From a virus (lineage: Duplodnaviria > Caudoviricetes): 64,000 nt of DNA. The notes under the pieces were generated by a model. The model did no database searches. It had not been told where the DNA came from and saw nothing but the letters and a program-made list of their open reading frames with translations. Position numbers and translations under genes: made by a program. Positions 1 through 64,000 of the stretch are shown in pieces. Within the stretch, counting starts at the first letter, position 1. Each line of letters starts with the position of its first letter. The stretch is taken from positions 1-64,000 of the IMG/VR virus record IMGVR_UViG_3300033074_001354. The stretch is one strand, 5' to 3'.

Positions 1-1030
1 CTAGAACTCGAAGATGAAGAACTTCTAGATGAACTTGATGAAGAACTAGAACTTCTCGAAGAACTAGACGACGAACTAGAGCTCGATGAACTCGAGCTCC
101 TAGAAGAACTAGATGATGAACTGGAACTTCTAGAAGAACTAGATGAAGAACTCGAAGATGAAGAGCTTCTAGATGAACTAGATGAAGAGCTCGAACTAGA
201 TGAGCTCGAACTTCTAGATGAGCTAGATGAAGAGCTCGAACTCGAAGATGATGAACTCCTAGATGAGCTAGATGAAGAACTCGATCTTGAGCTGGAAGAA
301 GAACTTATTTGAGAACTCCTAGAAGAACTCGAAGATGAAGAACTTCTAGATGAGCTAGATGAAGAGCTCGAACTTCTAGATGAACTAGATGAAGAACTAG
401 AACTTCTCGAAGAACTAGATGATGAACTCGAACTTCTCGAAGAACTAGACGATGAGCTCGAACTCCTAGAAGAACTAGATGAAGAACTCGAACTCGAAGA
501 TGAAGAACTTCTAGATGAACTAGAAGAACTAGAAGAACTAGAAGATGAAGAACTCCTAGATGAGCTAGAAGAACTAGATGAACTAGATGAGCTAGAGCTT
601 CTGGAAGAGCTAGATGAACTAGATGATGAACTGGAACTTCTAGAAGAGCTAGATGATGAACTCGAACTTCTAGAAGAACTGGATGATGAGCTAGAACTAG
701 AAGATGAAGAACTTCTAGAAGAACTGGATGAAGAACTGGAGCTCCTAGATGAGCTCGATGAAGAACTCGAACTTCTAGAAGAGCTAGAAGATGAACTTGA
801 ACTTCTCGAAGAACTAGACGACGAACTAGAACTCGAAGATGATGAACTCCTAGATGAGCTCGATGAAGAACTGGAGCTTCTAGAAGAACTAGAAGAACTC
901 GATGAACTAGAAGATGAAGAACTCCTAGATGAACTTGATGAAGAACTCGATGAGCTCGAACTTCTAGAAGAACTCGACGACGAGCTAGAGCTGGAAGATG
1001 AGGAACTTCTGGAAGAACTGGAGGAAGAGC
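1..1030 (-). repeat. Low-complexity coding repeat: poly-Ser with periodic Arg
   Basis: The minus frame is almost only TCN/AGY Ser codons, with AGA/AGG roughly every 8-14 codons and one Gln-Ile interruption near 306-311. Confidence 0.95.
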
Positions 1031-1688
1031 CAGAAGGTACCCTGCCGCTATAGTCCGTAGTGCTTACCCCATGCACGTCACCAGCAAATGATTGGCTATC
1101 AACAATTGTTGATGTAAACCCAGTTCTTTGATAGAATTTATCTGAGTTTACTGTCATATTAGCTATGCCAGTAGAATCCCACGTTACATCATAATTACCA
1201 TCATTTATTCCTGTGCCAGTTATACTATCTTTAACTGTCGTGGTAACTTTTCCTGAAATCTTCTTTAATTTAACTGGTACATTTTGTCTGCTTGTGTATG
1301 TATCTACATCAGTAACTACTATCCCACCAGCAACTCCTGAATGCGTTGCACTATCTATGATAGTTGTGGAGATTTTGCCTTGATACACAAATAGTTTAAT
1401 ATTGTACCCGCAAGCATAGGAGTTATCATTATCAGTGCTAACTCCCCATATGTATATAGGCTGACCAGTTATACTATCTTTAATAGTACTAGTCAGTACT
1501 CCAGAGGCATATGCTATCTTGCCATTAAAAGGATTAGATAGCATTACATTTGTGCCATCACAAGAAAGACCATAAATATATCCAGAACTAAGATATGCTT
1601 GTGAGTCTTTGATCGTGGATGTTATTATTCCACTATATAATCTGACTTTTCTATCGCCATAGCCATATGTTATTAACGTATCTGCCAT
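1..1688 (-). CDS. Serine-rich repeat protein (N-terminal ~215-aa five-repeat beta domain followed by poly-Ser/Arg tract); runs off the window edge
   Basis: Absent from the ORF track because it has no stop in the window. Manual translation from ATG at 1688 gives MADTLITYGYGDRKVRLYSGIITSTIKDS...GRVPSGSSSSSSRSSSS..., open to position 1. The ATG follows the stop of the 1692..2327 gene. Confidence 0.9.
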   Translation of the reverse strand, partial: MADTLITYGYGDRKVRLYSGIITSTIKDSQAYLSSGYIYGLSCDGTNVMLSNPFNGKIAYASGVLTSTIKDSITGQPIYIWGVSTDNDNSYACGYNIKLFVYQGKISTTIIDSATHSGVAGGIVVTDVDTYTSRQNVPVKLKKISGKVTTTVKDSITGTGINDGNYDVTWDSTGIANMTVNSDKFYQRTGFTSTIVDSQSFAGDVHGVSTTDYSGRVPSGSSSSSSRSSSSSSSSSSSSSSRSSSSSSSSSSSSRSSSSSSSSSSSSSSRSSSSSSSSSRSSSSSSSSSSSSSSRSSSSSSSSSRSSSSSSSSSRSSSSSSSSSRSSSSSSSSSSSSSSRSSSSSSSSSRSSSSSSSSSSSSRSSSSSSSSSSSSSSRSSSSSSSSSSSSSSRSSSSSSSSSSSSSSRSSSSSSSSSRSSSSSSSSSRSSSSSSSSSRSSSSSSSSSRSSSSSSSSRSSQISSSSSSRSSSSSSSSRSSSSSSSSSSSSSSRSSSSSSSSSSSSSSRSSSSSSSSSSSSRSSSSSSSSSRSSSSSSSSSSSSSSRSSSSSSSSSRSSSSSSS

Positions 1689-1691
1689 TGC

Positions 1692-2327
1692 TTACTGCCT
1701 CAAATCTTCAAAAGCATTACCAATCTCATTTATCTCCAATTCATGAAAATGCAGACAAGGATAATCAAAATGCGTATAAACTTTAAACCCTTTGTCTTTT
1801 GCCTTTCTACAAAATTCATAGTCATGCCCTTTTACAGCAATGCCGTTTTCATCCCATTTTCTAAAGAATAATGGTTTGTCCATTTGTTGTAACACTCTTC
1901 TTGAAAGAACCATACATCCTGATCCTATAGCATCAACTTCCTTCAATCCTCCTGCTACAACTACGGGCTTCCATCCATCGTGTTCTTTATCTTCATTTAG
2001 AGCATTAAAATATATTGGATAATCCCCTTTCTTCATATTGGCCCAGACTGGGGTTGGGCAACCAACTATGTCTAAATCTAAAAATACCAAATCTATGATG
2101 TTATTCACAGGAGGGTTATCATCATCAAATGATATCCAAAAATCATACTCATTTTCTAAAACATGTTTAACCATTTCATTTAATCCACTAACATATGGAT
2201 TTCTTGTTGGCAGCAAGTATTTAGAGTCTACCCTTTGATCTTTCAATAATCTGACTAAAGAAAAAATACAAGATTTATGAATCCAACTTTGGTTCATTAT
2301 TGTTATCAAAACTTTTGGCCTATTCAT
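1692..2327 (-). CDS. GT-A fold (GT2-like) glycosyltransferase
   Basis: DFWISFDDD (DxD-like), VDAIGSGCMVLSRRVL, GHDYEFC...KGFKVY: the typical short GT2 signature. Confidence 0.8.
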   Translation of the reverse strand: MNRPKVLITIMNQSWIHKSCIFSLVRLLKDQRVDSKYLLPTRNPYVSGLNEMVKHVLENEYDFWISFDDDNPPVNNIIDLVFLDLDIVGCPTPVWANMKKGDYPIYFNALNEDKEHDGWKPVVVAGGLKEVDAIGSGCMVLSRRVLQQMDKPLFFRKWDENGIAVKGHDYEFCRKAKDKGFKVYTHFDYPCLHFHELEINEIGNAFEDLRQ

Positions 2328-2907
2328 TTGGTGTTACACCATCACTAAGGTTTTGTTTAATTTTCAGCCCTAGAGATGCTTTTCTATCTAGCCACCTTTT
2401 TCTTTTATTTTTTCTAATTCCAAGTACATCATTAGACGGATCTAAAGCTATCTTCTCTCTTTCTGTCAATCCTGGTTTATATTTTATTTCTGTTTTTTCT
2501 TGTTGTGACAATAATGAATTAAGCTGAAGTCGTTTTATAATACCATCGACAACTTGATTGTCAATAACTTCATCTGGTTCATCCATTGTCACTCGGCCTT
2601 CATAAAATTCTTTGTATTCCAATTCTGTCATTATTGTAACATCATCTGGGAATAGTGATGCTGATGCTACAGCAAAGTCTTCTGGCACACATGTCACACA
2701 AGTTCCAAATTCATCGCCCTTGCCTATATTATTGACTTTGTCATATTCCCAGCCAATGCCTTCTACGTCTATGTACACTGACCATGGCAAGCCTTTTCTT
2801 ATAGCATGATCTATTAGATTAAAATTAGGATATATTGCTTGCTTTTGTCCATCTACAACTCCTCTTTTTATTCTGACACGAATGGGAACCAGTTCTTTCC
2901 TAGCCAT
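2320..2907 (-). CDS. Hypothetical protein
   Basis: 195-aa ORF overlapping both neighbours by 8 nt, with AGGAG RBS. Confidence 0.7.
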   Translation of the reverse strand: MARKELVPIRVRIKRGVVDGQKQAIYPNFNLIDHAIRKGLPWSVYIDVEGIGWEYDKVNNIGKGDEFGTCVTCVPEDFAVASASLFPDDVTIMTELEYKEFYEGRVTMDEPDEVIDNQVVDGIIKRLQLNSLLSQQEKTEIKYKPGLTEREKIALDPSNDVLGIRKNKRKRWLDRKASLGLKIKQNLSDGVTPNE

Positions 2908-3475
2908 TGTATTTCTCCTTGTCTAAAAAATCAATTAATTTTTGCTTAGCTAATCCAATAATATGATCATCAATAGATATCTCAACGTAAGGGTATCCTT
3001 TAAGAATTATATTTTTTTCTATAGCCTCAATTCTATTCATTGCCAATTGATGGGCATAGTCATATGTCCAATTATACCATTTAATCATGCTTTGTGCTAT
3101 ATCTTCAGCCTTCCTTGTGCAATAGACAAACTTTGGTTGTCTAAAGTATAATAAAAATTCATTTAAAAGATCTACTACCCTAGGATCTTTAAACCCCCAA
3201 GGTTTATTCAATGCTCTTTGATGTATGATAAATTTTTCAAACTCTTTTTTTACAGTGTATAGAGGGAGACCTTTTATTGCGCATTCATTAAACGTATCTC
3301 TCAAGACTTTATCTTCATAAAAACCATCAGGATTGGAATCATCTGGTGTAACGAACTCTCTTCCCATGGAGATTCCAAGCTCTTCGTGCAAAATTTTCGC
3401 AGTAGAGCTCGTACCACTCCTACCTGTCCCCACAACTATTATAGGCTCATAAAAACATGACTTTGAATACTGCAA
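2900..3475 (-). CDS. Sulfotransferase family protein
   Basis: PAPS-binding loop IIVVGTGRSGTSS, NPDGFYED, PWGFKDPR, then R...DIAQSM. Confidence 0.85.
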   Translation of the reverse strand: MQYSKSCFYEPIIVVGTGRSGTSSTAKILHEELGISMGREFVTPDDSNPDGFYEDKVLRDTFNECAIKGLPLYTVKKEFEKFIIHQRALNKPWGFKDPRVVDLLNEFLLYFRQPKFVYCTRKAEDIAQSMIKWYNWTYDYAHQLAMNRIEAIEKNIILKGYPYVEISIDDHIIGLAKQKLIDFLDKEKYNG

Positions 3476-3489
3476 AATACTGTCCCATT

Positions 3490-3529
3490 AAACAAAGGTA
3501 CCGAAGGGTGTTCACCACTTCGGTACCTT
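3490..3529 (-). terminator. Rho-independent terminator
   Basis: Perfect 12-bp inverted repeat AAGGTACCGAAG/CTTCGGTACCTT running into TTTGTTT on the minus strand, just downstream of 3555..3911. Confidence 0.75.
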
Positions 3530-3554
3530 ATTGTGAATAAAATTCAAATCATCT

Positions 3555-3911
3555 TTACAGACAAACCCAACCCAAATTGCAAGCTGAGTATTTAATCTCT
3601 GGTGAATCACCAATATTACATTTGTACTCACCATTTGGGTCTAAGCTACTAAAATACGCAATAGTGCTATCAATATTAGCAATAGCAATATCATTCTGTT
3701 GTTTATAGTATTCATGAACACCAGGATTTGCGTTCATAGAAACTTTAATATCACGTTGCTTCGTCAACACGCAAATACTTTCTGCTGGTGATTGTTTCTT
3801 AGCCATGCCTAAATGCATGGCAAAAGCTTGAGTTGAAAAAGTCAAGACTACAAGAACAACTGCCACAACTAACTTACTGATTTTCATTACATCCTCCTTG
3901 TTTTGATACAA
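3555..3911 (-). CDS. Secreted hypothetical protein
   Basis: Signal peptide MKISKLVVAVVLVVLTFSTQAFA; the likely start is this internal Met, after the AAGGAGG RBS. Confidence 0.7.
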   Translation of the reverse strand: MYQNKEDVMKISKLVVAVVLVVLTFSTQAFAMHLGMAKKQSPAESICVLTKQRDIKVSMNANPGVHEYYKQQNDIAIANIDSTIAYFSSLDPNGEYKCNIGDSPEIKYSACNLGWVCL

Positions 3912-3965
3912 TTAATCTCATATTAACACTATTTGTTCTAAAACTATTTATAAAGCATGACTGAC

Positions 3966-4919
3966 TTATTTTGCCCACCAATCCTCCAATACACTGATGT
4001 CCTTGGTCTCATGGTATGACTTTATTATGTTATACTCACCTCCCATGTATCTACTATCAAAATATTCAAGTGGTGGAGGAGGCAATTTCTTATCTCGCCC
4101 ATACTTGTAAGCGTAATTGTGCTCCCCGTGTACATGTCGTAACCCTATGAGCTCATAAAATGAGCCATATCCTGGCAAATGCATTTGATCATTACACGAA
4201 GGCTCGCATTCTGCTAACTTAAATCCAAGATCTTTGATGGCTCTAGAGAATCTACCCTCGGCATTGCCAAATTCTTGTGTATATTTCTCATAGTTTTCAA
4301 ATGGTATAAAATGCTTTTCCATATGATCCATAATCTTTAATAAGCATTCTCTCTTTGCGACAAAGCATGTTGCTACAGAACGACTATCTCGGTAGTAGGA
4401 TATGATGTCTGCATCTCCCATCTTTTCCATAAGTAGCGGGAACCCCTCTGGCTTTTCTATAACAAAATCTCCATTGATGCAATAAATATATTCAAACTGT
4501 TGCATTACCATAGTTCCCCACTTCATAAGCCAAAACCATGGGTACAACACTCCACCCCAAGTCTGATGATGAGGAACCAGCAATAGATCTACGTTGTACA
4601 GAACATCATTTGCTGGCATAATATCATTCATAGTCAAATTAGGGTTGCAAGGATTCAAATGATTGTCATAGGCCAACGTAATCCACATATTGAGCTTCTT
4701 ATGAGATTCTATGCTGGCTTTTAAATATGCCCGATTACCAGGGTGAGATGTCATCAAGCATCCAATTTTAGAATTGATAGCCATATTCGCCCATGTGTCA
4801 TTAGCCATTTTTGCCTCTAAAGACATCTTCCTTAATGCTAAATCTTTTTCCCATTCTTCATCTGACAGCAATAAGTCTCTACCTGTTCTCTCTAGATCTG
4901 CTCGAGTCATACTCATCAT
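3966..4919 (-). CDS. Putative GT-A fold glycosyltransferase
   Basis: FEYIYCINGDFVI (degenerate DxD region), N-terminal IGCLMTSHP strand, location within the glycan cluster. Confidence 0.5.
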   Translation of the reverse strand: MMSMTRADLERTGRDLLLSDEEWEKDLALRKMSLEAKMANDTWANMAINSKIGCLMTSHPGNRAYLKASIESHKKLNMWITLAYDNHLNPCNPNLTMNDIMPANDVLYNVDLLLVPHHQTWGGVLYPWFWLMKWGTMVMQQFEYIYCINGDFVIEKPEGFPLLMEKMGDADIISYYRDSRSVATCFVAKRECLLKIMDHMEKHFIPFENYEKYTQEFGNAEGRFSRAIKDLGFKLAECEPSCNDQMHLPGYGSFYELIGLRHVHGEHNYAYKYGRDKKLPPPPLEYFDSRYMGGEYNIIKSYHETKDISVLEDWWAK

Positions 4920-5572
4920 TCGCCTATTCTTTTAGTTCCTATTCTAGTTGGACTTGCTCTATCACCTTTGCCTTTTTCTATTACACATACAGAAGGGTAG
5001 AAGTGTATGCCTATAGCTTCCATACAAAAAGTAGAAAATGGTGCTTCCGACCATGACCACTGGTTTAATAAATCTATCAAATCTTTGCTGAACTCTATGA
5101 ACGTTCCATCTCGTTTAAGACCACCATCATGGCTAGCATAGTAAGACGCATGCAAATCTTCTACTATGTATATGCCATCTTTTGACACATGTGGAAATAG
5201 AGAATTGAAAGATGCAATTTGATCCTTGCCATAATGACTGCCATCGTCCAGTATGATATCAACCTTTGGGTAAGTAGCCTTGAAATCTTCTAGTGCAACG
5301 ATATCATCTTGCAAGCATTGGTACGTTTGTATGCCCACCTGATCAAAATATGGAGTATAGTCATTCTTGTCAACACCCACAATTAAAGAATTGTCACCAA
5401 AGTATTTCTTCCATAGCTCCAGAGATCCACCATGATCTATTCCAATTTCCACCATTACAACATCTTTACCACGATATCTTGAGAATAACTTATCATATAT
5501 CTCCAAATAAGATGGAGCTTTATGAATATATCTGCCAGTGTTTTCTTGAAATAATTTTAATAGATCATTCAT
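4916..5572 (-). CDS. SAM-dependent (sugar O-) methyltransferase
   Basis: VMVEIGIDHGGSLELWKKYF, IVGVD, DIILDDGSH, GIYIVEDL. Confidence 0.85.
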   Translation of the reverse strand: MNDLLKLFQENTGRYIHKAPSYLEIYDKLFSRYRGKDVVMVEIGIDHGGSLELWKKYFGDNSLIVGVDKNDYTPYFDQVGIQTYQCLQDDIVALEDFKATYPKVDIILDDGSHYGKDQIASFNSLFPHVSKDGIYIVEDLHASYYASHDGGLKRDGTFIEFSKDLIDLLNQWSWSEAPFSTFCMEAIGIHFYPSVCVIEKGKGDRASPTRIGTKRIGE

Positions 5573-6146
5573 GGCATAGCTTCCGTATTAGCACTGTCAT
5601 TGAAGGAAACAAATCGTATGTGTAATGTACAAAGTTATCATTAATAAAATGGTTGAAAACTAATATAGCACGAATAGGTGTCTTTGAGTATTTAATCATC
5701 CAATCTACACGATCTCTTTCTTCACTGCCACCTTCAAACAATATCATACATCTTTGTGATAGTTTTGGCAACCAAAGCTCAGCTAGTCTTAGTAATATGT
5801 CTCCTGTGTTGCTAATATCAATATGCATGAAATCAATGCTGCCATCATCGTAATCTTTCCACGATTCAAAAGCATTTCCTTGCTTAATGTTTACATGGTT
5901 GCCAAGGCCATTAGCCTCTAACATTCCCTTTACTTCATCCATGCTGCCATGCTTGTATTGATAATAGTCAAATAAATCAATAGCATCAAAAGCTATGCTA
6001 TAGGCACGTAGTTCGCGAACAGCTTGAGCAATGTGAAATGTACTATAGCCATTTAGTATGCCAATCTCAACTATACGATTTGGCCTCCAATTTAATACAT
6101 GCTGCTTGATCAATGGTCCATAATTATTTTGTTCATACGAGCTCAT
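5565..6146 (-). CDS. SAM-dependent methyltransferase (Methyltransf_24-like)
   Basis: IVEIGILNGYST, AIDLF, SIDFMHIDI. Confidence 0.8.
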   Translation of the reverse strand: MSSYEQNNYGPLIKQHVLNWRPNRIVEIGILNGYSTFHIAQAVRELRAYSIAFDAIDLFDYYQYKHGSMDEVKGMLEANGLGNHVNIKQGNAFESWKDYDDGSIDFMHIDISNTGDILLRLAELWLPKLSQRCMILFEGGSEERDRVDWMIKYSKTPIRAILVFNHFINDNFVHYTYDLFPSMTVLIRKLCHE

Positions 6147-8878
6147 TTAGTCAGTTCCTTTATCCAGTTCTCTGCACGAAATTCGCTATACGCCCTTTCT
6201 CGTGCAGCAGATCCTTTCTTACGAAGTTCTTCAATAGTGACATTTTTTACAATTTCTATATAATCAGATTTTTTGTTCACCAGCCAACCTGTCTCAGAAG
6301 TTATTCTATCTGCAGCTCCACCCCAATTATCAGCCATCGCTGGTATACCTGCAGCCATGCATTCTAATAAAACTCTTGGACCCATGTCCATGTACCCATG
6401 TGGCACAGAGTACCAAAATAAATTGCCAAGTGCTAAAAATTCAGGGATTGATGGATTATTTTTTGGATACTTAATAAATCTCTCACTAGCAGGAACAAAG
6501 GATGGCCCAGGCATCATATGTATCTGCAAATCATCCCGACAGTATAATACTCCATTGATCTCTAGAGGAGCACTAGCTTTATCAAATTTTGTATCTCCCT
6601 GAGAATTATGCCTGACTATATTAATCATTCTATCAAATTGTGGTGTCACAGCAAAAAACTCTGACAAATCTGTGCATGGCGTAAGAACTCTAGTTAACAC
6701 ACCTGGATGCACCGATAATAATTCCTTCTCTTGTCCAGAATTTAAAAATATGTACATATCCCAATTCATAGTCCAAGGAATAGTACCTATACCACCACGG
6801 CGATAGTTAACAGTCATGATGCGTCGTGATGCTTTTATGTTTGTAAATGCTTCTATCATCTTAGGCGTATCAAATTCCCACACATAATCATTCGCATAAA
6901 CCATCAACGTGTCACATGGCTCTCTCACTGTTGAATAATCCATCGTTACCTTAAGACCCTGCAATTCATCTTTAATGCATTGACGAAATTCCCTACTGCC
7001 AATAGAATTCCCCAACGGAATAAACTCTACATTATGTCCATCTCTAAGCAACATCTTCATCATCGTTGTTACGCTTCTGGCCTGGCCACCCCATCCGGTA
7101 GCATTTGTCGCTATCTTAATGAACTTTCCATTACGCGTAGAGACGCTTGGCGCTTTCTCCAATGTGTTTTCTTCAGGCGTAACGGAGCTTTTCCTTATCC
7201 ACAAATGACAACGATGACCGCCTTTGAATGGTCCATCAAACTTGCCAACAATATATTTATCCTGCCATTGCCTTTCAAACGGACGATTAGCATCATGCAC
7301 TATCACGATATTGCATTCTTCAGCAGCAATTTTTACTGCTTGCTCTCTGCTTTGCCCACCTGCTGGTCCGTCAACAAATGCTAAATCATACTTCATTGGG
7401 TCTTTAGGAAATTCCTTGCCATCCCACATGCGAATATCACAATCTTTGTTAAGGCTGAGTATCTTTTCTTTCCAAGCCTCTTTGTTCTCATATGTAGTGC
7501 ATCGGATATCTGTTCTTTCAGTGAACAATAGTGTTGATAATCCAGCACCAAATTCTAAGATTGATTTACACTTATGCTTATTTATAGTTGCTTCAATAAA
7601 TTTCCAATCATCTGATGTAAGTGATCCACCACCAAACGAAAGACCATACTTGGCAGCTTTATGTGATATATCATCAACCTTTTTTGGGTAAGACTTGTGC
7701 ACTAATGGAACTTTAGAAATGTTTTCTATCACAGGCTTAGGCGAAGGCTTATTCTTATCCAATCTTCCACCAATATAGTACATTTGTAACGCACGATGTA
7801 TATCTTCTGGCTCTATCATGTCTACGCACTTAGGCATTACTCCATCTTTTTCTTCTGCTGAGGGAGTTGGACCCAACACAACAGTATTGCCAGATGAGTT
7901 AACCAAATTAGTGCATCCTTCAATCGCACATTTCCAACACGCTTTAACAGCACAAGGGAGTGCCCCATCATTTGACAAATATCTGTGCCCATGATACTGA
8001 GTGAATGACACAGGCTCACGAGCGCCAGCTACTACAATGCAAGGTTTTCCTGGAAAACACCCAGTAAGATGCATATGAAAACTGACTAATCCTATAGAGC
8101 CTTCTGCGTTCAGAAATAGTTTAAACAAATCCCGTATGCCTGTCTCTTTAGATTGGGTTTGTCCGACCATGTCTATGATATTATCACCAATCAATTTTGG
8201 ATATTTGTCTTCGCGAGCTCCTATCTGCACAAATGTAATATCCGGGTTCATGTCAACAAACTTTTGCCATCTATCTATTGGATACATCTTGCATCCCCAG
8301 CCTTTTTCGCCACCGACACAAATAATCCAATAAGGTCGATCTATCAATCTAGGTGCATTGTACTCTTCTTCAAGAAACCAAATATCTCCCCATGAATTGC
8401 CCTGTGGAATTTGAACGCCTAAAGCATCTTCCATTGACATACGAAAAGCATTAGCAAAATGCCAATCCAATCTATTAGAAGAATTGGTTAACTTACTTGG
8501 TCCTATCTTAACAATATTCTCTGGCGAAGGAATCAGCGTACGATCTATGTATGGATTATGATCCCATATGTGCATTGCTGTTGACATAACATTAATGCGC
8601 ACATCAGGAAACGCCTTCTTAAAATCACGAATAGCACATGTGAACATAATGATATCGCCTAGTCGTTGGCGATTATGAAATACTATTTCTTTAGGCAGAT
8701 CAGTATGACCAATATAAGGAGCAACTCCGCACTCAATGGCTGCAGTATCTAGCATCATTTTAATACGCTGTTTGTCTTCGATTGGGCCATCTACATGCAC
8801 ATGACCATCCTTAGTCTGGGTGACCAGGGTATACTCTGTCACATTTGGATCTAGCGCAACTTTGTTAGCCATTACCAA
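6143..8878 (-). CDS. Multidomain protein: GT9 (heptosyltransferase-like) + methyltransferase + GT4-like glycosyltransferase
   Basis: GT9: RLGDIIMFTCAIRDFKK...HNPYID...KMYPIDRWQ...VSFHMHL. MTase: ILEFGAGLST, YDLAFVDGP, VIVHDANR. GT-B: GWGGQARS, DMGPRVLLECMAAGIP. Confidence 0.85.
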   Translation of the reverse strand: MVMANKVALDPNVTEYTLVTQTKDGHVHVDGPIEDKQRIKMMLDTAAIECGVAPYIGHTDLPKEIVFHNRQRLGDIIMFTCAIRDFKKAFPDVRINVMSTAMHIWDHNPYIDRTLIPSPENIVKIGPSKLTNSSNRLDWHFANAFRMSMEDALGVQIPQGNSWGDIWFLEEEYNAPRLIDRPYWIICVGGEKGWGCKMYPIDRWQKFVDMNPDITFVQIGAREDKYPKLIGDNIIDMVGQTQSKETGIRDLFKLFLNAEGSIGLVSFHMHLTGCFPGKPCIVVAGAREPVSFTQYHGHRYLSNDGALPCAVKACWKCAIEGCTNLVNSSGNTVVLGPTPSAEEKDGVMPKCVDMIEPEDIHRALQMYYIGGRLDKNKPSPKPVIENISKVPLVHKSYPKKVDDISHKAAKYGLSFGGGSLTSDDWKFIEATINKHKCKSILEFGAGLSTLLFTERTDIRCTTYENKEAWKEKILSLNKDCDIRMWDGKEFPKDPMKYDLAFVDGPAGGQSREQAVKIAAEECNIVIVHDANRPFERQWQDKYIVGKFDGPFKGGHRCHLWIRKSSVTPEENTLEKAPSVSTRNGKFIKIATNATGWGGQARSVTTMMKMLLRDGHNVEFIPLGNSIGSREFRQCIKDELQGLKVTMDYSTVREPCDTLMVYANDYVWEFDTPKMIEAFTNIKASRRIMTVNYRRGGIGTIPWTMNWDMYIFLNSGQEKELLSVHPGVLTRVLTPCTDLSEFFAVTPQFDRMINIVRHNSQGDTKFDKASAPLEINGVLYCRDDLQIHMMPGPSFVPASERFIKYPKNNPSIPEFLALGNLFWYSVPHGYMDMGPRVLLECMAAGIPAMADNWGGAADRITSETGWLVNKKSDYIEIVKNVTIEELRKKGSAARERAYSEFRAENWIKELTK

Positions 8879-9972
8879 CCTTTCTGTATAACTTTACAGA
8901 TGTAATTTGCATCTTTAACGGATACGTGATTTCCAATTGGTATGCTTATATACTTGTTCTCAATATCATTCATATTTGGCAAGTCTTGTCGTTTGCCTCC
9001 AAATATATCGTATATATCATTACGCAATTGAACCATATTGTTGTCTATGCCATGCCTAAATAATAATTTAGAAAACTTGTCTCTGTCCTCGACCAAAACA
9101 GTGGCTAACCAGTATGTATTAATGAATCCATCTATCAATTTAAGACCTGGTATTTTACGCAGTCTTTGTCGGTAAACATCAAACACTTTTCCACGATGTT
9201 CGATTACAAAATCATATTTATTCAAACCCACAATGCCCATGCTTGCTTGCACATCTGTCATTTGACGCTTGTACCCCATCATCTGAATATCAAACGTCAT
9301 TTGTCGTTTCTTATAGCACTGCCAATTATTTTTGATTTTCTTATCTCTATCTATACCAAACCATCGCATCAATTTGGCTTTACGATAATCTTCGGCAGTA
9401 GTAACATGTATCATACCACCATCTGCCGTGGTAATGTGCTTTATTGACTGGAAAGAATTGCACGTGTAGTCACCATCAAAAATTCCAAGAGCCTGACAAG
9501 CATCAGACACAATTGGAATATGACGATCACATAGATCAAAATCAGTAGCTAGTGAACGGATGCCACCCAAGTGCACTTGCACTATAGCCTTTGTCCTATC
9601 AGTAATCTTCCTCTTAATATCAACAGGATCTATGCATAATGTGGCAGGATCAATATCTGCCCATATCAACTTGGCGCCTCTGGCCAGGAGAGGCAAGTTT
9701 GTGGCTGTACAAGTAAGAGGAGTTGTTATGACTTCATCACCGGGCTTTATCCCGATTAAGTCATATGCCGTTTCTAATGCAGAAGTGCCGGAGTTGAGAG
9801 ATACACAACGATGACGTCCTAGGCCAAACTGCTTTTCAAACAATTCTTCAAACAGCTCAACCTTGGGGCCTTGTCCAATCCAACGAGATCGAAGAGTATC
9901 TATCACTTCATCTTCAACCTCACGTGGCACGTAAGGGTGAAACATTAGCACTTTCAACTGCGAGCGAGACAT
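8872..9972 (-). CDS. DegT/DnrJ/EryC1/StrS sugar aminotransferase
   Basis: NSGTSALE, GDEVITTPLT, VSDACQA, SFQSIKHITTADGGM (PLP lysine). Confidence 0.92.
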   Translation of the reverse strand: MSRSQLKVLMFHPYVPREVEDEVIDTLRSRWIGQGPKVELFEELFEKQFGLGRHRCVSLNSGTSALETAYDLIGIKPGDEVITTPLTCTATNLPLLARGAKLIWADIDPATLCIDPVDIKRKITDRTKAIVQVHLGGIRSLATDFDLCDRHIPIVSDACQALGIFDGDYTCNSFQSIKHITTADGGMIHVTTAEDYRKAKLMRWFGIDRDKKIKNNWQCYKKRQMTFDIQMMGYKRQMTDVQASMGIVGLNKYDFVIEHRGKVFDVYRQRLRKIPGLKLIDGFINTYWLATVLVEDRDKFSKLLFRHGIDNNMVQLRNDIYDIFGGKRQDLPNMNDIENKYISIPIGNHVSVKDANYICKVIQKGW

Positions 9973-10169
9973 TAGCTGATATTGTATTTCAGATTCAGAT
10001 GATTCTGAATGATTTTTAATTCCTCAGCATGCGCAGAAATCATATCAACGTCTGGGAAATCTTTGAGAAGCAGAAGATGCTCCAACTTTCCTTCGTTGTC
10101 TATGGTTGTAAGTGTGATTTTGTAGCCTTTAACCGAATTGAGTTTGTCGAGCAGTTCTAATTGTTCCAT
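9972..10169 (-). CDS. Hypothetical protein
   Basis: 65-aa ORF with AAGGAG RBS; its stop overlaps the next start. Confidence 0.6.
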   Translation of the reverse strand: MEQLELLDKLNSVKGYKITLTTIDNEGKLEHLLLLKDFPDVDMISAHAEELKIIQNHLNLKYNIS

Positions 10170-10233
10170 TGCAGAGCACTCCTTTGTTAAGTTTAAAGTC
10201 TAAAAATGACAATTAAGTGCAGTATTACTGCAA

Positions 10234-10587
10234 TTAATCAAAAATTCTTCTGGTAGCATCTTTGACGAAGTTTATTTCGCCACGTTCTAAGGTTATAAAC
10301 TTACCACCAGTGTCTTCAGAACGAATGTCATAAACATAATTCTTTAAAAGATCTTCAGTGAGACTAGATGAAACGTTGATATTGAACTTGCCATTAGTAG
10401 GATCCGTAAGATCCGTAATGTTCAAAGCAATAACAGCCTCTGCATCTGGAGTATTCCAATCCCGTTTCACGGTAAAATAAAACGTGTATCCTGTTATGTC
10501 GACAACATCACCGTTATGCGTAATTGTGCAATACAGAAGCTGAGAATCTCCACGCACCCAATTACGGGATATAAATTTTGGAGCCAT
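10234..10587 (-). CDS. BppU-like baseplate/tail Ig-like domain protein
   Basis: RGDS...VDITGYTFYFTVK...NGKFNINV...T..L...YVYDI...TLERGEI pattern. Confidence 0.65.
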   Translation of the reverse strand: MAPKFISRNWVRGDSQLLYCTITHNGDVVDITGYTFYFTVKRDWNTPDAEAVIALNITDLTDPTNGKFNINVSSSLTEDLLKNYVYDIRSEDTGGKFITLERGEINFVKDATRRIFD

Positions 10588-10593
10588 ATGATC

Positions 10594-11076
10594 TTATCCT
10601 AATGTAATATCTAAGCGCAATACCCATACTTCATCTTCGGTCTTAGTTCCTTGCGCAGATACTTTTCGATTTAAACATACTGCTGTAGAATCACTGCCAT
10701 TCGCAACCAAGAATTCATTCCAAGCAAAATTAGCTTCGTTCCATTGAAATACTGATTGCCAGGTTGCCACCTGACCATCGCCATACTCTGGAAATCCAGT
10801 GTCCATTTCTTTATAAAGGAAATTCACAAGAGCCTGTGGCCCCGTTTGTGTAGCAGATGCTGCAGTATCAGAATCTCCAACCACCAAATGAGCATACTCA
10901 GAACTAAAAGGTGTGACAGCATCTCCGCACACCAATTCCCACACTTGCTGGATACCAACGTTTAAAAGCAAATTGCCCTTAATCTCATTGACAGCATAAC
11001 TCTTACTAGGGTACTGATCTTTCTTGTACTTTGTAATAGTCCAGGTAACATCTCTTTCAATCATTTTATCTTCCAT
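10594..11076 (-). CDS. Virion structural (tail/collar-associated) protein
   Basis: GNLLLNVG, VGDSDTAASATQT, ATWQSVF..EANFAWNEF motifs resemble phage minor tail proteins. Confidence 0.55.
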   Translation of the reverse strand: MEDKMIERDVTWTITKYKKDQYPSKSYAVNEIKGNLLLNVGIQQVWELVCGDAVTPFSSEYAHLVVGDSDTAASATQTGPQALVNFLYKEMDTGFPEYGDGQVATWQSVFQWNEANFAWNEFLVANGSDSTAVCLNRKVSAQGTKTEDEVWVLRLDITLG

Positions 11077-11093
11077 ATTGCTCCATCAATAGA

Positions 11094-11603
11094 TTATTTC
11101 GCTGTAGGTATAACGAAAAATGAATGATCTTTAATCTTTGTCACAAACTTAGTCTTCTTGAACCAATCCTCAGTCTTGAACTTGGCTACGTCAGCATCTG
11201 TGCCCCAAAATTGTGCACCCTGCACAAAATCCTTACTAGCTGATTCGTCCCAAGCTTTCTGAGCTTGCTTCCATACCCAATCAGGTGGCTGCTTTTTAAA
11301 CTTGCGATGAAGACCATATACACCATGCAATACTCCACGCTTTTTATAATATGGCAACTTGGCACGGTTACGTATGGCAGAAGCCAAAGCTCTCATGCCA
11401 TCAATACCCTGATTCTCTGCCTCACCAACAATAGCACGAACTTCTTTTGGATATTGCTCTTGTTGATGAGAAACATTTGGTGGTGCAGCAGCATTTGCTG
11501 CCATAGGATTAAAGAACATACCACCAATTAATGATGCTGTGGCCAATCCCTTGCCAAAACTAACCTCATTAAGTGCATCAAATAATTCATTATCCATGCT
11601 CAA
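11094..11603 (-). CDS. Cell wall hydrolase, SleB/Hydrolase_2-like
   Basis: RAIVGEAENQGIDGMRALASAIRNR (catalytic Glu), GAQFW, KIKDHSFF. Confidence 0.75.
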   Translation of the reverse strand: MSMDNELFDALNEVSFGKGLATASLIGGMFFNPMAANAAAPPNVSHQQEQYPKEVRAIVGEAENQGIDGMRALASAIRNRAKLPYYKKRGVLHGVYGLHRKFKKQPPDWVWKQAQKAWDESASKDFVQGAQFWGTDADVAKFKTEDWFKKTKFVTKIKDHSFFVIPTAK

Positions 11604-11887
11604 TCCTTTATTTCCAAAAGAATTTCCCCAATCTTTTCATACAGCATATGACACAGCACAGAATATTCAGTATGCCCATGCTCGCATTCAATGACTGACC
11701 AAGTCAACAATGAAGAATAACCTTTCATCTTCACATAAGGATTAGTCTCTCCAGCTAGTATCTTCTGGAAAGTCGCATACACGGGCTTTCCTTTAAGTTT
11801 TTCTAGAAGATTTTGGAGGAGTATCTTTTCCGTCATCCTTGTCTCCTTTGCGCTTATCATCAGGATCTTTTCCTGTATCATCCTCAT
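11600..11887 (-). CDS. Hypothetical protein
   Basis: ORF between co-oriented genes; the true start is probably an internal Met. Confidence 0.55.
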   Translation of the reverse strand: MRMIQEKILMISAKETRMTEKILLQNLLEKLKGKPVYATFQKILAGETNPYVKMKGYSSLLTWSVIECEHGHTEYSVLCHMLYEKIGEILLEIKD

Positions 11888-12680
11888 CCTCTGGCTTTTC
11901 CTGAGCAGGCTTAGGCTCCACGGCAGATGGCTTCTCTACTTTACGTGGAGGATCCTCAGATTTGTTTGGAGCCTTCGTAGTGGATGCAGCGCCCGTTTTC
12001 CCTTGCTGTGGAGCTGTATCCTTAGAAGTATCAGGTTTTGTAGATTTGCCAAACTTCTCGTCTTCTTTCTTCTTAAGGAAGTTCTTAATGTTTGCAATAC
12101 GCTTCATCTCATTACGAACAGCGTCAACAACTTTGTTTACTGTCTCCATGTGGTATTTCTTAATAAATGTGGCCATAGTGCCAGTGTACATTGGCAATCG
12201 ACCCATCAAAACGGCAAGATGCTTACAATATCTGCCATACTGATTTGGATTTCTAATATCTGGTCTACGAACTTCTGGTTCCGTATACTTGGCGCCTCTC
12301 TTTGTCAGTATATATGCAGATCCCCAATACTGAAAGCTTGGATCACTGCAGTATAGCTGTATCTTACAATCTGTCATGCATAGATGCGCCAACTTTCGCA
12401 AATCTACAGTAGTCTTTTCCTTATTCCAAATTTGGCGATTGCGAACATGTTTCCTAATTGTCTCATCAAAATCAACAAAATTTACAGCCATCTCATATGT
12501 GCCATTGCCTGAGCTTGATGCAACCTTAAACGTCCAACGGTCTGGCTGCATTCCAGTCATACGAATACCACCAGCGTTTTCTACATCTCGGACTCTATTG
12601 TAAAATGTGGGGAATAATTTAGTGACTGAGCTTTGACCACGTAAGAGATCTTTATAATTATCTTCTAGAAGAGTATACAT
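11793..12680 (-). CDS. SWIM-like zinc-finger protein with disordered C-terminus
   Basis: FKVASSSGNGTYEM, YCSDPSFQYWG...RYCKHL. Confidence 0.6.
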   Translation of the reverse strand: MYTLLEDNYKDLLRGQSSVTKLFPTFYNRVRDVENAGGIRMTGMQPDRWTFKVASSSGNGTYEMAVNFVDFDETIRKHVRNRQIWNKEKTTVDLRKLAHLCMTDCKIQLYCSDPSFQYWGSAYILTKRGAKYTEPEVRRPDIRNPNQYGRYCKHLAVLMGRLPMYTGTMATFIKKYHMETVNKVVDAVRNEMKRIANIKNFLKKKEDEKFGKSTKPDTSKDTAPQQGKTGAASTTKAPNKSEDPPRKVEKPSAVEPKPAQEKPEDEDDTGKDPDDKRKGDKDDGKDTPPKSSRKT

Positions 12681-13432
12681 TAGAATTCCATAATCCTTGT
12701 CTTTACAGCCTGAGTATCCTCAAGTTCGTGCTCCCAGATCACTAGTGTCCTGTATCCATATTTAGCATAATGTTCTATACGAACAGAAGGATCTTCACCT
12801 TTGTGCCAATAATCACCAAACATTTCTATAATCTTCTTGTCTATAGCATCTATAAAATCAGGATTCTTCCTAGCTATCCAAAATTGATAATCGCCGACAT
12901 ACTTCCAATGGCCTGGCGCTATCTCATTCAACAATGCCAGTAAAGCAATCTCTGGTTTGTTTGGCTTTATATTATGTGCTTCAACTTGTTTGCGCTGGAA
13001 TTCAGGATCATTCCAAAGTTTCTCCATTGCAGCCAGATGCTTATTCATCTTAACTGGATCAGAGTACTGTTGAGCTGATGCGCTTCTCATGGCACGCATC
13101 TCTGCAGCCTTTACAGGACCATAGAGATCTTCGTATGAACGACCACGCAATGCTGCGGATTGTTTGACTTTAGTCTCTTCTTTTGTGACTCTTGCTCTTC
13201 TTTTCTGTATCATTCTATCTGCTATCTCTTTACCATGTATTTCTTGCAAAGTCTTACCTTTATTGGAATTATGCCATACATGTGATGATAGCTTAGCACT
13301 ACAAGACTTAGAACATGTTTTCTTCCTTGCATAACCAAAGCACTCTTTAGAGCACACTATACAATTCTTTTTGAACCACTTAGTTGTACCTGCTTTATTC
13401 TTTCTTCCTGTCTTTCTGCCTAGAGCATGCAT
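12680..13432 (-). CDS. Putative homing endonuclease (zinc finger + NUMOD3-like + Vsr/DUF559-like nuclease)
   Basis: CIVC..CSKSC, KGKTLQEIHG / RGRSYEDLYG repeats, NPDF...IIEMFGDYWH...GYRTLVIWEHE. Confidence 0.75.
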   Translation of the reverse strand: MHALGRKTGRKNKAGTTKWFKKNCIVCSKECFGYARKKTCSKSCSAKLSSHVWHNSNKGKTLQEIHGKEIADRMIQKRRARVTKEETKVKQSAALRGRSYEDLYGPVKAAEMRAMRSASAQQYSDPVKMNKHLAAMEKLWNDPEFQRKQVEAHNIKPNKPEIALLALLNEIAPGHWKYVGDYQFWIARKNPDFIDAIDKKIIEMFGDYWHKGEDPSVRIEHYAKYGYRTLVIWEHELEDTQAVKTRIMEF

Positions 13433-13438
13433 ATTATA

Positions 13439-14149
13439 TTAAAACCGCCTCGCGCAAACAACCCATCTACCATTTTCTGCCAGTTCAACTTGGAGTTCTT
13501 TCATCATTTCACGACCCTCGTTTATCATCTGTTGCCCGTCGTTCTTTACTCCAATGATATCAGATTTTCTTAATAGGTTGCCCTCAGTCTGCATCAACAA
13601 TGATTTTGCGTATCTCTGCACCCAATCAATAATATAGAAAGACGGCTCATCCCAATCATTTATCAATCTCTTAGTGCCAACAACACATAATTGCTGAGCA
13701 AGCGAGGGTATATTATTAACGTACAAGTAATTAGGAACGTACAAAGGGTCATCTTCTTCAAGATCAGCTGTATCAGATCTTTGAAACGTCCACTGAAAAT
13801 CTTTGCCTAAATAGACATACCAATCGTTGTACGATTGTGATAGCATGATCAGATCAGAGCTCATTCCTCCAAGAACAGCTATACCTAGTAATGACCAAAT
13901 TGGATAATTGCCAACAATATTGACGGGTTTAGCAGATGGATAAACGGCGACAACTGAGTTGTATTGTGCATTGATGGCAACTCTGGGTGTGGAAGCATCC
14001 ACCATAGTCACATACTTGTATGCTGAATAATTATTCCAATATCTGACAGCATTATCAACTATCTGCTGAAGTGTTGTATCTGGAGTGGCAAGCTGTAGAG
14101 GAGCGAATTCATTTTGTAGCCAAGTAATAATTTTGCTAGCGTCAGCCAT
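13439..14149 (-). CDS. Neck/head-completion protein (T4 gp13-like)
   Basis: DWVQRYAKSLLMQTEG...DGQQMINEGREMMKEL resembles the gp13-family C-terminus; structural gene context. Confidence 0.6.
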   Translation of the reverse strand: MADASKIITWLQNEFAPLQLATPDTTLQQIVDNAVRYWNNYSAYKYVTMVDASTPRVAINAQYNSVVAVYPSAKPVNIVGNYPIWSLLGIAVLGGMSSDLIMLSQSYNDWYVYLGKDFQWTFQRSDTADLEEDDPLYVPNYLYVNNIPSLAQQLCVVGTKRLINDWDEPSFYIIDWVQRYAKSLLMQTEGNLLRKSDIIGVKNDGQQMINEGREMMKELQVELAENGRWVVCARRF

Positions 14150-14217
14150 GTGTATAATCCTAGTGCGTTAGGGCACACTGGATTATAAATCCTTACACTA
14201 GTCAAGTTGGAATGTGC

Positions 14218-14247
14218 TGATAGACAGACGGGTAAGTCTGTCTATCA
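14218..14247 (-). terminator. Strong intergenic hairpin, possible terminator
   Basis: 12-bp inverted repeat TGATAGACAGAC/GTCTGTCTATCA right after the stop of 14252..14623; no U-tract on the minus strand. Confidence 0.5.
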
Positions 14248-14251
14248 CATT

Positions 14252-14623
14252 TTATGCAATCTTCGAGGCGTTACTATCTTTGACAATGTTTAAGGCTCTT
14301 TTCAGCCAGATCTTTGCAGCGTCATTACAATCAAAATCCTCTCCTCGTTCTAAGCAATCTAAGACACCCTGTACTCTATCAACATAAATATACACGTAGC
14401 CTTGATCTTCGTGCAATTCAAGCTTTAATAAATCGTCTTTTGGCTTGAGCTCTATTCCTGCCAGCTTATGAAAATCTGGATCCTCCTCACCATCCCACAA
14501 TATAGGAAGCCACCACTGTTCTATAAACACTGGCTCTCCTACTGCAGTGCCACTATTGCCTGCTCCACTCCATCCACATTTGATTCTTACTCTTGCATTC
14601 TTCCAAGGTTTGTCACCGTTCAT
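14252..14623 (-). CDS. Hypothetical protein
   Basis: ORF in an ATGA-coupled chain. Confidence 0.6.
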   Translation of the reverse strand: MNGDKPWKNARVRIKCGWSGAGNSGTAVGEPVFIEQWWLPILWDGEEDPDFHKLAGIELKPKDDLLKLELHEDQGYVYIYVDRVQGVLDCLERGEDFDCNDAAKIWLKRALNIVKDSNASKIA

Positions 14624-14841
14624 TCTGAGCCTCCTGTCATAACCATATCCTGATCAAATTCATCTGCATCATCTTCAGTCTCATACCACTCGTGCTGCGG
14701 AGGACGGCATCCTTTATGATGCACAACTAATTTAGGGCTGATTAATGAACTCGCCCCACACGAATTACAAGCCCACACATCAAAGCCATCCGTTTCCTTA
14801 TTGCATACCTTTTCCACTTCAACTTTCCACATATCGGTCAT
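14620..14841 (-). CDS. Hypothetical small Cys/His protein
   Basis: ATGA-coupled; CNSC...HHKGC. Confidence 0.6.
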   Translation of the reverse strand: MTDMWKVEVEKVCNKETDGFDVWACNSCGASSLISPKLVVHHKGCRPPQHEWYETEDDADEFDQDMVMTGGSE

Positions 14842-15074
14842 TCCGCACCGCCTTCCGCTAGGGCAACAGTAGCCTTTTCTCTGCTAGAGCATCCTTTTCT
14901 TGGATAAGGCAAGGTGATTTCGACGTTATTCACAAGCAAAGTTTTGAATTTTTCCGGGCTAAGACAACATGGACATTTTGACCCGTCATGTCCGATTGTT
15001 GCGAAAACTATGTACTCATGCCCGCAGTCGCAAACACAATTTGCGATGAACGTACCCTGTGATATTATTTTCAT
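14838..15074 (-). CDS. Hypothetical zinc-ribbon protein
   Basis: CDCGH...CPCC; ATGA-coupled. Confidence 0.6.
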   Translation of the reverse strand: MKIISQGTFIANCVCDCGHEYIVFATIGHDGSKCPCCLSPEKFKTLLVNNVEITLPYPRKGCSSREKATVALAEGGAE

Positions 15075-15528
15075 TCCACACCGCCTTCCACTAGGGAAAG
15101 GGCTTTGTCAATAACCTTTAGTGTATTTTTATACTGCCAAGCAGGGACGTGGTAGCGTTCCAGCTGACTGCCCAATGCTACAATAGCTTGCCTCGCATGC
15201 TTTAAGTTATTCTTAAGCCTATCGTGGCTATTCACGGCTCTTACGATTAGTTCGGCGTTTGCTACTACCTCTGCACTTTCTCCCTCGCTTGTTTTAAATT
15301 CCTGGCTGTAAACTTTTCGACACTCTGCTACTACGCCGCTTTCCGGGCTCATAATCACCGCTTTGCTTTTGTGATGTAAGCTCCAAGGTCTTGGTGTTGC
15401 TTTATCCGTCTGCTTATCAGGGTTTAGACTATCGGTGGGTTTAGACTATCGGTAGGTTTAAGATTACCACATACACAGCGTATGCGTAATCCTCGTTTGC
15501 CGTACGTGCATTTATGAACTTGACTCAT
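15071..15528 (-). pseudogene. Phage TPxPW...ANAxLI family gene frameshifted by a 17-bp tandem duplication
   Basis: The GGAGG-preceded ATG at 15528 hits TAA inside the duplication. Removing one copy fuses it in frame to 15071..15358, giving ...KATPRPW...VVANAELIVRAVNSHDRL. Confidence 0.75.
15420..15453. repeat. Exact 17-bp tandem duplication GGGTTTAGACTATCGGT x2
   Basis: 15420-15436 is identical to 15437-15453. Confidence 0.95.
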
Positions 15529-15565
15529 ATTGGGGCCTCCTTAGTTGTAAAGCATTCAACACTTC

Positions 15566-15589
15566 ATAGAAACGTGATGATCTATTGCA
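15566..15589 (-). promoter_or_regulatory. Candidate phage promoter TGCA-N12-GTTTCTAT
   Basis: Exact copies of the motif with the same spacing at 49162, 51005 and 62025, all intergenic. Confidence 0.7.
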
Positions 15590-15598
15590 TACTGCAGT

Positions 15599-16330
15599 TC
15601 ATACATCAATATGGCCTGTATTGTGCACCATTCTGCTTAATACATTCTTCTCTGACTGAACTCTTTGTGCCAAAGACAATTCTTCATGTGATTCTTTATT
15701 GTAGTATACCTGATTGAAATATGAATTTCTATTCTTGTTAGAATTAAAGACATTTGATTTAAATGTAGTAATATCATACTCCACTTTGCACCAATCCAAT
15801 AGTGCCTTTACATTATCCTCAAAATGCAAATCCTCAACATCAACAAAATACACGTCATGACCTAATTCTTTTATCCTCTTAGCTCTGGCCTCTACTTCAT
15901 AGCACAACCATAGGCATAACCCATAGTCATCAATACTATCAACATCATTCAACAATATACAATTTGTATCATCTGTCGGAATTGGATGATATGACAATCC
16001 TCTTGGTGTTCTGCCTGGCACGCCATTTAACCTATACCAGGAATATGCAGTGTTATGAAACTCACGCTTAAGATAAATAAATCTGGCTCCCATATTTGCC
16101 AGAATATGGAGATAACCATTCTTAGTCTGTAAGTTGGTATCTATGTATGTATCTGGTAATGACTCCCACACGTCATTGGCTATTTTGCGCCTTTCAGATA
16201 TATCCCTTGGGCTTAGCACTAATGGCTCGATCTCTGCTGTTCTTATGCCACAACACTCCTTGAATATAGATGAAAGGTAATGTATTCCAGATCTGCCAGT
16301 TGCTATAGTGAATATTTTATTATTTAACAA
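15599..16330 (-). CDS. Sulfotransferase-like P-loop protein
   Basis: IFTIATGRSGIHYL, ARFIYLKR...TAYSW. Confidence 0.7.
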   Translation of the reverse strand: MLNNKIFTIATGRSGIHYLSSIFKECCGIRTAEIEPLVLSPRDISERRKIANDVWESLPDTYIDTNLQTKNGYLHILANMGARFIYLKREFHNTAYSWYRLNGVPGRTPRGLSYHPIPTDDTNCILLNDVDSIDDYGLCLWLCYEVEARAKRIKELGHDVYFVDVEDLHFEDNVKALLDWCKVEYDITTFKSNVFNSNKNRNSYFNQVYYNKESHEELSLAQRVQSEKNVLSRMVHNTGHIDV

Positions 16331-16376
16331 ACGATTACTCCTTTAGTTATTAAATTGAATATTGTAAATGTTGATA

Positions 16377-16524
16377 CAAGTGTTCCGGCAGGATTCGAAC
16401 CTGCTCTGCGAGATATTCGGCGTCTACGTTGCCACGTAGCCTATTGGAGTCGGCTAGCTTCCTCATTTTGTACGCTTCTCGCTATTCCGATATGCGTTTT
16501 CACCAGAACGCCACGAAACACTTG
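16377..16524 (-). ncRNA. tRNA-framed ncRNA A1 with large insert
   Basis: Extended acceptor CAAGTGTTTCG/CGGAACACTTG, D-like arm GCGT..TGG..ACGC, canonical T arm GCAGG-TTCGAAT-CCTGC, ~90-nt structured insert in place of the anticodon and variable arms. Confidence 0.7.
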
Positions 16525-16529
16525 CACAC

Positions 16530-16611
16530 TGGTGAGAGAGTTGCGCAGGGGCAGGTGGTTGGCTTCCCAAAATTACTGGCGCTTTCTCAACTCCTGAGTC
16601 CCATCTCTCTC
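16530..16611 (-). ncRNA. tRNA-like ncRNA A2 with encoded CCA end
   Basis: 7-bp terminal stem GAGAGAG/CTCTCTC followed by A-CCA; interior is non-canonical. Confidence 0.55.
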
Positions 16612-16616
16612 ATAAC

Positions 16617-16715
16617 TGGTGCCCGTCAGGCGAATCGAACACCTTGTTCGGCCTCCAAGCATCTCTTGTCTATAGCCAAGATTCTCTCTTCGTAGGCTCT
16701 GCACCCAGCACGGGC
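16617..16715 (-). ncRNA. tRNA-like ncRNA A3 with encoded CCA end
   Basis: GCCCGTG/GACGGGC-A-CCA acceptor, T arm AGGTG-TTCGATT-CGCCT, internal hairpin TCTTG/CAAGA; 99 nt. Confidence 0.65.
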
Positions 16716-16725
16716 ATAAAATTGA

Positions 16726-16836
16726 TGGCCGGGGTAGGGAGTTTCACCCATTTACCGCTTCTAAAGTTTCAGTTACTTATGCCTGAGCCCGGTTCAACTC
16801 GGCTGGCTGAAACTCTACGCCTATACGCTCCCGGCC
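16726..16836 (-). ncRNA. tRNA-framed ncRNA A4
   Basis: GGCCGGG/CCCGGCC-A acceptor, T-like hairpin GGG-TGAAACT-CCC, long inner stem TAGAGTTTCAG/CTGAAACTTTA. Confidence 0.6.
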
Positions 16837-16850
16837 TTGAAACTCATTGT

Positions 16851-17276
16851 CTAGTGATAGACATCATATTTATCTGTATTGAGTTTTGATTTTTTCTTCA
16901 AATCTTTGTAGTAATCAAAGGTTTGTATGGGTTGTTTTTCTGCTACCTTTGATACTGTGTAAGTAGACACAAACTCATACTCAACTAGCCTCACTTGGAT
17001 TCTAACAGAGTCCGCTTCTGCTAGTAACCAATATGCCAGAGACATTGCTGCATCGTGCTCCAGGTATCCATGATATTTGGCCTGTGCATCATGTATGTTA
17101 TTTGGCACGCCAATTCTTGCAGTAATTGTCCTAACTGGACGCCATGTTCCATCAATTGTCATACTTCCTATTTGAATAGGAGGATTACTGGGGTACACAA
17201 GGCGTGCTTCAAGAGAGTAAACTGTTGATGTTGACTGGCCTGTCCTAATTACTCTTTCTTCCTTTGGCTTGGCCAT
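16851..17276 (-). CDS. Hypothetical protein
   Basis: 141-aa ORF with AAGGA RBS. Confidence 0.65.
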   Translation of the reverse strand: MAKPKEERVIRTGQSTSTVYSLEARLVYPSNPPIQIGSMTIDGTWRPVRTITARIGVPNNIHDAQAKYHGYLEHDAAMSLAYWLLAEADSVRIQVRLVEYEFVSTYTVSKVAEKQPIQTFDYYKDLKKKSKLNTDKYDVYH

Positions 17277-17277
17277 A

Positions 17278-17445
17278 CTATCCTTTCTTCAAAAATTGTA
17301 GATGGGCATTATCGTATGTCATCAGTTTACCATGATATTGAATCTTTACCCTAGTCTTTAGAATTTCCTTGATGACACCAGTCTGCCAGTATCCATCGAG
17401 GTAATCTTTGACTTTTTTACCAACTCGTAACTGTTCTCTTTTCAT
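17278..17445 (-). CDS. Small SH3/Tudor-like hypothetical protein
   Basis: Manual translation MKREQLRVGKKVKDYLDGYWQTGVIKEILKTRVKIQYHG... (55 aa, below the ORF-track cutoff). Confidence 0.55.
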   Translation of the reverse strand: MKREQLRVGKKVKDYLDGYWQTGVIKEILKTRVKIQYHGKLMTYDNAHLQFLKKG

Positions 17446-17498
17446 ACACTATAGAGTAACGTCACGCAGTGCTGGATTGATCACTTATGAGACAACCA

Positions 17499-17702
17499 TT
17501 ACTTCTTTGAACCTTGAAGCCTCAATAAAATTTTCTTCCAATTATTTATATTTTTAGCTCCTAGTCTTCTTGCTAATTTAGCATCAGCATCGTTTTTAGA
17601 AAAATGATCATAAGCCAAAATATACTCATCCTCATACTGGATTGCATAGCGTAAAGCAAGACGAATATATCTTATTTCTCTCTTACAAAGCTTCAAACTC
17701 AT
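17499..17702 (-). CDS. Hypothetical protein
   Basis: 67-aa ORF with GGGAGG RBS. Confidence 0.6.
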   Translation of the reverse strand: MSLKLCKREIRYIRLALRYAIQYEDEYILAYDHFSKNDADAKLARRLGAKNINNWKKILLRLQGSKK

Positions 17703-17726
17703 TCCTCCCAGTTGAAAATAAAGACT

Positions 17727-17879
17727 GCCCCAGCTGGATTTCTCACGTCCAAAGAGTGTCCTTCAAGGCTTGCGAGGCTATACGACACTCCCCTATATAT
17801 GACCGGGATTAGGCTTAATAAAACTGTCATCAGTAGCAATCTGACAACTCGTGCTCAATCGGGATCACAGGACTGGGGC
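17727..17879 (-). ncRNA. Structured leader or ncRNA
   Basis: Terminal stem GCCCCAG/CTGGGGC, inner stems GAGTGTC/GACACTC and TGTCA/TGACA, directly downstream of a sigma70-type promoter. Confidence 0.5.
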
Positions 17880-17905
17880 TTTTACATTGTATATTTGTAT
17901 GACAT

Positions 17906-17933
17906 AGTATATCTCACCAATCCTCAATGTCAA
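17906..17933 (-). promoter_or_regulatory. Sigma70-type promoter
   Basis: TTGACA-16 nt-TATACT on the minus strand, in intergenic DNA. Confidence 0.7.
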
Positions 17934-18280
17934 CAAAATCTTCAGGAGGTAGTTCAACTTTTATTTCCGGGTTTCGACACCAACACAAACACACATCAGA
18001 AGAGCAGTTCTCATGTTCTCCATTAGCACAATCTACGCATTCAATCACGGGAGACCTTCTTGTCAACTTTTCGTTATTTTCTTTCAACACCTGATAGAAA
18101 CGTTACTCACTACTCTGCGGCATATCCACATATCTGCATATTGCAATCATGGCATCTGCCAGTTTCTATATCGACAAAGTAATGCCTGCAATCATCTGGC
18201 AATCTCGTATTAGGCATATCTCTAAACTGGCTGAGTATGTATATTAATTGTTCTGAATCCATAGAGGCTCCTTTGCTGTA

Positions 18281-18958
18281 TCAGTGAAACAAATCAGAAT
18301 TTACAGCGTATGACCTTTGTATAAGATTGTTAGAAGCTGTAATAATTTTAGGGTGGGCGTGGGCTAATACCTGCTCAAACGAAGCTGTATGGGGTCGTGG
18401 AAGTCCGCAGCCATCAACTAAAAATTGGTGCCGCAACGGAAATGCTTTGCTCATTAAGTCTGGGTTCATCAAGAACAATCTCATGGATTCAGCAAAATCT
18501 TCTTCTATGTTAACCCTAGCATAAGACGATACAAAATCCCCAGATTCAGAATGCTTATAAACTTCTCTCCATACTGACCTCATCTGGTTAAACAGCTTAG
18601 TATCAAATATGGACTTTAAACTATACCAGATATGATGCCCTATTTCATGACACAAAACTCCGCTAACAGTACGGTCAACCTTATACCCAGGATACGACCA
18701 TAACCGAAATGCTGGTACTTTTACTGGTCTGGCACAATCTCTTGAATTAACAAACACGGAGCACTTGCTGGGGATGTAATATCCAGTATTACCTCCCCTG
18801 TTTCTATCGGCTATGACTATACTGGGAGGCTTCACACCTATGCCCTTCAGGTAGGCAGCACAATGTTCTGTTGCCATCTCTTCCAGATCCTTGATAGAAT
18901 GGGAAGAATGGTCAAAAACTAGAGGCTTATTACTTAAGCACAGCTCTTTTTTCATCAT
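18281..18958 (-). CDS. Zincin-type metallopeptidase-like protein
   Basis: VLCHEIGHHI (HExxH) and SSYARVNIEEDFAES. Confidence 0.7.
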   Translation of the reverse strand: MMKKELCLSNKPLVFDHSSHSIKDLEEMATEHCAAYLKGIGVKPPSIVIADRNRGGNTGYYIPSKCSVFVNSRDCARPVKVPAFRLWSYPGYKVDRTVSGVLCHEIGHHIWYSLKSIFDTKLFNQMRSVWREVYKHSESGDFVSSYARVNIEEDFAESMRLFLMNPDLMSKAFPLRHQFLVDGCGLPRPHTASFEQVLAHAHPKIITASNNLIQRSYAVNSDLFH

Positions 18959-19007
18959 CAATTAAAAAGAAACGCCAAACTTTTCTGTATCGACTGCATA
19001 TAGCAAA

Positions 19008-19039
19008 TCAGGGGAGTCAGCCGAAGCCAACTCCCCTGA
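19008..19039 (-). terminator. Terminator downstream of the major capsid gene
   Basis: TCAGGGGAGT/ACTCCCCTGA inverted repeat about 20 nt after the capsid stop. Confidence 0.7.
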
Positions 19040-19060
19040 GTCAATCTTTACTGCAGTAGA

Positions 19061-20509
19061 TTAGACGGAGACCGTCATTTCGCAAAACATTCCGTCATTG
19101 ATGCGCTTATATCCAACAGCACTCAAGAAACCTTTTTGCGCCTGTAAATCAGACGTGACCAAGGTAGGAGTGGAAAAAAGTGGAATATAGGGCGCAAAAA
19201 TAAACCCACTATTCAGGTAGTCAGATCCACGGAATCCGAAGTAGATCTTGGTGGAGGTCAAGAAAGGATCTTGAACAACCAACCGACCATCAAGACGACC
19301 AATTACGGTCGGCCCAGTCGGAACCACTTTTCCGAGGCTAGCATCCGGAACAAAATTCGGAGCTAACTGACGAATAACACGAGCACCGTCATTACCGCAC
19401 ACCAAGAAGGTGGCCATTGCGCGAAGGGTTTTCGCGAAGATGGCGTTGTTTCCCTTTTCGATGTAATCGATAAGCTGGAATTTCTTCCAAACCCACTCTT
19501 CACCTGCAGACGGCGTACCCGTCCAAGTACCAGGAGATGTAGCAGCTCCAGCCGAAGTGGCAGCAGCAACAATCTGCTCGATACCGTAATGGTCGATTTC
19601 AAATCGGATCGTACCAGCAAGGTACTTCACCAATTCATCTTCCATGATCAAGCCATGCGCTTTCTGCAAGTCGATGGCCGCACCCAAACCGTATTTAGCT
19701 TGGAGAGGGAAATCGATCGCTTCAACGGTCGAGCTCGTCAGGTTCAAATTAATTTGCGGCACGCCAGAAGTAGCAGCCGTAGCAAGACGATCATACACAT
19801 ACGAATATGCAGCCGTCGCACCAGTAACGGAAACTCCGAAATCAACGCTATACGCACCAGTCGTATACGTCACAGTTCCGTTCGAAACACCAGAAGTGTT
19901 AGAAACTAGAACACCAGAACCGTTATCAGTGAACGTAATACCGTTAGTAGCATTGCTAATGACGAGCGTACCTGCTTGAATATAAGGATACGCCACGTTG
20001 CCGGAACGGCTATTGCCAGAACCACCAAGCGATTCATCAGCGATCATAACGGACGCATAACGTTTTGCATCAGTTGACGTAGCTTGACCAGTCACGGAAC
20101 TAATAAGGGTATCACCAGAAGTGACGGAACCTTTAGTTTGACCAGCTAACACGTCCATGAAGAAAACTGCACCCGACCGACGATCAAGAGCTTGCACAGT
20201 TGCAATTTCATTAAGAACTAAGGAAGGCAACATCGCAGCAATAACAGGAAGCTGAATGCCCAAGAAATCGATGTTGTCCGAGTAAGTCGTTTCGAACATC
20301 TTGGATTTATGGCGTAAGCCAGTTTCGAGGGTAGCGTTTTCTAACAGCTGGGCAATGTTCCGCTTATCATAAATGGTAAGGGATTTGCCTTTCTTTGCGA
20401 GATGCTCGCTAACAGCACCAATATAATCGCCCCAAGCATTGACTAAATAGTCGGACTTGTTCTGCGATTCGTTTAAGCGGGACGAAATGATTTCGTTCAA
20501 TTTACTCAT
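19061..20509 (-). CDS. Major capsid protein (T4 gp23-like, HK97 fold)
   Basis: IATVQAL...GAVFFMD, VEAIDFPLQAKY...IDLQKAHGL..EDELVKYLAGTIRFEID, GFIFAPYIPL; distinct C-rich codon usage; follows the protease gene. Confidence 0.92.
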   Translation of the reverse strand: MSKLNEIISSRLNESQNKSDYLVNAWGDYIGAVSEHLAKKGKSLTIYDKRNIAQLLENATLETGLRHKSKMFETTYSDNIDFLGIQLPVIAAMLPSLVLNEIATVQALDRRSGAVFFMDVLAGQTKGSVTSGDTLISSVTGQATSTDAKRYASVMIADESLGGSGNSRSGNVAYPYIQAGTLVISNATNGITFTDNGSGVLVSNTSGVSNGTVTYTTGAYSVDFGVSVTGATAAYSYVYDRLATAATSGVPQINLNLTSSTVEAIDFPLQAKYGLGAAIDLQKAHGLIMEDELVKYLAGTIRFEIDHYGIEQIVAAATSAGAATSPGTWTGTPSAGEEWVWKKFQLIDYIEKGNNAIFAKTLRAMATFLVCGNDGARVIRQLAPNFVPDASLGKVVPTGPTVIGRLDGRLVVQDPFLTSTKIYFGFRGSDYLNSGFIFAPYIPLFSTPTLVTSDLQAQKGFLSAVGYKRINDGMFCEMTVSV

Positions 20510-20532
20510 TTTAGTATTCTCCAAAATTTAGG

Positions 20533-22977
20533 TTACGTATTTATGCCTTCGAAAGCCTTACCCACTCGCTCGAGTATCGGGTTTGGCCTCGTGTCAGTTT
20601 TTATTACCAGCGAACCTCGCGGAGCACTTGGAAATCCCAAGAAACTTTCAGCTAAGGTATCACGTACTGAATCGAACATCTTATCGACTTCAGCTTCTGA
20701 CTGACAATTTTGGAGAAGTCCTCGCAACGTCTCAGAAATCTTAAGTCCTCTATGCCGAGCGACGAAACTGGCATATTGTTCAAGCAGAGCCTTCTTATGC
20801 GATTCACGCAGTCCGTTCATCGCTTCGTCATGGCTCTTTTGCAATTTTTCAATTGCCACAACTTTTGAAGCAAGATCAGCATCAAGTGCCTTCTTCGCTT
20901 CCGTCATCTCTATAAATTGCATGTTTAGAGATTTTAACTGATTGTCTAAATTTTCTTTGATTTTTCGTAGTTCAATAACATCTGCTGTATATGCCACGGC
21001 ATCACTGCCATATGCAGAACTCATCTCTGCCAATTGACTCGTCAACTCGTTGATCTTCGCTTGTGCTTCAGCCAATTGAATAGCTTGATTCTTTACCTTC
21101 TCCAACATTGCCTGAATGTTTTCTGGATCCGCTGGATTCTTCTTCATGTCAGGTAATCGACCCTCTTTCACGCCTTCCTCCAAGTTTTGATCTTCAAGTT
21201 CTCTCTCAATAGCAGTTTCCATTTTACCAGGAATATCGTTTAACTTATTGTTATTTGAATCCCACACGCCTTCGATCCTCACATCTTCTATAAACCGTGC
21301 CCGACGACCTCTACGACCATCAGCGTCAGCTCCATAATTATTATCATACTGAAGTTTGTATGAAACCTCTGCTGTATACTCTTCTCCTTCATACTCAAAC
21401 GAGAATTCTGTAGATCCTTCAAGCAATTGTCCAACTGACTCATTGGCAGCGTATGCATATTTCACGCCTGTAACTTCGCCGTTCTCCAGATGTATGTATC
21501 TGGGAAGAGAATAAAATACCTTATCAGCATCTTGCTTACGCACCTTGATCTTATCAACTTCACCGCCAAGTATCTGCATGCCTTTCAGATCGCTCTCATC
21601 CACCTCTGTCTCCTCAACAAAGACACCGTCCTTATAGGCAGAGACCTTCACTTTGTTCTCGTTGACAGATTCTTTGGACTCATTAAACGATTCAACATCC
21701 GTAATAGGAATTTCGAATCTCTCATTCCCATTAACAATAGTGATCATTACGTCTTTGGCACCTGGCTTGTCAAGTTCAACTTTTTCAACCGTCCACTTCT
21801 TGCCCTTATACGTAACTTCTTCACCAATTTGAATCTTGGCGTTCTTGTCAGTTTCAGAGACAGCGGACTCTGCTGAGATTTCATTTTTTATGCCGAGAGC
21901 TGTGTTTATGATCTCTACAGACTCATCATTTACTGCAGTATGCATATTATAGGATTTCATAAACTGTTCAGCCATACCAGCACTAACACCCATCTTCTTC
22001 ATGATCATATCCTTAACATTGTCTCTGTGATCAGCAGGTATTTCTCTATCGCTAGATGCGTTATGATGCTTAGCTAATACGCCTCCCTCTTCCTTGATAT
22101 GAGCTTCACCAACCGGGGGCTTCTGACCATTCAATTTACCTTCATCTGGCTCCACTTCGAGCTTATCAGTCTGAACTTTCTTCTCAGCATCTTTCTCAGT
22201 GGAAATTGGAGAATTCTGAACTTTGGATGGATCAGTGCCAGTCTGGCCTTTGTTAGCATCAGACGGCTGGGTCGTGCCAGTGTTCTGGGCAGTAGGAGCA
22301 TTTTCAGAAATAGAAGCAACGAAAGCCTTTGCTTCCTGAGTGTTAACCCTCTCCAGAAGTGCGACTGCGCCTTTACGGTCCAACACGTGGGCTTCGTACC
22401 CTTGCTTCACAGCACGGAGGATCTTCTCAGGTTCGGTGTTGAAGCATGAAGGATCGCCAGTGTGATCGATCGTGGCAAAACGGTATGACTCAGGAATCAC
22501 TTCGAAGTATTTATCACCAGTGGCTTCCTCAACGCATTCACGCATCTCACCTTCAGCACGAGTAGATGCTCCAACCTGAACACCTGCTTCATGAAGAGTA
22601 TAGATGAATTTACCTGCTTCAGTAGGCAGGATATCGAAATCAGCTTTAACAGAATTGGTAGCCTCATCGATCCACATATTTGATACGATGTGTGAGCAAG
22701 TGTCTTTATCCAACTTTACTTGAACTTGTGAAGGATGTTCCTGATCGCCGAGGATCGTGCGCTTCTCTATCTTAGACTTGAACTGAGGATCATTAAACAC
22801 TCTTTCCCACAATGCCCTAGAATACTTGCGCTTGTTCTGGTTGAGCTTGTCAATCTCGCAAATAGTGCGAGTCACTCGAGCTATGATGCCAGGAGGCAGC
22901 TTCGCAGGATCTTTTTCGAAGCCAGTAATTTCAGAAAGGATTTGCTCGTTCAGTTGGACTAACTTATTCTTGGGCAT
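20533..22977 (-). CDS. Prohead protease (gp21-like) fused to internal modules and a C-terminal coiled-coil scaffold
   Basis: NQNKRKYS, LGDQEHP, SHIV, VGASTRAEG, TIDHTGDPS; C-terminal heptad region; lies directly upstream of the capsid gene. Confidence 0.85.
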   Translation of the reverse strand: MPKNKLVQLNEQILSEITGFEKDPAKLPPGIIARVTRTICEIDKLNQNKRKYSRALWERVFNDPQFKSKIEKRTILGDQEHPSQVQVKLDKDTCSHIVSNMWIDEATNSVKADFDILPTEAGKFIYTLHEAGVQVGASTRAEGEMRECVEEATGDKYFEVIPESYRFATIDHTGDPSCFNTEPEKILRAVKQGYEAHVLDRKGAVALLERVNTQEAKAFVASISENAPTAQNTGTTQPSDANKGQTGTDPSKVQNSPISTEKDAEKKVQTDKLEVEPDEGKLNGQKPPVGEAHIKEEGGVLAKHHNASSDREIPADHRDNVKDMIMKKMGVSAGMAEQFMKSYNMHTAVNDESVEIINTALGIKNEISAESAVSETDKNAKIQIGEEVTYKGKKWTVEKVELDKPGAKDVMITIVNGNERFEIPITDVESFNESKESVNENKVKVSAYKDGVFVEETEVDESDLKGMQILGGEVDKIKVRKQDADKVFYSLPRYIHLENGEVTGVKYAYAANESVGQLLEGSTEFSFEYEGEEYTAEVSYKLQYDNNYGADADGRRGRRARFIEDVRIEGVWDSNNNKLNDIPGKMETAIERELEDQNLEEGVKEGRLPDMKKNPADPENIQAMLEKVKNQAIQLAEAQAKINELTSQLAEMSSAYGSDAVAYTADVIELRKIKENLDNQLKSLNMQFIEMTEAKKALDADLASKVVAIEKLQKSHDEAMNGLRESHKKALLEQYASFVARHRGLKISETLRGLLQNCQSEAEVDKMFDSVRDTLAESFLGFPSAPRGSLVIKTDTRPNPILERVGKAFEGINT

Positions 22978-22979
22978 GT

Positions 22980-23360
22980 TTAACTCCTATGATTAACACT
23001 GTCTATAATAGATCTGCCATTGTCATCTACCACAAAATCTATGCGGCCTACTCCAGCTGACATTATTGTTCTAGTAACTTTTTGCAATAGATCACTGGGA
23101 ATATTGCCAAATCTAGAGGCATAAATCATAAGATATTTATCTCCATTGCTGACAAATACTCTGCCTTTCATCCAGCCTTTTGTCTCTTTTCTGGCCTCTT
23201 CCGAAAAGAATCTTTTATCTAAGTGCCCTTCGGCATCCTCAGCATCAGCCATCTCTAATTTGTCACTAGGAACATGATACCACCAAATGTGCCTGGCGTT
23301 TTCTTTGCTATGTGCAAGCCAAAATGTATCTTCAAGAAGAACTTTTAATAGATCTGACAT
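22980..23360 (-). CDS. Hypothetical head-region protein
   Basis: 126-aa ORF inside the head operon. Confidence 0.65.
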   Translation of the reverse strand: MSDLLKVLLEDTFWLAHSKENARHIWWYHVPSDKLEMADAEDAEGHLDKRFFSEEARKETKGWMKGRVFVSNGDKYLMIYASRFGNIPSDLLQKVTRTIMSAGVGRIDFVVDDNGRSIIDSVNHRS

Positions 23361-23361
23361 A

Positions 23362-23922
23362 TTATTGGCTGATCAAATATGCAATTGGCACGCCGATTGA
23401 AGTCCAGAAGGCGAGCTCGCAAAATTTCCATCTAAAATAATTTGCTGTTGCTTTTATGTTGCTTAGCGTAGTAAATAATCCGATAACGACAAATGGTAAT
23501 ATAGCAAGAAATAAACTCAACGCAACCATCTTTAGTATAAATCCAATTAGAGTGACGATGCCTCCTGCTAGCAATCCCAACACCCATACCCATGCCCAAT
23601 TAATCCAGTTGCCTGGAATGCTATCTCCCTTTAATGTCATAGGGAGACTTGCCCATATGCCTAATGATGCAGCCACAGCAATTAACCAGTACCACTGCAC
23701 ACCTGCCATCGACCACAAAGCGTAAGCCGTAATGGCTGGTGCGATGAAGCGTCTAGAAGCCTTCCACCACGTGCCACCGACTATGCCAATAAGACTTAAC
23801 GTGGGCACTAAGAACCATGCTAATTCCTTATCAGTAGGAGGAGCCCATACAATTGCATCGTATATACATAGCACAGTAATTGCTACTATGCTCGCCCACT
23901 TCTTAATCGTATCATTAATCAT
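23362..23922 (-). CDS. Multi-pass membrane protein
   Basis: Several long hydrophobic segments. Confidence 0.7.
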   Translation of the reverse strand: MINDTIKKWASIVAITVLCIYDAIVWAPPTDKELAWFLVPTLSLIGIVGGTWWKASRRFIAPAITAYALWSMAGVQWYWLIAVAASLGIWASLPMTLKGDSIPGNWINWAWVWVLGLLAGGIVTLIGFILKMVALSLFLAILPFVVIGLFTTLSNIKATANYFRWKFCELAFWTSIGVPIAYLISQ

Positions 23923-26152
23923 TTAACATCATCCCAAGCATACGAGTCACGTCTTCATCTAGCTTGCATTCTCGTAGGCCAAATTCAATATGCCGTCCAT
24001 TATTACCTTCACCTGCAAATGCAACCATCGTATCATCATTCTCATCAATCCAGAAATTCTGGAACTCACGAAGATCAAATCTGCCATCAAGCCAATTGTG
24101 CTCACTCGCAGAGGCAATCTCGTATCGGCCAGTCTTTAGAATCTTAGCAAATGTATCAATATCTAAAGAACGATACGAAACTCCCTCTTTGAGCTGGAAT
24201 TGTTTATTCAACTTGGCAACATGCTTGGACTCAACGGCTACTAACTCATCAAATGACGCTTCGCTCTTATCACTCAACTCATAGCTATGATCGCCTTTAG
24301 GATTTCCATGAACTGCTACAACTGTGAAGCATTCATCACTGCCGTTCTTGCACACCTTATCACCAACTTCAAAATGATCCTCGTTGATGGACTCATTTTT
24401 ACGAGGAAGAATTTCAACTTTATCTCCACGATCAAACTCTACATCTTGTCCGTCTTCAAACCAAACATGTATAATTTCGTCTTCATCATCAATATCTGCT
24501 ACTTCAGCTTCATCATCCATATATACAACAACATCACCTGGAACTAACTTTTCAACTTTTATCAAACGTATTTTGTTATCTTTCTTTGCTTCATCCAATT
24601 TATCAAAATACTCCCAAGCTGTTTTGCCTTTGATGAAAGATGAGTCCATGAACTCTGCTTCAAAATACTTCTTTAGCTCATCCTTGTCCTTACCCTCTGG
24701 CAATCTAGCAATAGACAATCTGAACCTCACTATCCTGTTATACTGAGGATCGGACGCTGTCATCATGTAGTCAGCTATCTTGTCATATACTGCCTTTGCT
24801 TCAGGTGACGACAACTGAGGATCGTATGACTCATTGACAGACTCTTTCACTTTAGAGTAGCATGCTTTGCAAACATACTCATCAGTGTCTTTCAAATGGG
24901 CAGTCATCTCATCGCCTTTTCCACACTTGTCACACTGTGGTGTATACTTGAATATGTCATCCTCTTGTTTTGTTGATTCTAACTGCTTAGACTTCATACC
25001 TTCATACTGCTTAGCAGTAATGACCTCGTCACGACGATCAACATTATAGTATGTCTTGCCACCATCTGTACTAAACAGAGCAGGGTTGCGCTTGCATTGG
25101 AACAATGAAATATCAGCGCCAACAACATCTTTACCATATTTCTCGACGCAATTAAACCACTCTTCAGGATTGTTAGTGATCTCCGTCAATGCTTCATACC
25201 TCAACAACTTCTCAAGCAATTGAACAGTCATGGCAGCAGAGAAACCACTATGCCCCTGCTTAGCAAATATCTCAACGATATCAAGAACTGCCTCGCCCAA
25301 CATGCCATTATAGTCAGAATCTTTATCGAGCAATCCTGCCAGTTTCAATTCCGTAAGAGCATGCTGGTATAGATTGGACTTCTCTTTTTCCCAGGAGCCA
25401 TCAGCTTCTTTAATAGGTAGATACTTATCTTTCCAAATCTTCTCAGCAACTGCCTTAATTGATTCCAACTGATCAGAGTTCGGACTGTCCCCCTCCTGCG
25501 GAGGCAACTCGTCTGCGTCCTCCGCAGGAGTTTCATCTTGTGGTTCATCCGTTGGTTCACCATCTGGCATTGTCTTCGTGGCCTCATCCTCTTCCTCAGC
25601 ATATGGGAGGATGTAATCATTCACAATATCATACGACACCATGTCAATATCAAGCTTACTAATAGCATTGTTCAGAAATGCAATGAATCCGGCATCATCA
25701 GTAGGAGTAGGCTCTGAGTAAACTTCATGCTTCTCTGCGTTCTTAATCGTTACCTTGCCTTCTTCCTTTTCGATGTAGAAGAATTCGCCAGCCTTCGATC
25801 CAAGCAACTGATTCTCATCCTTGTCGGAGGCTTCATCATCTTCATCCTTCTTGACATCCACGGTAGTTTTGACTTCAACTTTGTCTCCTTCTCCTGCAGA
25901 CACGGCAGGACTTGGATTGTCAGCATCAGGTGGATTGGGATCTGTTTCAGAATCTTCTACGAATTCATCTCCTTCTGGGGAGTCCTCGGCAGGATCTTCA
26001 ACGGAAACATCTTCCTCACTATCTTCATCTGGAATGTCAGAATCTTCAATGTCTCCTTCTACATCGTCTTCGAGATCGTCATCATCATCTGCCTCGTTGA
26101 CTCGTGCGTTCAGTGCTCTGAGCTTTTCGAACAATTCGCTAGTATCTGACAT
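23915..26152 (-). CDS. Large acidic mosaic protein, probable internal head/core protein
   Basis: D/E-rich N-terminus, an embedded FAKQGHSGFSA domain, a CxxC..CxxC finger and SH3-like modules separated by xxE-S/A motifs. Confidence 0.7.
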   Translation of the reverse strand: MSDTSELFEKLRALNARVNEADDDDDLEDDVEGDIEDSDIPDEDSEEDVSVEDPAEDSPEGDEFVEDSETDPNPPDADNPSPAVSAGEGDKVEVKTTVDVKKDEDDEASDKDENQLLGSKAGEFFYIEKEEGKVTIKNAEKHEVYSEPTPTDDAGFIAFLNNAISKLDIDMVSYDIVNDYILPYAEEEDEATKTMPDGEPTDEPQDETPAEDADELPPQEGDSPNSDQLESIKAVAEKIWKDKYLPIKEADGSWEKEKSNLYQHALTELKLAGLLDKDSDYNGMLGEAVLDIVEIFAKQGHSGFSAAMTVQLLEKLLRYEALTEITNNPEEWFNCVEKYGKDVVGADISLFQCKRNPALFSTDGGKTYYNVDRRDEVITAKQYEGMKSKQLESTKQEDDIFKYTPQCDKCGKGDEMTAHLKDTDEYVCKACYSKVKESVNESYDPQLSSPEAKAVYDKIADYMMTASDPQYNRIVRFRLSIARLPEGKDKDELKKYFEAEFMDSSFIKGKTAWEYFDKLDEAKKDNKIRLIKVEKLVPGDVVVYMDDEAEVADIDDEDEIIHVWFEDGQDVEFDRGDKVEILPRKNESINEDHFEVGDKVCKNGSDECFTVVAVHGNPKGDHSYELSDKSEASFDELVAVESKHVAKLNKQFQLKEGVSYRSLDIDTFAKILKTGRYEIASASEHNWLDGRFDLREFQNFWIDENDDTMVAFAGEGNNGRHIEFGLRECKLDEDVTRMLGMMLND

Positions 26153-26419
26153 ATGACTCCTCTGTATAATGTAAGGTCTTACCTTACCTAACTTGCCGTT
26201 GATCCCCGGCGTTCATAATCTTACAAATGGGCATAATTCCTCTCATAAAATGAAAGGAATTAATCATGCCAAAATCAACTTTAATAGACTTCTCAGTAAT
26301 CGACATCAACAGCCTTCTATTTGTGCCCTGCGTAATATGCAGATATCCTAATAATCCAGCTGCACCGTATTGTCGTAACTGCTATCATGAAACAAATGAA
26401 TCAGAAAGTGCTGCCTAAT

Positions 26420-27754
26420 TTATTTCTTTGGCCCAGAATACCACTCTTTGTCACTAAGTCTCTTAGCAATAGTGACAAAGAACTCTTTGCGATCATCTGT
26501 GCTAAGACCATCAGCATGCTCAATAACTGCAGCTAACGCCTTATCTAAAGCTTTCTCCAGTGATTCATAGTTGCCTTTAGCCTCATCAACAATTTCTTCA
26601 TCATTCTCTTCATCACCAGATACTTCAGCATCTGTCTCAGGCTCGATGTCATCGTTAGCAGGAAGATCAACATCCACCAACTCTTCCTCTTCAGCTGCCA
26701 CTTCGTCATCAGCATACTCTGCTTCAACTTCAATTTGGCCAAGCTCTATACGTGCCTTACGTCTATCATATGCTGACTTGAGAGCAGTCACCTGATCAGC
26801 ATTCAACTCTGCCTTGATGCCTGACTTCTCGATCTTGTCCATTGTATCTTCAAGATCTTGAACAGAAGTTGTCTTATGAATCTTACGAAGCAAAGACATT
26901 GCCTTCTTATTGTCAGCTTCCTCTTTCTTCTCAGTGAGAGCATCTATATTCTTTGACATATTTGACTCACATGCACATTTATCAGCATGCTTGTTGCAGC
27001 CCTTGCACATCTTTTTCCTGTATGTCTTGGACTCTTCAGCTGACGCAGGAGTATCAGCAACCTTGTCGCCTTCATCCTTCAACTTCACCTCATCATTCTT
27101 TCCTTCCTGCTCGGCATTGACCACAACTTCTACATCCGTGCCGTTACCCTTTGGCGTGTCAGTAGTCACCGTATTAGGAGCAGCTGCATCTGCTGCTGCA
27201 GATTTGGCATCTTGTCCTGTGCCATCGCCAGCAGGAGCTGGAGCGTCAGCAGACTCAGTAGCACCAGCGCCCATAGTAGTTCCATCATCCTTCTTAGGAT
27301 CATCTTGGGCTTCACCATCTGTTCCATCGGAAGTCTTAGGCGTAGAATCCTTCTGATGACCTGGCTTAATATCCGATGCACCAGCAGAACCAGAAGTCTT
27401 AGCCTTCGGATCATCTTGTGCTCCATCTGGATGATCATCAGGATTCTTCAACCCAGCATCTTCAACTGAGTCAACAACTTTGCCATCTACCATTTTACCC
27501 TTTACTGCCTGGGATACGATGACGTTCTCACCCATGAAAGAATTGAGCATGTCTCCAAAATCATTGCCATCAGATGGCTCAGGCACTTGTTCTTGAATAT
27601 CAGATTCTTGAACATCAGATTTCTTAGTTTCATCTTTGGATTCTTTGACAACTTTGCCTTCGATGATCTTACCAGATTTAGCACGAGATGGGATAACATT
27701 GTTACCCATAAAATCATTTAGTAATTCATTAAACATTTCGCTCATTTTATTCAT
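26420..27754 (-). CDS. Acidic disordered head/core protein with internal repeats
   Basis: Repeats LNDFMGNNVIPS..KSGK / LNSFMGENVIVS..KGK and AQDDPK x2. Confidence 0.7.
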   Translation of the reverse strand: MNKMSEMFNELLNDFMGNNVIPSRAKSGKIIEGKVVKESKDETKKSDVQESDIQEQVPEPSDGNDFGDMLNSFMGENVIVSQAVKGKMVDGKVVDSVEDAGLKNPDDHPDGAQDDPKAKTSGSAGASDIKPGHQKDSTPKTSDGTDGEAQDDPKKDDGTTMGAGATESADAPAPAGDGTGQDAKSAAADAAAPNTVTTDTPKGNGTDVEVVVNAEQEGKNDEVKLKDEGDKVADTPASAEESKTYRKKMCKGCNKHADKCACESNMSKNIDALTEKKEEADNKKAMSLLRKIHKTTSVQDLEDTMDKIEKSGIKAELNADQVTALKSAYDRRKARIELGQIEVEAEYADDEVAAEEEELVDVDLPANDDIEPETDAEVSGDEENDEEIVDEAKGNYESLEKALDKALAAVIEHADGLSTDDRKEFFVTIAKRLSDKEWYSGPKK

Positions 27755-28341
27755 TTCTCCGTGAGATTAATTATCGTTTTATTGCTTTCTCTATCTGAGA
27801 ACTCCAACTGTGTGGCAAACACTTCGACACTATCATCTAAATCGATAGTCTGCAAATACTTCTTAGCTGTTCCTGCCTTCAGATATGCTAGAGTCATATG
27901 AGGTATGTATTCCTTATATGTGTTAGTATGTGGCAACTCCTTTAGCATATCATTTAACCTATAGCACAGCTTTGATTCTACTTCCATTGCCAGTACATCG
28001 TATCTTTGACCAGGATAGTATTTGTCCTCTTTATTCTCAAATGCTATCACTGAACAAATATTCATCTTTACTGGACCCGTGTCTTTGACCATGTTCTTTA
28101 CTGTCTGTGGATCATCATCATGCAATCCATACAGCACTGTCACATGTAGATGATGCTCGATCCCGTACTTCCCATTTGAACCCTTTGGGTCAAATACATC
28201 ATCTGGATCTATACTGTCCTGAAACTTCTCCTTCAAATACTCAGAACTCTTATCAGGAATAAGAAGCATAGCGCAAGCATACTTACGCTGACCATCGTTC
28301 TCCTGTATCGACATCAATCTTTCTAACAATTCTTCAATCAT
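27751..28341 (-). CDS. 2H phosphoesterase, T4 gp57B/Acb1-like
   Basis: Two HxT motifs: LHVTVLYGL and YIPHMTLAY. Confidence 0.75.
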   Translation of the reverse strand: MIEELLERLMSIQENDGQRKYACAMLLIPDKSSEYLKEKFQDSIDPDDVFDPKGSNGKYGIEHHLHVTVLYGLHDDDPQTVKNMVKDTGPVKMNICSVIAFENKEDKYYPGQRYDVLAMEVESKLCYRLNDMLKELPHTNTYKEYIPHMTLAYLKAGTAKKYLQTIDLDDSVEVFATQLEFSDRESNKTIINLTEK

Positions 28342-28356
28342 ACAAACACCAGTGTG

Positions 28357-28674
28357 CTATGCTTTGACGTGTATCAAAAGATGAAAAGCCAAGAATATCA
28401 TAGTTACAACCAAGAATATAACAGCCAAGGACGCGAACACTGCCTTTCGTCCACCTGCTTCAACTGTCTTAGTGACCTGCGTTGATAGAGTTCTCCCATA
28501 CACCCATTTAGAGTTGACTACTTCACCAATAAATACGAGGGCATTGATACCTATGAACACCCAAAAGAATACCGTTTGACCAGCCAACATCCAAAATGCT
28601 AACATCGCAATATCAGTTATGATCAATAATACCAAAAATATCCTTCTTAACAATGAAGCTGTTTCACGTTTCAT
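28357..28674 (-). CDS. Small membrane protein (3 TM, holin-like size)
   Basis: Three hydrophobic helices in 105 aa. Confidence 0.55.
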   Translation of the reverse strand: MKRETASLLRRIFLVLLIITDIAMLAFWMLAGQTVFFWVFIGINALVFIGEVVNSKWVYGRTLSTQVTKTVEAGGRKAVFASLAVIFLVVTMIFLAFHLLIHVKA

Positions 28675-29090
28675 TCATCACCACTTTCTGTATCATTTAG
28701 TTTATAACATTGCTCGCACACGTTAGAATATAATCCAGATGTACGGGTAGTTGCATAACCGCCACAATATTCACATATCAGAACGCTTCTTTCTTCTGCT
28801 GACGACACTATACAGTCAAGAATACGTCGTGCTGAAACAGTGCAAGACCCTTCAACTCTATAGTAAAATCTTAATTGTCCAAACTTTTGCTTAACCTGCT
28901 TAGCTGTCACACAAAACTCACCGCAATTAGCTACCATGGAGATATCAGCACAAAGATCATCTATCAATTTGAACCAACCATCACCTGTACATATGCCATC
29001 GCACATGCGAGTCTGATCAGATGATTTATTGCGATCACTGAAAATACTGTCATATTTATTAAACAATATATCTTGTAACTCTTTTTTCAT
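28671..29090 (-). CDS. Conserved phage protein (QVKQKFGQLRFY motif, C-terminal Zn finger)
   Basis: GDGWFKLI, QVKQKFGQLRFYY, ICEYCG...CEQC. Confidence 0.7.
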   Translation of the reverse strand: MKKELQDILFNKYDSIFSDRNKSSDQTRMCDGICTGDGWFKLIDDLCADISMVANCGEFCVTAKQVKQKFGQLRFYYRVEGSCTVSARRILDCIVSSAEERSVLICEYCGGYATTRTSGLYSNVCEQCYKLNDTESGDE

Positions 29091-29353
29091 CTGTTTATAA
29101 CCAACAATATAACAATTCTAATAACAGGTATGATCAATGGATAATGCCACCATAATGGATAATGACAATACCCTAAATACTGCAATAATATAAATATCAC
29201 TGCAATCATCGCTGATATCATTGTTCCAAACATCAGATCAAATGCTGCAAACTCCGACTCATCGCTACGAGTGGCCATTGCCCAGATTGCATAAAAGGAC
29301 AAAGCTAAGAATAAATACTCAATCGCCAGCAATGCAGAGAAGAGCGCTGACAT
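29087..29353 (-). CDS. Small membrane protein
   Basis: Hydrophobic 88-aa ORF, coupled to both neighbours. Confidence 0.6.
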   Translation of the reverse strand: MSALFSALLAIEYLFLALSFYAIWAMATRSDESEFAAFDLMFGTMISAMIAVIFILLQYLGYCHYPLWWHYPLIIPVIRIVILLVINR

Positions 29354-29634
29354 TATAACAATGTGTCCAATAAATCACCTATCTTGTTGATAGCTGCCTT
29401 ACGTGATTCCTTTATGACAAAATCACGCTTAGCATCTGCCTCTGACTGAGGGCCTTTGTAGTTCAATCGATTAAGCAACATTTCTTCAGGAGTCTTGTAC
29501 TGTCCAACAGGGGCACTTCCCTCAACCACTGGATTAGGAGAGCTTGGAGAAGCCTCTGGAGCTTGTGGCTTAGCTCCACCTAGGGTTTTCCCTATGACTG
29601 CTCTCCTCACTTCAGGATCTAGCATATCACTCAT
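29353..29634 (-). CDS. Hypothetical protein
   Basis: Coupled ORF. Confidence 0.6.
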   Translation of the reverse strand: MSDMLDPEVRRAVIGKTLGGAKPQAPEASPSSPNPVVEGSAPVGQYKTPEEMLLNRLNYKGPQSEADAKRDFVIKESRKAAINKIGDLLDTLL

Positions 29635-30073
29635 CTTCTAATTCCTCCTCATCAATCTCTTCTTCCTCTTCACCATAATGAAACAACTCATCAAAGCACT
29701 TTAGGCAAAGGTACGATCTAGTATCCTCAATTGGGTGCTCTATCTCAGGAAACAATACAAACGTTTGATCCAGATCAGACCATAATACTGTTGGCTGTGG
29801 CTCCCGAAGATCAATGACATGATAATAGCATGCTACTTCAGCTCCCTCATCATCACCACCCATAAACTCTTCAGGTGTACAATTACATCTATCACAAACT
29901 TTGGAATATTGAGTATCGTCTGGCATGACTCTGGTGAACACGTGGGATTTTCCTATTATTGAAGATTCTTTAGCTATGGGTGCTTCTGGGCTCTTGATCT
30001 TCAATCTTTTCTTTGGAAAGAAGTTCGCCAGCCACTCTTGGCAACGCTTCATAATCTCGACAAAGTTGAACAA
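29627..30073 (-). CDS. Hypothetical Zn-binding protein with acidic tail
   Basis: CDRC...CLKC; AGGAG RBS. Confidence 0.6.
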   Translation of the reverse strand: MFNFVEIMKRCQEWLANFFPKKRLKIKSPEAPIAKESSIIGKSHVFTRVMPDDTQYSKVCDRCNCTPEEFMGGDDEGAEVACYYHVIDLREPQPTVLWSDLDQTFVLFPEIEHPIEDTRSYLCLKCFDELFHYGEEEEEIDEEELEDE

Positions 30074-30136
30074 TTCCTATCTCCTGCTTACATGGATTCT
30101 TACAAGTGTTACATAAAGTCTCTCGTCTCACAGCCT

Positions 30137-31834
30137 TCACGTACTACTCTTAGCCTTTGACTCTATCTTGACCTTCTTGCCCTGGTAGACACGCTCCCAG
30201 TTCAAATCCGTAAACACTGGACTGGTCTCTTCGGATGATTCATCTAATCTCTTCAAATGCCAGTTACCAGTTGGTGCCTTTAAATCAGCATTCTCTGAAA
30301 ACTTATTCACGAATGCACCAAATGAATTATCATCCCTAGGCTCCACTTCAGGAACATCGTTCAATTTTATTATCTTCTTGTTCATGTAATCAAGCAGTTT
30401 CTTCTTCTCTTCCGCTGGCAATCCATCTTCTCCATACACTTCCTTGTACAAACTAATGACTTTAGTGGCAGTGTCACATCCTTTATCAATAATGTCGCGT
30501 CTAGCAGCTTCCTCTGTTGCGCTGGTAGTAGCCATATTGAGAGTAAAATCCAATGCATCAGGAGGGAGCCCAATGGCAGCAAAATGTATCTGTAGCATAC
30601 GAGTGACCCCATTTTGTATGCATCTCTGCACGTTCTTGACCACTCGAGCAAATCGAGCATCATAGACTTCTATTTCAGATGAACCGATGCCAGCTGACCC
30701 TGTCCCCTGAAATCCACCAAGCATCTGTAGAGGAACTCTAACAGCTGATGCAAGCTGACTGCGAGCGTCTTCAATATCAACAATCCACTTAATATCTGCT
30801 TCTCCACCAATCTTCTCAATGACAACATTACCTACATCTCCATACACTGGCAATATGATATCTTCAGTGACACCTGGAGTCTTCAAAGAACTATCGAAAA
30901 ATGGATTATTGCCTGTGTTTTGAGCTCGTGCTCGCTTGAGCACAACAGTATAAGCATCTATGATCTCAGCTATTGCTGCATTGTTTGTCCCATTAACTCC
31001 AACCTTATAGATGTATCTCAATAATCCTCGTGATAATCTTGCTAACAATAATGAATCTTCAACTAACACCAATCTCTTGTATGCTGCCATGCCATTCATG
31101 AATATCGATGCACCATAATTGGTGCTAACATCATACATCGTCTCTGGTGTCAATACTCCAGCTGCACCAAAGTTTGGATAATTCATATTTGAAGTATTAT
31201 ATCTTGAGGCTCTCGCTCCCTGAAGTTTGAAATGAGTGTATACCCATGGTGGCAATAGATCATACTCAGATACCTGAACGTTTTGACCATGAGTCTCTAC
31301 GAATCCTATAAGCCTTCCTTCATGATCAACTCTATATATCCATCCAGGATATTTTCTATCATCAATATCCACTATTCCTACACCAGGCTTGATAGTCTGC
31401 CTGACAAACAGATCACCATACACAGCACAGTTCCATGCCCAATCATACAATCTATCTTCAATCGAAATAGAATCCAAAAACTTCATTCCTTCATTGTAGA
31501 CTTTTTGATCTTTGGAATGTATCCAAATTGTACGATTCTGTACATCGTCCTTCGTTGTTGCTAAGTCTGCTATTTCAGAACTAGCTCCTGCCATGTACCA
31601 ATGCATAGATGCAGCATTGACATACTCTTGGTAACGGGATTGACGATCATAAGAAATGCTTATCTGCTCAGAGACTTTCTTTGATAATTCACCAACGGTG
31701 AGACCCAATCGTTTGAGCGCATCGATATCATCCTGCGTTAAACTTTGAGCTTGATGAACTGGAGCATTTGATGTATAATCTGGTTCTTTTCTACCGAAGC
31801 CTATCCTCTTTAAGAGGTCAATGAAATTAGCCAA
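30137..31834 (-). CDS. Portal protein (T4 gp20-like)
   Basis: YKRLVLVEDSLLLARLSR...YIYKVGV, EDIILPV, DARFARVVKNVQ. Confidence 0.88.
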   Translation of the reverse strand: MANFIDLLKRIGFGRKEPDYTSNAPVHQAQSLTQDDIDALKRLGLTVGELSKKVSEQISISYDRQSRYQEYVNAASMHWYMAGASSEIADLATTKDDVQNRTIWIHSKDQKVYNEGMKFLDSISIEDRLYDWAWNCAVYGDLFVRQTIKPGVGIVDIDDRKYPGWIYRVDHEGRLIGFVETHGQNVQVSEYDLLPPWVYTHFKLQGARASRYNTSNMNYPNFGAAGVLTPETMYDVSTNYGASIFMNGMAAYKRLVLVEDSLLLARLSRGLLRYIYKVGVNGTNNAAIAEIIDAYTVVLKRARAQNTGNNPFFDSSLKTPGVTEDIILPVYGDVGNVVIEKIGGEADIKWIVDIEDARSQLASAVRVPLQMLGGFQGTGSAGIGSSEIEVYDARFARVVKNVQRCIQNGVTRMLQIHFAAIGLPPDALDFTLNMATTSATEEAARRDIIDKGCDTATKVISLYKEVYGEDGLPAEEKKKLLDYMNKKIIKLNDVPEVEPRDDNSFGAFVNKFSENADLKAPTGNWHLKRLDESSEETSPVFTDLNWERVYQGKKVKIESKAKSST

Positions 31835-31958
31835 ACTATACTCCTATTCGATTATCTATACAATATCAGACTGTGTATAAATTACACTAATGTCTACTAT
31901 GAAAGAATTGAACACAATCTGTATAAATCGAAGTAAAGTTACAACAGGAGGGAACTGC

Positions 31959-32114
31959 TTACTGGCTTGTGTCTTGCGGATTTTTGATCATATTCTCTCT
32001 TATCCACTGCCAATGTGCATTACACAATGGAATATACACTGACATCACTTCAATATCAACTGATACCTTATGCTCACAATTCTCTATCGAACACTTCTCT
32101 TCTTTTGAGCTCAT
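31959..32114 (-). CDS. Small Zn-finger protein
   Basis: Manual translation MSSKEEKCSIENCEHK...LCNAHWQW...; ATGA-coupled to 32111..32845. Confidence 0.5.
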   Translation of the reverse strand: MSSKEEKCSIENCEHKVSVDIEVMSVYIPLCNAHWQWIRENMIKNPQDTSQ

Positions 32115-32845
32115 ATTGAAGATCTCAAATACTCAGTTGCATGCTTCTCAAAATACCACATAAAAGACTCTACCGACTCATCTAGCTCTGGATTGCCCTG
32201 AATGATCTTATTTAAAATCTTATCGCCTCTTCTAATTCTATCTGCTAGAATGCACACTTGCTTGGAAATGTAAGTACTAGGATTTCTATCTAAAGTTTCT
32301 GCTAGTGTCAATATGACTTTATGAACAAGTGCCTGCTCATAGGCCATCCTATAATCATGTGCCTGCCAGTCATCAAATATCAAAACTTTAGAGCATTCAA
32401 AAACTTCCTTAGGATTAATTCGAAGCCTAGGCTGTCCCGAAATAAAAGCTATGGCTCTGTCTTTTTCGGGGGTGGCTGAAGGACGAAACAACAAATGCAT
32501 AGAACAATAATTTAGCCCACGAATTTGCATTGGTCCTTTAAATATAATACCTTTCAAGGTCGTTTGTTCCACTATTAGCTTGCCATTCAAATACTTCTTA
32601 TACTTCAACAACCAGCTTACAGTTTCCTGTAATGGAACACAAAGAAATATAGTATCACTCTTCTTGATGCGTGATATCTTTTGCATTTCGGTTTCTTTAG
32701 TGTCAAAGCATGATATAGAGGCTGCCTTGTCCATATTCTTGAGCAAACAGCTAAGAATATATCTACCTATTTCTCCCTTGTACCCTACAACTAAAGGTCT
32801 TTTCAATGGACATAGCATTTCCGGAATAGTTAAATCTGTACTCAT
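32111..32845 (-). CDS. Prephenate dehydrogenase (TyrA)-like protein
   Basis: Rossmann motif LVVGYKGEIG, DTIFLCVP, SMHLLFRP, HDYRMAYEQALVH. Confidence 0.7.
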   Translation of the reverse strand: MSTDLTIPEMLCPLKRPLVVGYKGEIGRYILSCLLKNMDKAASISCFDTKETEMQKISRIKKSDTIFLCVPLQETVSWLLKYKKYLNGKLIVEQTTLKGIIFKGPMQIRGLNYCSMHLLFRPSATPEKDRAIAFISGQPRLRINPKEVFECSKVLIFDDWQAHDYRMAYEQALVHKVILTLAETLDRNPSTYISKQVCILADRIRRGDKILNKIIQGNPELDESVESFMWYFEKHATEYLRSSI

Positions 32846-33390
32846 GCCGAAATACCGCTATTCAGATATTTTCCATTAAAATCATCCATGATCTCATGTG
32901 CATCTATCGAATTCATTGGACTGAACTCTTCATGGCCGTTACCGTCAAATGCCACTAGTATATGAAACATCTGCCTGTGACATGTCTCCAACTCTTTCAT
33001 GTATCTCTTACGCCTTGCGTGTGCGTTATACCACTTCGGCTCACGGAAATAATCTTCTACTTTCTCACGCTCCCAATATTCATACAGATCATCTAACTTC
33101 TTTGATGCCTTCTTGTATCTACTGTACAAAGAGTTCATAAGGATACTATCCTTCTCTGCTAACTTCTCTAACATTGCATTCTGTATATTACGACCGCCTT
33201 GCTGTACGCCCTTGACACTAGCTTCTAAATCCCTAATGTGTATCTTATGACGCAAAAGGGCACATCTAATATTATATGAAAATGCTTGCTCTAAATCTGA
33301 TGTGTTCTGAGAATCATAATTGGGCAATATTTGTGATATCATTTCTTCTGTTTCTTTTTCACTTAATGCGTCAAGTTCTTCATTGGTCAT
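32842..33390 (-). CDS. Hypothetical protein
   Basis: ATGA-coupled ORF. Confidence 0.6.
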   Translation of the reverse strand: MTNEELDALSEKETEEMISQILPNYDSQNTSDLEQAFSYNIRCALLRHKIHIRDLEASVKGVQQGGRNIQNAMLEKLAEKDSILMNSLYSRYKKASKKLDDLYEYWEREKVEDYFREPKWYNAHARRKRYMKELETCHRQMFHILVAFDGNGHEEFSPMNSIDAHEIMDDFNGKYLNSGISA

Positions 33391-33659
33391 GGCATTTCAA
33401 CCCTTTCTGTAAATTGCACAATGCATTTAAAATTTATAAACTTGAAATCATTTGTATCATGCGCACACTCTGGATGCGTACACATATGTGCTTGCCATAC
33501 AGCATCACATTCATACAACCCAGAAAGCAATTTGAGCTCGTCCCTTTGATCTATGCTTTCATTTATGGCTTCTAATAAATAAATTTCATCTTCAACTGGA
33601 TTAGGATTTTCAGCTATAACAAATCTTCCATTAAAACCTACTAACAATTTAATTTTCAT
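33387..33659 (-). CDS. Hypothetical protein
   Basis: ATGA-coupled ORF. Confidence 0.6.
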   Translation of the reverse strand: MKIKLLVGFNGRFVIAENPNPVEDEIYLLEAINESIDQRDELKLLSGLYECDAVWQAHMCTHPECAHDTNDFKFINFKCIVQFTERVEMP

Positions 33660-33892
33660 TTTTCAAACTCCAACAGTTTAATATCATACATAATCCATCC
33701 TAAATCACCAGTTGTAATACATTTGTTATTAACAGTAGTCCATGTTAACTTGCTCTTATAATGTGCCTCACAATGCAATTTTGCAGATTTTAATGATTTA
33801 AAATTTTTTATCCAAATTATTGTAGTATACTCAGTGCCCATAGAACCACCAAGATGTGTTAAATCTGTTGCGATTGCAGTATAACTATTCAT
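33656..33892 (-). CDS. Hypothetical protein
   Basis: Probable start MNSYTAIATDL within the 33656..33991 ORF. Confidence 0.55.
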   Translation of the reverse strand: MNSYTAIATDLTHLGGSMGTEYTTIIWIKNFKSLKSAKLHCEAHYKSKLTWTTVNNKCITTGDLGWIMYDIKLLEFEK

Positions 33893-34108
33893 ATCTGCAC
33901 CTAATAGTATTTTCTGACTTCGTTGCATCCACCGGCACAAACTTCCTCTCGGCGTAGAGTTCGACGCGGTATTGTTTATCGTAATGATCATGTATACCAG
34001 GTTGGGCGGGTATTAGATTGTGTGCCATTATTAAAAAGTAATAACCACTCCTAAAAAAACGCCAGCTAAAAACTCGTAGATTGACATATATCCTCCTAAT
34101 TGTTAGTT

Positions 34109-34184
34109 GTTCCGGGCTCGGATTCAATCGCGCTCTTGCGCTACGCCCTCCGCGTCCGATAGTTTTAGTCAGGACACCCGGAAC
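34109..34184 (-). ncRNA. tRNA-sized ncRNA B1
   Basis: 8-bp terminal stem GTTCCGGG/CCCGGAAC, inner TCGGA/TCCGA and GCGC-AAGA-GCGC hairpin. Confidence 0.5.
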
Positions 34185-34192
34185 TGAATTAA

Positions 34193-34335
34193 TGTGCGAA
34201 GGCCGGGCGCTACTCCGGCTTCCTTCGGCTACGGACATTTCGGGTGTTAGTCCATAATTTTAGCCCCTACAAAAACCCCCGAGGCCTTAAGTATTTGCCC
34301 TGTTGCGTGACTGCTAATCCACGCCACTCCGCACA
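34193..34335 (-). ncRNA. tRNA-framed ncRNA B2 with large insert
   Basis: TGTGCGGAG/CTTCGCACA stem, TGGCGTG..CACGC D-like arm, GCCGG/CCGGC T-like arm. Confidence 0.6.
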
Positions 34336-34342
34336 AACTTAA

Positions 34343-34520
34343 GCAAGTGTTCCGGCAGGCCATTTCAACCTGCATTGGATACTTCCATAGCGTTTCTACG
34401 TAACCTACTATGGACGCTCGAAGTCTTTAACCTACCAGCTCGGATTATTTCTTATCCATTTGCTTTATCTTCGTCAAGATACTCGCATTAGCGTCTCTCT
34501 TCCGCCACGGAAACACTTGC
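34343..34520 (-). ncRNA. tRNA-framed ncRNA B3, paralog of A1
   Basis: Same frame as A1 (CAAGTGTTTC(C)GTGGCG...GCAGG..CCTGCCGGAACACTTG) with an unrelated, longer insert. Confidence 0.7.
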
Positions 34521-34537
34521 AAACTATCTCAAAGAAC

Positions 34538-34609
34538 TGGTGGCGGTGTTCTTACCCGCATCCCACACAGGCCGTTTCTTAAGTCGTGCCTGCTACGCTC
34601 TCCACCGCC
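34538..34609 (-). ncRNA. tRNA-like ncRNA B4 with encoded CCA end
   Basis: Perfect GGCGGTG/CACCGCC-A-CCA; inner CAGGC/GCCTG stem; no canonical T loop. Confidence 0.6.
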
Positions 34610-34639
34610 AAAGCAACGTAGTATTAAGAATGCAGTAAC

Positions 34640-34726
34640 TGGCAGCCGGGCATGACCACGGTAAGCGTTACGTCTTCCGGTCTGATGCTTAACGCCTGCA
34701 CCCACGTTTCTTAAACGCTCCCGGCC
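34640..34726 (-). ncRNA. tRNA-like ncRNA B5, paralog of A4, with CCA end
   Basis: Begins with the same TTCAA-GGCCGGGAGCGT as A4 and ends CCCGGCT-G-CCA. Confidence 0.65.
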
Positions 34727-34734
34727 TTGAATTT

Positions 34735-34992
34735 TTATTCGACAACTTCAATAATGACGTCCCCTCCAACTCGAACCAACTTTCCAGTTGCTTTATCCAT
34801 AAATTGCCATCCGTCTGACTGAGACATGGACTCTACTTTTCCGCTAGAAATCCACTCGCGAACCAATACTCCACCGTTATACATGGTAACTTTATGTTCT
34901 TTTCCAAATGATAAAAAGCTGGCTTTTCTTGCATCTGTGCAACCTGAAACAATAACTGCAAAAATAAGCGCTGCCAAAATCTTGATTCTCAT
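34735..34992 (-). CDS. Lipoprotein
   Basis: Lipobox IVSGC after a hydrophobic signal. Confidence 0.75.
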   Translation of the reverse strand: MRIKILAALIFAVIVSGCTDARKASFLSFGKEHKVTMYNGGVLVREWISSGKVESMSQSDGWQFMDKATGKLVRVGGDVIIEVVE

Positions 34993-35880
34993 CCCTCATT
35001 CTCCTTCTGGTTGTGTTGTGGCGTTGTTAAAAATTCTATTTAAAATAGTTCGTGTTCTGCAGTCTCTGCTTTTGATAGGGTTAACGATGTGATCAAAGAC
35101 ATCTGTTAGCATGTATAATAAAATTCCGCAATCTTTACAAATCCAAAAATCAGAACTCACCGCTCACCCTCCTTTGGTTGGTGGTTAATCTAAAATAATC
35201 ATATTGGTTTGATTTAAATCTGATAACCTTCTCTCGAAGATCTCTTTCAATGGCTTATGCAACAATGCCTTTATTCTAATATGAAACTTTTCCTGCCATT
35301 CTTTGGTATTCATTTCTTCTACTGTTACTCTTTTTATGTCACTCATCGTTCACCACTTTCAATGACGGTGGTGATGCGCTATCTGGTGTAGGAATTATCT
35401 TTTGACCGCTACAAACATCGCATAAAAGGTCGTTGCCGAGCTTGACCATTGATACACATCACCGGGAACATAGCTTGGCTTACTAACAATTCCTTGGCCA
35501 TCACATTTAGGGCACTTTTGCCAGACCTTCACCTCACACCCTCCTTTGGTTGATGTAACTTTAAGGTTCATACATGTACAATTTATAATCATCGGGCATC
35601 AAGAAGAAAAAATAAGGATCATTGTCTCCACTGTACTTGCCATTCAAAAAGGAGACTATCCTTTCTCCATAAAATTCACCAACATTTTCAGCAATGAGCA
35701 CATCAGATACAGTTTCTTTATCGTAATTACTTCTTCCTACTATCTTCATGTGGGCCGTCCCCCAACTTTTCGTAACATCTTTTAGAACAATAAACGTGTG
35801 AGACATTGTGAATGAAGTATTCAAACACAGCAAGATGCGTATCTTTTTGTTTGCCACACACATCACAAATAGAAACTCTC

Positions 35881-36129
35881 TTAATAGGCATCACGCACCC
35901 TGCCTTTCGTTCTGCGTTCTAATCCCTCAGACATAATCCACTCTCTAACTTCCTTTGCGGCATTCACATATTCTGGCGACGGGCATTTAGTTATTTCTTG
36001 TCCTGGTCGGTAGTGCTCCCAAATCAAACGTCGAAGGCGCAGAGGCAAGCTCATCCAGTGAGTTTTGCAACCCCACATTTTTGGGAGAACTTCTTTTCCA
36101 CACTCAGGCCAATGGCATGTATGCTTCAT
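35881..36129 (-). CDS. Conserved small phage Zn-binding protein
   Basis: MKHTCHWPECGKEV..KMWGCKTHW...YRPGQE. Confidence 0.6.
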   Translation of the reverse strand: MKHTCHWPECGKEVLPKMWGCKTHWMSLPLRLRRLIWEHYRPGQEITKCPSPEYVNAAKEVREWIMSEGLERRTKGRVRDAY

Positions 36130-36323
36130 TTCGTTCTGCGTTCGGGTTGAATCTCTCGCCCATACCAAGCTTCTCTTTGCTTCACGCAAAGATTGAAGTT
36201 ATCCAGACACCGCCCTAAATACGAAGCCAGAATAAAATCAGGCGTATCACTTTCGTTTTCCTTAGAATACCTGTTGATTAAATCTTGCAATGCACCATAA
36301 AAAGTTAATTCGTTCTGCGTCAT
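36126..36323 (-). CDS. Conserved small phage protein (ENxSDTPDFILA motif)
   Basis: LINRYSKENESDTPDFILASYL. Confidence 0.65.
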   Translation of the reverse strand: MTQNELTFYGALQDLINRYSKENESDTPDFILASYLGRCLDNFNLCVKQREAWYGREIQPERRTK

Positions 36324-37297
36324 GCTTTACCCCCTTCGACTTCCTTCATGCGGTTGCGGATTGCGTCGATAACCTTTCGGATGGCTTGCCATTCTGAATT
36401 TCTATACGCTGACTCGACGTAAATATGTGGTTTGTGATAATGGTAATGATTAGCATTGATATGCTCTTGAGCCGATTTTTCGCTGAAATAGCAATGCCCG
36501 CTTACAGGAACAGAAACTTCCGTGTAGCAGACTTTGGTGTGCTTATCTTTAAATTGCTCATCATTCTCGTCGTATTCAACTTCATCCCAATCATCATTGA
36601 ACCACTTCTCAATTTCACCATCTAATGATTCTCTTAATTCTATTTGATATACATGAAAGATCGGGTGTGCGGTACAGCGATTGTCTTGGCCAATCATTTT
36701 TTCCGCAATAGGTTTTAAGGCAGACTCCACCTTAGTTATCAGCTCCCTTTCCAGTCTCGTGGCTTCGGTGCGGATGCGAGCGGCCCACGTTGTTAAAAGT
36801 TTTGTGTATGGCTCTGCAATTCGCAACGATTCCCCATCATCGAACATAAGCTTAATTCCTCCGTCAAATGCAAACGGTTTGAAATGTGGAATTTTAGACA
36901 GAATTGACTCAGCTTCCGTTTTATCAGACGGTAGAGGAGCGGGGGTTTGGGCTTTCTCAACGAGATAATTTATTCCCTGTATAATCTCTGATTCTGTAAA
37001 ATCAAAAGCACTTCCTGAATCCGTACCTGCTCCGTCTATCTGGTCGCTAGGCACTCCTGCTTCAATGAAAAGGTTTCTTATTTTATCCTGCCATTCAGAC
37101 GTTATTTCTTCTTTATCATCCTTCTCCCTCCGTCCCTCGGCTAAGGCTTCATCCCGGACGGTGCGGAGAGCTTTGGTAATATTTAATGTTAGAGTTTTAA
37201 GTTCTTCAAGCTCATTAGGTTTATAAGAGCTTTCAATTATTCGTTGCACCATCTTCTCAAGCTCTTCGTCAGAGAGGTTGGTCATAATTTCCTCCAT
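36320..37297 (-). CDS. Mosaic phage protein with an Ead/Ea22-associated-like C-terminal domain
   Basis: QDNRCTAHPIF...HINANHYHY..PHIYVESAYRNSEW. Confidence 0.55.
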   Translation of the reverse strand: MEEIMTNLSDEELEKMVQRIIESSYKPNELEELKTLTLNITKALRTVRDEALAEGRREKDDKEEITSEWQDKIRNLFIEAGVPSDQIDGAGTDSGSAFDFTESEIIQGINYLVEKAQTPAPLPSDKTEAESILSKIPHFKPFAFDGGIKLMFDDGESLRIAEPYTKLLTTWAARIRTEATRLERELITKVESALKPIAEKMIGQDNRCTAHPIFHVYQIELRESLDGEIEKWFNDDWDEVEYDENDEQFKDKHTKVCYTEVSVPVSGHCYFSEKSAQEHINANHYHYHKPHIYVESAYRNSEWQAIRKVIDAIRNRMKEVEGGKA

Positions 37298-37981
37298 CCT
37301 TTAGGAGCCTCAAAAAGAGCATTACAATCAAGGCATCTTGCTACTTCAATTTCTTCACCGTTTTTTGTGTATCGAGTTTCAATTCTAAACTCTTCGTGAT
37401 TACATTTAGTGTACCCTTCATTCTTCAGATCATCGTCAGTCATTTGGCCCTCCACGTGCTTTAATTTCGTCCATTAGTTCTTTATGAGTGCTTTCATGTC
37501 CAATAATTTTAAAACCTTCCTTGCAATTCCACGTAACATCTTCGGGCGATTCTTCATGCCATTCATTAGGATTGTCCCATAACCTTATTTTTCCATCTCT
37601 ATAAACCCATAAGTCATGCATGAATTGGTTAAGCACAATATCTCCATTTTTAAGTTTAGGGACTAAATTATCTTCGTCGCTTAGGTTCATGGTTTCCTCT
37701 TTCCGCATTTGCACAACATTTTGAGAACACCTTTAGGACCATCGTGAGGATAAACGGGCGACGGGATGGACCTCTTACAAATTCCGCAATAGTTATACCT
37801 ATGCCGATGCTTTTTTCGCTTCTTGGTCATGGTTTATCTCTCTCGACAATGATGGTCCAGTACGTAGAAAATTCTGAAGTTTCATTTGCGTGAAGTTTGA
37901 AAACGGCCCACCCTTGTTCGGCAAAGGCATTTAGCTCTACTTGCAATTCGCTCTGGCTAACTTCCTTAACAAAGTATTCCT

Positions 37982-38824
37982 TCATCCCTTCCTCCCTTTG
38001 GTTCCATGTTGTTCTAGGGCTTGTTTGGCCCACATAATAAATAATTCTCCATATTCAGGATCGTGATTAGCAATTCTTTTAAGCGTCTCTTCCAACGCAT
38101 CAGCCCGGTCGCGTTCGGATTGGAGGGTTTTAGATATATTTTTCTCATAGGCAATAAAATCATCCTTATACATAATGAATCCTGATAACCTTTGATAATC
38201 AACAGGTTCCTCCTCGTTATCAATCTTCATTTCAACACATGCGTGTTCAATAAGTATCTCCCTCGCTATCTCTTCGAGTGGTTTCATGCGGCCATCCTTT
38301 GCGTTAACCTCTTCCACGGTTATGATTTTGTTTTCAAGAAGGTGAATGAGCATGGCTGCTCTGGCATCGGCTTCTGTTTTGCAAAGTTCACGCATTACAA
38401 TCCATGTACCATTTATTTTTAGATTTTCCCTATCTAAATATTCACACATCCACTCGTCTTTTGGGCGTGGGTGTATTCCAAAACCTCTTCGGTATATTTG
38501 ATCTTTCTCTTCCTCATACCATTCGAGCCATTCACTAAATCGTTTTTCCCACGGCAACATTTCCCCAAGCTCTGCGACGGTGAAGGCGGAAGCGATTACA
38601 TCACCTGAATGATCTAAGTATCTTCCCAAAGTTATCTTAAATCGGTCTTCGTATTTTTGATGTCTCCCAATAAGGACTTCTCTCCAATAAAACACACTCT
38701 CTTGTCGCACCCCAAGCTTTTTTAACTTTTCTGAAAGCTCTCTATTTGACAATTGATTTTTAAGTTTCATATGCTCACTCTCCCTATTGGTTATCTTTGC
38801 ATGCACAACATTGCCCATAACCAT
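37982..38824 (-). CDS. Hypothetical phage protein
   Basis: ELSEKLKKLGV, SAFTVAELGEMLP, EADARAAMLIHLLENKI; probable start MKLKNQ. Confidence 0.6.
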   Translation of the reverse strand: MVMGNVVHAKITNRESEHMKLKNQLSNRELSEKLKKLGVRQESVFYWREVLIGRHQKYEDRFKITLGRYLDHSGDVIASAFTVAELGEMLPWEKRFSEWLEWYEEEKDQIYRRGFGIHPRPKDEWMCEYLDRENLKINGTWIVMRELCKTEADARAAMLIHLLENKIITVEEVNAKDGRMKPLEEIAREILIEHACVEMKIDNEEEPVDYQRLSGFIMYKDDFIAYEKNISKTLQSERDRADALEETLKRIANHDPEYGELFIMWAKQALEQHGTKGRKG

Positions 38825-41205
38825 TCATGGGCTCACGTTCATTACAAGACCAGCACAACTCTCCCTTAATCTTCTTTTGTTGCGCTTGGATGATGACTTG
38901 GGCGATTACTTTTCCAGTAGAAACTTCTCCGTCATTAATTTTCCTAATAACAAGGCCCTTCTCATGAATCGTATTTTCGATTAACTCGTGAATGTCCACC
39001 GTCGTAAGCAGATTCTCCCTCGGCACTAATTCGCCGGAGAGGATGGCTTGTTTAAGTAACAGTTGACATCTTTTTCTCTCAAGTTTGTGCGGTGCAACAT
39101 GATGAAAAATGTCTGACTTGTCAAGTGCGTATATTGACAACACCCGCTCCACAATCTGATTGATTTCATCGGGGGTCATAGTTTCTCCGTCCAGTGAGAT
39201 TGACACGCAGGGCAAACTTTAATCCCGACACCATTTGACTTCTTAGAAATTTTACTGTCATAAACGCATCCACAATCAGAACAAACGACAAGATTACGCT
39301 TATTCTTTTTCTTTATCCCTTTTGGAGTCATTTGCGCTCGTTTCTTTTTGCATTTCCATATGAGCTAACTTTACGCCATCTGCAATTATCCTAATTTTTC
39401 TTTCTCTTTCTTCTTTGTCTAATCTTTCAGAAATTTCTGCCCAACAAATCGAGCATCCAATCGTGCAGTCAACCTTATTTTTAGGATGTTTTTCACAATA
39501 ATAATAACAACTAAATAAATCGATGAATTCTTCCCAAACTTTTTTAAACCACTTCATCCCTTCCTCGCTTTCCAATTTAGCCTTTAGTAAAATAACTAAT
39601 ACAAAGCAAGATAAATAAATATAAAAGTAAAATCTTGACCAATAATGGAGATGTTGTGAACATCCAGTTAATGAAAGATTTCTGGTAGCCACATCCTTCA
39701 GCGCCATTTTGAAATCCACACATGGTCGTATAAAGAGAAACATGTTTTCCGCATTTGGGACACTTCCAGGAATTCATCTTTTCCTCTTAGGTTTCATTTG
39801 ATCTAGTTTTTTATCAATCACTTAGCACCTTGGGCTCTTTTGTTTCTTGCCCATGATGCAAGTTCTTTATTCGGATTAAGATGCTTTGGACAATCATTGT
39901 CATAGTGCAAACCTGCACGATGCCCACACTCCGCACAAATCAGATTTCCTTGTTCCATGGACATATTTATGCGATTAACTCCAAACTTTCTTTTAGTTAC
40001 TTTACTCATACCCGCCCCTTTTAAGTTATTTTATTCTCTGTGCGTCTGGTGCCTGCCCTGATCTTCTATCACGACGAAGATATTGCCCATCAGCAAAACG
40101 GTAGCTAGACTGCATTCCATAGCTCCCAATAGGTCCTGGAATATTTGATCCCCTAATTGATAGGCGAATGGCCCTTCTCAATACTTTCAAGCATTCAAAG
40201 CATATCCTAGTCTTGGTAGAATATTTCCCTCTAACACCACAATGCTTCTCTATGCTTCTCAACTTCTCAAGAACATGGATGTGACACTTTTTTGAATTAA
40301 ATTGCATGAGAGATATTGGACTAACGTACTTAGTGTCTTGCTTAAACCCACCATTGCTATCAGGACACATAAGACCTCTAACTGAATGCAGAGTCTTAGG
40401 GCTAGAACATAATTCGCATAAACGCACACGCTTAGACATACTCTCTAACAATCCTTATTCTATCTACTTCTGCCCAAACATTTTCTGCTATACGAGATTC
40501 GTATATTGGAGAATTGCCTTTAAACAAAACATAGTTTCTTTCATTAGAAGATTTTATCGTGCAGATTAGAACATTGTATCTATCACCCAATTGCTGCCTA
40601 GCATAACTTCTTAGGTTCTGGCACATACTAGAATCATAAAATGCACAAACATCATTTTCTATCAACATTCTATCTTCTAGCATGTGCCTCTCCCAATTTA
40701 TGCTGCTTTTCCTGGCATTGGATCATACCCGGGAAAAGAATTTGGATTAAATATCTTAGCTCTATCAATAAGATATATCTCACGTTGACGGTACCAACCC
40801 AACTTGTTCATGATACTTTCGAATAGCCCTATTTTACGAAAATTGGGAAGTGTGGGGGCTTTTATCTTTATTAATGACAAATTTGTCATCAACTGCTCAG
40901 CCGTCATCTCTCTAAAAACATCATTCTTTACTTCTGTATTACTAGAAATGATCTTCATACAAACACCTCCTCCATAACTAACTTCAACTCATAGAAACGC
41001 TATCTTGTGTTCACTCATATTAGTCAATCTGCTGCACTCTGTGCGCTCAATGCAATAGCTTATGTGCAAGTCAGATAATTATAAGTGTCTTAAACAAGAA
41101 GGGCATAGGTAAACTTCTAATAGAGGGATATACTTACAGGCAGTATTAAGTCTACAGCAAAAACAAGTACGTCTTATAAAAGACTCAATGTCTTCAATGT
41201 CTTGT

Positions 41206-41742
41206 TTATACACCGATATCACGCACAAAGGATTTCTTCTTATCCTCAATCCAATCCCAACTAACAGGTGCTAGATTAGGCAATTGATCTACACTGACAT
41301 TGATGTACTGAGGATCATCAATTGTGTAGATATGCATATGACCATGAATATTAAACTTGTATCTATATTTTAATTGGTGCGGATGAATTGGTATATGTGT
41401 CAAAACACAATCACCATATGTGAGAGCTCCTACGCATCTATCAACGACAGTCTCATACATCGTAGCAGTATAATAGGTGTCATGATTGCCCATGACAAGA
41501 GTGATTCTACCATTCAATCTCTTAACTGTATCTATAGTTTCTCGTCTAAAGAACAAATCACCCAAATGAAATACTTCATCGCTAGGCTTCACCACAGCAT
41601 TCCAAGCACTTATTAGAGCCTCGTCATGCTCTTCTATGGTTGCAAAAGGCCGACGCCCAACGCTGTACTGCATAATATTTCTATGACCGAAATGCGTATC
41701 ACCTATAAAGAACGTATTACTCATTGATTTAGCATCATCCAA
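41206..41742 (-). CDS. Calcineurin-like metallophosphoesterase
   Basis: GDTHFGH, HLGD, GNHD, THIP, IHGHMH. Confidence 0.88.
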   Translation of the reverse strand: MDDAKSMSNTFFIGDTHFGHRNIMQYSVGRRPFATIEEHDEALISAWNAVVKPSDEVFHLGDLFFRRETIDTVKRLNGRITLVMGNHDTYYTATMYETVVDRCVGALTYGDCVLTHIPIHPHQLKYRYKFNIHGHMHIYTIDDPQYINVSVDQLPNLAPVSWDWIEDKKKSFVRDIGV

Positions 41743-41763
41743 TTTGATAGATATACGTTGCGT

Positions 41764-42219
41764 TCAACTATTATCTAAATTAAAAGGATACTTCTTGGCT
41801 AGTCTGAGCACATCTAAGCAATCCTGCGCAGTAAATCTTCCAACATGACAATCTTCACAACTCTTACCGGTTATCTTACGCAGCCATGCATACACCCTGT
41901 TTCTCATAGACTTCTTATTCCTTGATCCTTTCACGCACTTCCAATATCTATCAATTTCTGCATGTACCAACAATCTCAACGCCTTAGTCTTTGAATCTGC
42001 TATTACTCCCAATGGCTTTCCATTAGCATGACATCCAACTGAACCTCTGCATACTGGAAATCTCTCGCATATCCAAGCAAGACCATTTCCATATTCTATA
42101 TAATTATACAGGATAGAATTACTGCACAATTTTGCTCGTGATCCACAAAAACATCTGACATCCAAAGAACTATGTATGTCAGCAAGCATTTTAATGACTT
42201 TATTTTTAACCATGATCAA
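41764..42219 (-). CDS. DUF3268-like zinc-finger protein
   Basis: CFCG...WIC..FPVC...VGCH..PLG...R..VH...W...CHVGRF. Confidence 0.65.
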   Translation of the reverse strand: MIMVKNKVIKMLADIHSSLDVRCFCGSRAKLCSNSILYNYIEYGNGLAWICERFPVCRGSVGCHANGKPLGVIADSKTKALRLLVHAEIDRYWKCVKGSRNKKSMRNRVYAWLRKITGKSCEDCHVGRFTAQDCLDVLRLAKKYPFNLDNS

Positions 42220-42419
42220 TGCGAATTAAACTCCGTAAGATACTCTTCATAACATCTGTTTAATTTATCATCAGATATGTAAAATGGATCTCCAATGCAC
42301 ACAGATTGATTTTCTTGCAAATACCCCTTCTCAATCATCCAAGCAAGAAAGCTAAAAATTGTCTGACCTTCTCGCATATATTTTGGTTTATTAGTTAACA
42401 TTACATTACCCCTATCCAA
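42216..42419 (-). CDS. Hypothetical protein
   Basis: REGQTIF...DPFYISDD motif. Confidence 0.55.
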   Translation of the reverse strand: MDRGNVMLTNKPKYMREGQTIFSFLAWMIEKGYLQENQSVCIGDPFYISDDKLNRCYEEYLTEFNSH

Positions 42420-42448
42420 CGTGCAGAAACATTGAACGGCACTAAAGC

Positions 42449-42709
42449 CTAGAAATAGTTATCAATAATATTCTGAACAGTAATCTGTGCTGATACACCT
42501 AATGCTTGTATGTCCTCTAAAGAGACAGGCTGTCTTGCGGAATTTATTGCTGTCCAACGTCTGATTCCATCATCATCTTGTATCAAAATCATACAGCTGA
42601 CAGCTATGGCTTGACCACCCAGTTGAGAAGCGAATGCATTTAGAGTACTATCTATGTGCTGCTGAACCATCTCATTAGGTATGCAATAATCTCTATTAGG
42701 GCTTTTCAC
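42449..42709 (-). CDS. Hypothetical protein
   Basis: Coupled ORF. Confidence 0.55.
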   Translation of the reverse strand: MKSPNRDYCIPNEMVQQHIDSTLNAFASQLGGQAIAVSCMILIQDDDGIRRWTAINSARQPVSLEDIQALGVSAQITVQNIIDNYF

Positions 42710-43443
42710 AGCTTGATCTTTCCGTCCAATTTACCTGTCCCTTCTTCAGCTACAACTTTAGCCATCTCGCTGAAAGAAAGATCACAAAATTCATCATCCC
42801 ATTCGTCTACAAAATATAGACGAGTGCTGCCATTAATAATACCGAATAACACCGGATCACGCATTTTAGCTTTTTCTTGTGAATCCATCTTCTTAAGATC
42901 CTTTTGTGCGTCGTTATAATAGTGATAAATAATAAATCCATCAAACACATCCTGAACCTTCTTTTTATTCTCTATCACTCTCTTAGGAATGACACGAGTA
43001 TAGTCCTCAAACATAGTATCTGAGATATGTCCATCTCGCAGCTTATGCTTGTACTTATGCAAAACATCACGATCAATAAATTTCTTAATTCCTTTAGCAT
43101 AAACCAACGACTCACGCCAAGCAAGACTAAAACTATCTAAAAACTTTTTAGCTAATACATCCTGACCATTTTCAGTTGCTTGCTCAAATGCTTTTTCCAA
43201 ATCCTTAAGACTCTTCTTCAACTTGGCTTCCTGAAGATAACTAAACTTTGACTTCACATACTTAAAATAAAGGATGGGATTAATGCCATTTTTGCCCTTA
43301 CCAGGAGAATCCATTTTGCTAGAATCTGTCAAATATTGTATACTCCAACTTGCTCCAGCTGTCTCACCAGTAGCTGAACCATTCATTACATAACGCACTA
43401 CACTATTGTCTTGAGAAGCTACAGAATTATGGTTTTCATTCAT
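42706..43443 (-). CDS. Conserved large-phage hypothetical protein
   Basis: DYTRVIP...RDPVLFG...RLYFVDEWDDEFCDL. Confidence 0.65.
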   Translation of the reverse strand: MNENHNSVASQDNSVVRYVMNGSATGETAGASWSIQYLTDSSKMDSPGKGKNGINPILYFKYVKSKFSYLQEAKLKKSLKDLEKAFEQATENGQDVLAKKFLDSFSLAWRESLVYAKGIKKFIDRDVLHKYKHKLRDGHISDTMFEDYTRVIPKRVIENKKKVQDVFDGFIIYHYYNDAQKDLKKMDSQEKAKMRDPVLFGIINGSTRLYFVDEWDDEFCDLSFSEMAKVVAEEGTGKLDGKIKL

Positions 43444-43593
43444 TTTTATCTCCTAGTGTAATACTGCCTACTTAGCACAGAATGAGCATCACGACCATGA
43501 CCATCTGAATCATCATACTTTGGAAAATAGAATTCTACGAAATAAATGAGATCTCCATACAAAGTATAGTATGCATTCTCTTCATGAAAAGGT

Positions 43594-44178
43594 CTAGGTG
43601 GCTGGTACTGTAACAGTGTCTTTAGATTCCGCATCTTCCATCCCGTCAGAAATTAACTTTCCATCAAGGTGATCAATTTCATGCTGTATCACCACAGCGA
43701 GATCCCTCTTAAAAGTATTTCTTACAATATCCCACTTACCATTAACCTTATCGATGTACTCAACATCAATAATCTGATGACGTTCGATACGTGCCATTTT
43801 CTTGGGGCATGACAAACAGCCTTCCCAATCATATGTCACAGTCTTGCCACGACTAACGATAACTGGGTTAATGAGCATAAGGAACTCTCTGTCAACAGCA
43901 TTACGCATAACAATAATGATGCGACGATCGACGCCAACTTGATTAGCTGCCAATCCCACACCCTTTCGGTATGTTGCTTTATGCATCTCGATAGCCAGCT
44001 CCATACAATCATCATACTCATCAGGTGTAACTGGTTGACACACCTTCTTTAGCATGTATCCTAACTTATGGTCAAGAGTCAGTATCTCTAGGATCTTCTC
44101 CTCATGCTCATCTGATTGGACCGGAACTTCAGTTGTGTCATTCACAGCATTACCCTCTTTAGTCATTTTATTCTCCAA
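43594..44178 (-). CDS. def: Peptide deformylase
   Basis: All three PDF motifs: GVGLAANQVG, EGCLS, QHEIDHLDG. Confidence 0.95.
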   Translation of the reverse strand: MENKMTKEGNAVNDTTEVPVQSDEHEEKILEILTLDHKLGYMLKKVCQPVTPDEYDDCMELAIEMHKATYRKGVGLAANQVGVDRRIIIVMRNAVDREFLMLINPVIVSRGKTVTYDWEGCLSCPKKMARIERHQIIDVEYIDKVNGKWDIVRNTFKRDLAVVIQHEIDHLDGKLISDGMEDAESKDTVTVPAT

Positions 44179-44209
44179 CTTAATTGAACTTGGTTATACA
44201 TTGCATAGT

Positions 44210-44602
44210 TTATTCTAACACGAAGCTTAGATCGGGTGGCGAAAAGTGCTCGGGTTTCAACAATTTGCCATTGGCATCATACTTAGGCTCTTCACCTGTC
44301 ATTGGCACCTTAGTCATATTGGATTTGTATATCTCACGAAATACAGGTTCAATGTCTATGCCAAATGCACAAGCTGCACCGAAAGCAACAAATAGTATAT
44401 CCCCAATAGCGTCAGCAACTTCGATCAAATCTTTATTGACTATAGCTTGCTCTAGTTCCAGTAATTCTTCTTTTATCAAAGCAACCCGCAATTTGCAGTT
44501 TGAATCACTAGGATATCCTATAGTGTCTCGATTGAGATCAGGCCGTCCCATCGCCTTATGCCAGTCATACACCATTTTCTGTTGCTCAAGCATGAGACAC
44601 AC
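44210..44602 (-). CDS. MazG-like/PRA-PH all-alpha NTP pyrophosphatase
   Basis: LIKEELLEL, EVADAIGDILFV, SNMTK, GKLLKP. Confidence 0.88.
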   Translation of the reverse strand: MCLMLEQQKMVYDWHKAMGRPDLNRDTIGYPSDSNCKLRVALIKEELLELEQAIVNKDLIEVADAIGDILFVAFGAACAFGIDIEPVFREIYKSNMTKVPMTGEEPKYDANGKLLKPEHFSPPDLSFVLE

Positions 44603-45359
44603 TTTCTCGCATCAGTGGTGGGGAACACCCATACAAACATTCTGCTTTATTTGCTAACATATTTAATGGAGGTATCTCAAGCACACCAAATTTGCGGACC
44701 ACAGTACTTTCGAACTTATCAGTAATAATATCTAACTTTTTATTCTCTATATACGTTCCACGCTTAAACATAGTAGGATAATTGTCCCAATCTATGCCTT
44801 TGTGAAGCAGCATATGATATAGCTGCGAAATATCCTTATTGTCGCACTGTTTGTGTGAGTAAACAGATCTAGCTGCCATCTGAACACTATTTCTAATAGC
44901 ATCCTGCTCTCGCCACAAGAATACATTAACGGCCTCAGCCAAAGTCGGCACGTTCCAAACACGACAATCAAACAAAGGGAAACTCCCGTTCTTCTCCGGG
45001 ATTAGCTCTCTAATAAGCACTTGGAATTGAACAGATGCGTATGCAGCTATCAGGGAATTAAGCTTGTTAACTTTGCCACCAAACACCATTTCAGTCCTGT
45101 AGTCTGTAATATTCCAGCTTAAAGTAATCTCGTCAGATTGGGTGTATCCAATGACAGCATTAAACTCCTTCACCAATGCCTCAGTAAGCATAGTCATACA
45201 TTTTGACAATCTTTTATCATATGGAACTTCCAGACCTTTTGTGAATGCATGAAAGTTCTTGCCATCAATACGAGCAAATGCTGGGATCAAAGGCATAAGA
45301 GAGTCGCTATACCTTTTCTCATACATTTTCATCCTATCGCCTAATGAATCATTTCCCAT
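44586..45359 (-). CDS. tRNA-His guanylyltransferase Thg1 / Thg1-like protein
   Basis: RMKMYE, RIDGKNFH, YTQSDEI, FDCR, WREQDAIRNS. Confidence 0.92.
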   Translation of the reverse strand: MGNDSLGDRMKMYEKRYSDSLMPLIPAFARIDGKNFHAFTKGLEVPYDKRLSKCMTMLTEALVKEFNAVIGYTQSDEITLSWNITDYRTEMVFGGKVNKLNSLIAAYASVQFQVLIRELIPEKNGSFPLFDCRVWNVPTLAEAVNVFLWREQDAIRNSVQMAARSVYSHKQCDNKDISQLYHMLLHKGIDWDNYPTMFKRGTYIENKKLDIITDKFESTVVRKFGVLEIPPLNMLANKAECLYGCSPPLMRESVSHA

Positions 45360-45368
45360 AGATCTTTC

Positions 45369-45956
45369 TTAGTACGTAGTATTTTGAAAATTAAACATTG
45401 TCACAAAGTAATAACCGTCACGAAGCAGTGACACATACCCAGGTTTCACTACATTTCCTTTATCATCAAACTGAGCACCGAGTTTAACAACTTCTCTCGT
45501 ATCAAATGGTTTGGTTATATAGTGCCAACCGTTTGGCGTCTCTACTCTCATAAACACTTCGACTTGGTTGTTGCCAAGAATATTTTCTACTTCAGAAATC
45601 TTATCTTGATATTTCGTATCAATGTCTAGCATGAATCTCTTTTGGCCATATATGGCAGCAGGATTCATAAGAGCAGTACGCCATTCACTATCGATAACAC
45701 TATTCTTTTCAGGATGGTCTATCATACTATGCATCAATAACTTTGCAGCCTTATGCGGGCAACGAGCATTCACTGTCTTATACACTCTCCATACACCACC
45801 AAACACAGATAGCTTGTGCTTAAGAATCTCTAAATCTAAGTCATAGTCTTTAATGACATGACGCATGCAGTCTGCCTTCATACCGTCCTTGGTGCGAGCT
45901 ACCGCTAGAAATAAATGTAAGCTATCTTGAAGAGTTCTCTTTTCTCTATTGCTCAC
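45369..45956 (-). CDS. Hypothetical protein with AEP (primase-polymerase)-like motifs
   Basis: FMLDID followed by ETPNGWHY. Confidence 0.45.
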   Translation of the reverse strand: MSNREKRTLQDSLHLFLAVARTKDGMKADCMRHVIKDYDLDLEILKHKLSVFGGVWRVYKTVNARCPHKAAKLLMHSMIDHPEKNSVIDSEWRTALMNPAAIYGQKRFMLDIDTKYQDKISEVENILGNNQVEVFMRVETPNGWHYITKPFDTREVVKLGAQFDDKGNVVKPGYVSLLRDGYYFVTMFNFQNTTY

Positions 45957-45987
45957 TTATGCCTGCTTTCGTCGTTAACACAATTGC

Positions 45988-46230
45988 TCATGGGTGCAAA
46001 AATTTATCCAACATTCTTCTAGCACAAACAGAGTTTTCAAGATCATAAGTATCAAAGCCATACATATTCATGAAGGTATCAATCTCAAAGTCCAGATCTT
46101 CATAAATGAATCCATTCTTCTTATCTTGCTGTAACTTCTGCATGATTGATTTGTGCCTGTCATACTTAGCTTTATTAGAGCTCATGCTTCTCCTGATCAG
46201 GAGTATTAATTTTGCCATCATTCCAAGCAA
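45988..46230 (-). CDS. Hypothetical protein
   Basis: Probable start MSSNKAK. Confidence 0.5.
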   Translation of the reverse strand: MLGMMAKLILLIRRSMSSNKAKYDRHKSIMQKLQQDKKNGFIYEDLDFEIDTFMNMYGFDTYDLENSVCARRMLDKFLHP

Positions 46231-46837
46231 AAATTAGGCATTCAACTCCATTGTACACACCAGTAATAACAGAATATCCATGAATACGAATGCTACGAAC
46301 ATGCTTGTCTGGCATACATTGGTAATAAATCTTAAAATTAGTAACACCACGCTTCTCAGCTTCTTTTACTGTCAAGAACGCATCATATGGCATATCATCG
46401 CTATACTCAGACAAGCTGGCACTTGCCACATGGCACTTAGCAAATCCATGGATATATATGCCACCCCATATAAAAATCAACATAGAGAAAAATGATATGC
46501 AAAATGTGACTGCATTGAACTCTGGGTCACCACCGCATGCTAAAATAGCTGAGCTAAAGACAATGGAAACAACCACAGATGCCATTATACTAAAAATTAA
46601 AGCATCTCCCAATTGTTTACTTCCATCAGCGAGTACATGATAGTACCTGTTCTTATCCCACACTATCTTTGTCAAAAACTTTGTTATATCTTTTTGTGCG
46701 ACAGACTTGAAGTTCATAGCAATAATTTCTTTAACAGTCTCTTTAAACTGAGACTCATCAGATTTGGCTCTGATATACCCATTCATGCCAATTTCTTTAG
46801 CAATCTCAAGCTTTTCTTCTTCTTCTCTGTTCATCAA
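46175..46837 (-). CDS. Membrane protein (2 TM)
   Basis: Two central hydrophobic helices. Confidence 0.65.
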   Translation of the reverse strand: MMNREEEEKLEIAKEIGMNGYIRAKSDESQFKETVKEIIAMNFKSVAQKDITKFLTKIVWDKNRYYHVLADGSKQLGDALIFSIMASVVVSIVFSSAILACGGDPEFNAVTFCISFFSMLIFIWGGIYIHGFAKCHVASASLSEYSDDMPYDAFLTVKEAEKRGVTNFKIYYQCMPDKHVRSIRIHGYSVITGVYNGVECLIFAWNDGKINTPDQEKHEL

Positions 46838-46856
46838 TTTAGACCTTTAGTCATAC

Positions 46857-47753
46857 TTAGAAGTTTCCATCTGCAACTTGAAGACACACTAATCCTAAAT
46901 CTCTCCACAATCTAACAACCTGATCCCTGTCATCCAGCACAAAATCAACATAATACTTGTCGCGAACATGCTCATTAAACATATTCAACTTGACAGCACT
47001 GTCCTTTACCCTATCAGACTCTTCCTTCACCGTGCGCATTTTAAACAGGTCTGGGTGTATATCATATTTAGCCAGCCAGTCTAAAGTCTCATAATAAAAT
47101 CTTTCTGATCTGCCAGAAAATATGACGAGATTTGCATCAGCTGGAGAACACGAAGACAAGTAGGATTTAACAATTTTCGCTACCGGAGTGTTAAGCTTAT
47201 CTTTAGAAAAGTCTCTGTCATATGGATTATCACCAAACAGAGCAAGTGTCCCATCCAAATCAACAATGATTGCATGTGGCAAACTGGGATCCTGTTGTAT
47301 TGGCGTACGTTTTGGCTCTATGTACCTCGCATAGAAATTTTTGATGACCGTTTCCCCAACTCCATTAGCCCTCTTATTATCACGTTCAATGCAAGTATTC
47401 AAAGGAACATGCAAAAAATCCTTAAAAGAAATTTCTACCTCAATGTTTGCTTGGTCAGCAATGCTAAGCACAAATGACATCAGATCATTAACATGTTGAG
47501 GGTTTAAATTAGTATCTGAAATTATAACGTTCTTTCCATACAACAATGCCTCTTTTAAGCACTGCTTGTGCATAGCAGTAATGAGATCCTCATCCTTAGG
47601 ATACCAATACTGGCCACGCATATGCCTAATATCATCTCTATTTATCCTGACCCAATCCTTGTTCTTTTCACAAAAGGCTTTGGCCCAATAATCCTTGCCT
47701 GAGCCAGGAATACCTCTAGTAAATATTACTTTTAACACTATTTGATTAGGCAT
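46857..47753 (-). CDS. pseT: Polynucleotide 5'-kinase/3'-phosphatase (T4 PseT-like)
   Basis: RGIPGSGK, RINRDDIR, IVDLDGT (HAD), FSGR, LDDRDQVVRLWR; start placed at MPNQ. Confidence 0.92.
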   Translation of the reverse strand: MPNQIVLKVIFTRGIPGSGKDYWAKAFCEKNKDWVRINRDDIRHMRGQYWYPKDEDLITAMHKQCLKEALLYGKNVIISDTNLNPQHVNDLMSFVLSIADQANIEVEISFKDFLHVPLNTCIERDNKRANGVGETVIKNFYARYIEPKRTPIQQDPSLPHAIIVDLDGTLALFGDNPYDRDFSKDKLNTPVAKIVKSYLSSCSPADANLVIFSGRSERFYYETLDWLAKYDIHPDLFKMRTVKEESDRVKDSAVKLNMFNEHVRDKYYVDFVLDDRDQVVRLWRDLGLVCLQVADGNF

Positions 47754-48855
47754 CTGCATCCACACTAAACGGTTTATAGAATTTTGGTTCAACCATATCC
47801 CACAATCTATCCTCAATAGACAACATGTTCAACACTAATGAAGAAACTCTTTCTCTTGCAGGATCAGCGCTCAAAAATTCACAACGAGATTTGCGATCAG
47901 GCAGTCCCAAGCACTGAAGATAGTATTTATTAGCTTCTTCCCTCAAAAATTGTCTTTGAGATTCCAATTTAGACTTAGTGCTGACAACGAACTGATAAAA
48001 CTCATCAGGAACATTTGTAATGATATCATCAATTGACTGGTTAGATTTCAAAGCCTCCCATATAGACCTATTGCTAACGCCAGTAACAATCTTATGGAGC
48101 CTAGTATACTCTGCATACTTTAGCTTTACACGCAGTCCAGTATCAAATCTTATGACAAAACCCTCGCCACCTTTGTACCTTACCTTATCACGAATATTGT
48201 TAAAATCAAACCCACTATACTGAGCAACTATAGGAAACTCATACTTGTCATGCATCATCTCAATATAATTTCTGCTGAGCTCCACGCCATTGTTGTTGGC
48301 ATAGGCAGCTAGTAACCACAGATCAGAAGCGCCTTTATAATCTACGACAATGCGATTCTCAGGGTATATGATCTCAACAAGAACTGTGACGCCATTGTAT
48401 GGATGCTCATTTAGAAGAGCATAATCTTCACAAAATGCAGGATACATATCATGCAGCATTGCTGTAGCTCTAAGTGCTTGTTCAGAGTTGAAACTGCCAC
48501 GAGTAGCTACGTAAGTCTTTCCTTGCCAACAATAAAGAATACCAAGGCTGCCATCAACCTTCTCGTATACATCAAATGACTTGTATGGAGGCAAAATTCC
48601 AAGTTGACTGTCTTCTCCATATTCCTCTATATTGTGAAACTTGGGAAATGGCCTAGCAACGATATCACCTTCAGAATTAACAATTAGTCCTCTCGCGTAT
48701 CGTAGTTCAGGATATTCATTCCAAGCTTGCGAGAACATCGCTAACGAAGTGTAGTTATACAGCCAAAGATCAAATTCTGGATGCTTGACTTCATCGAGCA
48801 ACTTCTTATACTTTAAAATGGCTCTATTGGGCAGCAAGCTTACAGGTTTTGGCAT
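47746..48855 (-). CDS. RNA ligase 1 (T4 RnlA-like)
   Basis: ARGLI, ARPFPKFHN, YEKVDGSLG (motif I), ATRGSF, EIIYPENRIVV, EGFVI, RVKLKY. Confidence 0.92.
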   Translation of the reverse strand: MPKPVSLLPNRAILKYKKLLDEVKHPEFDLWLYNYTSLAMFSQAWNEYPELRYARGLIVNSEGDIVARPFPKFHNIEEYGEDSQLGILPPYKSFDVYEKVDGSLGILYCWQGKTYVATRGSFNSEQALRATAMLHDMYPAFCEDYALLNEHPYNGVTVLVEIIYPENRIVVDYKGASDLWLLAAYANNNGVELSRNYIEMMHDKYEFPIVAQYSGFDFNNIRDKVRYKGGEGFVIRFDTGLRVKLKYAEYTRLHKIVTGVSNRSIWEALKSNQSIDDIITNVPDEFYQFVVSTKSKLESQRQFLREEANKYYLQCLGLPDRKSRCEFLSADPARERVSSLVLNMLSIEDRLWDMVEPKFYKPFSVDADA

Positions 48856-49154
48856 AGTATGTATAGAATTGTTATGTGAAGAAACTGATCGAACCCAATG
48901 ACAACAAAGAAATCATGAACACGTTGCTCTTTCCACATTCTTGAGGAAACTCTGCTGGTACAGTAATCTATGACCAGATGCGACATGCCGTTTATTAAAG
49001 CGAACGTTAGGCCAAAAGGCAGAAAGAAAACGCTGTATACGAGCACATGGACAAACAACGGCTTCATGTTGTTACTTTTACCCTTTGCCATCCAATCACT
49101 TTGGAAGACAAAGTCTGCTAGCCAGTGTAAGAATAGGATCAAAAGAAATTTCAT
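48840..49154 (-). CDS. DUF3307-like membrane protein
   Basis: HWLADFVFQSDWMA..K, HLVID, GFDQFLH. Confidence 0.8.
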   Translation of the reverse strand: MKFLLILFLHWLADFVFQSDWMAKGKSNNMKPLFVHVLVYSVFFLPFGLTFALINGMSHLVIDYCTSRVSSRMWKEQRVHDFFVVIGFDQFLHITILYILCQNL

Positions 49155-49161
49155 ACAACTG

Positions 49162-49185
49162 ATAGAAACCTCAGTGTATGCTGCA
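49162..49185 (-). promoter_or_regulatory. Candidate phage promoter TGCA-N12-GTTTCTAT
   Basis: Exact motif; the ATG at 49154 follows 8 nt after it with no SD (leaderless-like). Confidence 0.7.
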
Positions 49186-49193
49186 GGTATAGA

Positions 49194-49616
49194 CTAGGTG
49201 ATCTTTGCACGGCCAGAGAATCCACAAGAAGACCAACGCTTTTGATGTCGATATTCGCCTTCTACTGACCTCAGATTCCCTATCATAACGTGACCTTCTG
49301 GATGTTTGTACCACGTCTTTCCTTTGCAACAGGGACAAGCATTTTTGATTTCCATGGCACCACAATTGTCGCATTTAGTTTTGGTATTATCAACAGATAT
49401 GCCATAGCCTTTGCCTGTTGATTCTATGTACCAGTGCTCTTTGGTTGGATCTATCTTACCGAGGTAATGGTTGCAAAATGGGCAGGTGTAATATGTTTCT
49501 TGCCAAGGACGCTTATCTTTGTTTGGTTTCTTTTTAGTCTTGCGATTTGAATCTTTGTTCTTCTTGGGATCGTACTTGGCTTTCGGTATACCCATTTTCT
49601 TATCTGCTTTTGTCAT
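49194..49616 (-). CDS. Cys-rich Zn-ribbon hypothetical protein
   Basis: CPFC, CDNC, CPCC. Confidence 0.6.
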   Translation of the reverse strand: MTKADKKMGIPKAKYDPKKNKDSNRKTKKKPNKDKRPWQETYYTCPFCNHYLGKIDPTKEHWYIESTGKGYGISVDNTKTKCDNCGAMEIKNACPCCKGKTWYKHPEGHVMIGNLRSVEGEYRHQKRWSSCGFSGRAKIT

Positions 49617-49915
49617 AACTTGATTAACTCATACTCCCAATTGCATGGACCAGGATGATCTTCATCAGAGTCTATAACAGCTTGAGCACGACAAGTTCTA
49701 CAGTATCTATGCAACTTGTAGTTCAAAGGAACTTTTTGATGATCATTCATACTGCCATACACAGAAGTATGAAGACAAGTCGGACAAATATGCATTTTCT
49801 TGCACTTGTCATTCTCATCTGGTATGTCAAACAAGAGAGCCCATTTTCCATCTCGCTCTTTGTGGCACCAGTGGCATATCGCCTTCGTTCCTTTAGACAT
49901 GCTTCTCCAATTCAT
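49613..49915 (-). CDS. Cys-rich hypothetical protein
   Basis: CHWC, CPTC, CRTC. Confidence 0.6.
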   Translation of the reverse strand: MNWRSMSKGTKAICHWCHKERDGKWALLFDIPDENDKCKKMHICPTCLHTSVYGSMNDHQKVPLNYKLHRYCRTCRAQAVIDSDEDHPGPCNWEYELIKL

Positions 49916-49986
49916 TCCCCATGGAGGACTCGAACCTCCGCTCCTAGATCCAAAATCTAGTGGCTTACCAACTTGTCGAATGGGGA
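49915..49986 (-). tRNA. tRNA-Gln(TTG)
   Basis: TCCCCAT/ATGGGGA acceptor, CTAGA-TTTTGGA-TCTAG anticodon arm, GGAGG-TTCGAGT-CCTCC T arm; no encoded CCA. Confidence 0.9.
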
Positions 49987-49993
49987 ATGTTAA

Positions 49994-50770
49994 TTACCAT
50001 CTCCCACGAATACCTGGGTACAAAGTCGTTACGACATCAGACTGAACGTATTCCTTTGTGTTGACATCCATCATCGTCAACTTTCCTTCCCAACCAGCGC
50101 CAGTGTCCAATGCCCAAACTTCACATGCATGGATTGGCTTCATGATGTCTTCAGGAATATAATCATTAGATATAATGCTATGTCCCCTATTAGCAAGATA
50201 CGTGGTAGTAGTATGCCCAATAAACACTTCACTGAACATTGTCAAATTCTTTGGTTTCAATTTCTGCTTATTAGCAATAGTCTGATTTTGAATTGCCCAG
50301 TTTATCATAGACCTATCCCAAAGAAATATCTCCAATGGTTGTCCTTCAAGTCTTTCTTTAGGATTGATGCCACCATGAACAAATAATCTATTAGTCTCTT
50401 CGTCATGAAACCAATAATTAGCATTCTTCAAGAATTGAACATGAGACGCAGGAACAGCTGCAGGGTTTTGTTCGAACTGCTGCCCATAAGATGTCAAAGT
50501 GCCCATGCCACCCTGATCTTTCCATATCCTACCTGGATCCTTACCCAACATCCAATCCAGAGCCCAATTATCATGGTTTCCAAATATGAATACGCAATTA
50601 TCGCCAAGACTAATTAAGTAATCTATTACTTTATCCACTTCTGGCCAACCGTCACAAACATCACCTAGCACAATTAGCTCATCATCTTTAGTAAATCCTG
50701 AGCGATCTATACACTGCATCAATCCTTTGAAGCAGCCATGTATATCTCCAACAACGAATTGTCTGCCCAT
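49994..50770 (-). CDS. Ser/Thr protein phosphatase-like metallophosphoesterase
   Basis: GDIHG, LGDVCDG, GNHD, FVHGG, IGHT, LDTGAG. Confidence 0.9.
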   Translation of the reverse strand: MGRQFVVGDIHGCFKGLMQCIDRSGFTKDDELIVLGDVCDGWPEVDKVIDYLISLGDNCVFIFGNHDNWALDWMLGKDPGRIWKDQGGMGTLTSYGQQFEQNPAAVPASHVQFLKNANYWFHDEETNRLFVHGGINPKERLEGQPLEIFLWDRSMINWAIQNQTIANKQKLKPKNLTMFSEVFIGHTTTTYLANRGHSIISNDYIPEDIMKPIHACEVWALDTGAGWEGKLTMMDVNTKEYVQSDVVTTLYPGIRGRW

Positions 50771-50824
50771 ATTATCCTGCCTTTAATTTGTACTTTCTAT
50801 ATTTACAGGTTATTCTCACTAGTA

Positions 50825-50899
50825 TGGGCATGGCAGGATTTGAACCTGCGATCTCCGGGTTATGAGCCCATCGCTTTAACCAGGCTAAGCTACATGCCC
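50825..50899 (-). tRNA. tRNA with CAT anticodon (Ile2 or elongator Met)
   Basis: GGGCATG/CATGCCC-A acceptor, loop CTCATAA, GCAGG-TTCAAAT-CCTGC. Confidence 0.9.
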
Positions 50900-50907
50900 A
50901 GGGCAAT

Positions 50908-50997
50908 TGGTGGGGCAGTGGGATTCGAACCTACTAGCCGTTAGGCACGAGTCAGTGCTAGCACTGCTCGACGTCTCACCAATTGCACCGTATGTCA
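50908..50997 (-). tRNA. Aberrant class II-like tRNA / pseudo-tRNA
   Basis: T arm GTAGG-TTCGAAT-CCCAC, encoded CCA, variable hairpin GCC-TAAC-GGC and AATTGG D loop, but a mismatched acceptor and an over-long anticodon stem. Confidence 0.5.
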
Positions 50998-51004
50998 ACA
51001 CTTC

Positions 51005-51028
51005 ATAGAAACCGTATGGTGTATTGCA
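51005..51028 (-). promoter_or_regulatory. Candidate phage promoter TGCA-N12-GTTTCTAT
   Basis: Exact motif between the sigma gene and the tRNA cluster. Confidence 0.7.
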
Positions 51029-51035
51029 TGTATGA

Positions 51036-51650
51036 TCAATATCTTGTGGGGGGCTTGTCATCCAGTATATCACGATTCCTGATCAAATCATCTCTCATCC
51101 TAGCAACTATTTCATCAAACAAAATCTGGGCACCTTTCCTGGTCATTCCTAATTCTTTGGCTATATCATTGATTTTGTCACCCTGGAGGAACAACTCAAT
51201 CATCTTCTTTTCGTTGCTTTTCAGCTGTGCTTTTTCAATAAAATACTGTATATCAAGCATACGTATGCTGTTAGCAAAAGAAGAGTCATGACATTGTTTT
51301 GCATCAAACCTGTCACTGACATCTGACTCTATGGCTTCATATTTTGTGTATTTGTAATGTGCCTTTAATTCTGCAATAGCATATGCTTTAACCCTAAACA
51401 ATATGTGAAGAGCGTCATCAAAAGCTCTAGCCGTAAGAAGAGCCTTATTAACTCCAAGAATGCAAGTCTGGTACATATCATTTGCATCAACCGCCTCATA
51501 CTCTGGACGACGTGTCTTAAATTTATTAATAACAGAAATTAAAATGGGATCTACAGCTGGAATAATTTCTTCTAACAACTTTGGATTATTGGTAGTTTGA
51601 TACTCTATGACCAATGACTTTATTTTATCTGCTGATAGATGAAATGACAT
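51036..51650 (-). CDS. Phage-encoded sigma70-family factor (regions 2 and 4)
   Basis: LVIEYQ...DMYQTCILGVNKAL (region 2-like); LKSNEKKMIELF...INDIAKELGMTRKGA (region 4 HTH). Confidence 0.7.
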   Translation of the reverse strand: MSFHLSADKIKSLVIEYQTTNNPKLLEEIIPAVDPILISVINKFKTRRPEYEAVDANDMYQTCILGVNKALLTARAFDDALHILFRVKAYAIAELKAHYKYTKYEAIESDVSDRFDAKQCHDSSFANSIRMLDIQYFIEKAQLKSNEKKMIELFLQGDKINDIAKELGMTRKGAQILFDEIVARMRDDLIRNRDILDDKPPTRY

Positions 51651-54600
51651 TATTGATTAGCCCTACGAATTATGCTGCTAAGATCTATACTGGACGTGTC
51701 ACCAATGATTTTCTTTCCTGTTCCATCTGTTGGAGACAGTAAGTCAAATGGATTCTTTGGTTGCTCCTGTCTCACTATAACATTCTTCATCACTTGCAAA
51801 ATAGTGCCAACATCTATTTGATTATCAGGCTCAGACAGACAGCACTCCACTGATCCACCAACGGCATCGCAATTATGTACGAATATACCAGCATCTAGCG
51901 CAAAATTTGAATATTTCTGAACTGTAAGATCAAACACCTCACAAGATGGCAACCTCTCAGTCTTAACCACCTTATGATTGTAATTTTTGTCTTCAGAAGG
52001 CTTTTTGCTCCTATTCTTTAATCTCTCAGTATGCCTTTTTCTAAACTCTGGGTCCTGCCATAGCTTCCTAATACTAGTTCTGCCATTCAACTTGTGCTTT
52101 TCCAGTAGTTCCTTTTTGAGTTCTATACTGGGCTCGGCAGCAAATTGCCCTAAACTATTTCTTTTTGTTATCTGTGACCTGTGAGTACCTTCCTTAATCT
52201 TTCTTCTGTTCTGCTCACGCAGTCTAACAGAATGCCTCGAAATAAATCCTGAATCATCCCATAAAGAAGACATTACTTTATGACCTAGTCTAGCATAGTG
52301 CCCATTTTCCTTTAGTTTCTGTATTTTCTTCTTAGACTTGTTGTATTGGGTGATGTTGTTTTTGCCAGTACGTTTACCAAGATTAGCGCTGCGCTCTTTA
52401 TGCCGTTTTCTGAACTCTGGATCTTTCCACATCCTATCCATATTGCTCTCGCCAAAACTATTGTGCAATAGTAAATGATCATCCCAGCCCATAATCTTTA
52501 AATTACATGATGCGTTGTTTAATTTATTAAAGTCAATATGATGTATCACTTTTCTAGTCTTCTTCTTTCCAGTATGTGTAAACCCTAATACTTCTCTAGC
52601 GACTAACGCATGAGTGTATTCATACTTATCAGTAGCATTTTGCTTTATAACGTGATATCCATTCATATTAAACCCAGAATCTTTACTAGAAACAGAAGTA
52701 TACAATGGCATCAAACTATCACCTGAAGAAAGATATTTAGCTTCTCTATATGATCCATCTCTAAGCATGAATCTATGATCCAAAGTACAATCAACAAATT
52801 TGCCATTGTCTAAATGTACTCTAACAATATCTTCTCTAATGCCATTGCTATGCACATTAGAAGCTTGCCCCACAGATATTGTTCCATCAGGCAAACAACT
52901 AAACACTTCAAACTCTTGACCAACAAGATCCTTTATAGCGACAGATTTTCCAGATAGCAAAATAATCTTTGTATCACCAGAAATACAAACGTCTTTTGAG
53001 CCAGCCATAGACACCTCTCTAGTGCCACCATCTTCAGTAAATTCTATCTCTAGCATTTTGACAGGGTGATCAACCTTTCCATCGCGGTGCTCTAAATACT
53101 TTGCTTCAATGTATAGAATCTGATGATGAAAACATTTCCATCTTTTTTCGTACACAAGATTACACCAGCTTATATATCCTTGATCAGTGCGATCCATTGA
53201 ACGATACTCTGTATCAATACCCTCTGCGCCTAATATCTGAAACGTGTCCTCTGATGCTAACTTCAAATCTGCAGAAAACTTGCGTATATTAAATCCCAGA
53301 TGTTTTAAATCAATAATAAACTTGCGCATCTTATAGATAGGAATAGCATCACCAGGCCTTGCTTTCAACCTAAGTATCCATTCAGTAGCAACAATTGGGA
53401 CTCTTTTCATCCCAGTTGTCTTATCTGGTAATATAACGTTACGTTCTTCCCAATCGGATACCAAAGAACATGCAAGAACCATAGCATCACCAGTAACACC
53501 AAAATCCATATGAATATATCTGGGCTTAGTCCTCTCAAACTTAACAGCACCCTGATCAAAAAACCACATAAGATCAATATCATCTTTAAGACCAATCTCT
53601 ATCGTATCCCTTTTGAAAAGATTTATCATCTCAGATGTCATACATTCTTTCACGAATATATCTGACTTAAACAACTTATTTCGGCGAGTGCCAGCAACGG
53701 AACGGCCAGCAATATCACGGCAAGCGTGAACTATATCCTGCTTAAAGTCTTCTTCATACTCTACAGGAACTTCTATTACCTCATACCCGTCTTTTTGCAA
53801 TTGTAGTATATTATCACCAGGCATCAAGATCATAGGATCACGAAACGCATCACCAGGTATGCCGACTTTAAACTTTTCTCCAGAGAAAAAGAATTTTGGC
53901 TTAGCATCCCACACTGGGATATCAAAAACCAAAGCAGTGCCTGAATTTTGTTTTTCAGCAACAAAAGTATTGATAAATGAAAGTTCATCTTGCTTAGAAG
54001 CCACAATTATCATTCGACCAAGACTCTTACCTTTAAGAACAACACGAGATTGGAATCGGCGATAAGTACTATCATACGCCTGAAGTACACGCAATTTCTG
54101 CTTAATAGAAACAGTAGGCGTATCAACTTCATCTAAAACTCCAGATAACACGTCGAGTCCTTGCGTTCCGAAGCCCTGTGACATAGGCGAAGATAGGACA
54201 AATTCTATTTCTGGCAATTGCACAGTCTGCTCCTTGCCATCAATAATACGCACCGCTATTTGCCTGAACCATGGAGATTTAAAAAGAAAAGATTGAAGAG
54301 TAAGATACCCTTTTGAACTGCCAAGATTTTTAGTGAGATTAAAGAAGGAAACCGATAAACGACCTGCAGAAAGTAGATTTAAATACTGCCTGGGATTTTT
54401 AAGGCACAAAATCCTATATATTACATAGCATAAAATGATGACAGCTATAGAAGACTTTCCTATTCCAATAGCTCCTGTTAGCACAACAAATATGTTGCTG
54501 TCATCATCAAATATCTTTACTAGCGCTCGTTTCCAAACATCATAGATACCTCTGCCATTTTCAGTCGACTTTCCTAAGTAATAATCATTAGTAATGAACT

Positions 54601-54703
54601 CAAGTATGTCGACAGGTTGCTCATTATAGTCGATTGCATATAATGCATCGCTATACGTTTTAAGATTGATTGGGCTGTTCTGTGCTCGACTCTTTTTGCT
54701 CAT
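51650..54703 (-). CDS. terL: Terminase large subunit with intein
   Basis: Walker A LTGAIGIGKS, Walker B GVLDEVD, nuclease YIHMDFG, KVDHP...GSKDV|CDAV. Confidence 0.88.
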   Translation of the reverse strand: MSKKSRAQNSPINLKTYSDALYAIDYNEQPVDILEFITNDYYLGKSTENGRGIYDVWKRALVKIFDDDSNIFVVLTGAIGIGKSSIAVIILCYVIYRILCLKNPRQYLNLLSAGRLSVSFFNLTKNLGSSKGYLTLQSFLFKSPWFRQIAVRIIDGKEQTVQLPEIEFVLSSPMSQGFGTQGLDVLSGVLDEVDTPTVSIKQKLRVLQAYDSTYRRFQSRVVLKGKSLGRMIIVASKQDELSFINTFVAEKQNSGTALVFDIPVWDAKPKFFFSGEKFKVGIPGDAFRDPMILMPGDNILQLQKDGYEVIEVPVEYEEDFKQDIVHACRDIAGRSVAGTRRNKLFKSDIFVKECMTSEMINLFKRDTIEIGLKDDIDLMWFFDQGAVKFERTKPRYIHMDFGVTGDAMVLACSLVSDWEERNVILPDKTTGMKRVPIVATEWILRLKARPGDAIPIYKMRKFIIDLKHLGFNIRKFSADLKLASEDTFQILGAEGIDTEYRSMDRTDQGYISWCNLVYEKRWKCFHHQILYIEAKYLEHRDGKVDHPVKMLEIEFTEDGGTREVSMAGSKDVCISGDTKIILLSGKSVAIKDLVGQEFEVFSCLPDGTISVGQASNVHSNGIREDIVRVHLDNGKFVDCTLDHRFMLRDGSYREAKYLSSGDSLMPLYTSVSSKDSGFNMNGYHVIKQNATDKYEYTHALVAREVLGFTHTGKKKTRKVIHHIDFNKLNNASCNLKIMGWDDHLLLHNSFGESNMDRMWKDPEFRKRHKERSANLGKRTGKNNITQYNKSKKKIQKLKENGHYARLGHKVMSSLWDDSGFISRHSVRLREQNRRKIKEGTHRSQITKRNSLGQFAAEPSIELKKELLEKHKLNGRTSIRKLWQDPEFRKRHTERLKNRSKKPSEDKNYNHKVVKTERLPSCEVFDLTVQKYSNFALDAGIFVHNCDAVGGSVECCLSEPDNQIDVGTILQVMKNVIVRQEQPKNPFDLLSPTDGTGKKIIGDTSSIDLSSIIRRANQ
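51872..52987 (-). mobile_element. Intein (372 aa) with HNH endonuclease
   Basis: Starts CISGDTKI, block B CTLDHRF, ends VFDLTV..YSNF...FVHN followed by Cys+1; internal YTHALVA...IHHIDFNKLNN. Confidence 0.92.
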
Positions 54704-55364
54704 TAGATTTTACTTGGTTCTCACCATTTATGAGTTTTTTTAATTGTCTGCGTAAGTCTTCACGCTCATGTGGCAACATATTCTTGGCTTCTACAACAAT
54801 AGGATCATTCTCAACAGCTTTTCCTCCATTGCCATTTATCACTAGCATCTGACGATTATCTTGAACTACTACGTCTGGCTTCTTATTGGTGTAGCCCATA
54901 CGCTCAGCAAACTCCAGCATGTTCTTATCTTCTTCTCTGAGAAATTCCATGAGATATATTTTCAGCCTCATCACATCATGCTGCTCTTTTACAATAACTT
55001 CTACATCTTCTTTGTTACACTTAAGGCACTTGTACCTCGGTCCATTAGAATCATCGCAAACAGGCTTCACGACAAATGTATGACACGCAGATACCAAAAC
55101 ACGCTCTGACCCATCAAGATACCGAAGCATATCATTTGCTTCCTGAGTTCTTTGCTGGTATCCAAATAGAGCTTGCTGCATCAATGTGTTAGAAATAAGC
55201 ACACTGACATCTCGTGATTCTTTACCACGGAATTTTCTTATATACTTTTGGACTAATTGGACGCTGAGGCCTGTCTCGGTCGCAACGGCAATGGCGTTGC
55301 CACGATTTTTAAGGTAGGAAAGTTTTACACGTTCTATCAGCTTGAGTTCTTCTAGACTTTGCAC
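54660..55364 (-). CDS. HTH/Zn protein, candidate terminase small subunit
   Basis: N-terminal HTH-like segment, CH..CLKC, directly upstream of terL. Confidence 0.45.
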   Translation of the reverse strand: MQSLEELKLIERVKLSYLKNRGNAIAVATETGLSVQLVQKYIRKFRGKESRDVSVLISNTLMQQALFGYQQRTQEANDMLRYLDGSERVLVSACHTFVVKPVCDDSNGPRYKCLKCNKEDVEVIVKEQHDVMRLKIYLMEFLREEDKNMLEFAERMGYTNKKPDVVVQDNRQMLVINGNGGKAVENDPIVVEAKNMLPHEREDLRRQLKKLINGENQVKSNEQKESSTEQPNQS

Positions 55365-55369
55365 TATGC

Positions 55370-55801
55370 CTAAATACCATCGAGATTTGGAGTAATATCA
55401 CCAATCTCTTCTCCATCTTCTGATAAAATGATACGAGCATCCATAGCGCCCATATATCTTATCCTATAAGATTTGTTATCAATAGGACTTGGAATTGTCA
55501 AATTCCAAGGAGTGCTGCCATCAAATAAAACTGCATCACCAATCTTAATAGGATTCTTTCTAAAGAACCCTTTTGTGTTATAGTACCCAGGGCCAGCAGC
55601 AATCACCAAGCCAACTGGTATCCTGGATAATTCTTTCGTCTGCACTGGCAAATACAAATCACCAAGTTTATCTTCTGGCAAATACTGCCATATGAATATC
55701 TTGTCACCAGTAGGAAGTACTTTTGTGACTATACTTGTTCCATTCCAAAAAGGGCAAGTATCAAACAGTCTTTGCTGCAGTTCTTTAAAATCCATTAACA
55801 C
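55370..55801 (-). CDS. GroES/Cpn10-like co-chaperonin
   Basis: VLPTGDKIFI...LYLP...GLVIAAGPG...IKIGDAVLF. Confidence 0.8.
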   Translation of the reverse strand: MLMDFKELQQRLFDTCPFWNGTSIVTKVLPTGDKIFIWQYLPEDKLGDLYLPVQTKELSRIPVGLVIAAGPGYYNTKGFFRKNPIKIGDAVLFDGSTPWNLTIPSPIDNKSYRIRYMGAMDARIILSEDGEEIGDITPNLDGI

Positions 55802-56255
55802 CCTCTTTTAATGTCATCTTGAACTGTTTTATATTATCCAATTCCATGAGCAATTCACATTCAACATGGTATAAGAACTCCCTATCCACTTGCATAGTTG
55901 CATCTTTTTTGATTGCATCAATCCTATCCATATAGAAATCAGTCCCATACTTCTCTACTAGCCATAGAACTGCACCTATTGGATCTACATGCCACCAACG
56001 AAAATGATGATAATAACAGAGGCACTTAATATTGGAGGGATCGAACTCGACGGTTTTGTAATGACCTACTGGAAGGATATGAGAGCAATGAACGCCTTTG
56101 CCCCCCTTGGTGCAACCACGGAACTGGCATTCACTGCTGTCCCGAAACTTTACTATCTCCTTGACATACCTGCTTAGCCTCCGCTTGATTTTGCGGATTG
56201 GCTCCAACTTTTCCTTTTTGACTCTTTTCTTTGAACCTCTTCGCATACAACTCAA
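55785..56255 (-). CDS. NinG/Rap-like HNH-type endonuclease
   Basis: VKFRD..CQ..GC...HCSHI...EFDPSNIKCLC..HH. Confidence 0.7.
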   Translation of the reverse strand: MSCMRRGSKKRVKKEKLEPIRKIKRRLSRYVKEIVKFRDSSECQFRGCTKGGKGVHCSHILPVGHYKTVEFDPSNIKCLCYYHHFRWWHVDPIGAVLWLVEKYGTDFYMDRIDAIKKDATMQVDREFLYHVECELLMELDNIKQFKMTLKEGVNGF

Positions 56256-56520
56256 TCTCTTTTAGCCAGCGCTGATTTGGATTGCCAAGCTCATTATACT
56301 TGTGCAAAGCCCTACAAACACACAATGCATTATCCAATATTATAAATGCAGAAACATTGAACGCCGAAGAGCACTGCATCAATTGCAGACCAAAATCGTG
56401 AATGCCAACTTTAGATTCAAATTCCATCTGTATCTTGAGAACTATCTTATTATACTCCGTTGATTGGTCATCATCTATATCATGTTTTGAAATGAACTCT
56501 TGCATCTCTATGCTGGTCAT
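56131..56520 (-). CDS. Hypothetical protein
   Basis: ATGA-coupled to the SbcDC fusion gene. Confidence 0.55.
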   Translation of the reverse strand: MTSIEMQEFISKHDIDDDQSTEYNKIVLKIQMEFESKVGIHDFGLQLMQCSSAFNVSAFIILDNALCVCRALHKYNELGNPNQRWLKEIELYAKRFKEKSQKGKVGANPQNQAEAKQVCQGDSKVSGQQ

Positions 56521-59480
56521 GAAAGAATCATACTAGCGTTACTGCTAGCCTCCGTTATAGAAAGTGATGACACACCCTTGCTCTTTATTATATACATTAC
56601 TCTATCAGCATAAGATGATAGCTCTGGTGTATGAGAAATAACATATATGCATCTTTCATTAGCCATTGTCATTAATTCATGCGCTATTGTCTCTTCGCCA
56701 AGTTTGTCCAAAAATGAAAACAATTCGTCGAATATGACAATACCAAGGATGCCTTGCTTTACACCGTATCTCTCAGCAACCCATTTGTTCAGAGAAAGGC
56801 AAATGCTAAAGTCCAGTCTGCGCTTTTCTCCACCAGACAATGACTGATACTGGACTTGACGACCATCAAGACATATCTTCATGCCCATCTTATTACGCAT
56901 CTCACCAGATTTCAATTCTTTGCTGGGAGTAAGTTCCAGGGACATCTCTCCACCAGATACTGATGACAGCACTTCACCAACTATCTTGTTGAATCTATTG
57001 CAGAATCTATCAATAAGCATTGAACGAATGCCTTTTGTTGAAAAAGACTCCTTCCAAAATTCCATGTCACTTCTAGATGCCTCTATGCCAAATCTTCTTG
57101 ATGTCAACCGGGTAATTAGGGCCTCTGATTGCAACTTTTCTTCACACAATTTCTCTATTGTGCTAAGCAAAGATACTGATTTATCGCATGATTCTCTATA
57201 CTCTTTTTCACATCTGCTAATATCAGACTCGATCTGCCGTCGCTGCATATCTAACATTTTCTTTTGGTTCTCTATGTCAGACTTCTTCTTTTGCAAATCA
57301 TTTATCTGGTCTGATGTCGCAGATTTTGCTATACCTAAATCCTTTACAGCATTGCGATACTCTTCATTGATCTCATACGCCTCTTCTTTCTTCTTTTGCA
57401 ACGCAGATTCTAGATGTTTCTTTTTAGCAGTCTGCTCCGACAATGCAGCAACCACCTGTGACAAAGTCGTTTCCGCAGCAGACAGCGCTGTAGTATGCTC
57501 CAAACATAACACTTCTTTTGAAGATTCTGTTACTATAGACCCGCAGCTTGTGCATAGAACGTTCTCAGCTTTCGACCTAATGTCACCAAGATACTTCTTT
57601 TCTCGTGCTATAATTTGTTCATTGAACATCTTCTGAGAAGACCATGTGTTTATGACAGAGCTCACTTCACGAATCTTACTCTCGATAACAGTAACTTCAC
57701 CATTCAGATCTGCAGCAAGAGTTTTGAAGTGCTCCGTTATACTTTCCTCTTCATTGAGTAAATCCCTCAACGTATCTTGAAGCCTATGCCCTTCTGTATC
57801 AATATCAATAGAAGGGATTTCCATGCTCAACAGATCAGACTTTTGATTGCTATAGCACACTATAGCTTTCTGCAATTCTTCTTGCTTCGCATCAATTTCA
57901 GACAAGACTCTGTTATGAATTTCCAATTTAGATTCTATCAACCGTATATTATTATTTTCTTTTTCCTCTGTGCCAATTGATTCCTGGAGATCTGCTTCAA
58001 GTTGATGTATACGTTTATGACATGAATCGTATAGGACATCAAACATATCAAAGTCTAACAACTTGGTTACAAAATTGGTCTTATCTGAATCAGAAAATTG
58101 TGACAAGAGAGTAAGATTCTCCTGAGAAAAATAAGCACAAATAGTAAACAGTACTTCATCAAACCCAAGGATTTCCAAAAGAACGTTCTGTCTTTCACTT
58201 GCTAATCTACCAGCACATAGATCTTTTCCTGAGCCATCAACAATTGCTAGACCAAACTTTCTGGACCTGGTGACAATAAACAAATCCTCACCAGCTGTAA
58301 TAACTATTTCCACAGAACAGTCTTTAGCTCCGTGTTGAACAACATCATTTCCTGTAAGACCCTTGGACGTCTTGCCAAACAGGCACCAGTAAAGTGCCTC
58401 ACCAACGGCGGTGGTTTTACCAGATCCGTTACTATCAAACATGTCAGAAACGCCAATCACTAGGTTGACCCCAGTTTGATAGTCATATGACATATCAGAT
58501 ATAGACAAAAAATTCTTAATGTTAATGCTGTGCAAGAATCCATCAATTATGTTTCTTGCCTTTGAAGTGATCTGGTTTATACCTATCTCATTCAGTCGGG
58601 TCAGCAAAGATGCATCTTTGCCTTGTAAAGCCACCCATTCAGCTAGCATGCCTTCCAAAGAGTCTGCTTTTATTTTCTCTTCATAATACACTGGCTCTAC
58701 TATTTGAATAACATTCTCGGCAGGGTCAGCTTCCTCACCAATAACACGGTAGTAATCGTAATCATTTTTGATCTCTGCCCTTGTCGTTACCGTTTTAAAC
58801 TCTGGGTATCTCAGCTTGACGAATTCAGGCACTGTAGGATTCTGGCTATCAACCAGCCACAATCCGCGATCACCCTCATCACCAAAATTGAAATGCATAG
58901 GAGAACCTATGATCCAACAATTATCAGACAGTTGCTGCCTTTGATGTATATGGCCAAACAACACCAGCTTGTTATTAGCAGCCAATGTCTTCCAGTCATA
59001 TCCGTCAGAAAAGGTGTAATTATTTACTTTGCAGCCAGCAGGAGTGCGATGAGCTACAACTATATCGTAGCCTTTTATTTCAGAGTTAGGCTCGTCGTAG
59101 TGGAGAGTTTTGATCTTGCATAAATCAGTAGCATGCCCACGATCGAACATATGAACAGAACTATGATACCAGTCTGACTGCTGTCTAACAACAAGATCAT
59201 GGTTGCCTCTTGTTATCTGATAAGTAATTCCATGATCTTCTAATTTCCTGAAGAACCACATACCCCAATTGAGGCACTCAGTCGCAACCTCACCTGTTTT
59301 ATGGTAGAAATCGCCCCCAAACAAAACATGCTTTATATGTCTTTCTTTACATATTCCAATGATTTGCTCGAGAATATGTAACTGCTCTTTGAATCTTCGA
59401 GGCAACCCTGTCTCACGATCCCTCCCGAATTGCTTCCACATATGCAAATGAAGGTCAGAAAATATCAGAATATCGTGCAT
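56517..59480 (-). CDS. Fused SbcD(Mre11/gp47)-SbcC(Rad50/gp46) nuclease-ATPase
   Basis: SDLH, GGDFYH, GNHD, GHIH, then KNFLS, NGSGKTT, SQE, hook CTSC, LSGGEKRR, IFDE, VISH, all in one 987-aa ORF. Confidence 0.9.
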   Translation of the reverse strand: MHDILIFSDLHLHMWKQFGRDRETGLPRRFKEQLHILEQIIGICKERHIKHVLFGGDFYHKTGEVATECLNWGMWFFRKLEDHGITYQITRGNHDLVVRQQSDWYHSSVHMFDRGHATDLCKIKTLHYDEPNSEIKGYDIVVAHRTPAGCKVNNYTFSDGYDWKTLAANNKLVLFGHIHQRQQLSDNCWIIGSPMHFNFGDEGDRGLWLVDSQNPTVPEFVKLRYPEFKTVTTRAEIKNDYDYYRVIGEEADPAENVIQIVEPVYYEEKIKADSLEGMLAEWVALQGKDASLLTRLNEIGINQITSKARNIIDGFLHSINIKNFLSISDMSYDYQTGVNLVIGVSDMFDSNGSGKTTAVGEALYWCLFGKTSKGLTGNDVVQHGAKDCSVEIVITAGEDLFIVTRSRKFGLAIVDGSGKDLCAGRLASERQNVLLEILGFDEVLFTICAYFSQENLTLLSQFSDSDKTNFVTKLLDFDMFDVLYDSCHKRIHQLEADLQESIGTEEKENNNIRLIESKLEIHNRVLSEIDAKQEELQKAIVCYSNQKSDLLSMEIPSIDIDTEGHRLQDTLRDLLNEEESITEHFKTLAADLNGEVTVIESKIREVSSVINTWSSQKMFNEQIIAREKKYLGDIRSKAENVLCTSCGSIVTESSKEVLCLEHTTALSAAETTLSQVVAALSEQTAKKKHLESALQKKKEEAYEINEEYRNAVKDLGIAKSATSDQINDLQKKKSDIENQKKMLDMQRRQIESDISRCEKEYRESCDKSVSLLSTIEKLCEEKLQSEALITRLTSRRFGIEASRSDMEFWKESFSTKGIRSMLIDRFCNRFNKIVGEVLSSVSGGEMSLELTPSKELKSGEMRNKMGMKICLDGRQVQYQSLSGGEKRRLDFSICLSLNKWVAERYGVKQGILGIVIFDELFSFLDKLGEETIAHELMTMANERCIYVISHTPELSSYADRVMYIIKSKGVSSLSITEASSNASMILS

Positions 59481-59483
59481 TGT

Positions 59484-59696
59484 TTATACACCCATACATG
59501 GAGGAACAGCTAAACCACCAGGAGTTATTTGTAGATCAACACCGTATTTTTCTACTATTCTAGCATGACATTCTTTCTCTTGATAAGCTGTCCAACCTAA
59601 AGTCTCAGTTGGAGGTATACTATCTACTAGACTTGGCAGTATGCCAGGTACTACTGGCAGTTCAACACCTAAAAATCTTACGTAATCTATGCTCAT
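59484..59696 (-). CDS. Hypothetical protein
   Basis: ATGA-coupled ORF. Confidence 0.55.
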   Translation of the reverse strand: MSIDYVRFLGVELPVVPGILPSLVDSIPPTETLGWTAYQEKECHARIVEKYGVDLQITPGGLAVPPCMGV

Positions 59697-60520
59697 TCTT
59701 TATACCAATCAAATATACCCAAGTGTGACAAATCACGGTGTAAGTTTTTCCAAGAAGCATTCAATTTCAAACGCCCATCCTTCTTGTATGTTCGAAGTTT
59801 GAACCAATTTGGATACTTCTCCAACATATAATCATGACATTCTTTGTGCACTGTTTGGTAGAACATAGAACACCCATCATTCCCTGTAGAACCAACAGTT
59901 GTCTGCAATTTGCTATACGCAAAATCTGAAGTTAGGCATGCACGTTTACCAGCTAGCCATAACTTGAGATTCATCTCAGCATCCTCATTTAATGGAAGAT
60001 CAGCTGTATAATTACCTGCAGCAAGGACATCTTGCACGTTCAAAATGATGCAACTGACTGCCCAAGACTTAAACCAGAATTTTGGAATGTCACCAAACCG
60101 AAGATTAAAATGATGTATGAACCCAAGCATAGATATACGATTAGCTTTGCAGAGCATCATGGCTTTTTCCAGATGAGCTTTAGTCTTTATAGGATAATAC
60201 TTACTGTCATGATCTGCCTTGAACGACAGAGCATTGATGTCATCATCTAACATCCATATGTATTTGATCTGCTTCTTGGAAGCCCACTGGACAATGTAAT
60301 TTCGAGCAAACCCAATTCCCCTATCGTTATCAGGAAGTATCTCCACAGGAAGCCCCAGACTCATGTAAAGGTTTATATCCTGGGGCTCAACAAATACCGT
60401 GGCAGTATGTATTCCAAGATCTTTGAGAAGTTTAAAAGTCCGACCGTTAGGTCTTCCTTTTGAAGGAACACAGATCCAAGAATCTATACTCCACAGTTGG
60501 GTCTTATCTATGCCAATCAA
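59693..60520 (-). CDS. TAGT/GREB1-like GT-A glycosyltransferase (possible DNA base modification)
   Basis: CVPSKGRP, VFVEPQD..Y, RGIGFARNYI, WMLDDDI, NEDAEM..L; located among DNA metabolism genes. Confidence 0.65.
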   Translation of the reverse strand: MIGIDKTQLWSIDSWICVPSKGRPNGRTFKLLKDLGIHTATVFVEPQDINLYMSLGLPVEILPDNDRGIGFARNYIVQWASKKQIKYIWMLDDDINALSFKADHDSKYYPIKTKAHLEKAMMLCKANRISMLGFIHHFNLRFGDIPKFWFKSWAVSCIILNVQDVLAAGNYTADLPLNEDAEMNLKLWLAGKRACLTSDFAYSKLQTTVGSTGNDGCSMFYQTVHKECHDYMLEKYPNWFKLRTYKKDGRLKLNASWKNLHRDLSHLGIFDWYKE

Positions 60521-60996
60521 GAATCAACTCTACCAAAAACTGGTTTACCGTTATTTGCAACATCATATTTATGATGACATTTAGAGCATAGCTGCTGCCA
60601 GTCACTTCTATCCAAACTCTTATAATCATGTCTCTTGTTAGACCAATGGAACACTTTGCCATTTCCACTGCATGTATTTGATTCGCAATGATCAGCTTTG
60701 CCATACATCTTACGAATCCTACCATGCAATGTCTTATTTTTACTAGGAACACCAACAATCCACTTACGATGTCTTGGGCCACTTGTAGATCTACTAATGC
60801 TGGCTTTATGGCTATTTGTGAACACCAAACCTATCCTAGACATTTTAATATTAGCTTTATGCTCACTAGACAATGGCTTGCCACCGCGACAGCCAATCAA
60901 AGATTTCCGATGGCTGTCAGAAAGAGGCAAGCCAATATGAGACTTTCTCATTTTTGCTTTAGACTCTTCACTATGCTTAAACCCAAGCTTAGACAT
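60517..60996 (-). CDS. NUMOD3-HNH homing endonuclease
   Basis: KHSEESKAKMR and SSEHKANI repeats; HC..C...WSN...WQQLCSKCHHKYD. Confidence 0.8.
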   Translation of the reverse strand: MSKLGFKHSEESKAKMRKSHIGLPLSDSHRKSLIGCRGGKPLSSEHKANIKMSRIGLVFTNSHKASISRSTSGPRHRKWIVGVPSKNKTLHGRIRKMYGKADHCESNTCSGNGKVFHWSNKRHDYKSLDRSDWQQLCSKCHHKYDVANNGKPVFGRVDS

Positions 60997-61991
60997 TATA
61001 CACCAATATTATCATGCTGAACAACACAACTTGCGCTACAAGTTGGACAAAACGCAGTAGATTGCATTCTATCAGCAACAGACATCACATCATACCTATG
61101 ACCAGACAAAGTATCTCTAACCTCCCTGGTCATATCATCAAAAACATCAAACCATGTTAAAGTTTTTAGCTCAATCTTTTCTGCCCAAGATTTCCAAAAT
61201 TTACTTAAGAATGATTTACCATACTTGCTAGAAAATGCAACAGATAACTCTCGTATTGAACCAACAGCAACACCTTGTTTCTCTATCAACCAATCCAATA
61301 AATTGATTGAATCACGAAGCATGGTTTCATCATTTAGTACTTGAAGTCCTTCACGACCAACGAACCGCATTTGGCGAGTAAGTCCATTTGTGCATACTAG
61401 CCAATGTACACCAGGAGCAGCATCAACACGGCCATTAACTTTCACGAACATTCCTGGATCAAACAATTCTCCCTTGATATTCTGCTTACGATTACTGGTT
61501 GAAAGAAATTGCAATTCCATATGATCATCTCTTCCACCCATGTAAACACGACTGTAATTACGTGTAAAAATAGAATGATCAATTCCTTCAAGAAGTTTTG
61601 TAAATCCAACATCTTCACTGCCAGATTTTGTTCGTATCAAAACATCAAAAGGTTTTTTATCTTCGGATTCCACTTGAACAACATCAAACATGAACTCAGG
61701 CTTTACCTTTGACATCTCCCAATATTCTCGCATCAAAGATATTGCTCGAGCAACATTTGCATCTTTGACCAATTGTCTCCCTAGACTACCAATTGGCTTA
61801 AACAACTCCTTAACAGTATAAGGAACGGTAAAGCTTTCTCCCCCTTCTGTCGTGAGATCCAGAACACAATCAAACTTAGGATTCATTTCAGAAATTCTAT
61901 CAAGAACCTGATTACCGTCTAAAGTGATAGTTCTGGCAGTATCGAAAAACTGATCAATTGGGACATTATACCATTTTACTTTTGCTGACAT
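60996..61991 (-). CDS. DUF932-like protein
   Basis: WLVCTNGL motif; AAGGAG RBS. Confidence 0.5.
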   Translation of the reverse strand: MSAKVKWYNVPIDQFFDTARTITLDGNQVLDRISEMNPKFDCVLDLTTEGGESFTVPYTVKELFKPIGSLGRQLVKDANVARAISLMREYWEMSKVKPEFMFDVVQVESEDKKPFDVLIRTKSGSEDVGFTKLLEGIDHSIFTRNYSRVYMGGRDDHMELQFLSTSNRKQNIKGELFDPGMFVKVNGRVDAAPGVHWLVCTNGLTRQMRFVGREGLQVLNDETMLRDSINLLDWLIEKQGVAVGSIRELSVAFSSKYGKSFLSKFWKSWAEKIELKTLTWFDVFDDMTREVRDTLSGHRYDVMSVADRMQSTAFCPTCSASCVVQHDNIGV

Positions 61992-62024
61992 AATTTATCT
62001 CCTTAAAATTGAGGAACTCAACAG

Positions 62025-62048
62025 ATAGAAACTGTGATATACGTTGCA
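62025..62048 (-). promoter_or_regulatory. Candidate phage promoter TGCA-N12-GTTTCTAT
   Basis: Exact motif in the intergenic gap. Confidence 0.7.
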
Positions 62049-62049
62049 T

Positions 62050-62979
62050 CTAACCATGCATCTTAACAAATGGATCGCTCCAAACACCGTAGCTAGACGT
62101 TATGCTTACAAACCCATACTTCATCAACAATTGAAGCAACTTTGATCCATCAAAGACATACTCCCTAGAAAAAGCTTTATCAATTGCAGTAAGACATTCT
62201 TCCTGCGTTGCATCATCTATATTTCTAAGATCAACCAACTGTTTATTTCTTTCTATTACTGCTAAGTGATCAAAAATCTTAGCAGTTCTTTTAGACTTCA
62301 TCAATTCGTCTTTTCCTTCAGATATTGCTTTAGCTAATGTATCGTACTTTTGAAGAATCTGCGCTGCGGTTTTAGCTCCTATGCCAGGAACGCCAGATAT
62401 ATTGTCAGAGCCATCTCCTGTCAAACACTTAAAATCAACTATCTGGTCTGGTCTGATCCCATAATGGGCAACTACTTCATCTGCATCAAACAACTTTTCT
62501 CTAGTGGGAGAATAAACGGCCACACGGCCATCGTTCAACCCAACCATCTGCATATAGTCCATATCAGTGGATACCACAACAACAATTTCGTCTGTCATAG
62601 AATAAACAGAAGCCAAAACAAATATCAAATCATCTGCCTCAACTTTTGGCACCTTAATGACAGGTATACCAAGACAATCTAAGAATTGATCTAGTATATC
62701 CATCTGTTGATAGAGAACTTCTCTATGTAATTTTAATTGCTCGAATTCTTCAGATGTCAACTGACGTGTCTTATATTCTGGCGAGATAGACATGCGACGC
62801 TTACTTCTTCCACCGTCCCAAGTCATTATTACTTTTGAAGGGCATAATCCGTTTACCAAAGCACGAATCATACGCAAAGTACCGAAAACTCCAGAAACTC
62901 TTAAGCCATCTGGGGTCGTAAGATCAGTAGTAGCATCGCAACGATGTATGGCGTTATTGCCATCTAGTACTAGAATCAT
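62050..62979 (-). CDS. 5'-3' exonuclease / flap endonuclease (T4 RNase H / PolI N-terminus family)
   Basis: LDGNN, WDGG..RR....EYK, EADDL, STDMDY, GDGSDNISGVPGIGAKTA. Confidence 0.93.
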   Translation of the reverse strand: MILVLDGNNAIHRCDATTDLTTPDGLRVSGVFGTLRMIRALVNGLCPSKVIMTWDGGRSKRRMSISPEYKTRQLTSEEFEQLKLHREVLYQQMDILDQFLDCLGIPVIKVPKVEADDLIFVLASVYSMTDEIVVVVSTDMDYMQMVGLNDGRVAVYSPTREKLFDADEVVAHYGIRPDQIVDFKCLTGDGSDNISGVPGIGAKTAAQILQKYDTLAKAISEGKDELMKSKRTAKIFDHLAVIERNKQLVDLRNIDDATQEECLTAIDKAFSREYVFDGSKLLQLLMKYGFVSITSSYGVWSDPFVKMHG

Positions 62980-63239
62980 GAAGGAATGCCATCTAGTGTA
63001 ACTTGTATGAATTTAGAAAATTGTTCGAAAATTGCACGCTTCATCTGCTCATCAACATCTCTTTGCATGACCTTCTCTTGATACAGCACCGTATAATGCA
63101 CAGACAGCGTTAACAAAAGTTGAACAGAAGCACCAACCCTGTCTTGATCAGGCACTCCATTCTGCAATAAAAATTCCTGTATATCGCGAGACAAGGCAGC
63201 GTTCAATCCAGCAATATCATCAAGAGGCACTTGAGACAT
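62976..63239 (-). CDS. Hypothetical protein
   Basis: Coupled ORF. Confidence 0.55.
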   Translation of the reverse strand: MSQVPLDDIAGLNAALSRDIQEFLLQNGVPDQDRVGASVQLLLTLSVHYTVLYQEKVMQRDVDEQMKRAIFEQFSKFIQVTLDGIPS

Positions 63240-64000
63240 TAAATTTTCTCCAATATCTCAGGATGCTCTTTAGTAAACTCAACCCAGTCTTTTGCATAAA
63301 AGGAGATACCACCATCACCTTTTTTCCCATAATAGTAATAAGCACCATCTGGTTTGTTTATTATACCTTTATCCAAAGCAGCATGGAACAAGCTATCCAT
63401 GTAATCAATAACGCCACCGCTAGCTTCGTCAAACATAATTCTATATGAAGCAGTTCTAAACGGTGGTGCAACTTTGTTCTTAATCACATTAGCATTGAAA
63501 ATCATACCAATGCCTTGCTTGTCACCATCGCGCAGGACTTCTTGAGCCCTAAGTTCAATACGGACAGAAGCATAGAATTTTATGGCTCTTCCACCAAAAG
63601 TGGAATGACCACCATGTCCACCAATCTTGTCACGAATCTGGTTGATGAATATAAGGGTAACATTGCCGTTCTCCTTGTATTTGGACATCAACTTGCGCAT
63701 ACCTTGTGACAGAAGCTGAGCATGATGACCCATTGATGCGCCACCATATTCTCCATCCAATTCCCGCTTTGTACTAGTCGCAGCAACAGAATCCCAAACA
63801 ATGGTGCAAAGACGATCAGGAGTTTCTTCCATCATGCCTAAGATCATTTCAAATAGCTCGAACACTTCTTCAATTGTATCAGGAGAAGCGTAAATCAAAG
63901 TCTCTGGATCAATTCCCATCCTCTTTGCACGTTCAGGAGTAAAGGTAGCATTTTCAGGCTCAATAAGGACAGCTATGCCACCTTTCTTCTGCGTATCTGC
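63239..64000 (-). CDS. recA: RecA/UvsX-like recombinase (5' end outside the window)
   Basis: QKKGGIAVLIEPE, IVWDSVAA, IFINQIR, GGRAIKFYASVRI, KNKVAPPF; frame is open to 64000. Confidence 0.93.
   Translation of the reverse strand, partial: ADTQKKGGIAVLIEPENATFTPERAKRMGIDPETLIYASPDTIEEVFELFEMILGMMEETPDRLCTIVWDSVAATSTKRELDGEYGGASMGHHAQLLSQGMRKLMSKYKENGNVTLIFINQIRDKIGGHGGHSTFGGRAIKFYASVRIELRAQEVLRDGDKQGIGMIFNANVIKNKVAPPFRTASYRIMFDEASGGVIDYMDSLFHAALDKGIINKPDGAYYYYGKKGDGGISFYAKDWVEFTKEHPEILEKI

Follow-up and report, generated by a model that had tools for sequence, protein, structure and literature searches.

What do the two largest ORF-free gaps of an otherwise tightly packed phage genome encode? 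The DNA analysed here (the window) comprises positions 1-64,000 of a 134,685-bp IMG/VR phage contig with a CheckV completeness estimate of 73%, and it contains both gaps: array A (16377..16841, minus strand), with units A1-A4 in ~470 nt, and the paralogous array B (34109-34731, minus strand), with five units, B1-B5, in ~620 nt. Our data suggest that both arrays are probably clusters of tRNA-derived, non-decoding RNA genes with variable inserts, which would be processed to stable RNAs. We demonstrate the architecture of the units, the paralogy of the arrays, their relationship to a wider family of phage RNAs and, within that family, covariation of the acceptor stems.

The arrays in their genomic setting

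All genes of the window lie on the minus strand, and so do all array features. The arrays have a GC content of 0.51-0.52, compared with 0.396 for the genome, and the ORFs within them matched no PHROG family. They start 4-9 nt past a stop codon (4 nt in array B), and array B ends 13 nt ahead of the strong ribosome-binding site of the next gene. No site resembling a sigma-70-type promoter or an intrinsic terminator immediately flanks either array, the nearest promoter-like match being found ~220 nt upstream of array B, within a gene. Because they have no promoter or terminator of their own, the arrays are presumably transcribed within late structural-gene operons.

The flanking proteins had no informative Pfam or PHROG match. 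An 18-codon hydrophobic ORF (MSIYEFLAGVFLGVVITF) at 34031-34087 on the minus strand comes directly after array B and is preceded by AGGAGG, a strong ribosome-binding site. The listed 117-aa ORF at 33885-34238 probably owes its 5' part to spurious extension of a shorter gene that starts at 34028.

We found no close relative of this phage in any collection searched. Its capsid protein is 33% identical to that of the Bacillus phage SP-15, and in a portal-based search for relatives its T4-type portal reached at most 43-44% identity to any known protein or locus. The lack of a close relative leaves the units of array B with no covariation support of their own. The ±10-kb loci of the portal relatives revealed neither similarity to the arrays nor GC-rich non-tRNA gaps, and a BLAST search of both arrays against 50,697 phage records gave no match. 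Among sequencing runs, no RNA run was listed as containing this phage, and the two DNA runs that do contain it yielded contigs identical to the window, and therefore no variation.

Architecture of the units

Array B opens with the 17-mer TTCAAGGCCGGGAGCGT (34715..34731, minus strand), which also starts array A. B1 (34640..34726, minus strand, 87 nt) is closed by an acceptor-like stem, GGCCGGG/CCCGGCU, followed by GCCA, and has its 5' frame in common with A1 (16723-16836, minus strand, 114 nt). Its minimum free energy (MFE) fold is a four-way junction lacking a T-loop signature, with weak thermodynamic support (z -0.41). B2 (34538..34609, minus strand, 72 nt) has a perfect 7-bp stem, GGCGGUG/CACCGCC, followed by ACCA and then GU, and its interior consists of two hairpins without a T-loop. 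B3 (34344..34521, minus strand, 178 nt; chassis proper at 34348-34515) has frames identical to those of A4. Its closing stem is extended and encloses a D arm of the leucine-tRNA type (GUGGCGGAAGAGAGACGC), followed by ~135 nt of insert and, directly against the acceptor 3' strand, the hairpin GCAGG-UUGAAAUGG-CCUGC; B3 has neither an anticodon arm nor CCA. B4 (34195..34333, minus strand, 139 nt) repeats the architecture of B3 with different, compensated frames, namely an acceptor UGCGGAG/CUUCGCA, a D arm UGGCG..CGC and a hairpin GCCGG-AGUAGCGC-CCGGC followed by C (fold z -0.9). B5 (34109..34184, minus strand, 76 nt) is closed by an 8-bp stem, GUUCCGGG/CCCGGAAC, and has no recognisable tRNA signature.

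In array A, A2 (16617-16715, minus strand) shows a T-loop UUCGAUU, an ACCA end and six of seven stem pairs, and A3 (16530-16611, minus strand) also ends in ACCA. A4 (16377-16526, minus strand, 150 nt) combines a canonical T arm (GCAGGUUCGAAUCCUGC), a D arm with GG, an 8-bp acceptor and an insert of ~105 nt.

A4, B3 and B4 each have an insert of 100-135 nt set between a leucine-type D arm and a T-arm hairpin and closed by an acceptor stem, and all three lack an anticodon arm. What they appear to retain is the upper part of a class II leucine-type tRNA (acceptor helix, UGGCG..CGC D arm and stacked T-arm hairpin), in which the anticodon and variable arms would have been replaced by a structured insert, different in each copy. 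B1, B2 and B5, on the other hand, are stem-closed, with no tRNA signature beyond the closing stem. The first-pass annotation had taken all five units of array B for tRNA-framed RNAs, a description that suits B3 and B4 but not these three. Of the lengths it gave, 178 and 87 nt are exact, but its 148 nt is 2 nt short of the actual 150, and its 111 nt compares with a measured 114.

The sequence NCCA follows a 7-bp stem in B1, B2, A2 and A3 (with the 6/7 stem in A2), and GU comes next in all four. NCCA ends had earlier been attributed to B4 and B5; two units of array B do have them, but these are B1 and B2, so that the statement fits only if the units are numbered along the plus strand. On its own, the combination of a 7-bp stem and a following NCCA is frequent (0.71 per kb genome-wide), and GT follows CCA at 5 of 13 array sites, compared with 7.8% genome-wide.

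In a strict genome-wide search for 7-bp acceptors with a stacked canonical T arm, only the four real tRNAs and A4 matched. We also designed a chassis descriptor, requiring a 7-8-bp acceptor helix, a UGGYG..CRC D arm, a 5-6-bp hairpin abutting the acceptor 3' strand and a length well above that of a tRNA. In the 134.7 kb of the contig it found A4, B3 and B4 only, and 20 shuffled genomes together gave five matches. Fold z-scores were uneven, with -4.1 for A1, -2.5 for A4, -2.4 for B5 and -1.8 for B2, and values above -1.1 for B1, A2, A3 and B4; B1 and B4 fold no better than shuffles. The T-loop is UUCGAAU in A4, which has GG in a divergent D loop, and B4 has an 8-nt loop. With its 9-nt T-loop (UUGAAAUGG) and a D loop without GG, B3 may not form a tRNA elbow.

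In the MFE fold of array B, the B1 5' strand AAGGCCGGG pairs with CCCGGCCUU in B4, ~520 nt downstream, closing the region from B1 to B4. This long-range pairing, the one contact named in its support, favours a single large structured RNA over separate units, each array being then a GOLLD- or ROOL-like molecule of 470-620 nt with tRNA-like modules. GOLLD and ROOL are often found beside tRNAs in phages, and the whole-array fold z-scores (-2.6 and -2.2) agree with such a molecule. Nevertheless, the same 5' strand has a perfect local partner in array A, within A1, no Rfam match was found at E<=10 to GOLLD, ROOL or any other family, four units have NCCA and then GU as expected of separate processing sites, and related units in other phages occur singly. 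We consider a single large RNA very improbable.

Shared frames around unrelated interiors

Both arrays had been said to open with one identical 17-mer and to contain a unit with common frames and an unrelated interior, and both observations hold. The 17-mer has exactly two copies in the window (34731-34715 and 16841-16825), and any match appeared in none of 100 shuffles. The frames TGCAAGTGTTTC(C)GTGGCG and CCTGCCGGAACACTTG are exact in both arrays, where they enclose B3 (178 nt) and A4 (150 nt), the identical blocks measuring 19 and 16 nt. Between the frames, the best local alignment score of the two interiors was reached by 139 of 1000 dinucleotide shuffles, so by sequence the interiors appear effectively unrelated.

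Every stem is identical between B3 and A4, and the D loop and T loop differ, which is the reverse of normal tRNA evolution. Since their stems are identical and not covarying, the pair gives no structural evidence. From such sequence mosaics we infer that recombination may have taken place at the frames. Nothing points to a repeat/spacer-like system, as had been suggested. Words in common with the opposite genome strand, looked at as possible antisense targets, reach only 14 nt, about the chance expectation.

Several searches with array sequences produced candidates that were rejected. The nine matches of the 17-mer in IMG/VR were all due to chance, in unrelated contexts. A 24-mer covering the T arm and acceptor of A4 hit one Streptomyces tRNA remnant in genome contigs and nothing in IMG/VR. 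Two metagenome scans with the array frames gave no match and then four chance matches in high-GC contigs. Within the contig but outside the window, at ~83400-83620 on the minus strand, a gene end that reads like the C-terminus of a GroEL-type chaperonin contains a chance 10-mer match to a frame.

The arrays could also be pseudogene leftovers of a tRNA island, functionless and in decay. Relatives of this phage carry ordinary tRNA arrays adjoining the portal gene, B1, B2, B5 and A3 display no tRNA signature but a stem, and the fold z-scores are weak in half of the units, all of which would fit this origin. However, decay would break stems, and closing stems are perfect or nearly so in all units; nor would it add structured inserts of 100 nt, or leave blocks of 19 and 16 nt identical between arrays with randomised interiors. 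Useless DNA is soon lost from phage genomes, yet the arrays are the two largest gaps of this one. Decay is, in our judgement, quite improbable, a point to which the family described below adds.

Comparison with known RNA classes

With ARAGORN at default settings and Rfam 15 at gathering thresholds, two tRNAs were found in the window and four in the genome, none of them in either array. Rfam 15 gave no match, including tRNA (RF00005), GOLLD and ROOL, when 33800-35000 and 16200-17000 were searched at E<=10. The first-pass view of the units as tRNA-derived and yet non-decoding agrees with this result.

A4, B3 and B4 resemble class II tRNA-Leu (RF00005) in the sequence of the D arm, the U8-G9 junction and the stacking of the T arm on the acceptor; the D arm of B3 (GUGGCGGAA..GACGC) is of the class II leucine-tRNA type, and that of A4 is likewise leucine-type. 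They differ from tRNA-Leu in lacking the anticodon arm, the long variable arm and A73, and in being 139-178 nt long, compared with ~85. The discriminator of A4, B3 and B4, in the 7-bp register, is C73 and not A73, the identity element of E. coli LeuRS.

It might be argued that B3 and A4 are tRNA genes with a large intron, spliced to a decoding tRNA, given that ARAGORN, with an 80% threshold and introns allowed, gives both a class II cloverleaf, the 'introns' measuring 59 and 86 nt. Nonetheless, the anticodon stems so predicted are poor, Ser(AGA) is called on a leucine-type D arm, a group I intron would need more length than the inserts offer, the D and T loops differ between B3 and A4, and default ARAGORN and Rfam find nothing in either unit. 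To our knowledge, there is no bacterial mechanism for introns such as those drawn. We find this explanation hardly credible.

There was no tmRNA by ARAGORN -m, even at a relaxed threshold, nor by Rfam, and the units have neither G3-U70 nor a tag reading frame. As for bacterial Y RNAs (YrlA), the contig has no TROVE match and the units end in the acceptor stem.

A wider family of anticodon-less leucine-tRNA-like RNAs

A unit of the same kind is present in SPP1 at 6646-6756, between head genes 9 and 11, with more tRNA-like hairpins up to ~6830. Against the Rfam tRNA model it scores 21.6 bits, with a 50-nt local end where the anticodon arm would be. The RefSeq 'gene 10' placed over this unit, a hypothetical gene on the opposite strand flagged as conflicting with its translation, is dubious, and the 2018 SPP1 re-annotation paper, which presents a revised genome, does not mention a tRNA at all. 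In Bacillus myophages, a family unit is located in the tRNA island, at a distance of 1.4 kb upstream from the portal gene, and family units were found in tRNA islands adjoining portal genes in Bacillus phage Grass as well as in the portal relatives of the present phage. All units of the Bacillus phages SPP1, Grass, Goe3 and SBSphiJ match the chassis descriptor.

Between Grass and SBSphiJ (both Nitunavirus), the flanks, acceptor and T arm are identical and the inserts unrelated, with one compensated C-G to U-A change in the D stem. Between SPP1 and Grass, the insert is almost unchanged and the acceptor differs at five compensated pairs.

A first scan of IMG/VR, with the T arm alone as query, recovered 12 clean units. 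Among them there are ten different acceptor stems, each fully paired, and the inserts, 56-117 nt long, are unrelated. Covariation is seen at seven of the eight acceptor positions in these 12 units, with 35 double-change cells compared with 9.4 in shuffles, a number that none of 500 shuffles reached. A second scan, with the canonical T-loop version, extended the family to at least 118 contigs. Among the 79 units examined from it, 68 have all seven acceptor pairs, lengths are 100-130 nt, and ARAGORN called none a tRNA. The D arm and T arm are invariant across the family, the T-loop being UGCAAAU or UUCGAAU and the D loop GAAUAGGUAGA or similar, with GG.

Among the 118 matches listed from the second scan there are at least 70 insert clusters and at least 36 acceptor types, and one acceptor type carries at least 31 insert clusters. 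The inserts of the family are hypervariable and its acceptor stems covary. The check proposed at first pass, whether the frames are no more conserved than the inserts, thus did not refute the idea of a constant frame around unrelated middles; that pattern is real for B3 and A4 and general in a family that was assembled independently of them. An insert-bearing design that recurs in more than 100 unrelated viral contigs, with covarying stems, also argues against the decay of tRNA gene clusters.

In the UUCGAAU subfamily the acceptor stems vary freely, and A73 is found in 64 of the 74 units with at least six of seven acceptor pairs; position 73 is mixed in the UGCAAAU subfamily. Because A73 is the main leucine identity element, RNAs of the UUCGAAU subfamily may be chargeable by LeuRS in spite of having no anticodon.

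The family is absent from Rfam 15, and we found no paper describing it in the literature searched. The earlier proposal of an undescribed family is correct in so far as Rfam 15 contains no match, but this kind of RNA has a precedent in T4 RNAC and RNAD.

Membership of the array units

For the covariance model R1, we used only the 12 units of other phages and no sequence from this phage. It recognized B3 at full length and with correct ends at 24.8 bits (E 2.5e-4 per genome), and with filters off at 25.9 bits (E 1e-5), a score near the ~28 bits that R1 gives to real tRNA-Leu genes. With default filters on the whole window, B3 was paired to the wrong 3' partner, and with filters off the alignment was correct. 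The match to A4 is weaker (15.5 bits, E 1.2e-3 in 1.6 kb, correct ends). The 3' frame of A4 is identical to a common family frame at 22 of 23 positions. B4 (10 bits, E 0.27) and A1 (6.7 bits) did not reach significance, and B1, B2 and B5 had no match. As judged from these sequence scores, B3 is a member of the anticodon-less leucine-tRNA-like phage RNA family, and A4 is weakly so.

The array units with this chassis and the SPP1, Grass, Goe3, SBSphiJ and IMG/VR members have in common the acceptor helix, the UGGCGGAA..GACGC D arm, the T arm abutting the acceptor, an insert in place of the anticodon and variable arms, the absence of an encoded CCA and the vicinity of head or portal genes. A4, B3 and B4 depart from the family by C73 and by acceptors extended to 11-12 bp. 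In addition, B3 has a non-canonical T-loop and D loop, and A4 a divergent D loop.

In the portal relatives, R1 detected units of 192, 146 and 108 nt at 41-48 bits that were not called by ARAGORN. Among the long units, one is inside a tRNA array and one has exactly the T arm of A4. In one of these relatives (L038, 8884-8994, minus strand; also L036, 6080-6190) a tRNA-like gene of 111 nt combines a canonical T arm with an acceptor of 9 bp, GGCCAGUGG/CCACUGGCC. It was not called by ARAGORN and may be a non-canonical long-acceptor tRNA.

Other tRNA-like elements of the contig

Just upstream of tRNA-Met, at 50905-50990 on the minus strand, a further tRNA-like unit immediately follows an instance of the phage promoter motif TGCA-N12-GTTTCTATGAAGTGTTG. 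Ten base pairs, GCAAUUGGUG/CACCAAUUGC, close the unit, which contains a long hairpin and another with a T-loop-like GGUUCGAAUCC; neither ARAGORN nor Rfam called it. Outside the window, at ~95390-95510 on the minus strand, we observed a circularly permuted tRNA-Ala-like gene in which the T arm, acceptor 3' strand and ACCA are followed by a linker, the acceptor 5' strand (with G3-U70) and the D arm. The ends of its transcript pair at the would-be anticodon stem, the layout of YrlA, in a contig without a Ro60/TROVE gene, and Rfam tRNA matches it as a 13-bit fragment only.

Proposed processing and possible functions of the array RNAs

If the arrays are clusters of tRNA-derived genes, their tRNA-like ends would allow host RNase P and 3' processing enzymes to excise each unit from the late transcript. 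The CCA-less B3 and B4 would require RNase Z plus a CCA-adding enzyme, and the NCCA-encoding B1 and B2 exonuclease trimming. No gene for a CCA-adding enzyme, RtcB or Ro60/TROVE was found in the contig, which is estimated to be 73% complete, and CCA is not encoded in the four real tRNA genes of the phage. The products would be stable tRNA-shaped RNAs, with the frame providing for processing and stability and the insert acting as the working, or fast-evolving, part.

The same ends might instead serve as processing punctuation, letting RNase P and RNase Z cut the late transcript between genes and set the stability of the flanking mRNAs, with interiors left to drift, much as do the t-elements of plant mitochondria or the tRNAs that punctuate transcripts in animal mitochondria. 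The position of the arrays, exactly between a stop codon and the next ribosome-binding site and without promoter or terminator of their own, is what such punctuation predicts, as is the restriction of A4/B3 conservation to the frames around interiors at chance similarity. On the other hand, one cut site would suffice, and the arrays devote 470-620 nt of a compact genome to four or five units. The invariant D arm and T arm of the family exceed the needs of mere cleavage. Furthermore, one insert of the family has hardly changed between SPP1 and Bacillus myophages unrelated to it; its maintenance while the acceptor stem was exchanged suggests selection on the insert. We therefore view punctuation as unlikely, and excised RNAs with working inserts as the better reading.

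A bolder version of that reading is speculative and, at present, unlikely. In it, the arrays belong to a phage RNA system whose constant, tRNA-Leu-shaped frame would hijack host tRNA processing, CCA addition and, in members with A73, perhaps leucylation. Interchangeable inserts, swapped like cassettes between phages, would each bind a different target of the host or of rival phages. Both arrays would serve as batteries of this kind, with expression alongside the virion genes.

The genes of T4 RNAC and RNAD form part of the tRNA gene cluster, and their transcripts, with paired ends that resemble those of a tRNA, undergo RNase P processing. These small non-tRNA RNAs of a phage (species 1 and 2 RNAs) are expressed late, and their function is still unknown (PMC9697503). 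They are the closest published precedent for the array units, a likeness drawn from descriptions, with two single genes in T4 compared with two paralogous arrays here. We know of no description of a constant-frame, variable-insert pattern for RNAC and RNAD. Candidate tRNA-like RNAs of phages are also listed in a survey (PMC10690425).

tmRNA and Y RNAs resemble the array units in that a large non-tRNA domain is set within a partial tRNA body, a feature described for YrlA (PMC4201824). The ends of a Y RNA are nevertheless on the anticodon side, whereas those of an array unit are in the acceptor stem, and the C4 antisense RNA, which has its own Rfam family, gave no match to the array units. In both engineered tRNA scaffolds and the RNase P-processed C4 antisense RNA of P1/P7, a tRNA-like frame gives processing and stability to an unrelated functional RNA. 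The engineered scaffolds are artificial, and in them the foreign RNA is placed in an intact anticodon stem.

Annotation of phage tRNA islands usually stops at what tRNA finders call, and the remainder is left blank or filled with spurious ORFs, of which 'gene 10' of SPP1 is an example. Array B is one more instance of the family, its value being raised by the exact sharing of frames, the position in a structural operon and the link with SPP1. The two arrays join a family traced to SPP1, Bacillus myophages and more than 100 viral contigs, a pattern that suggests a widespread non-decoding use of the tRNA shape, which might in turn bear on the fifty-year-old puzzle of T4 RNAC and RNAD. With a member in SPP1, a model phage amenable to genetics, function can now be tested directly. 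If the bolder version above is true, the modular system of frames and inserts would be the RNA counterpart of variable anti-defence gene cassettes.
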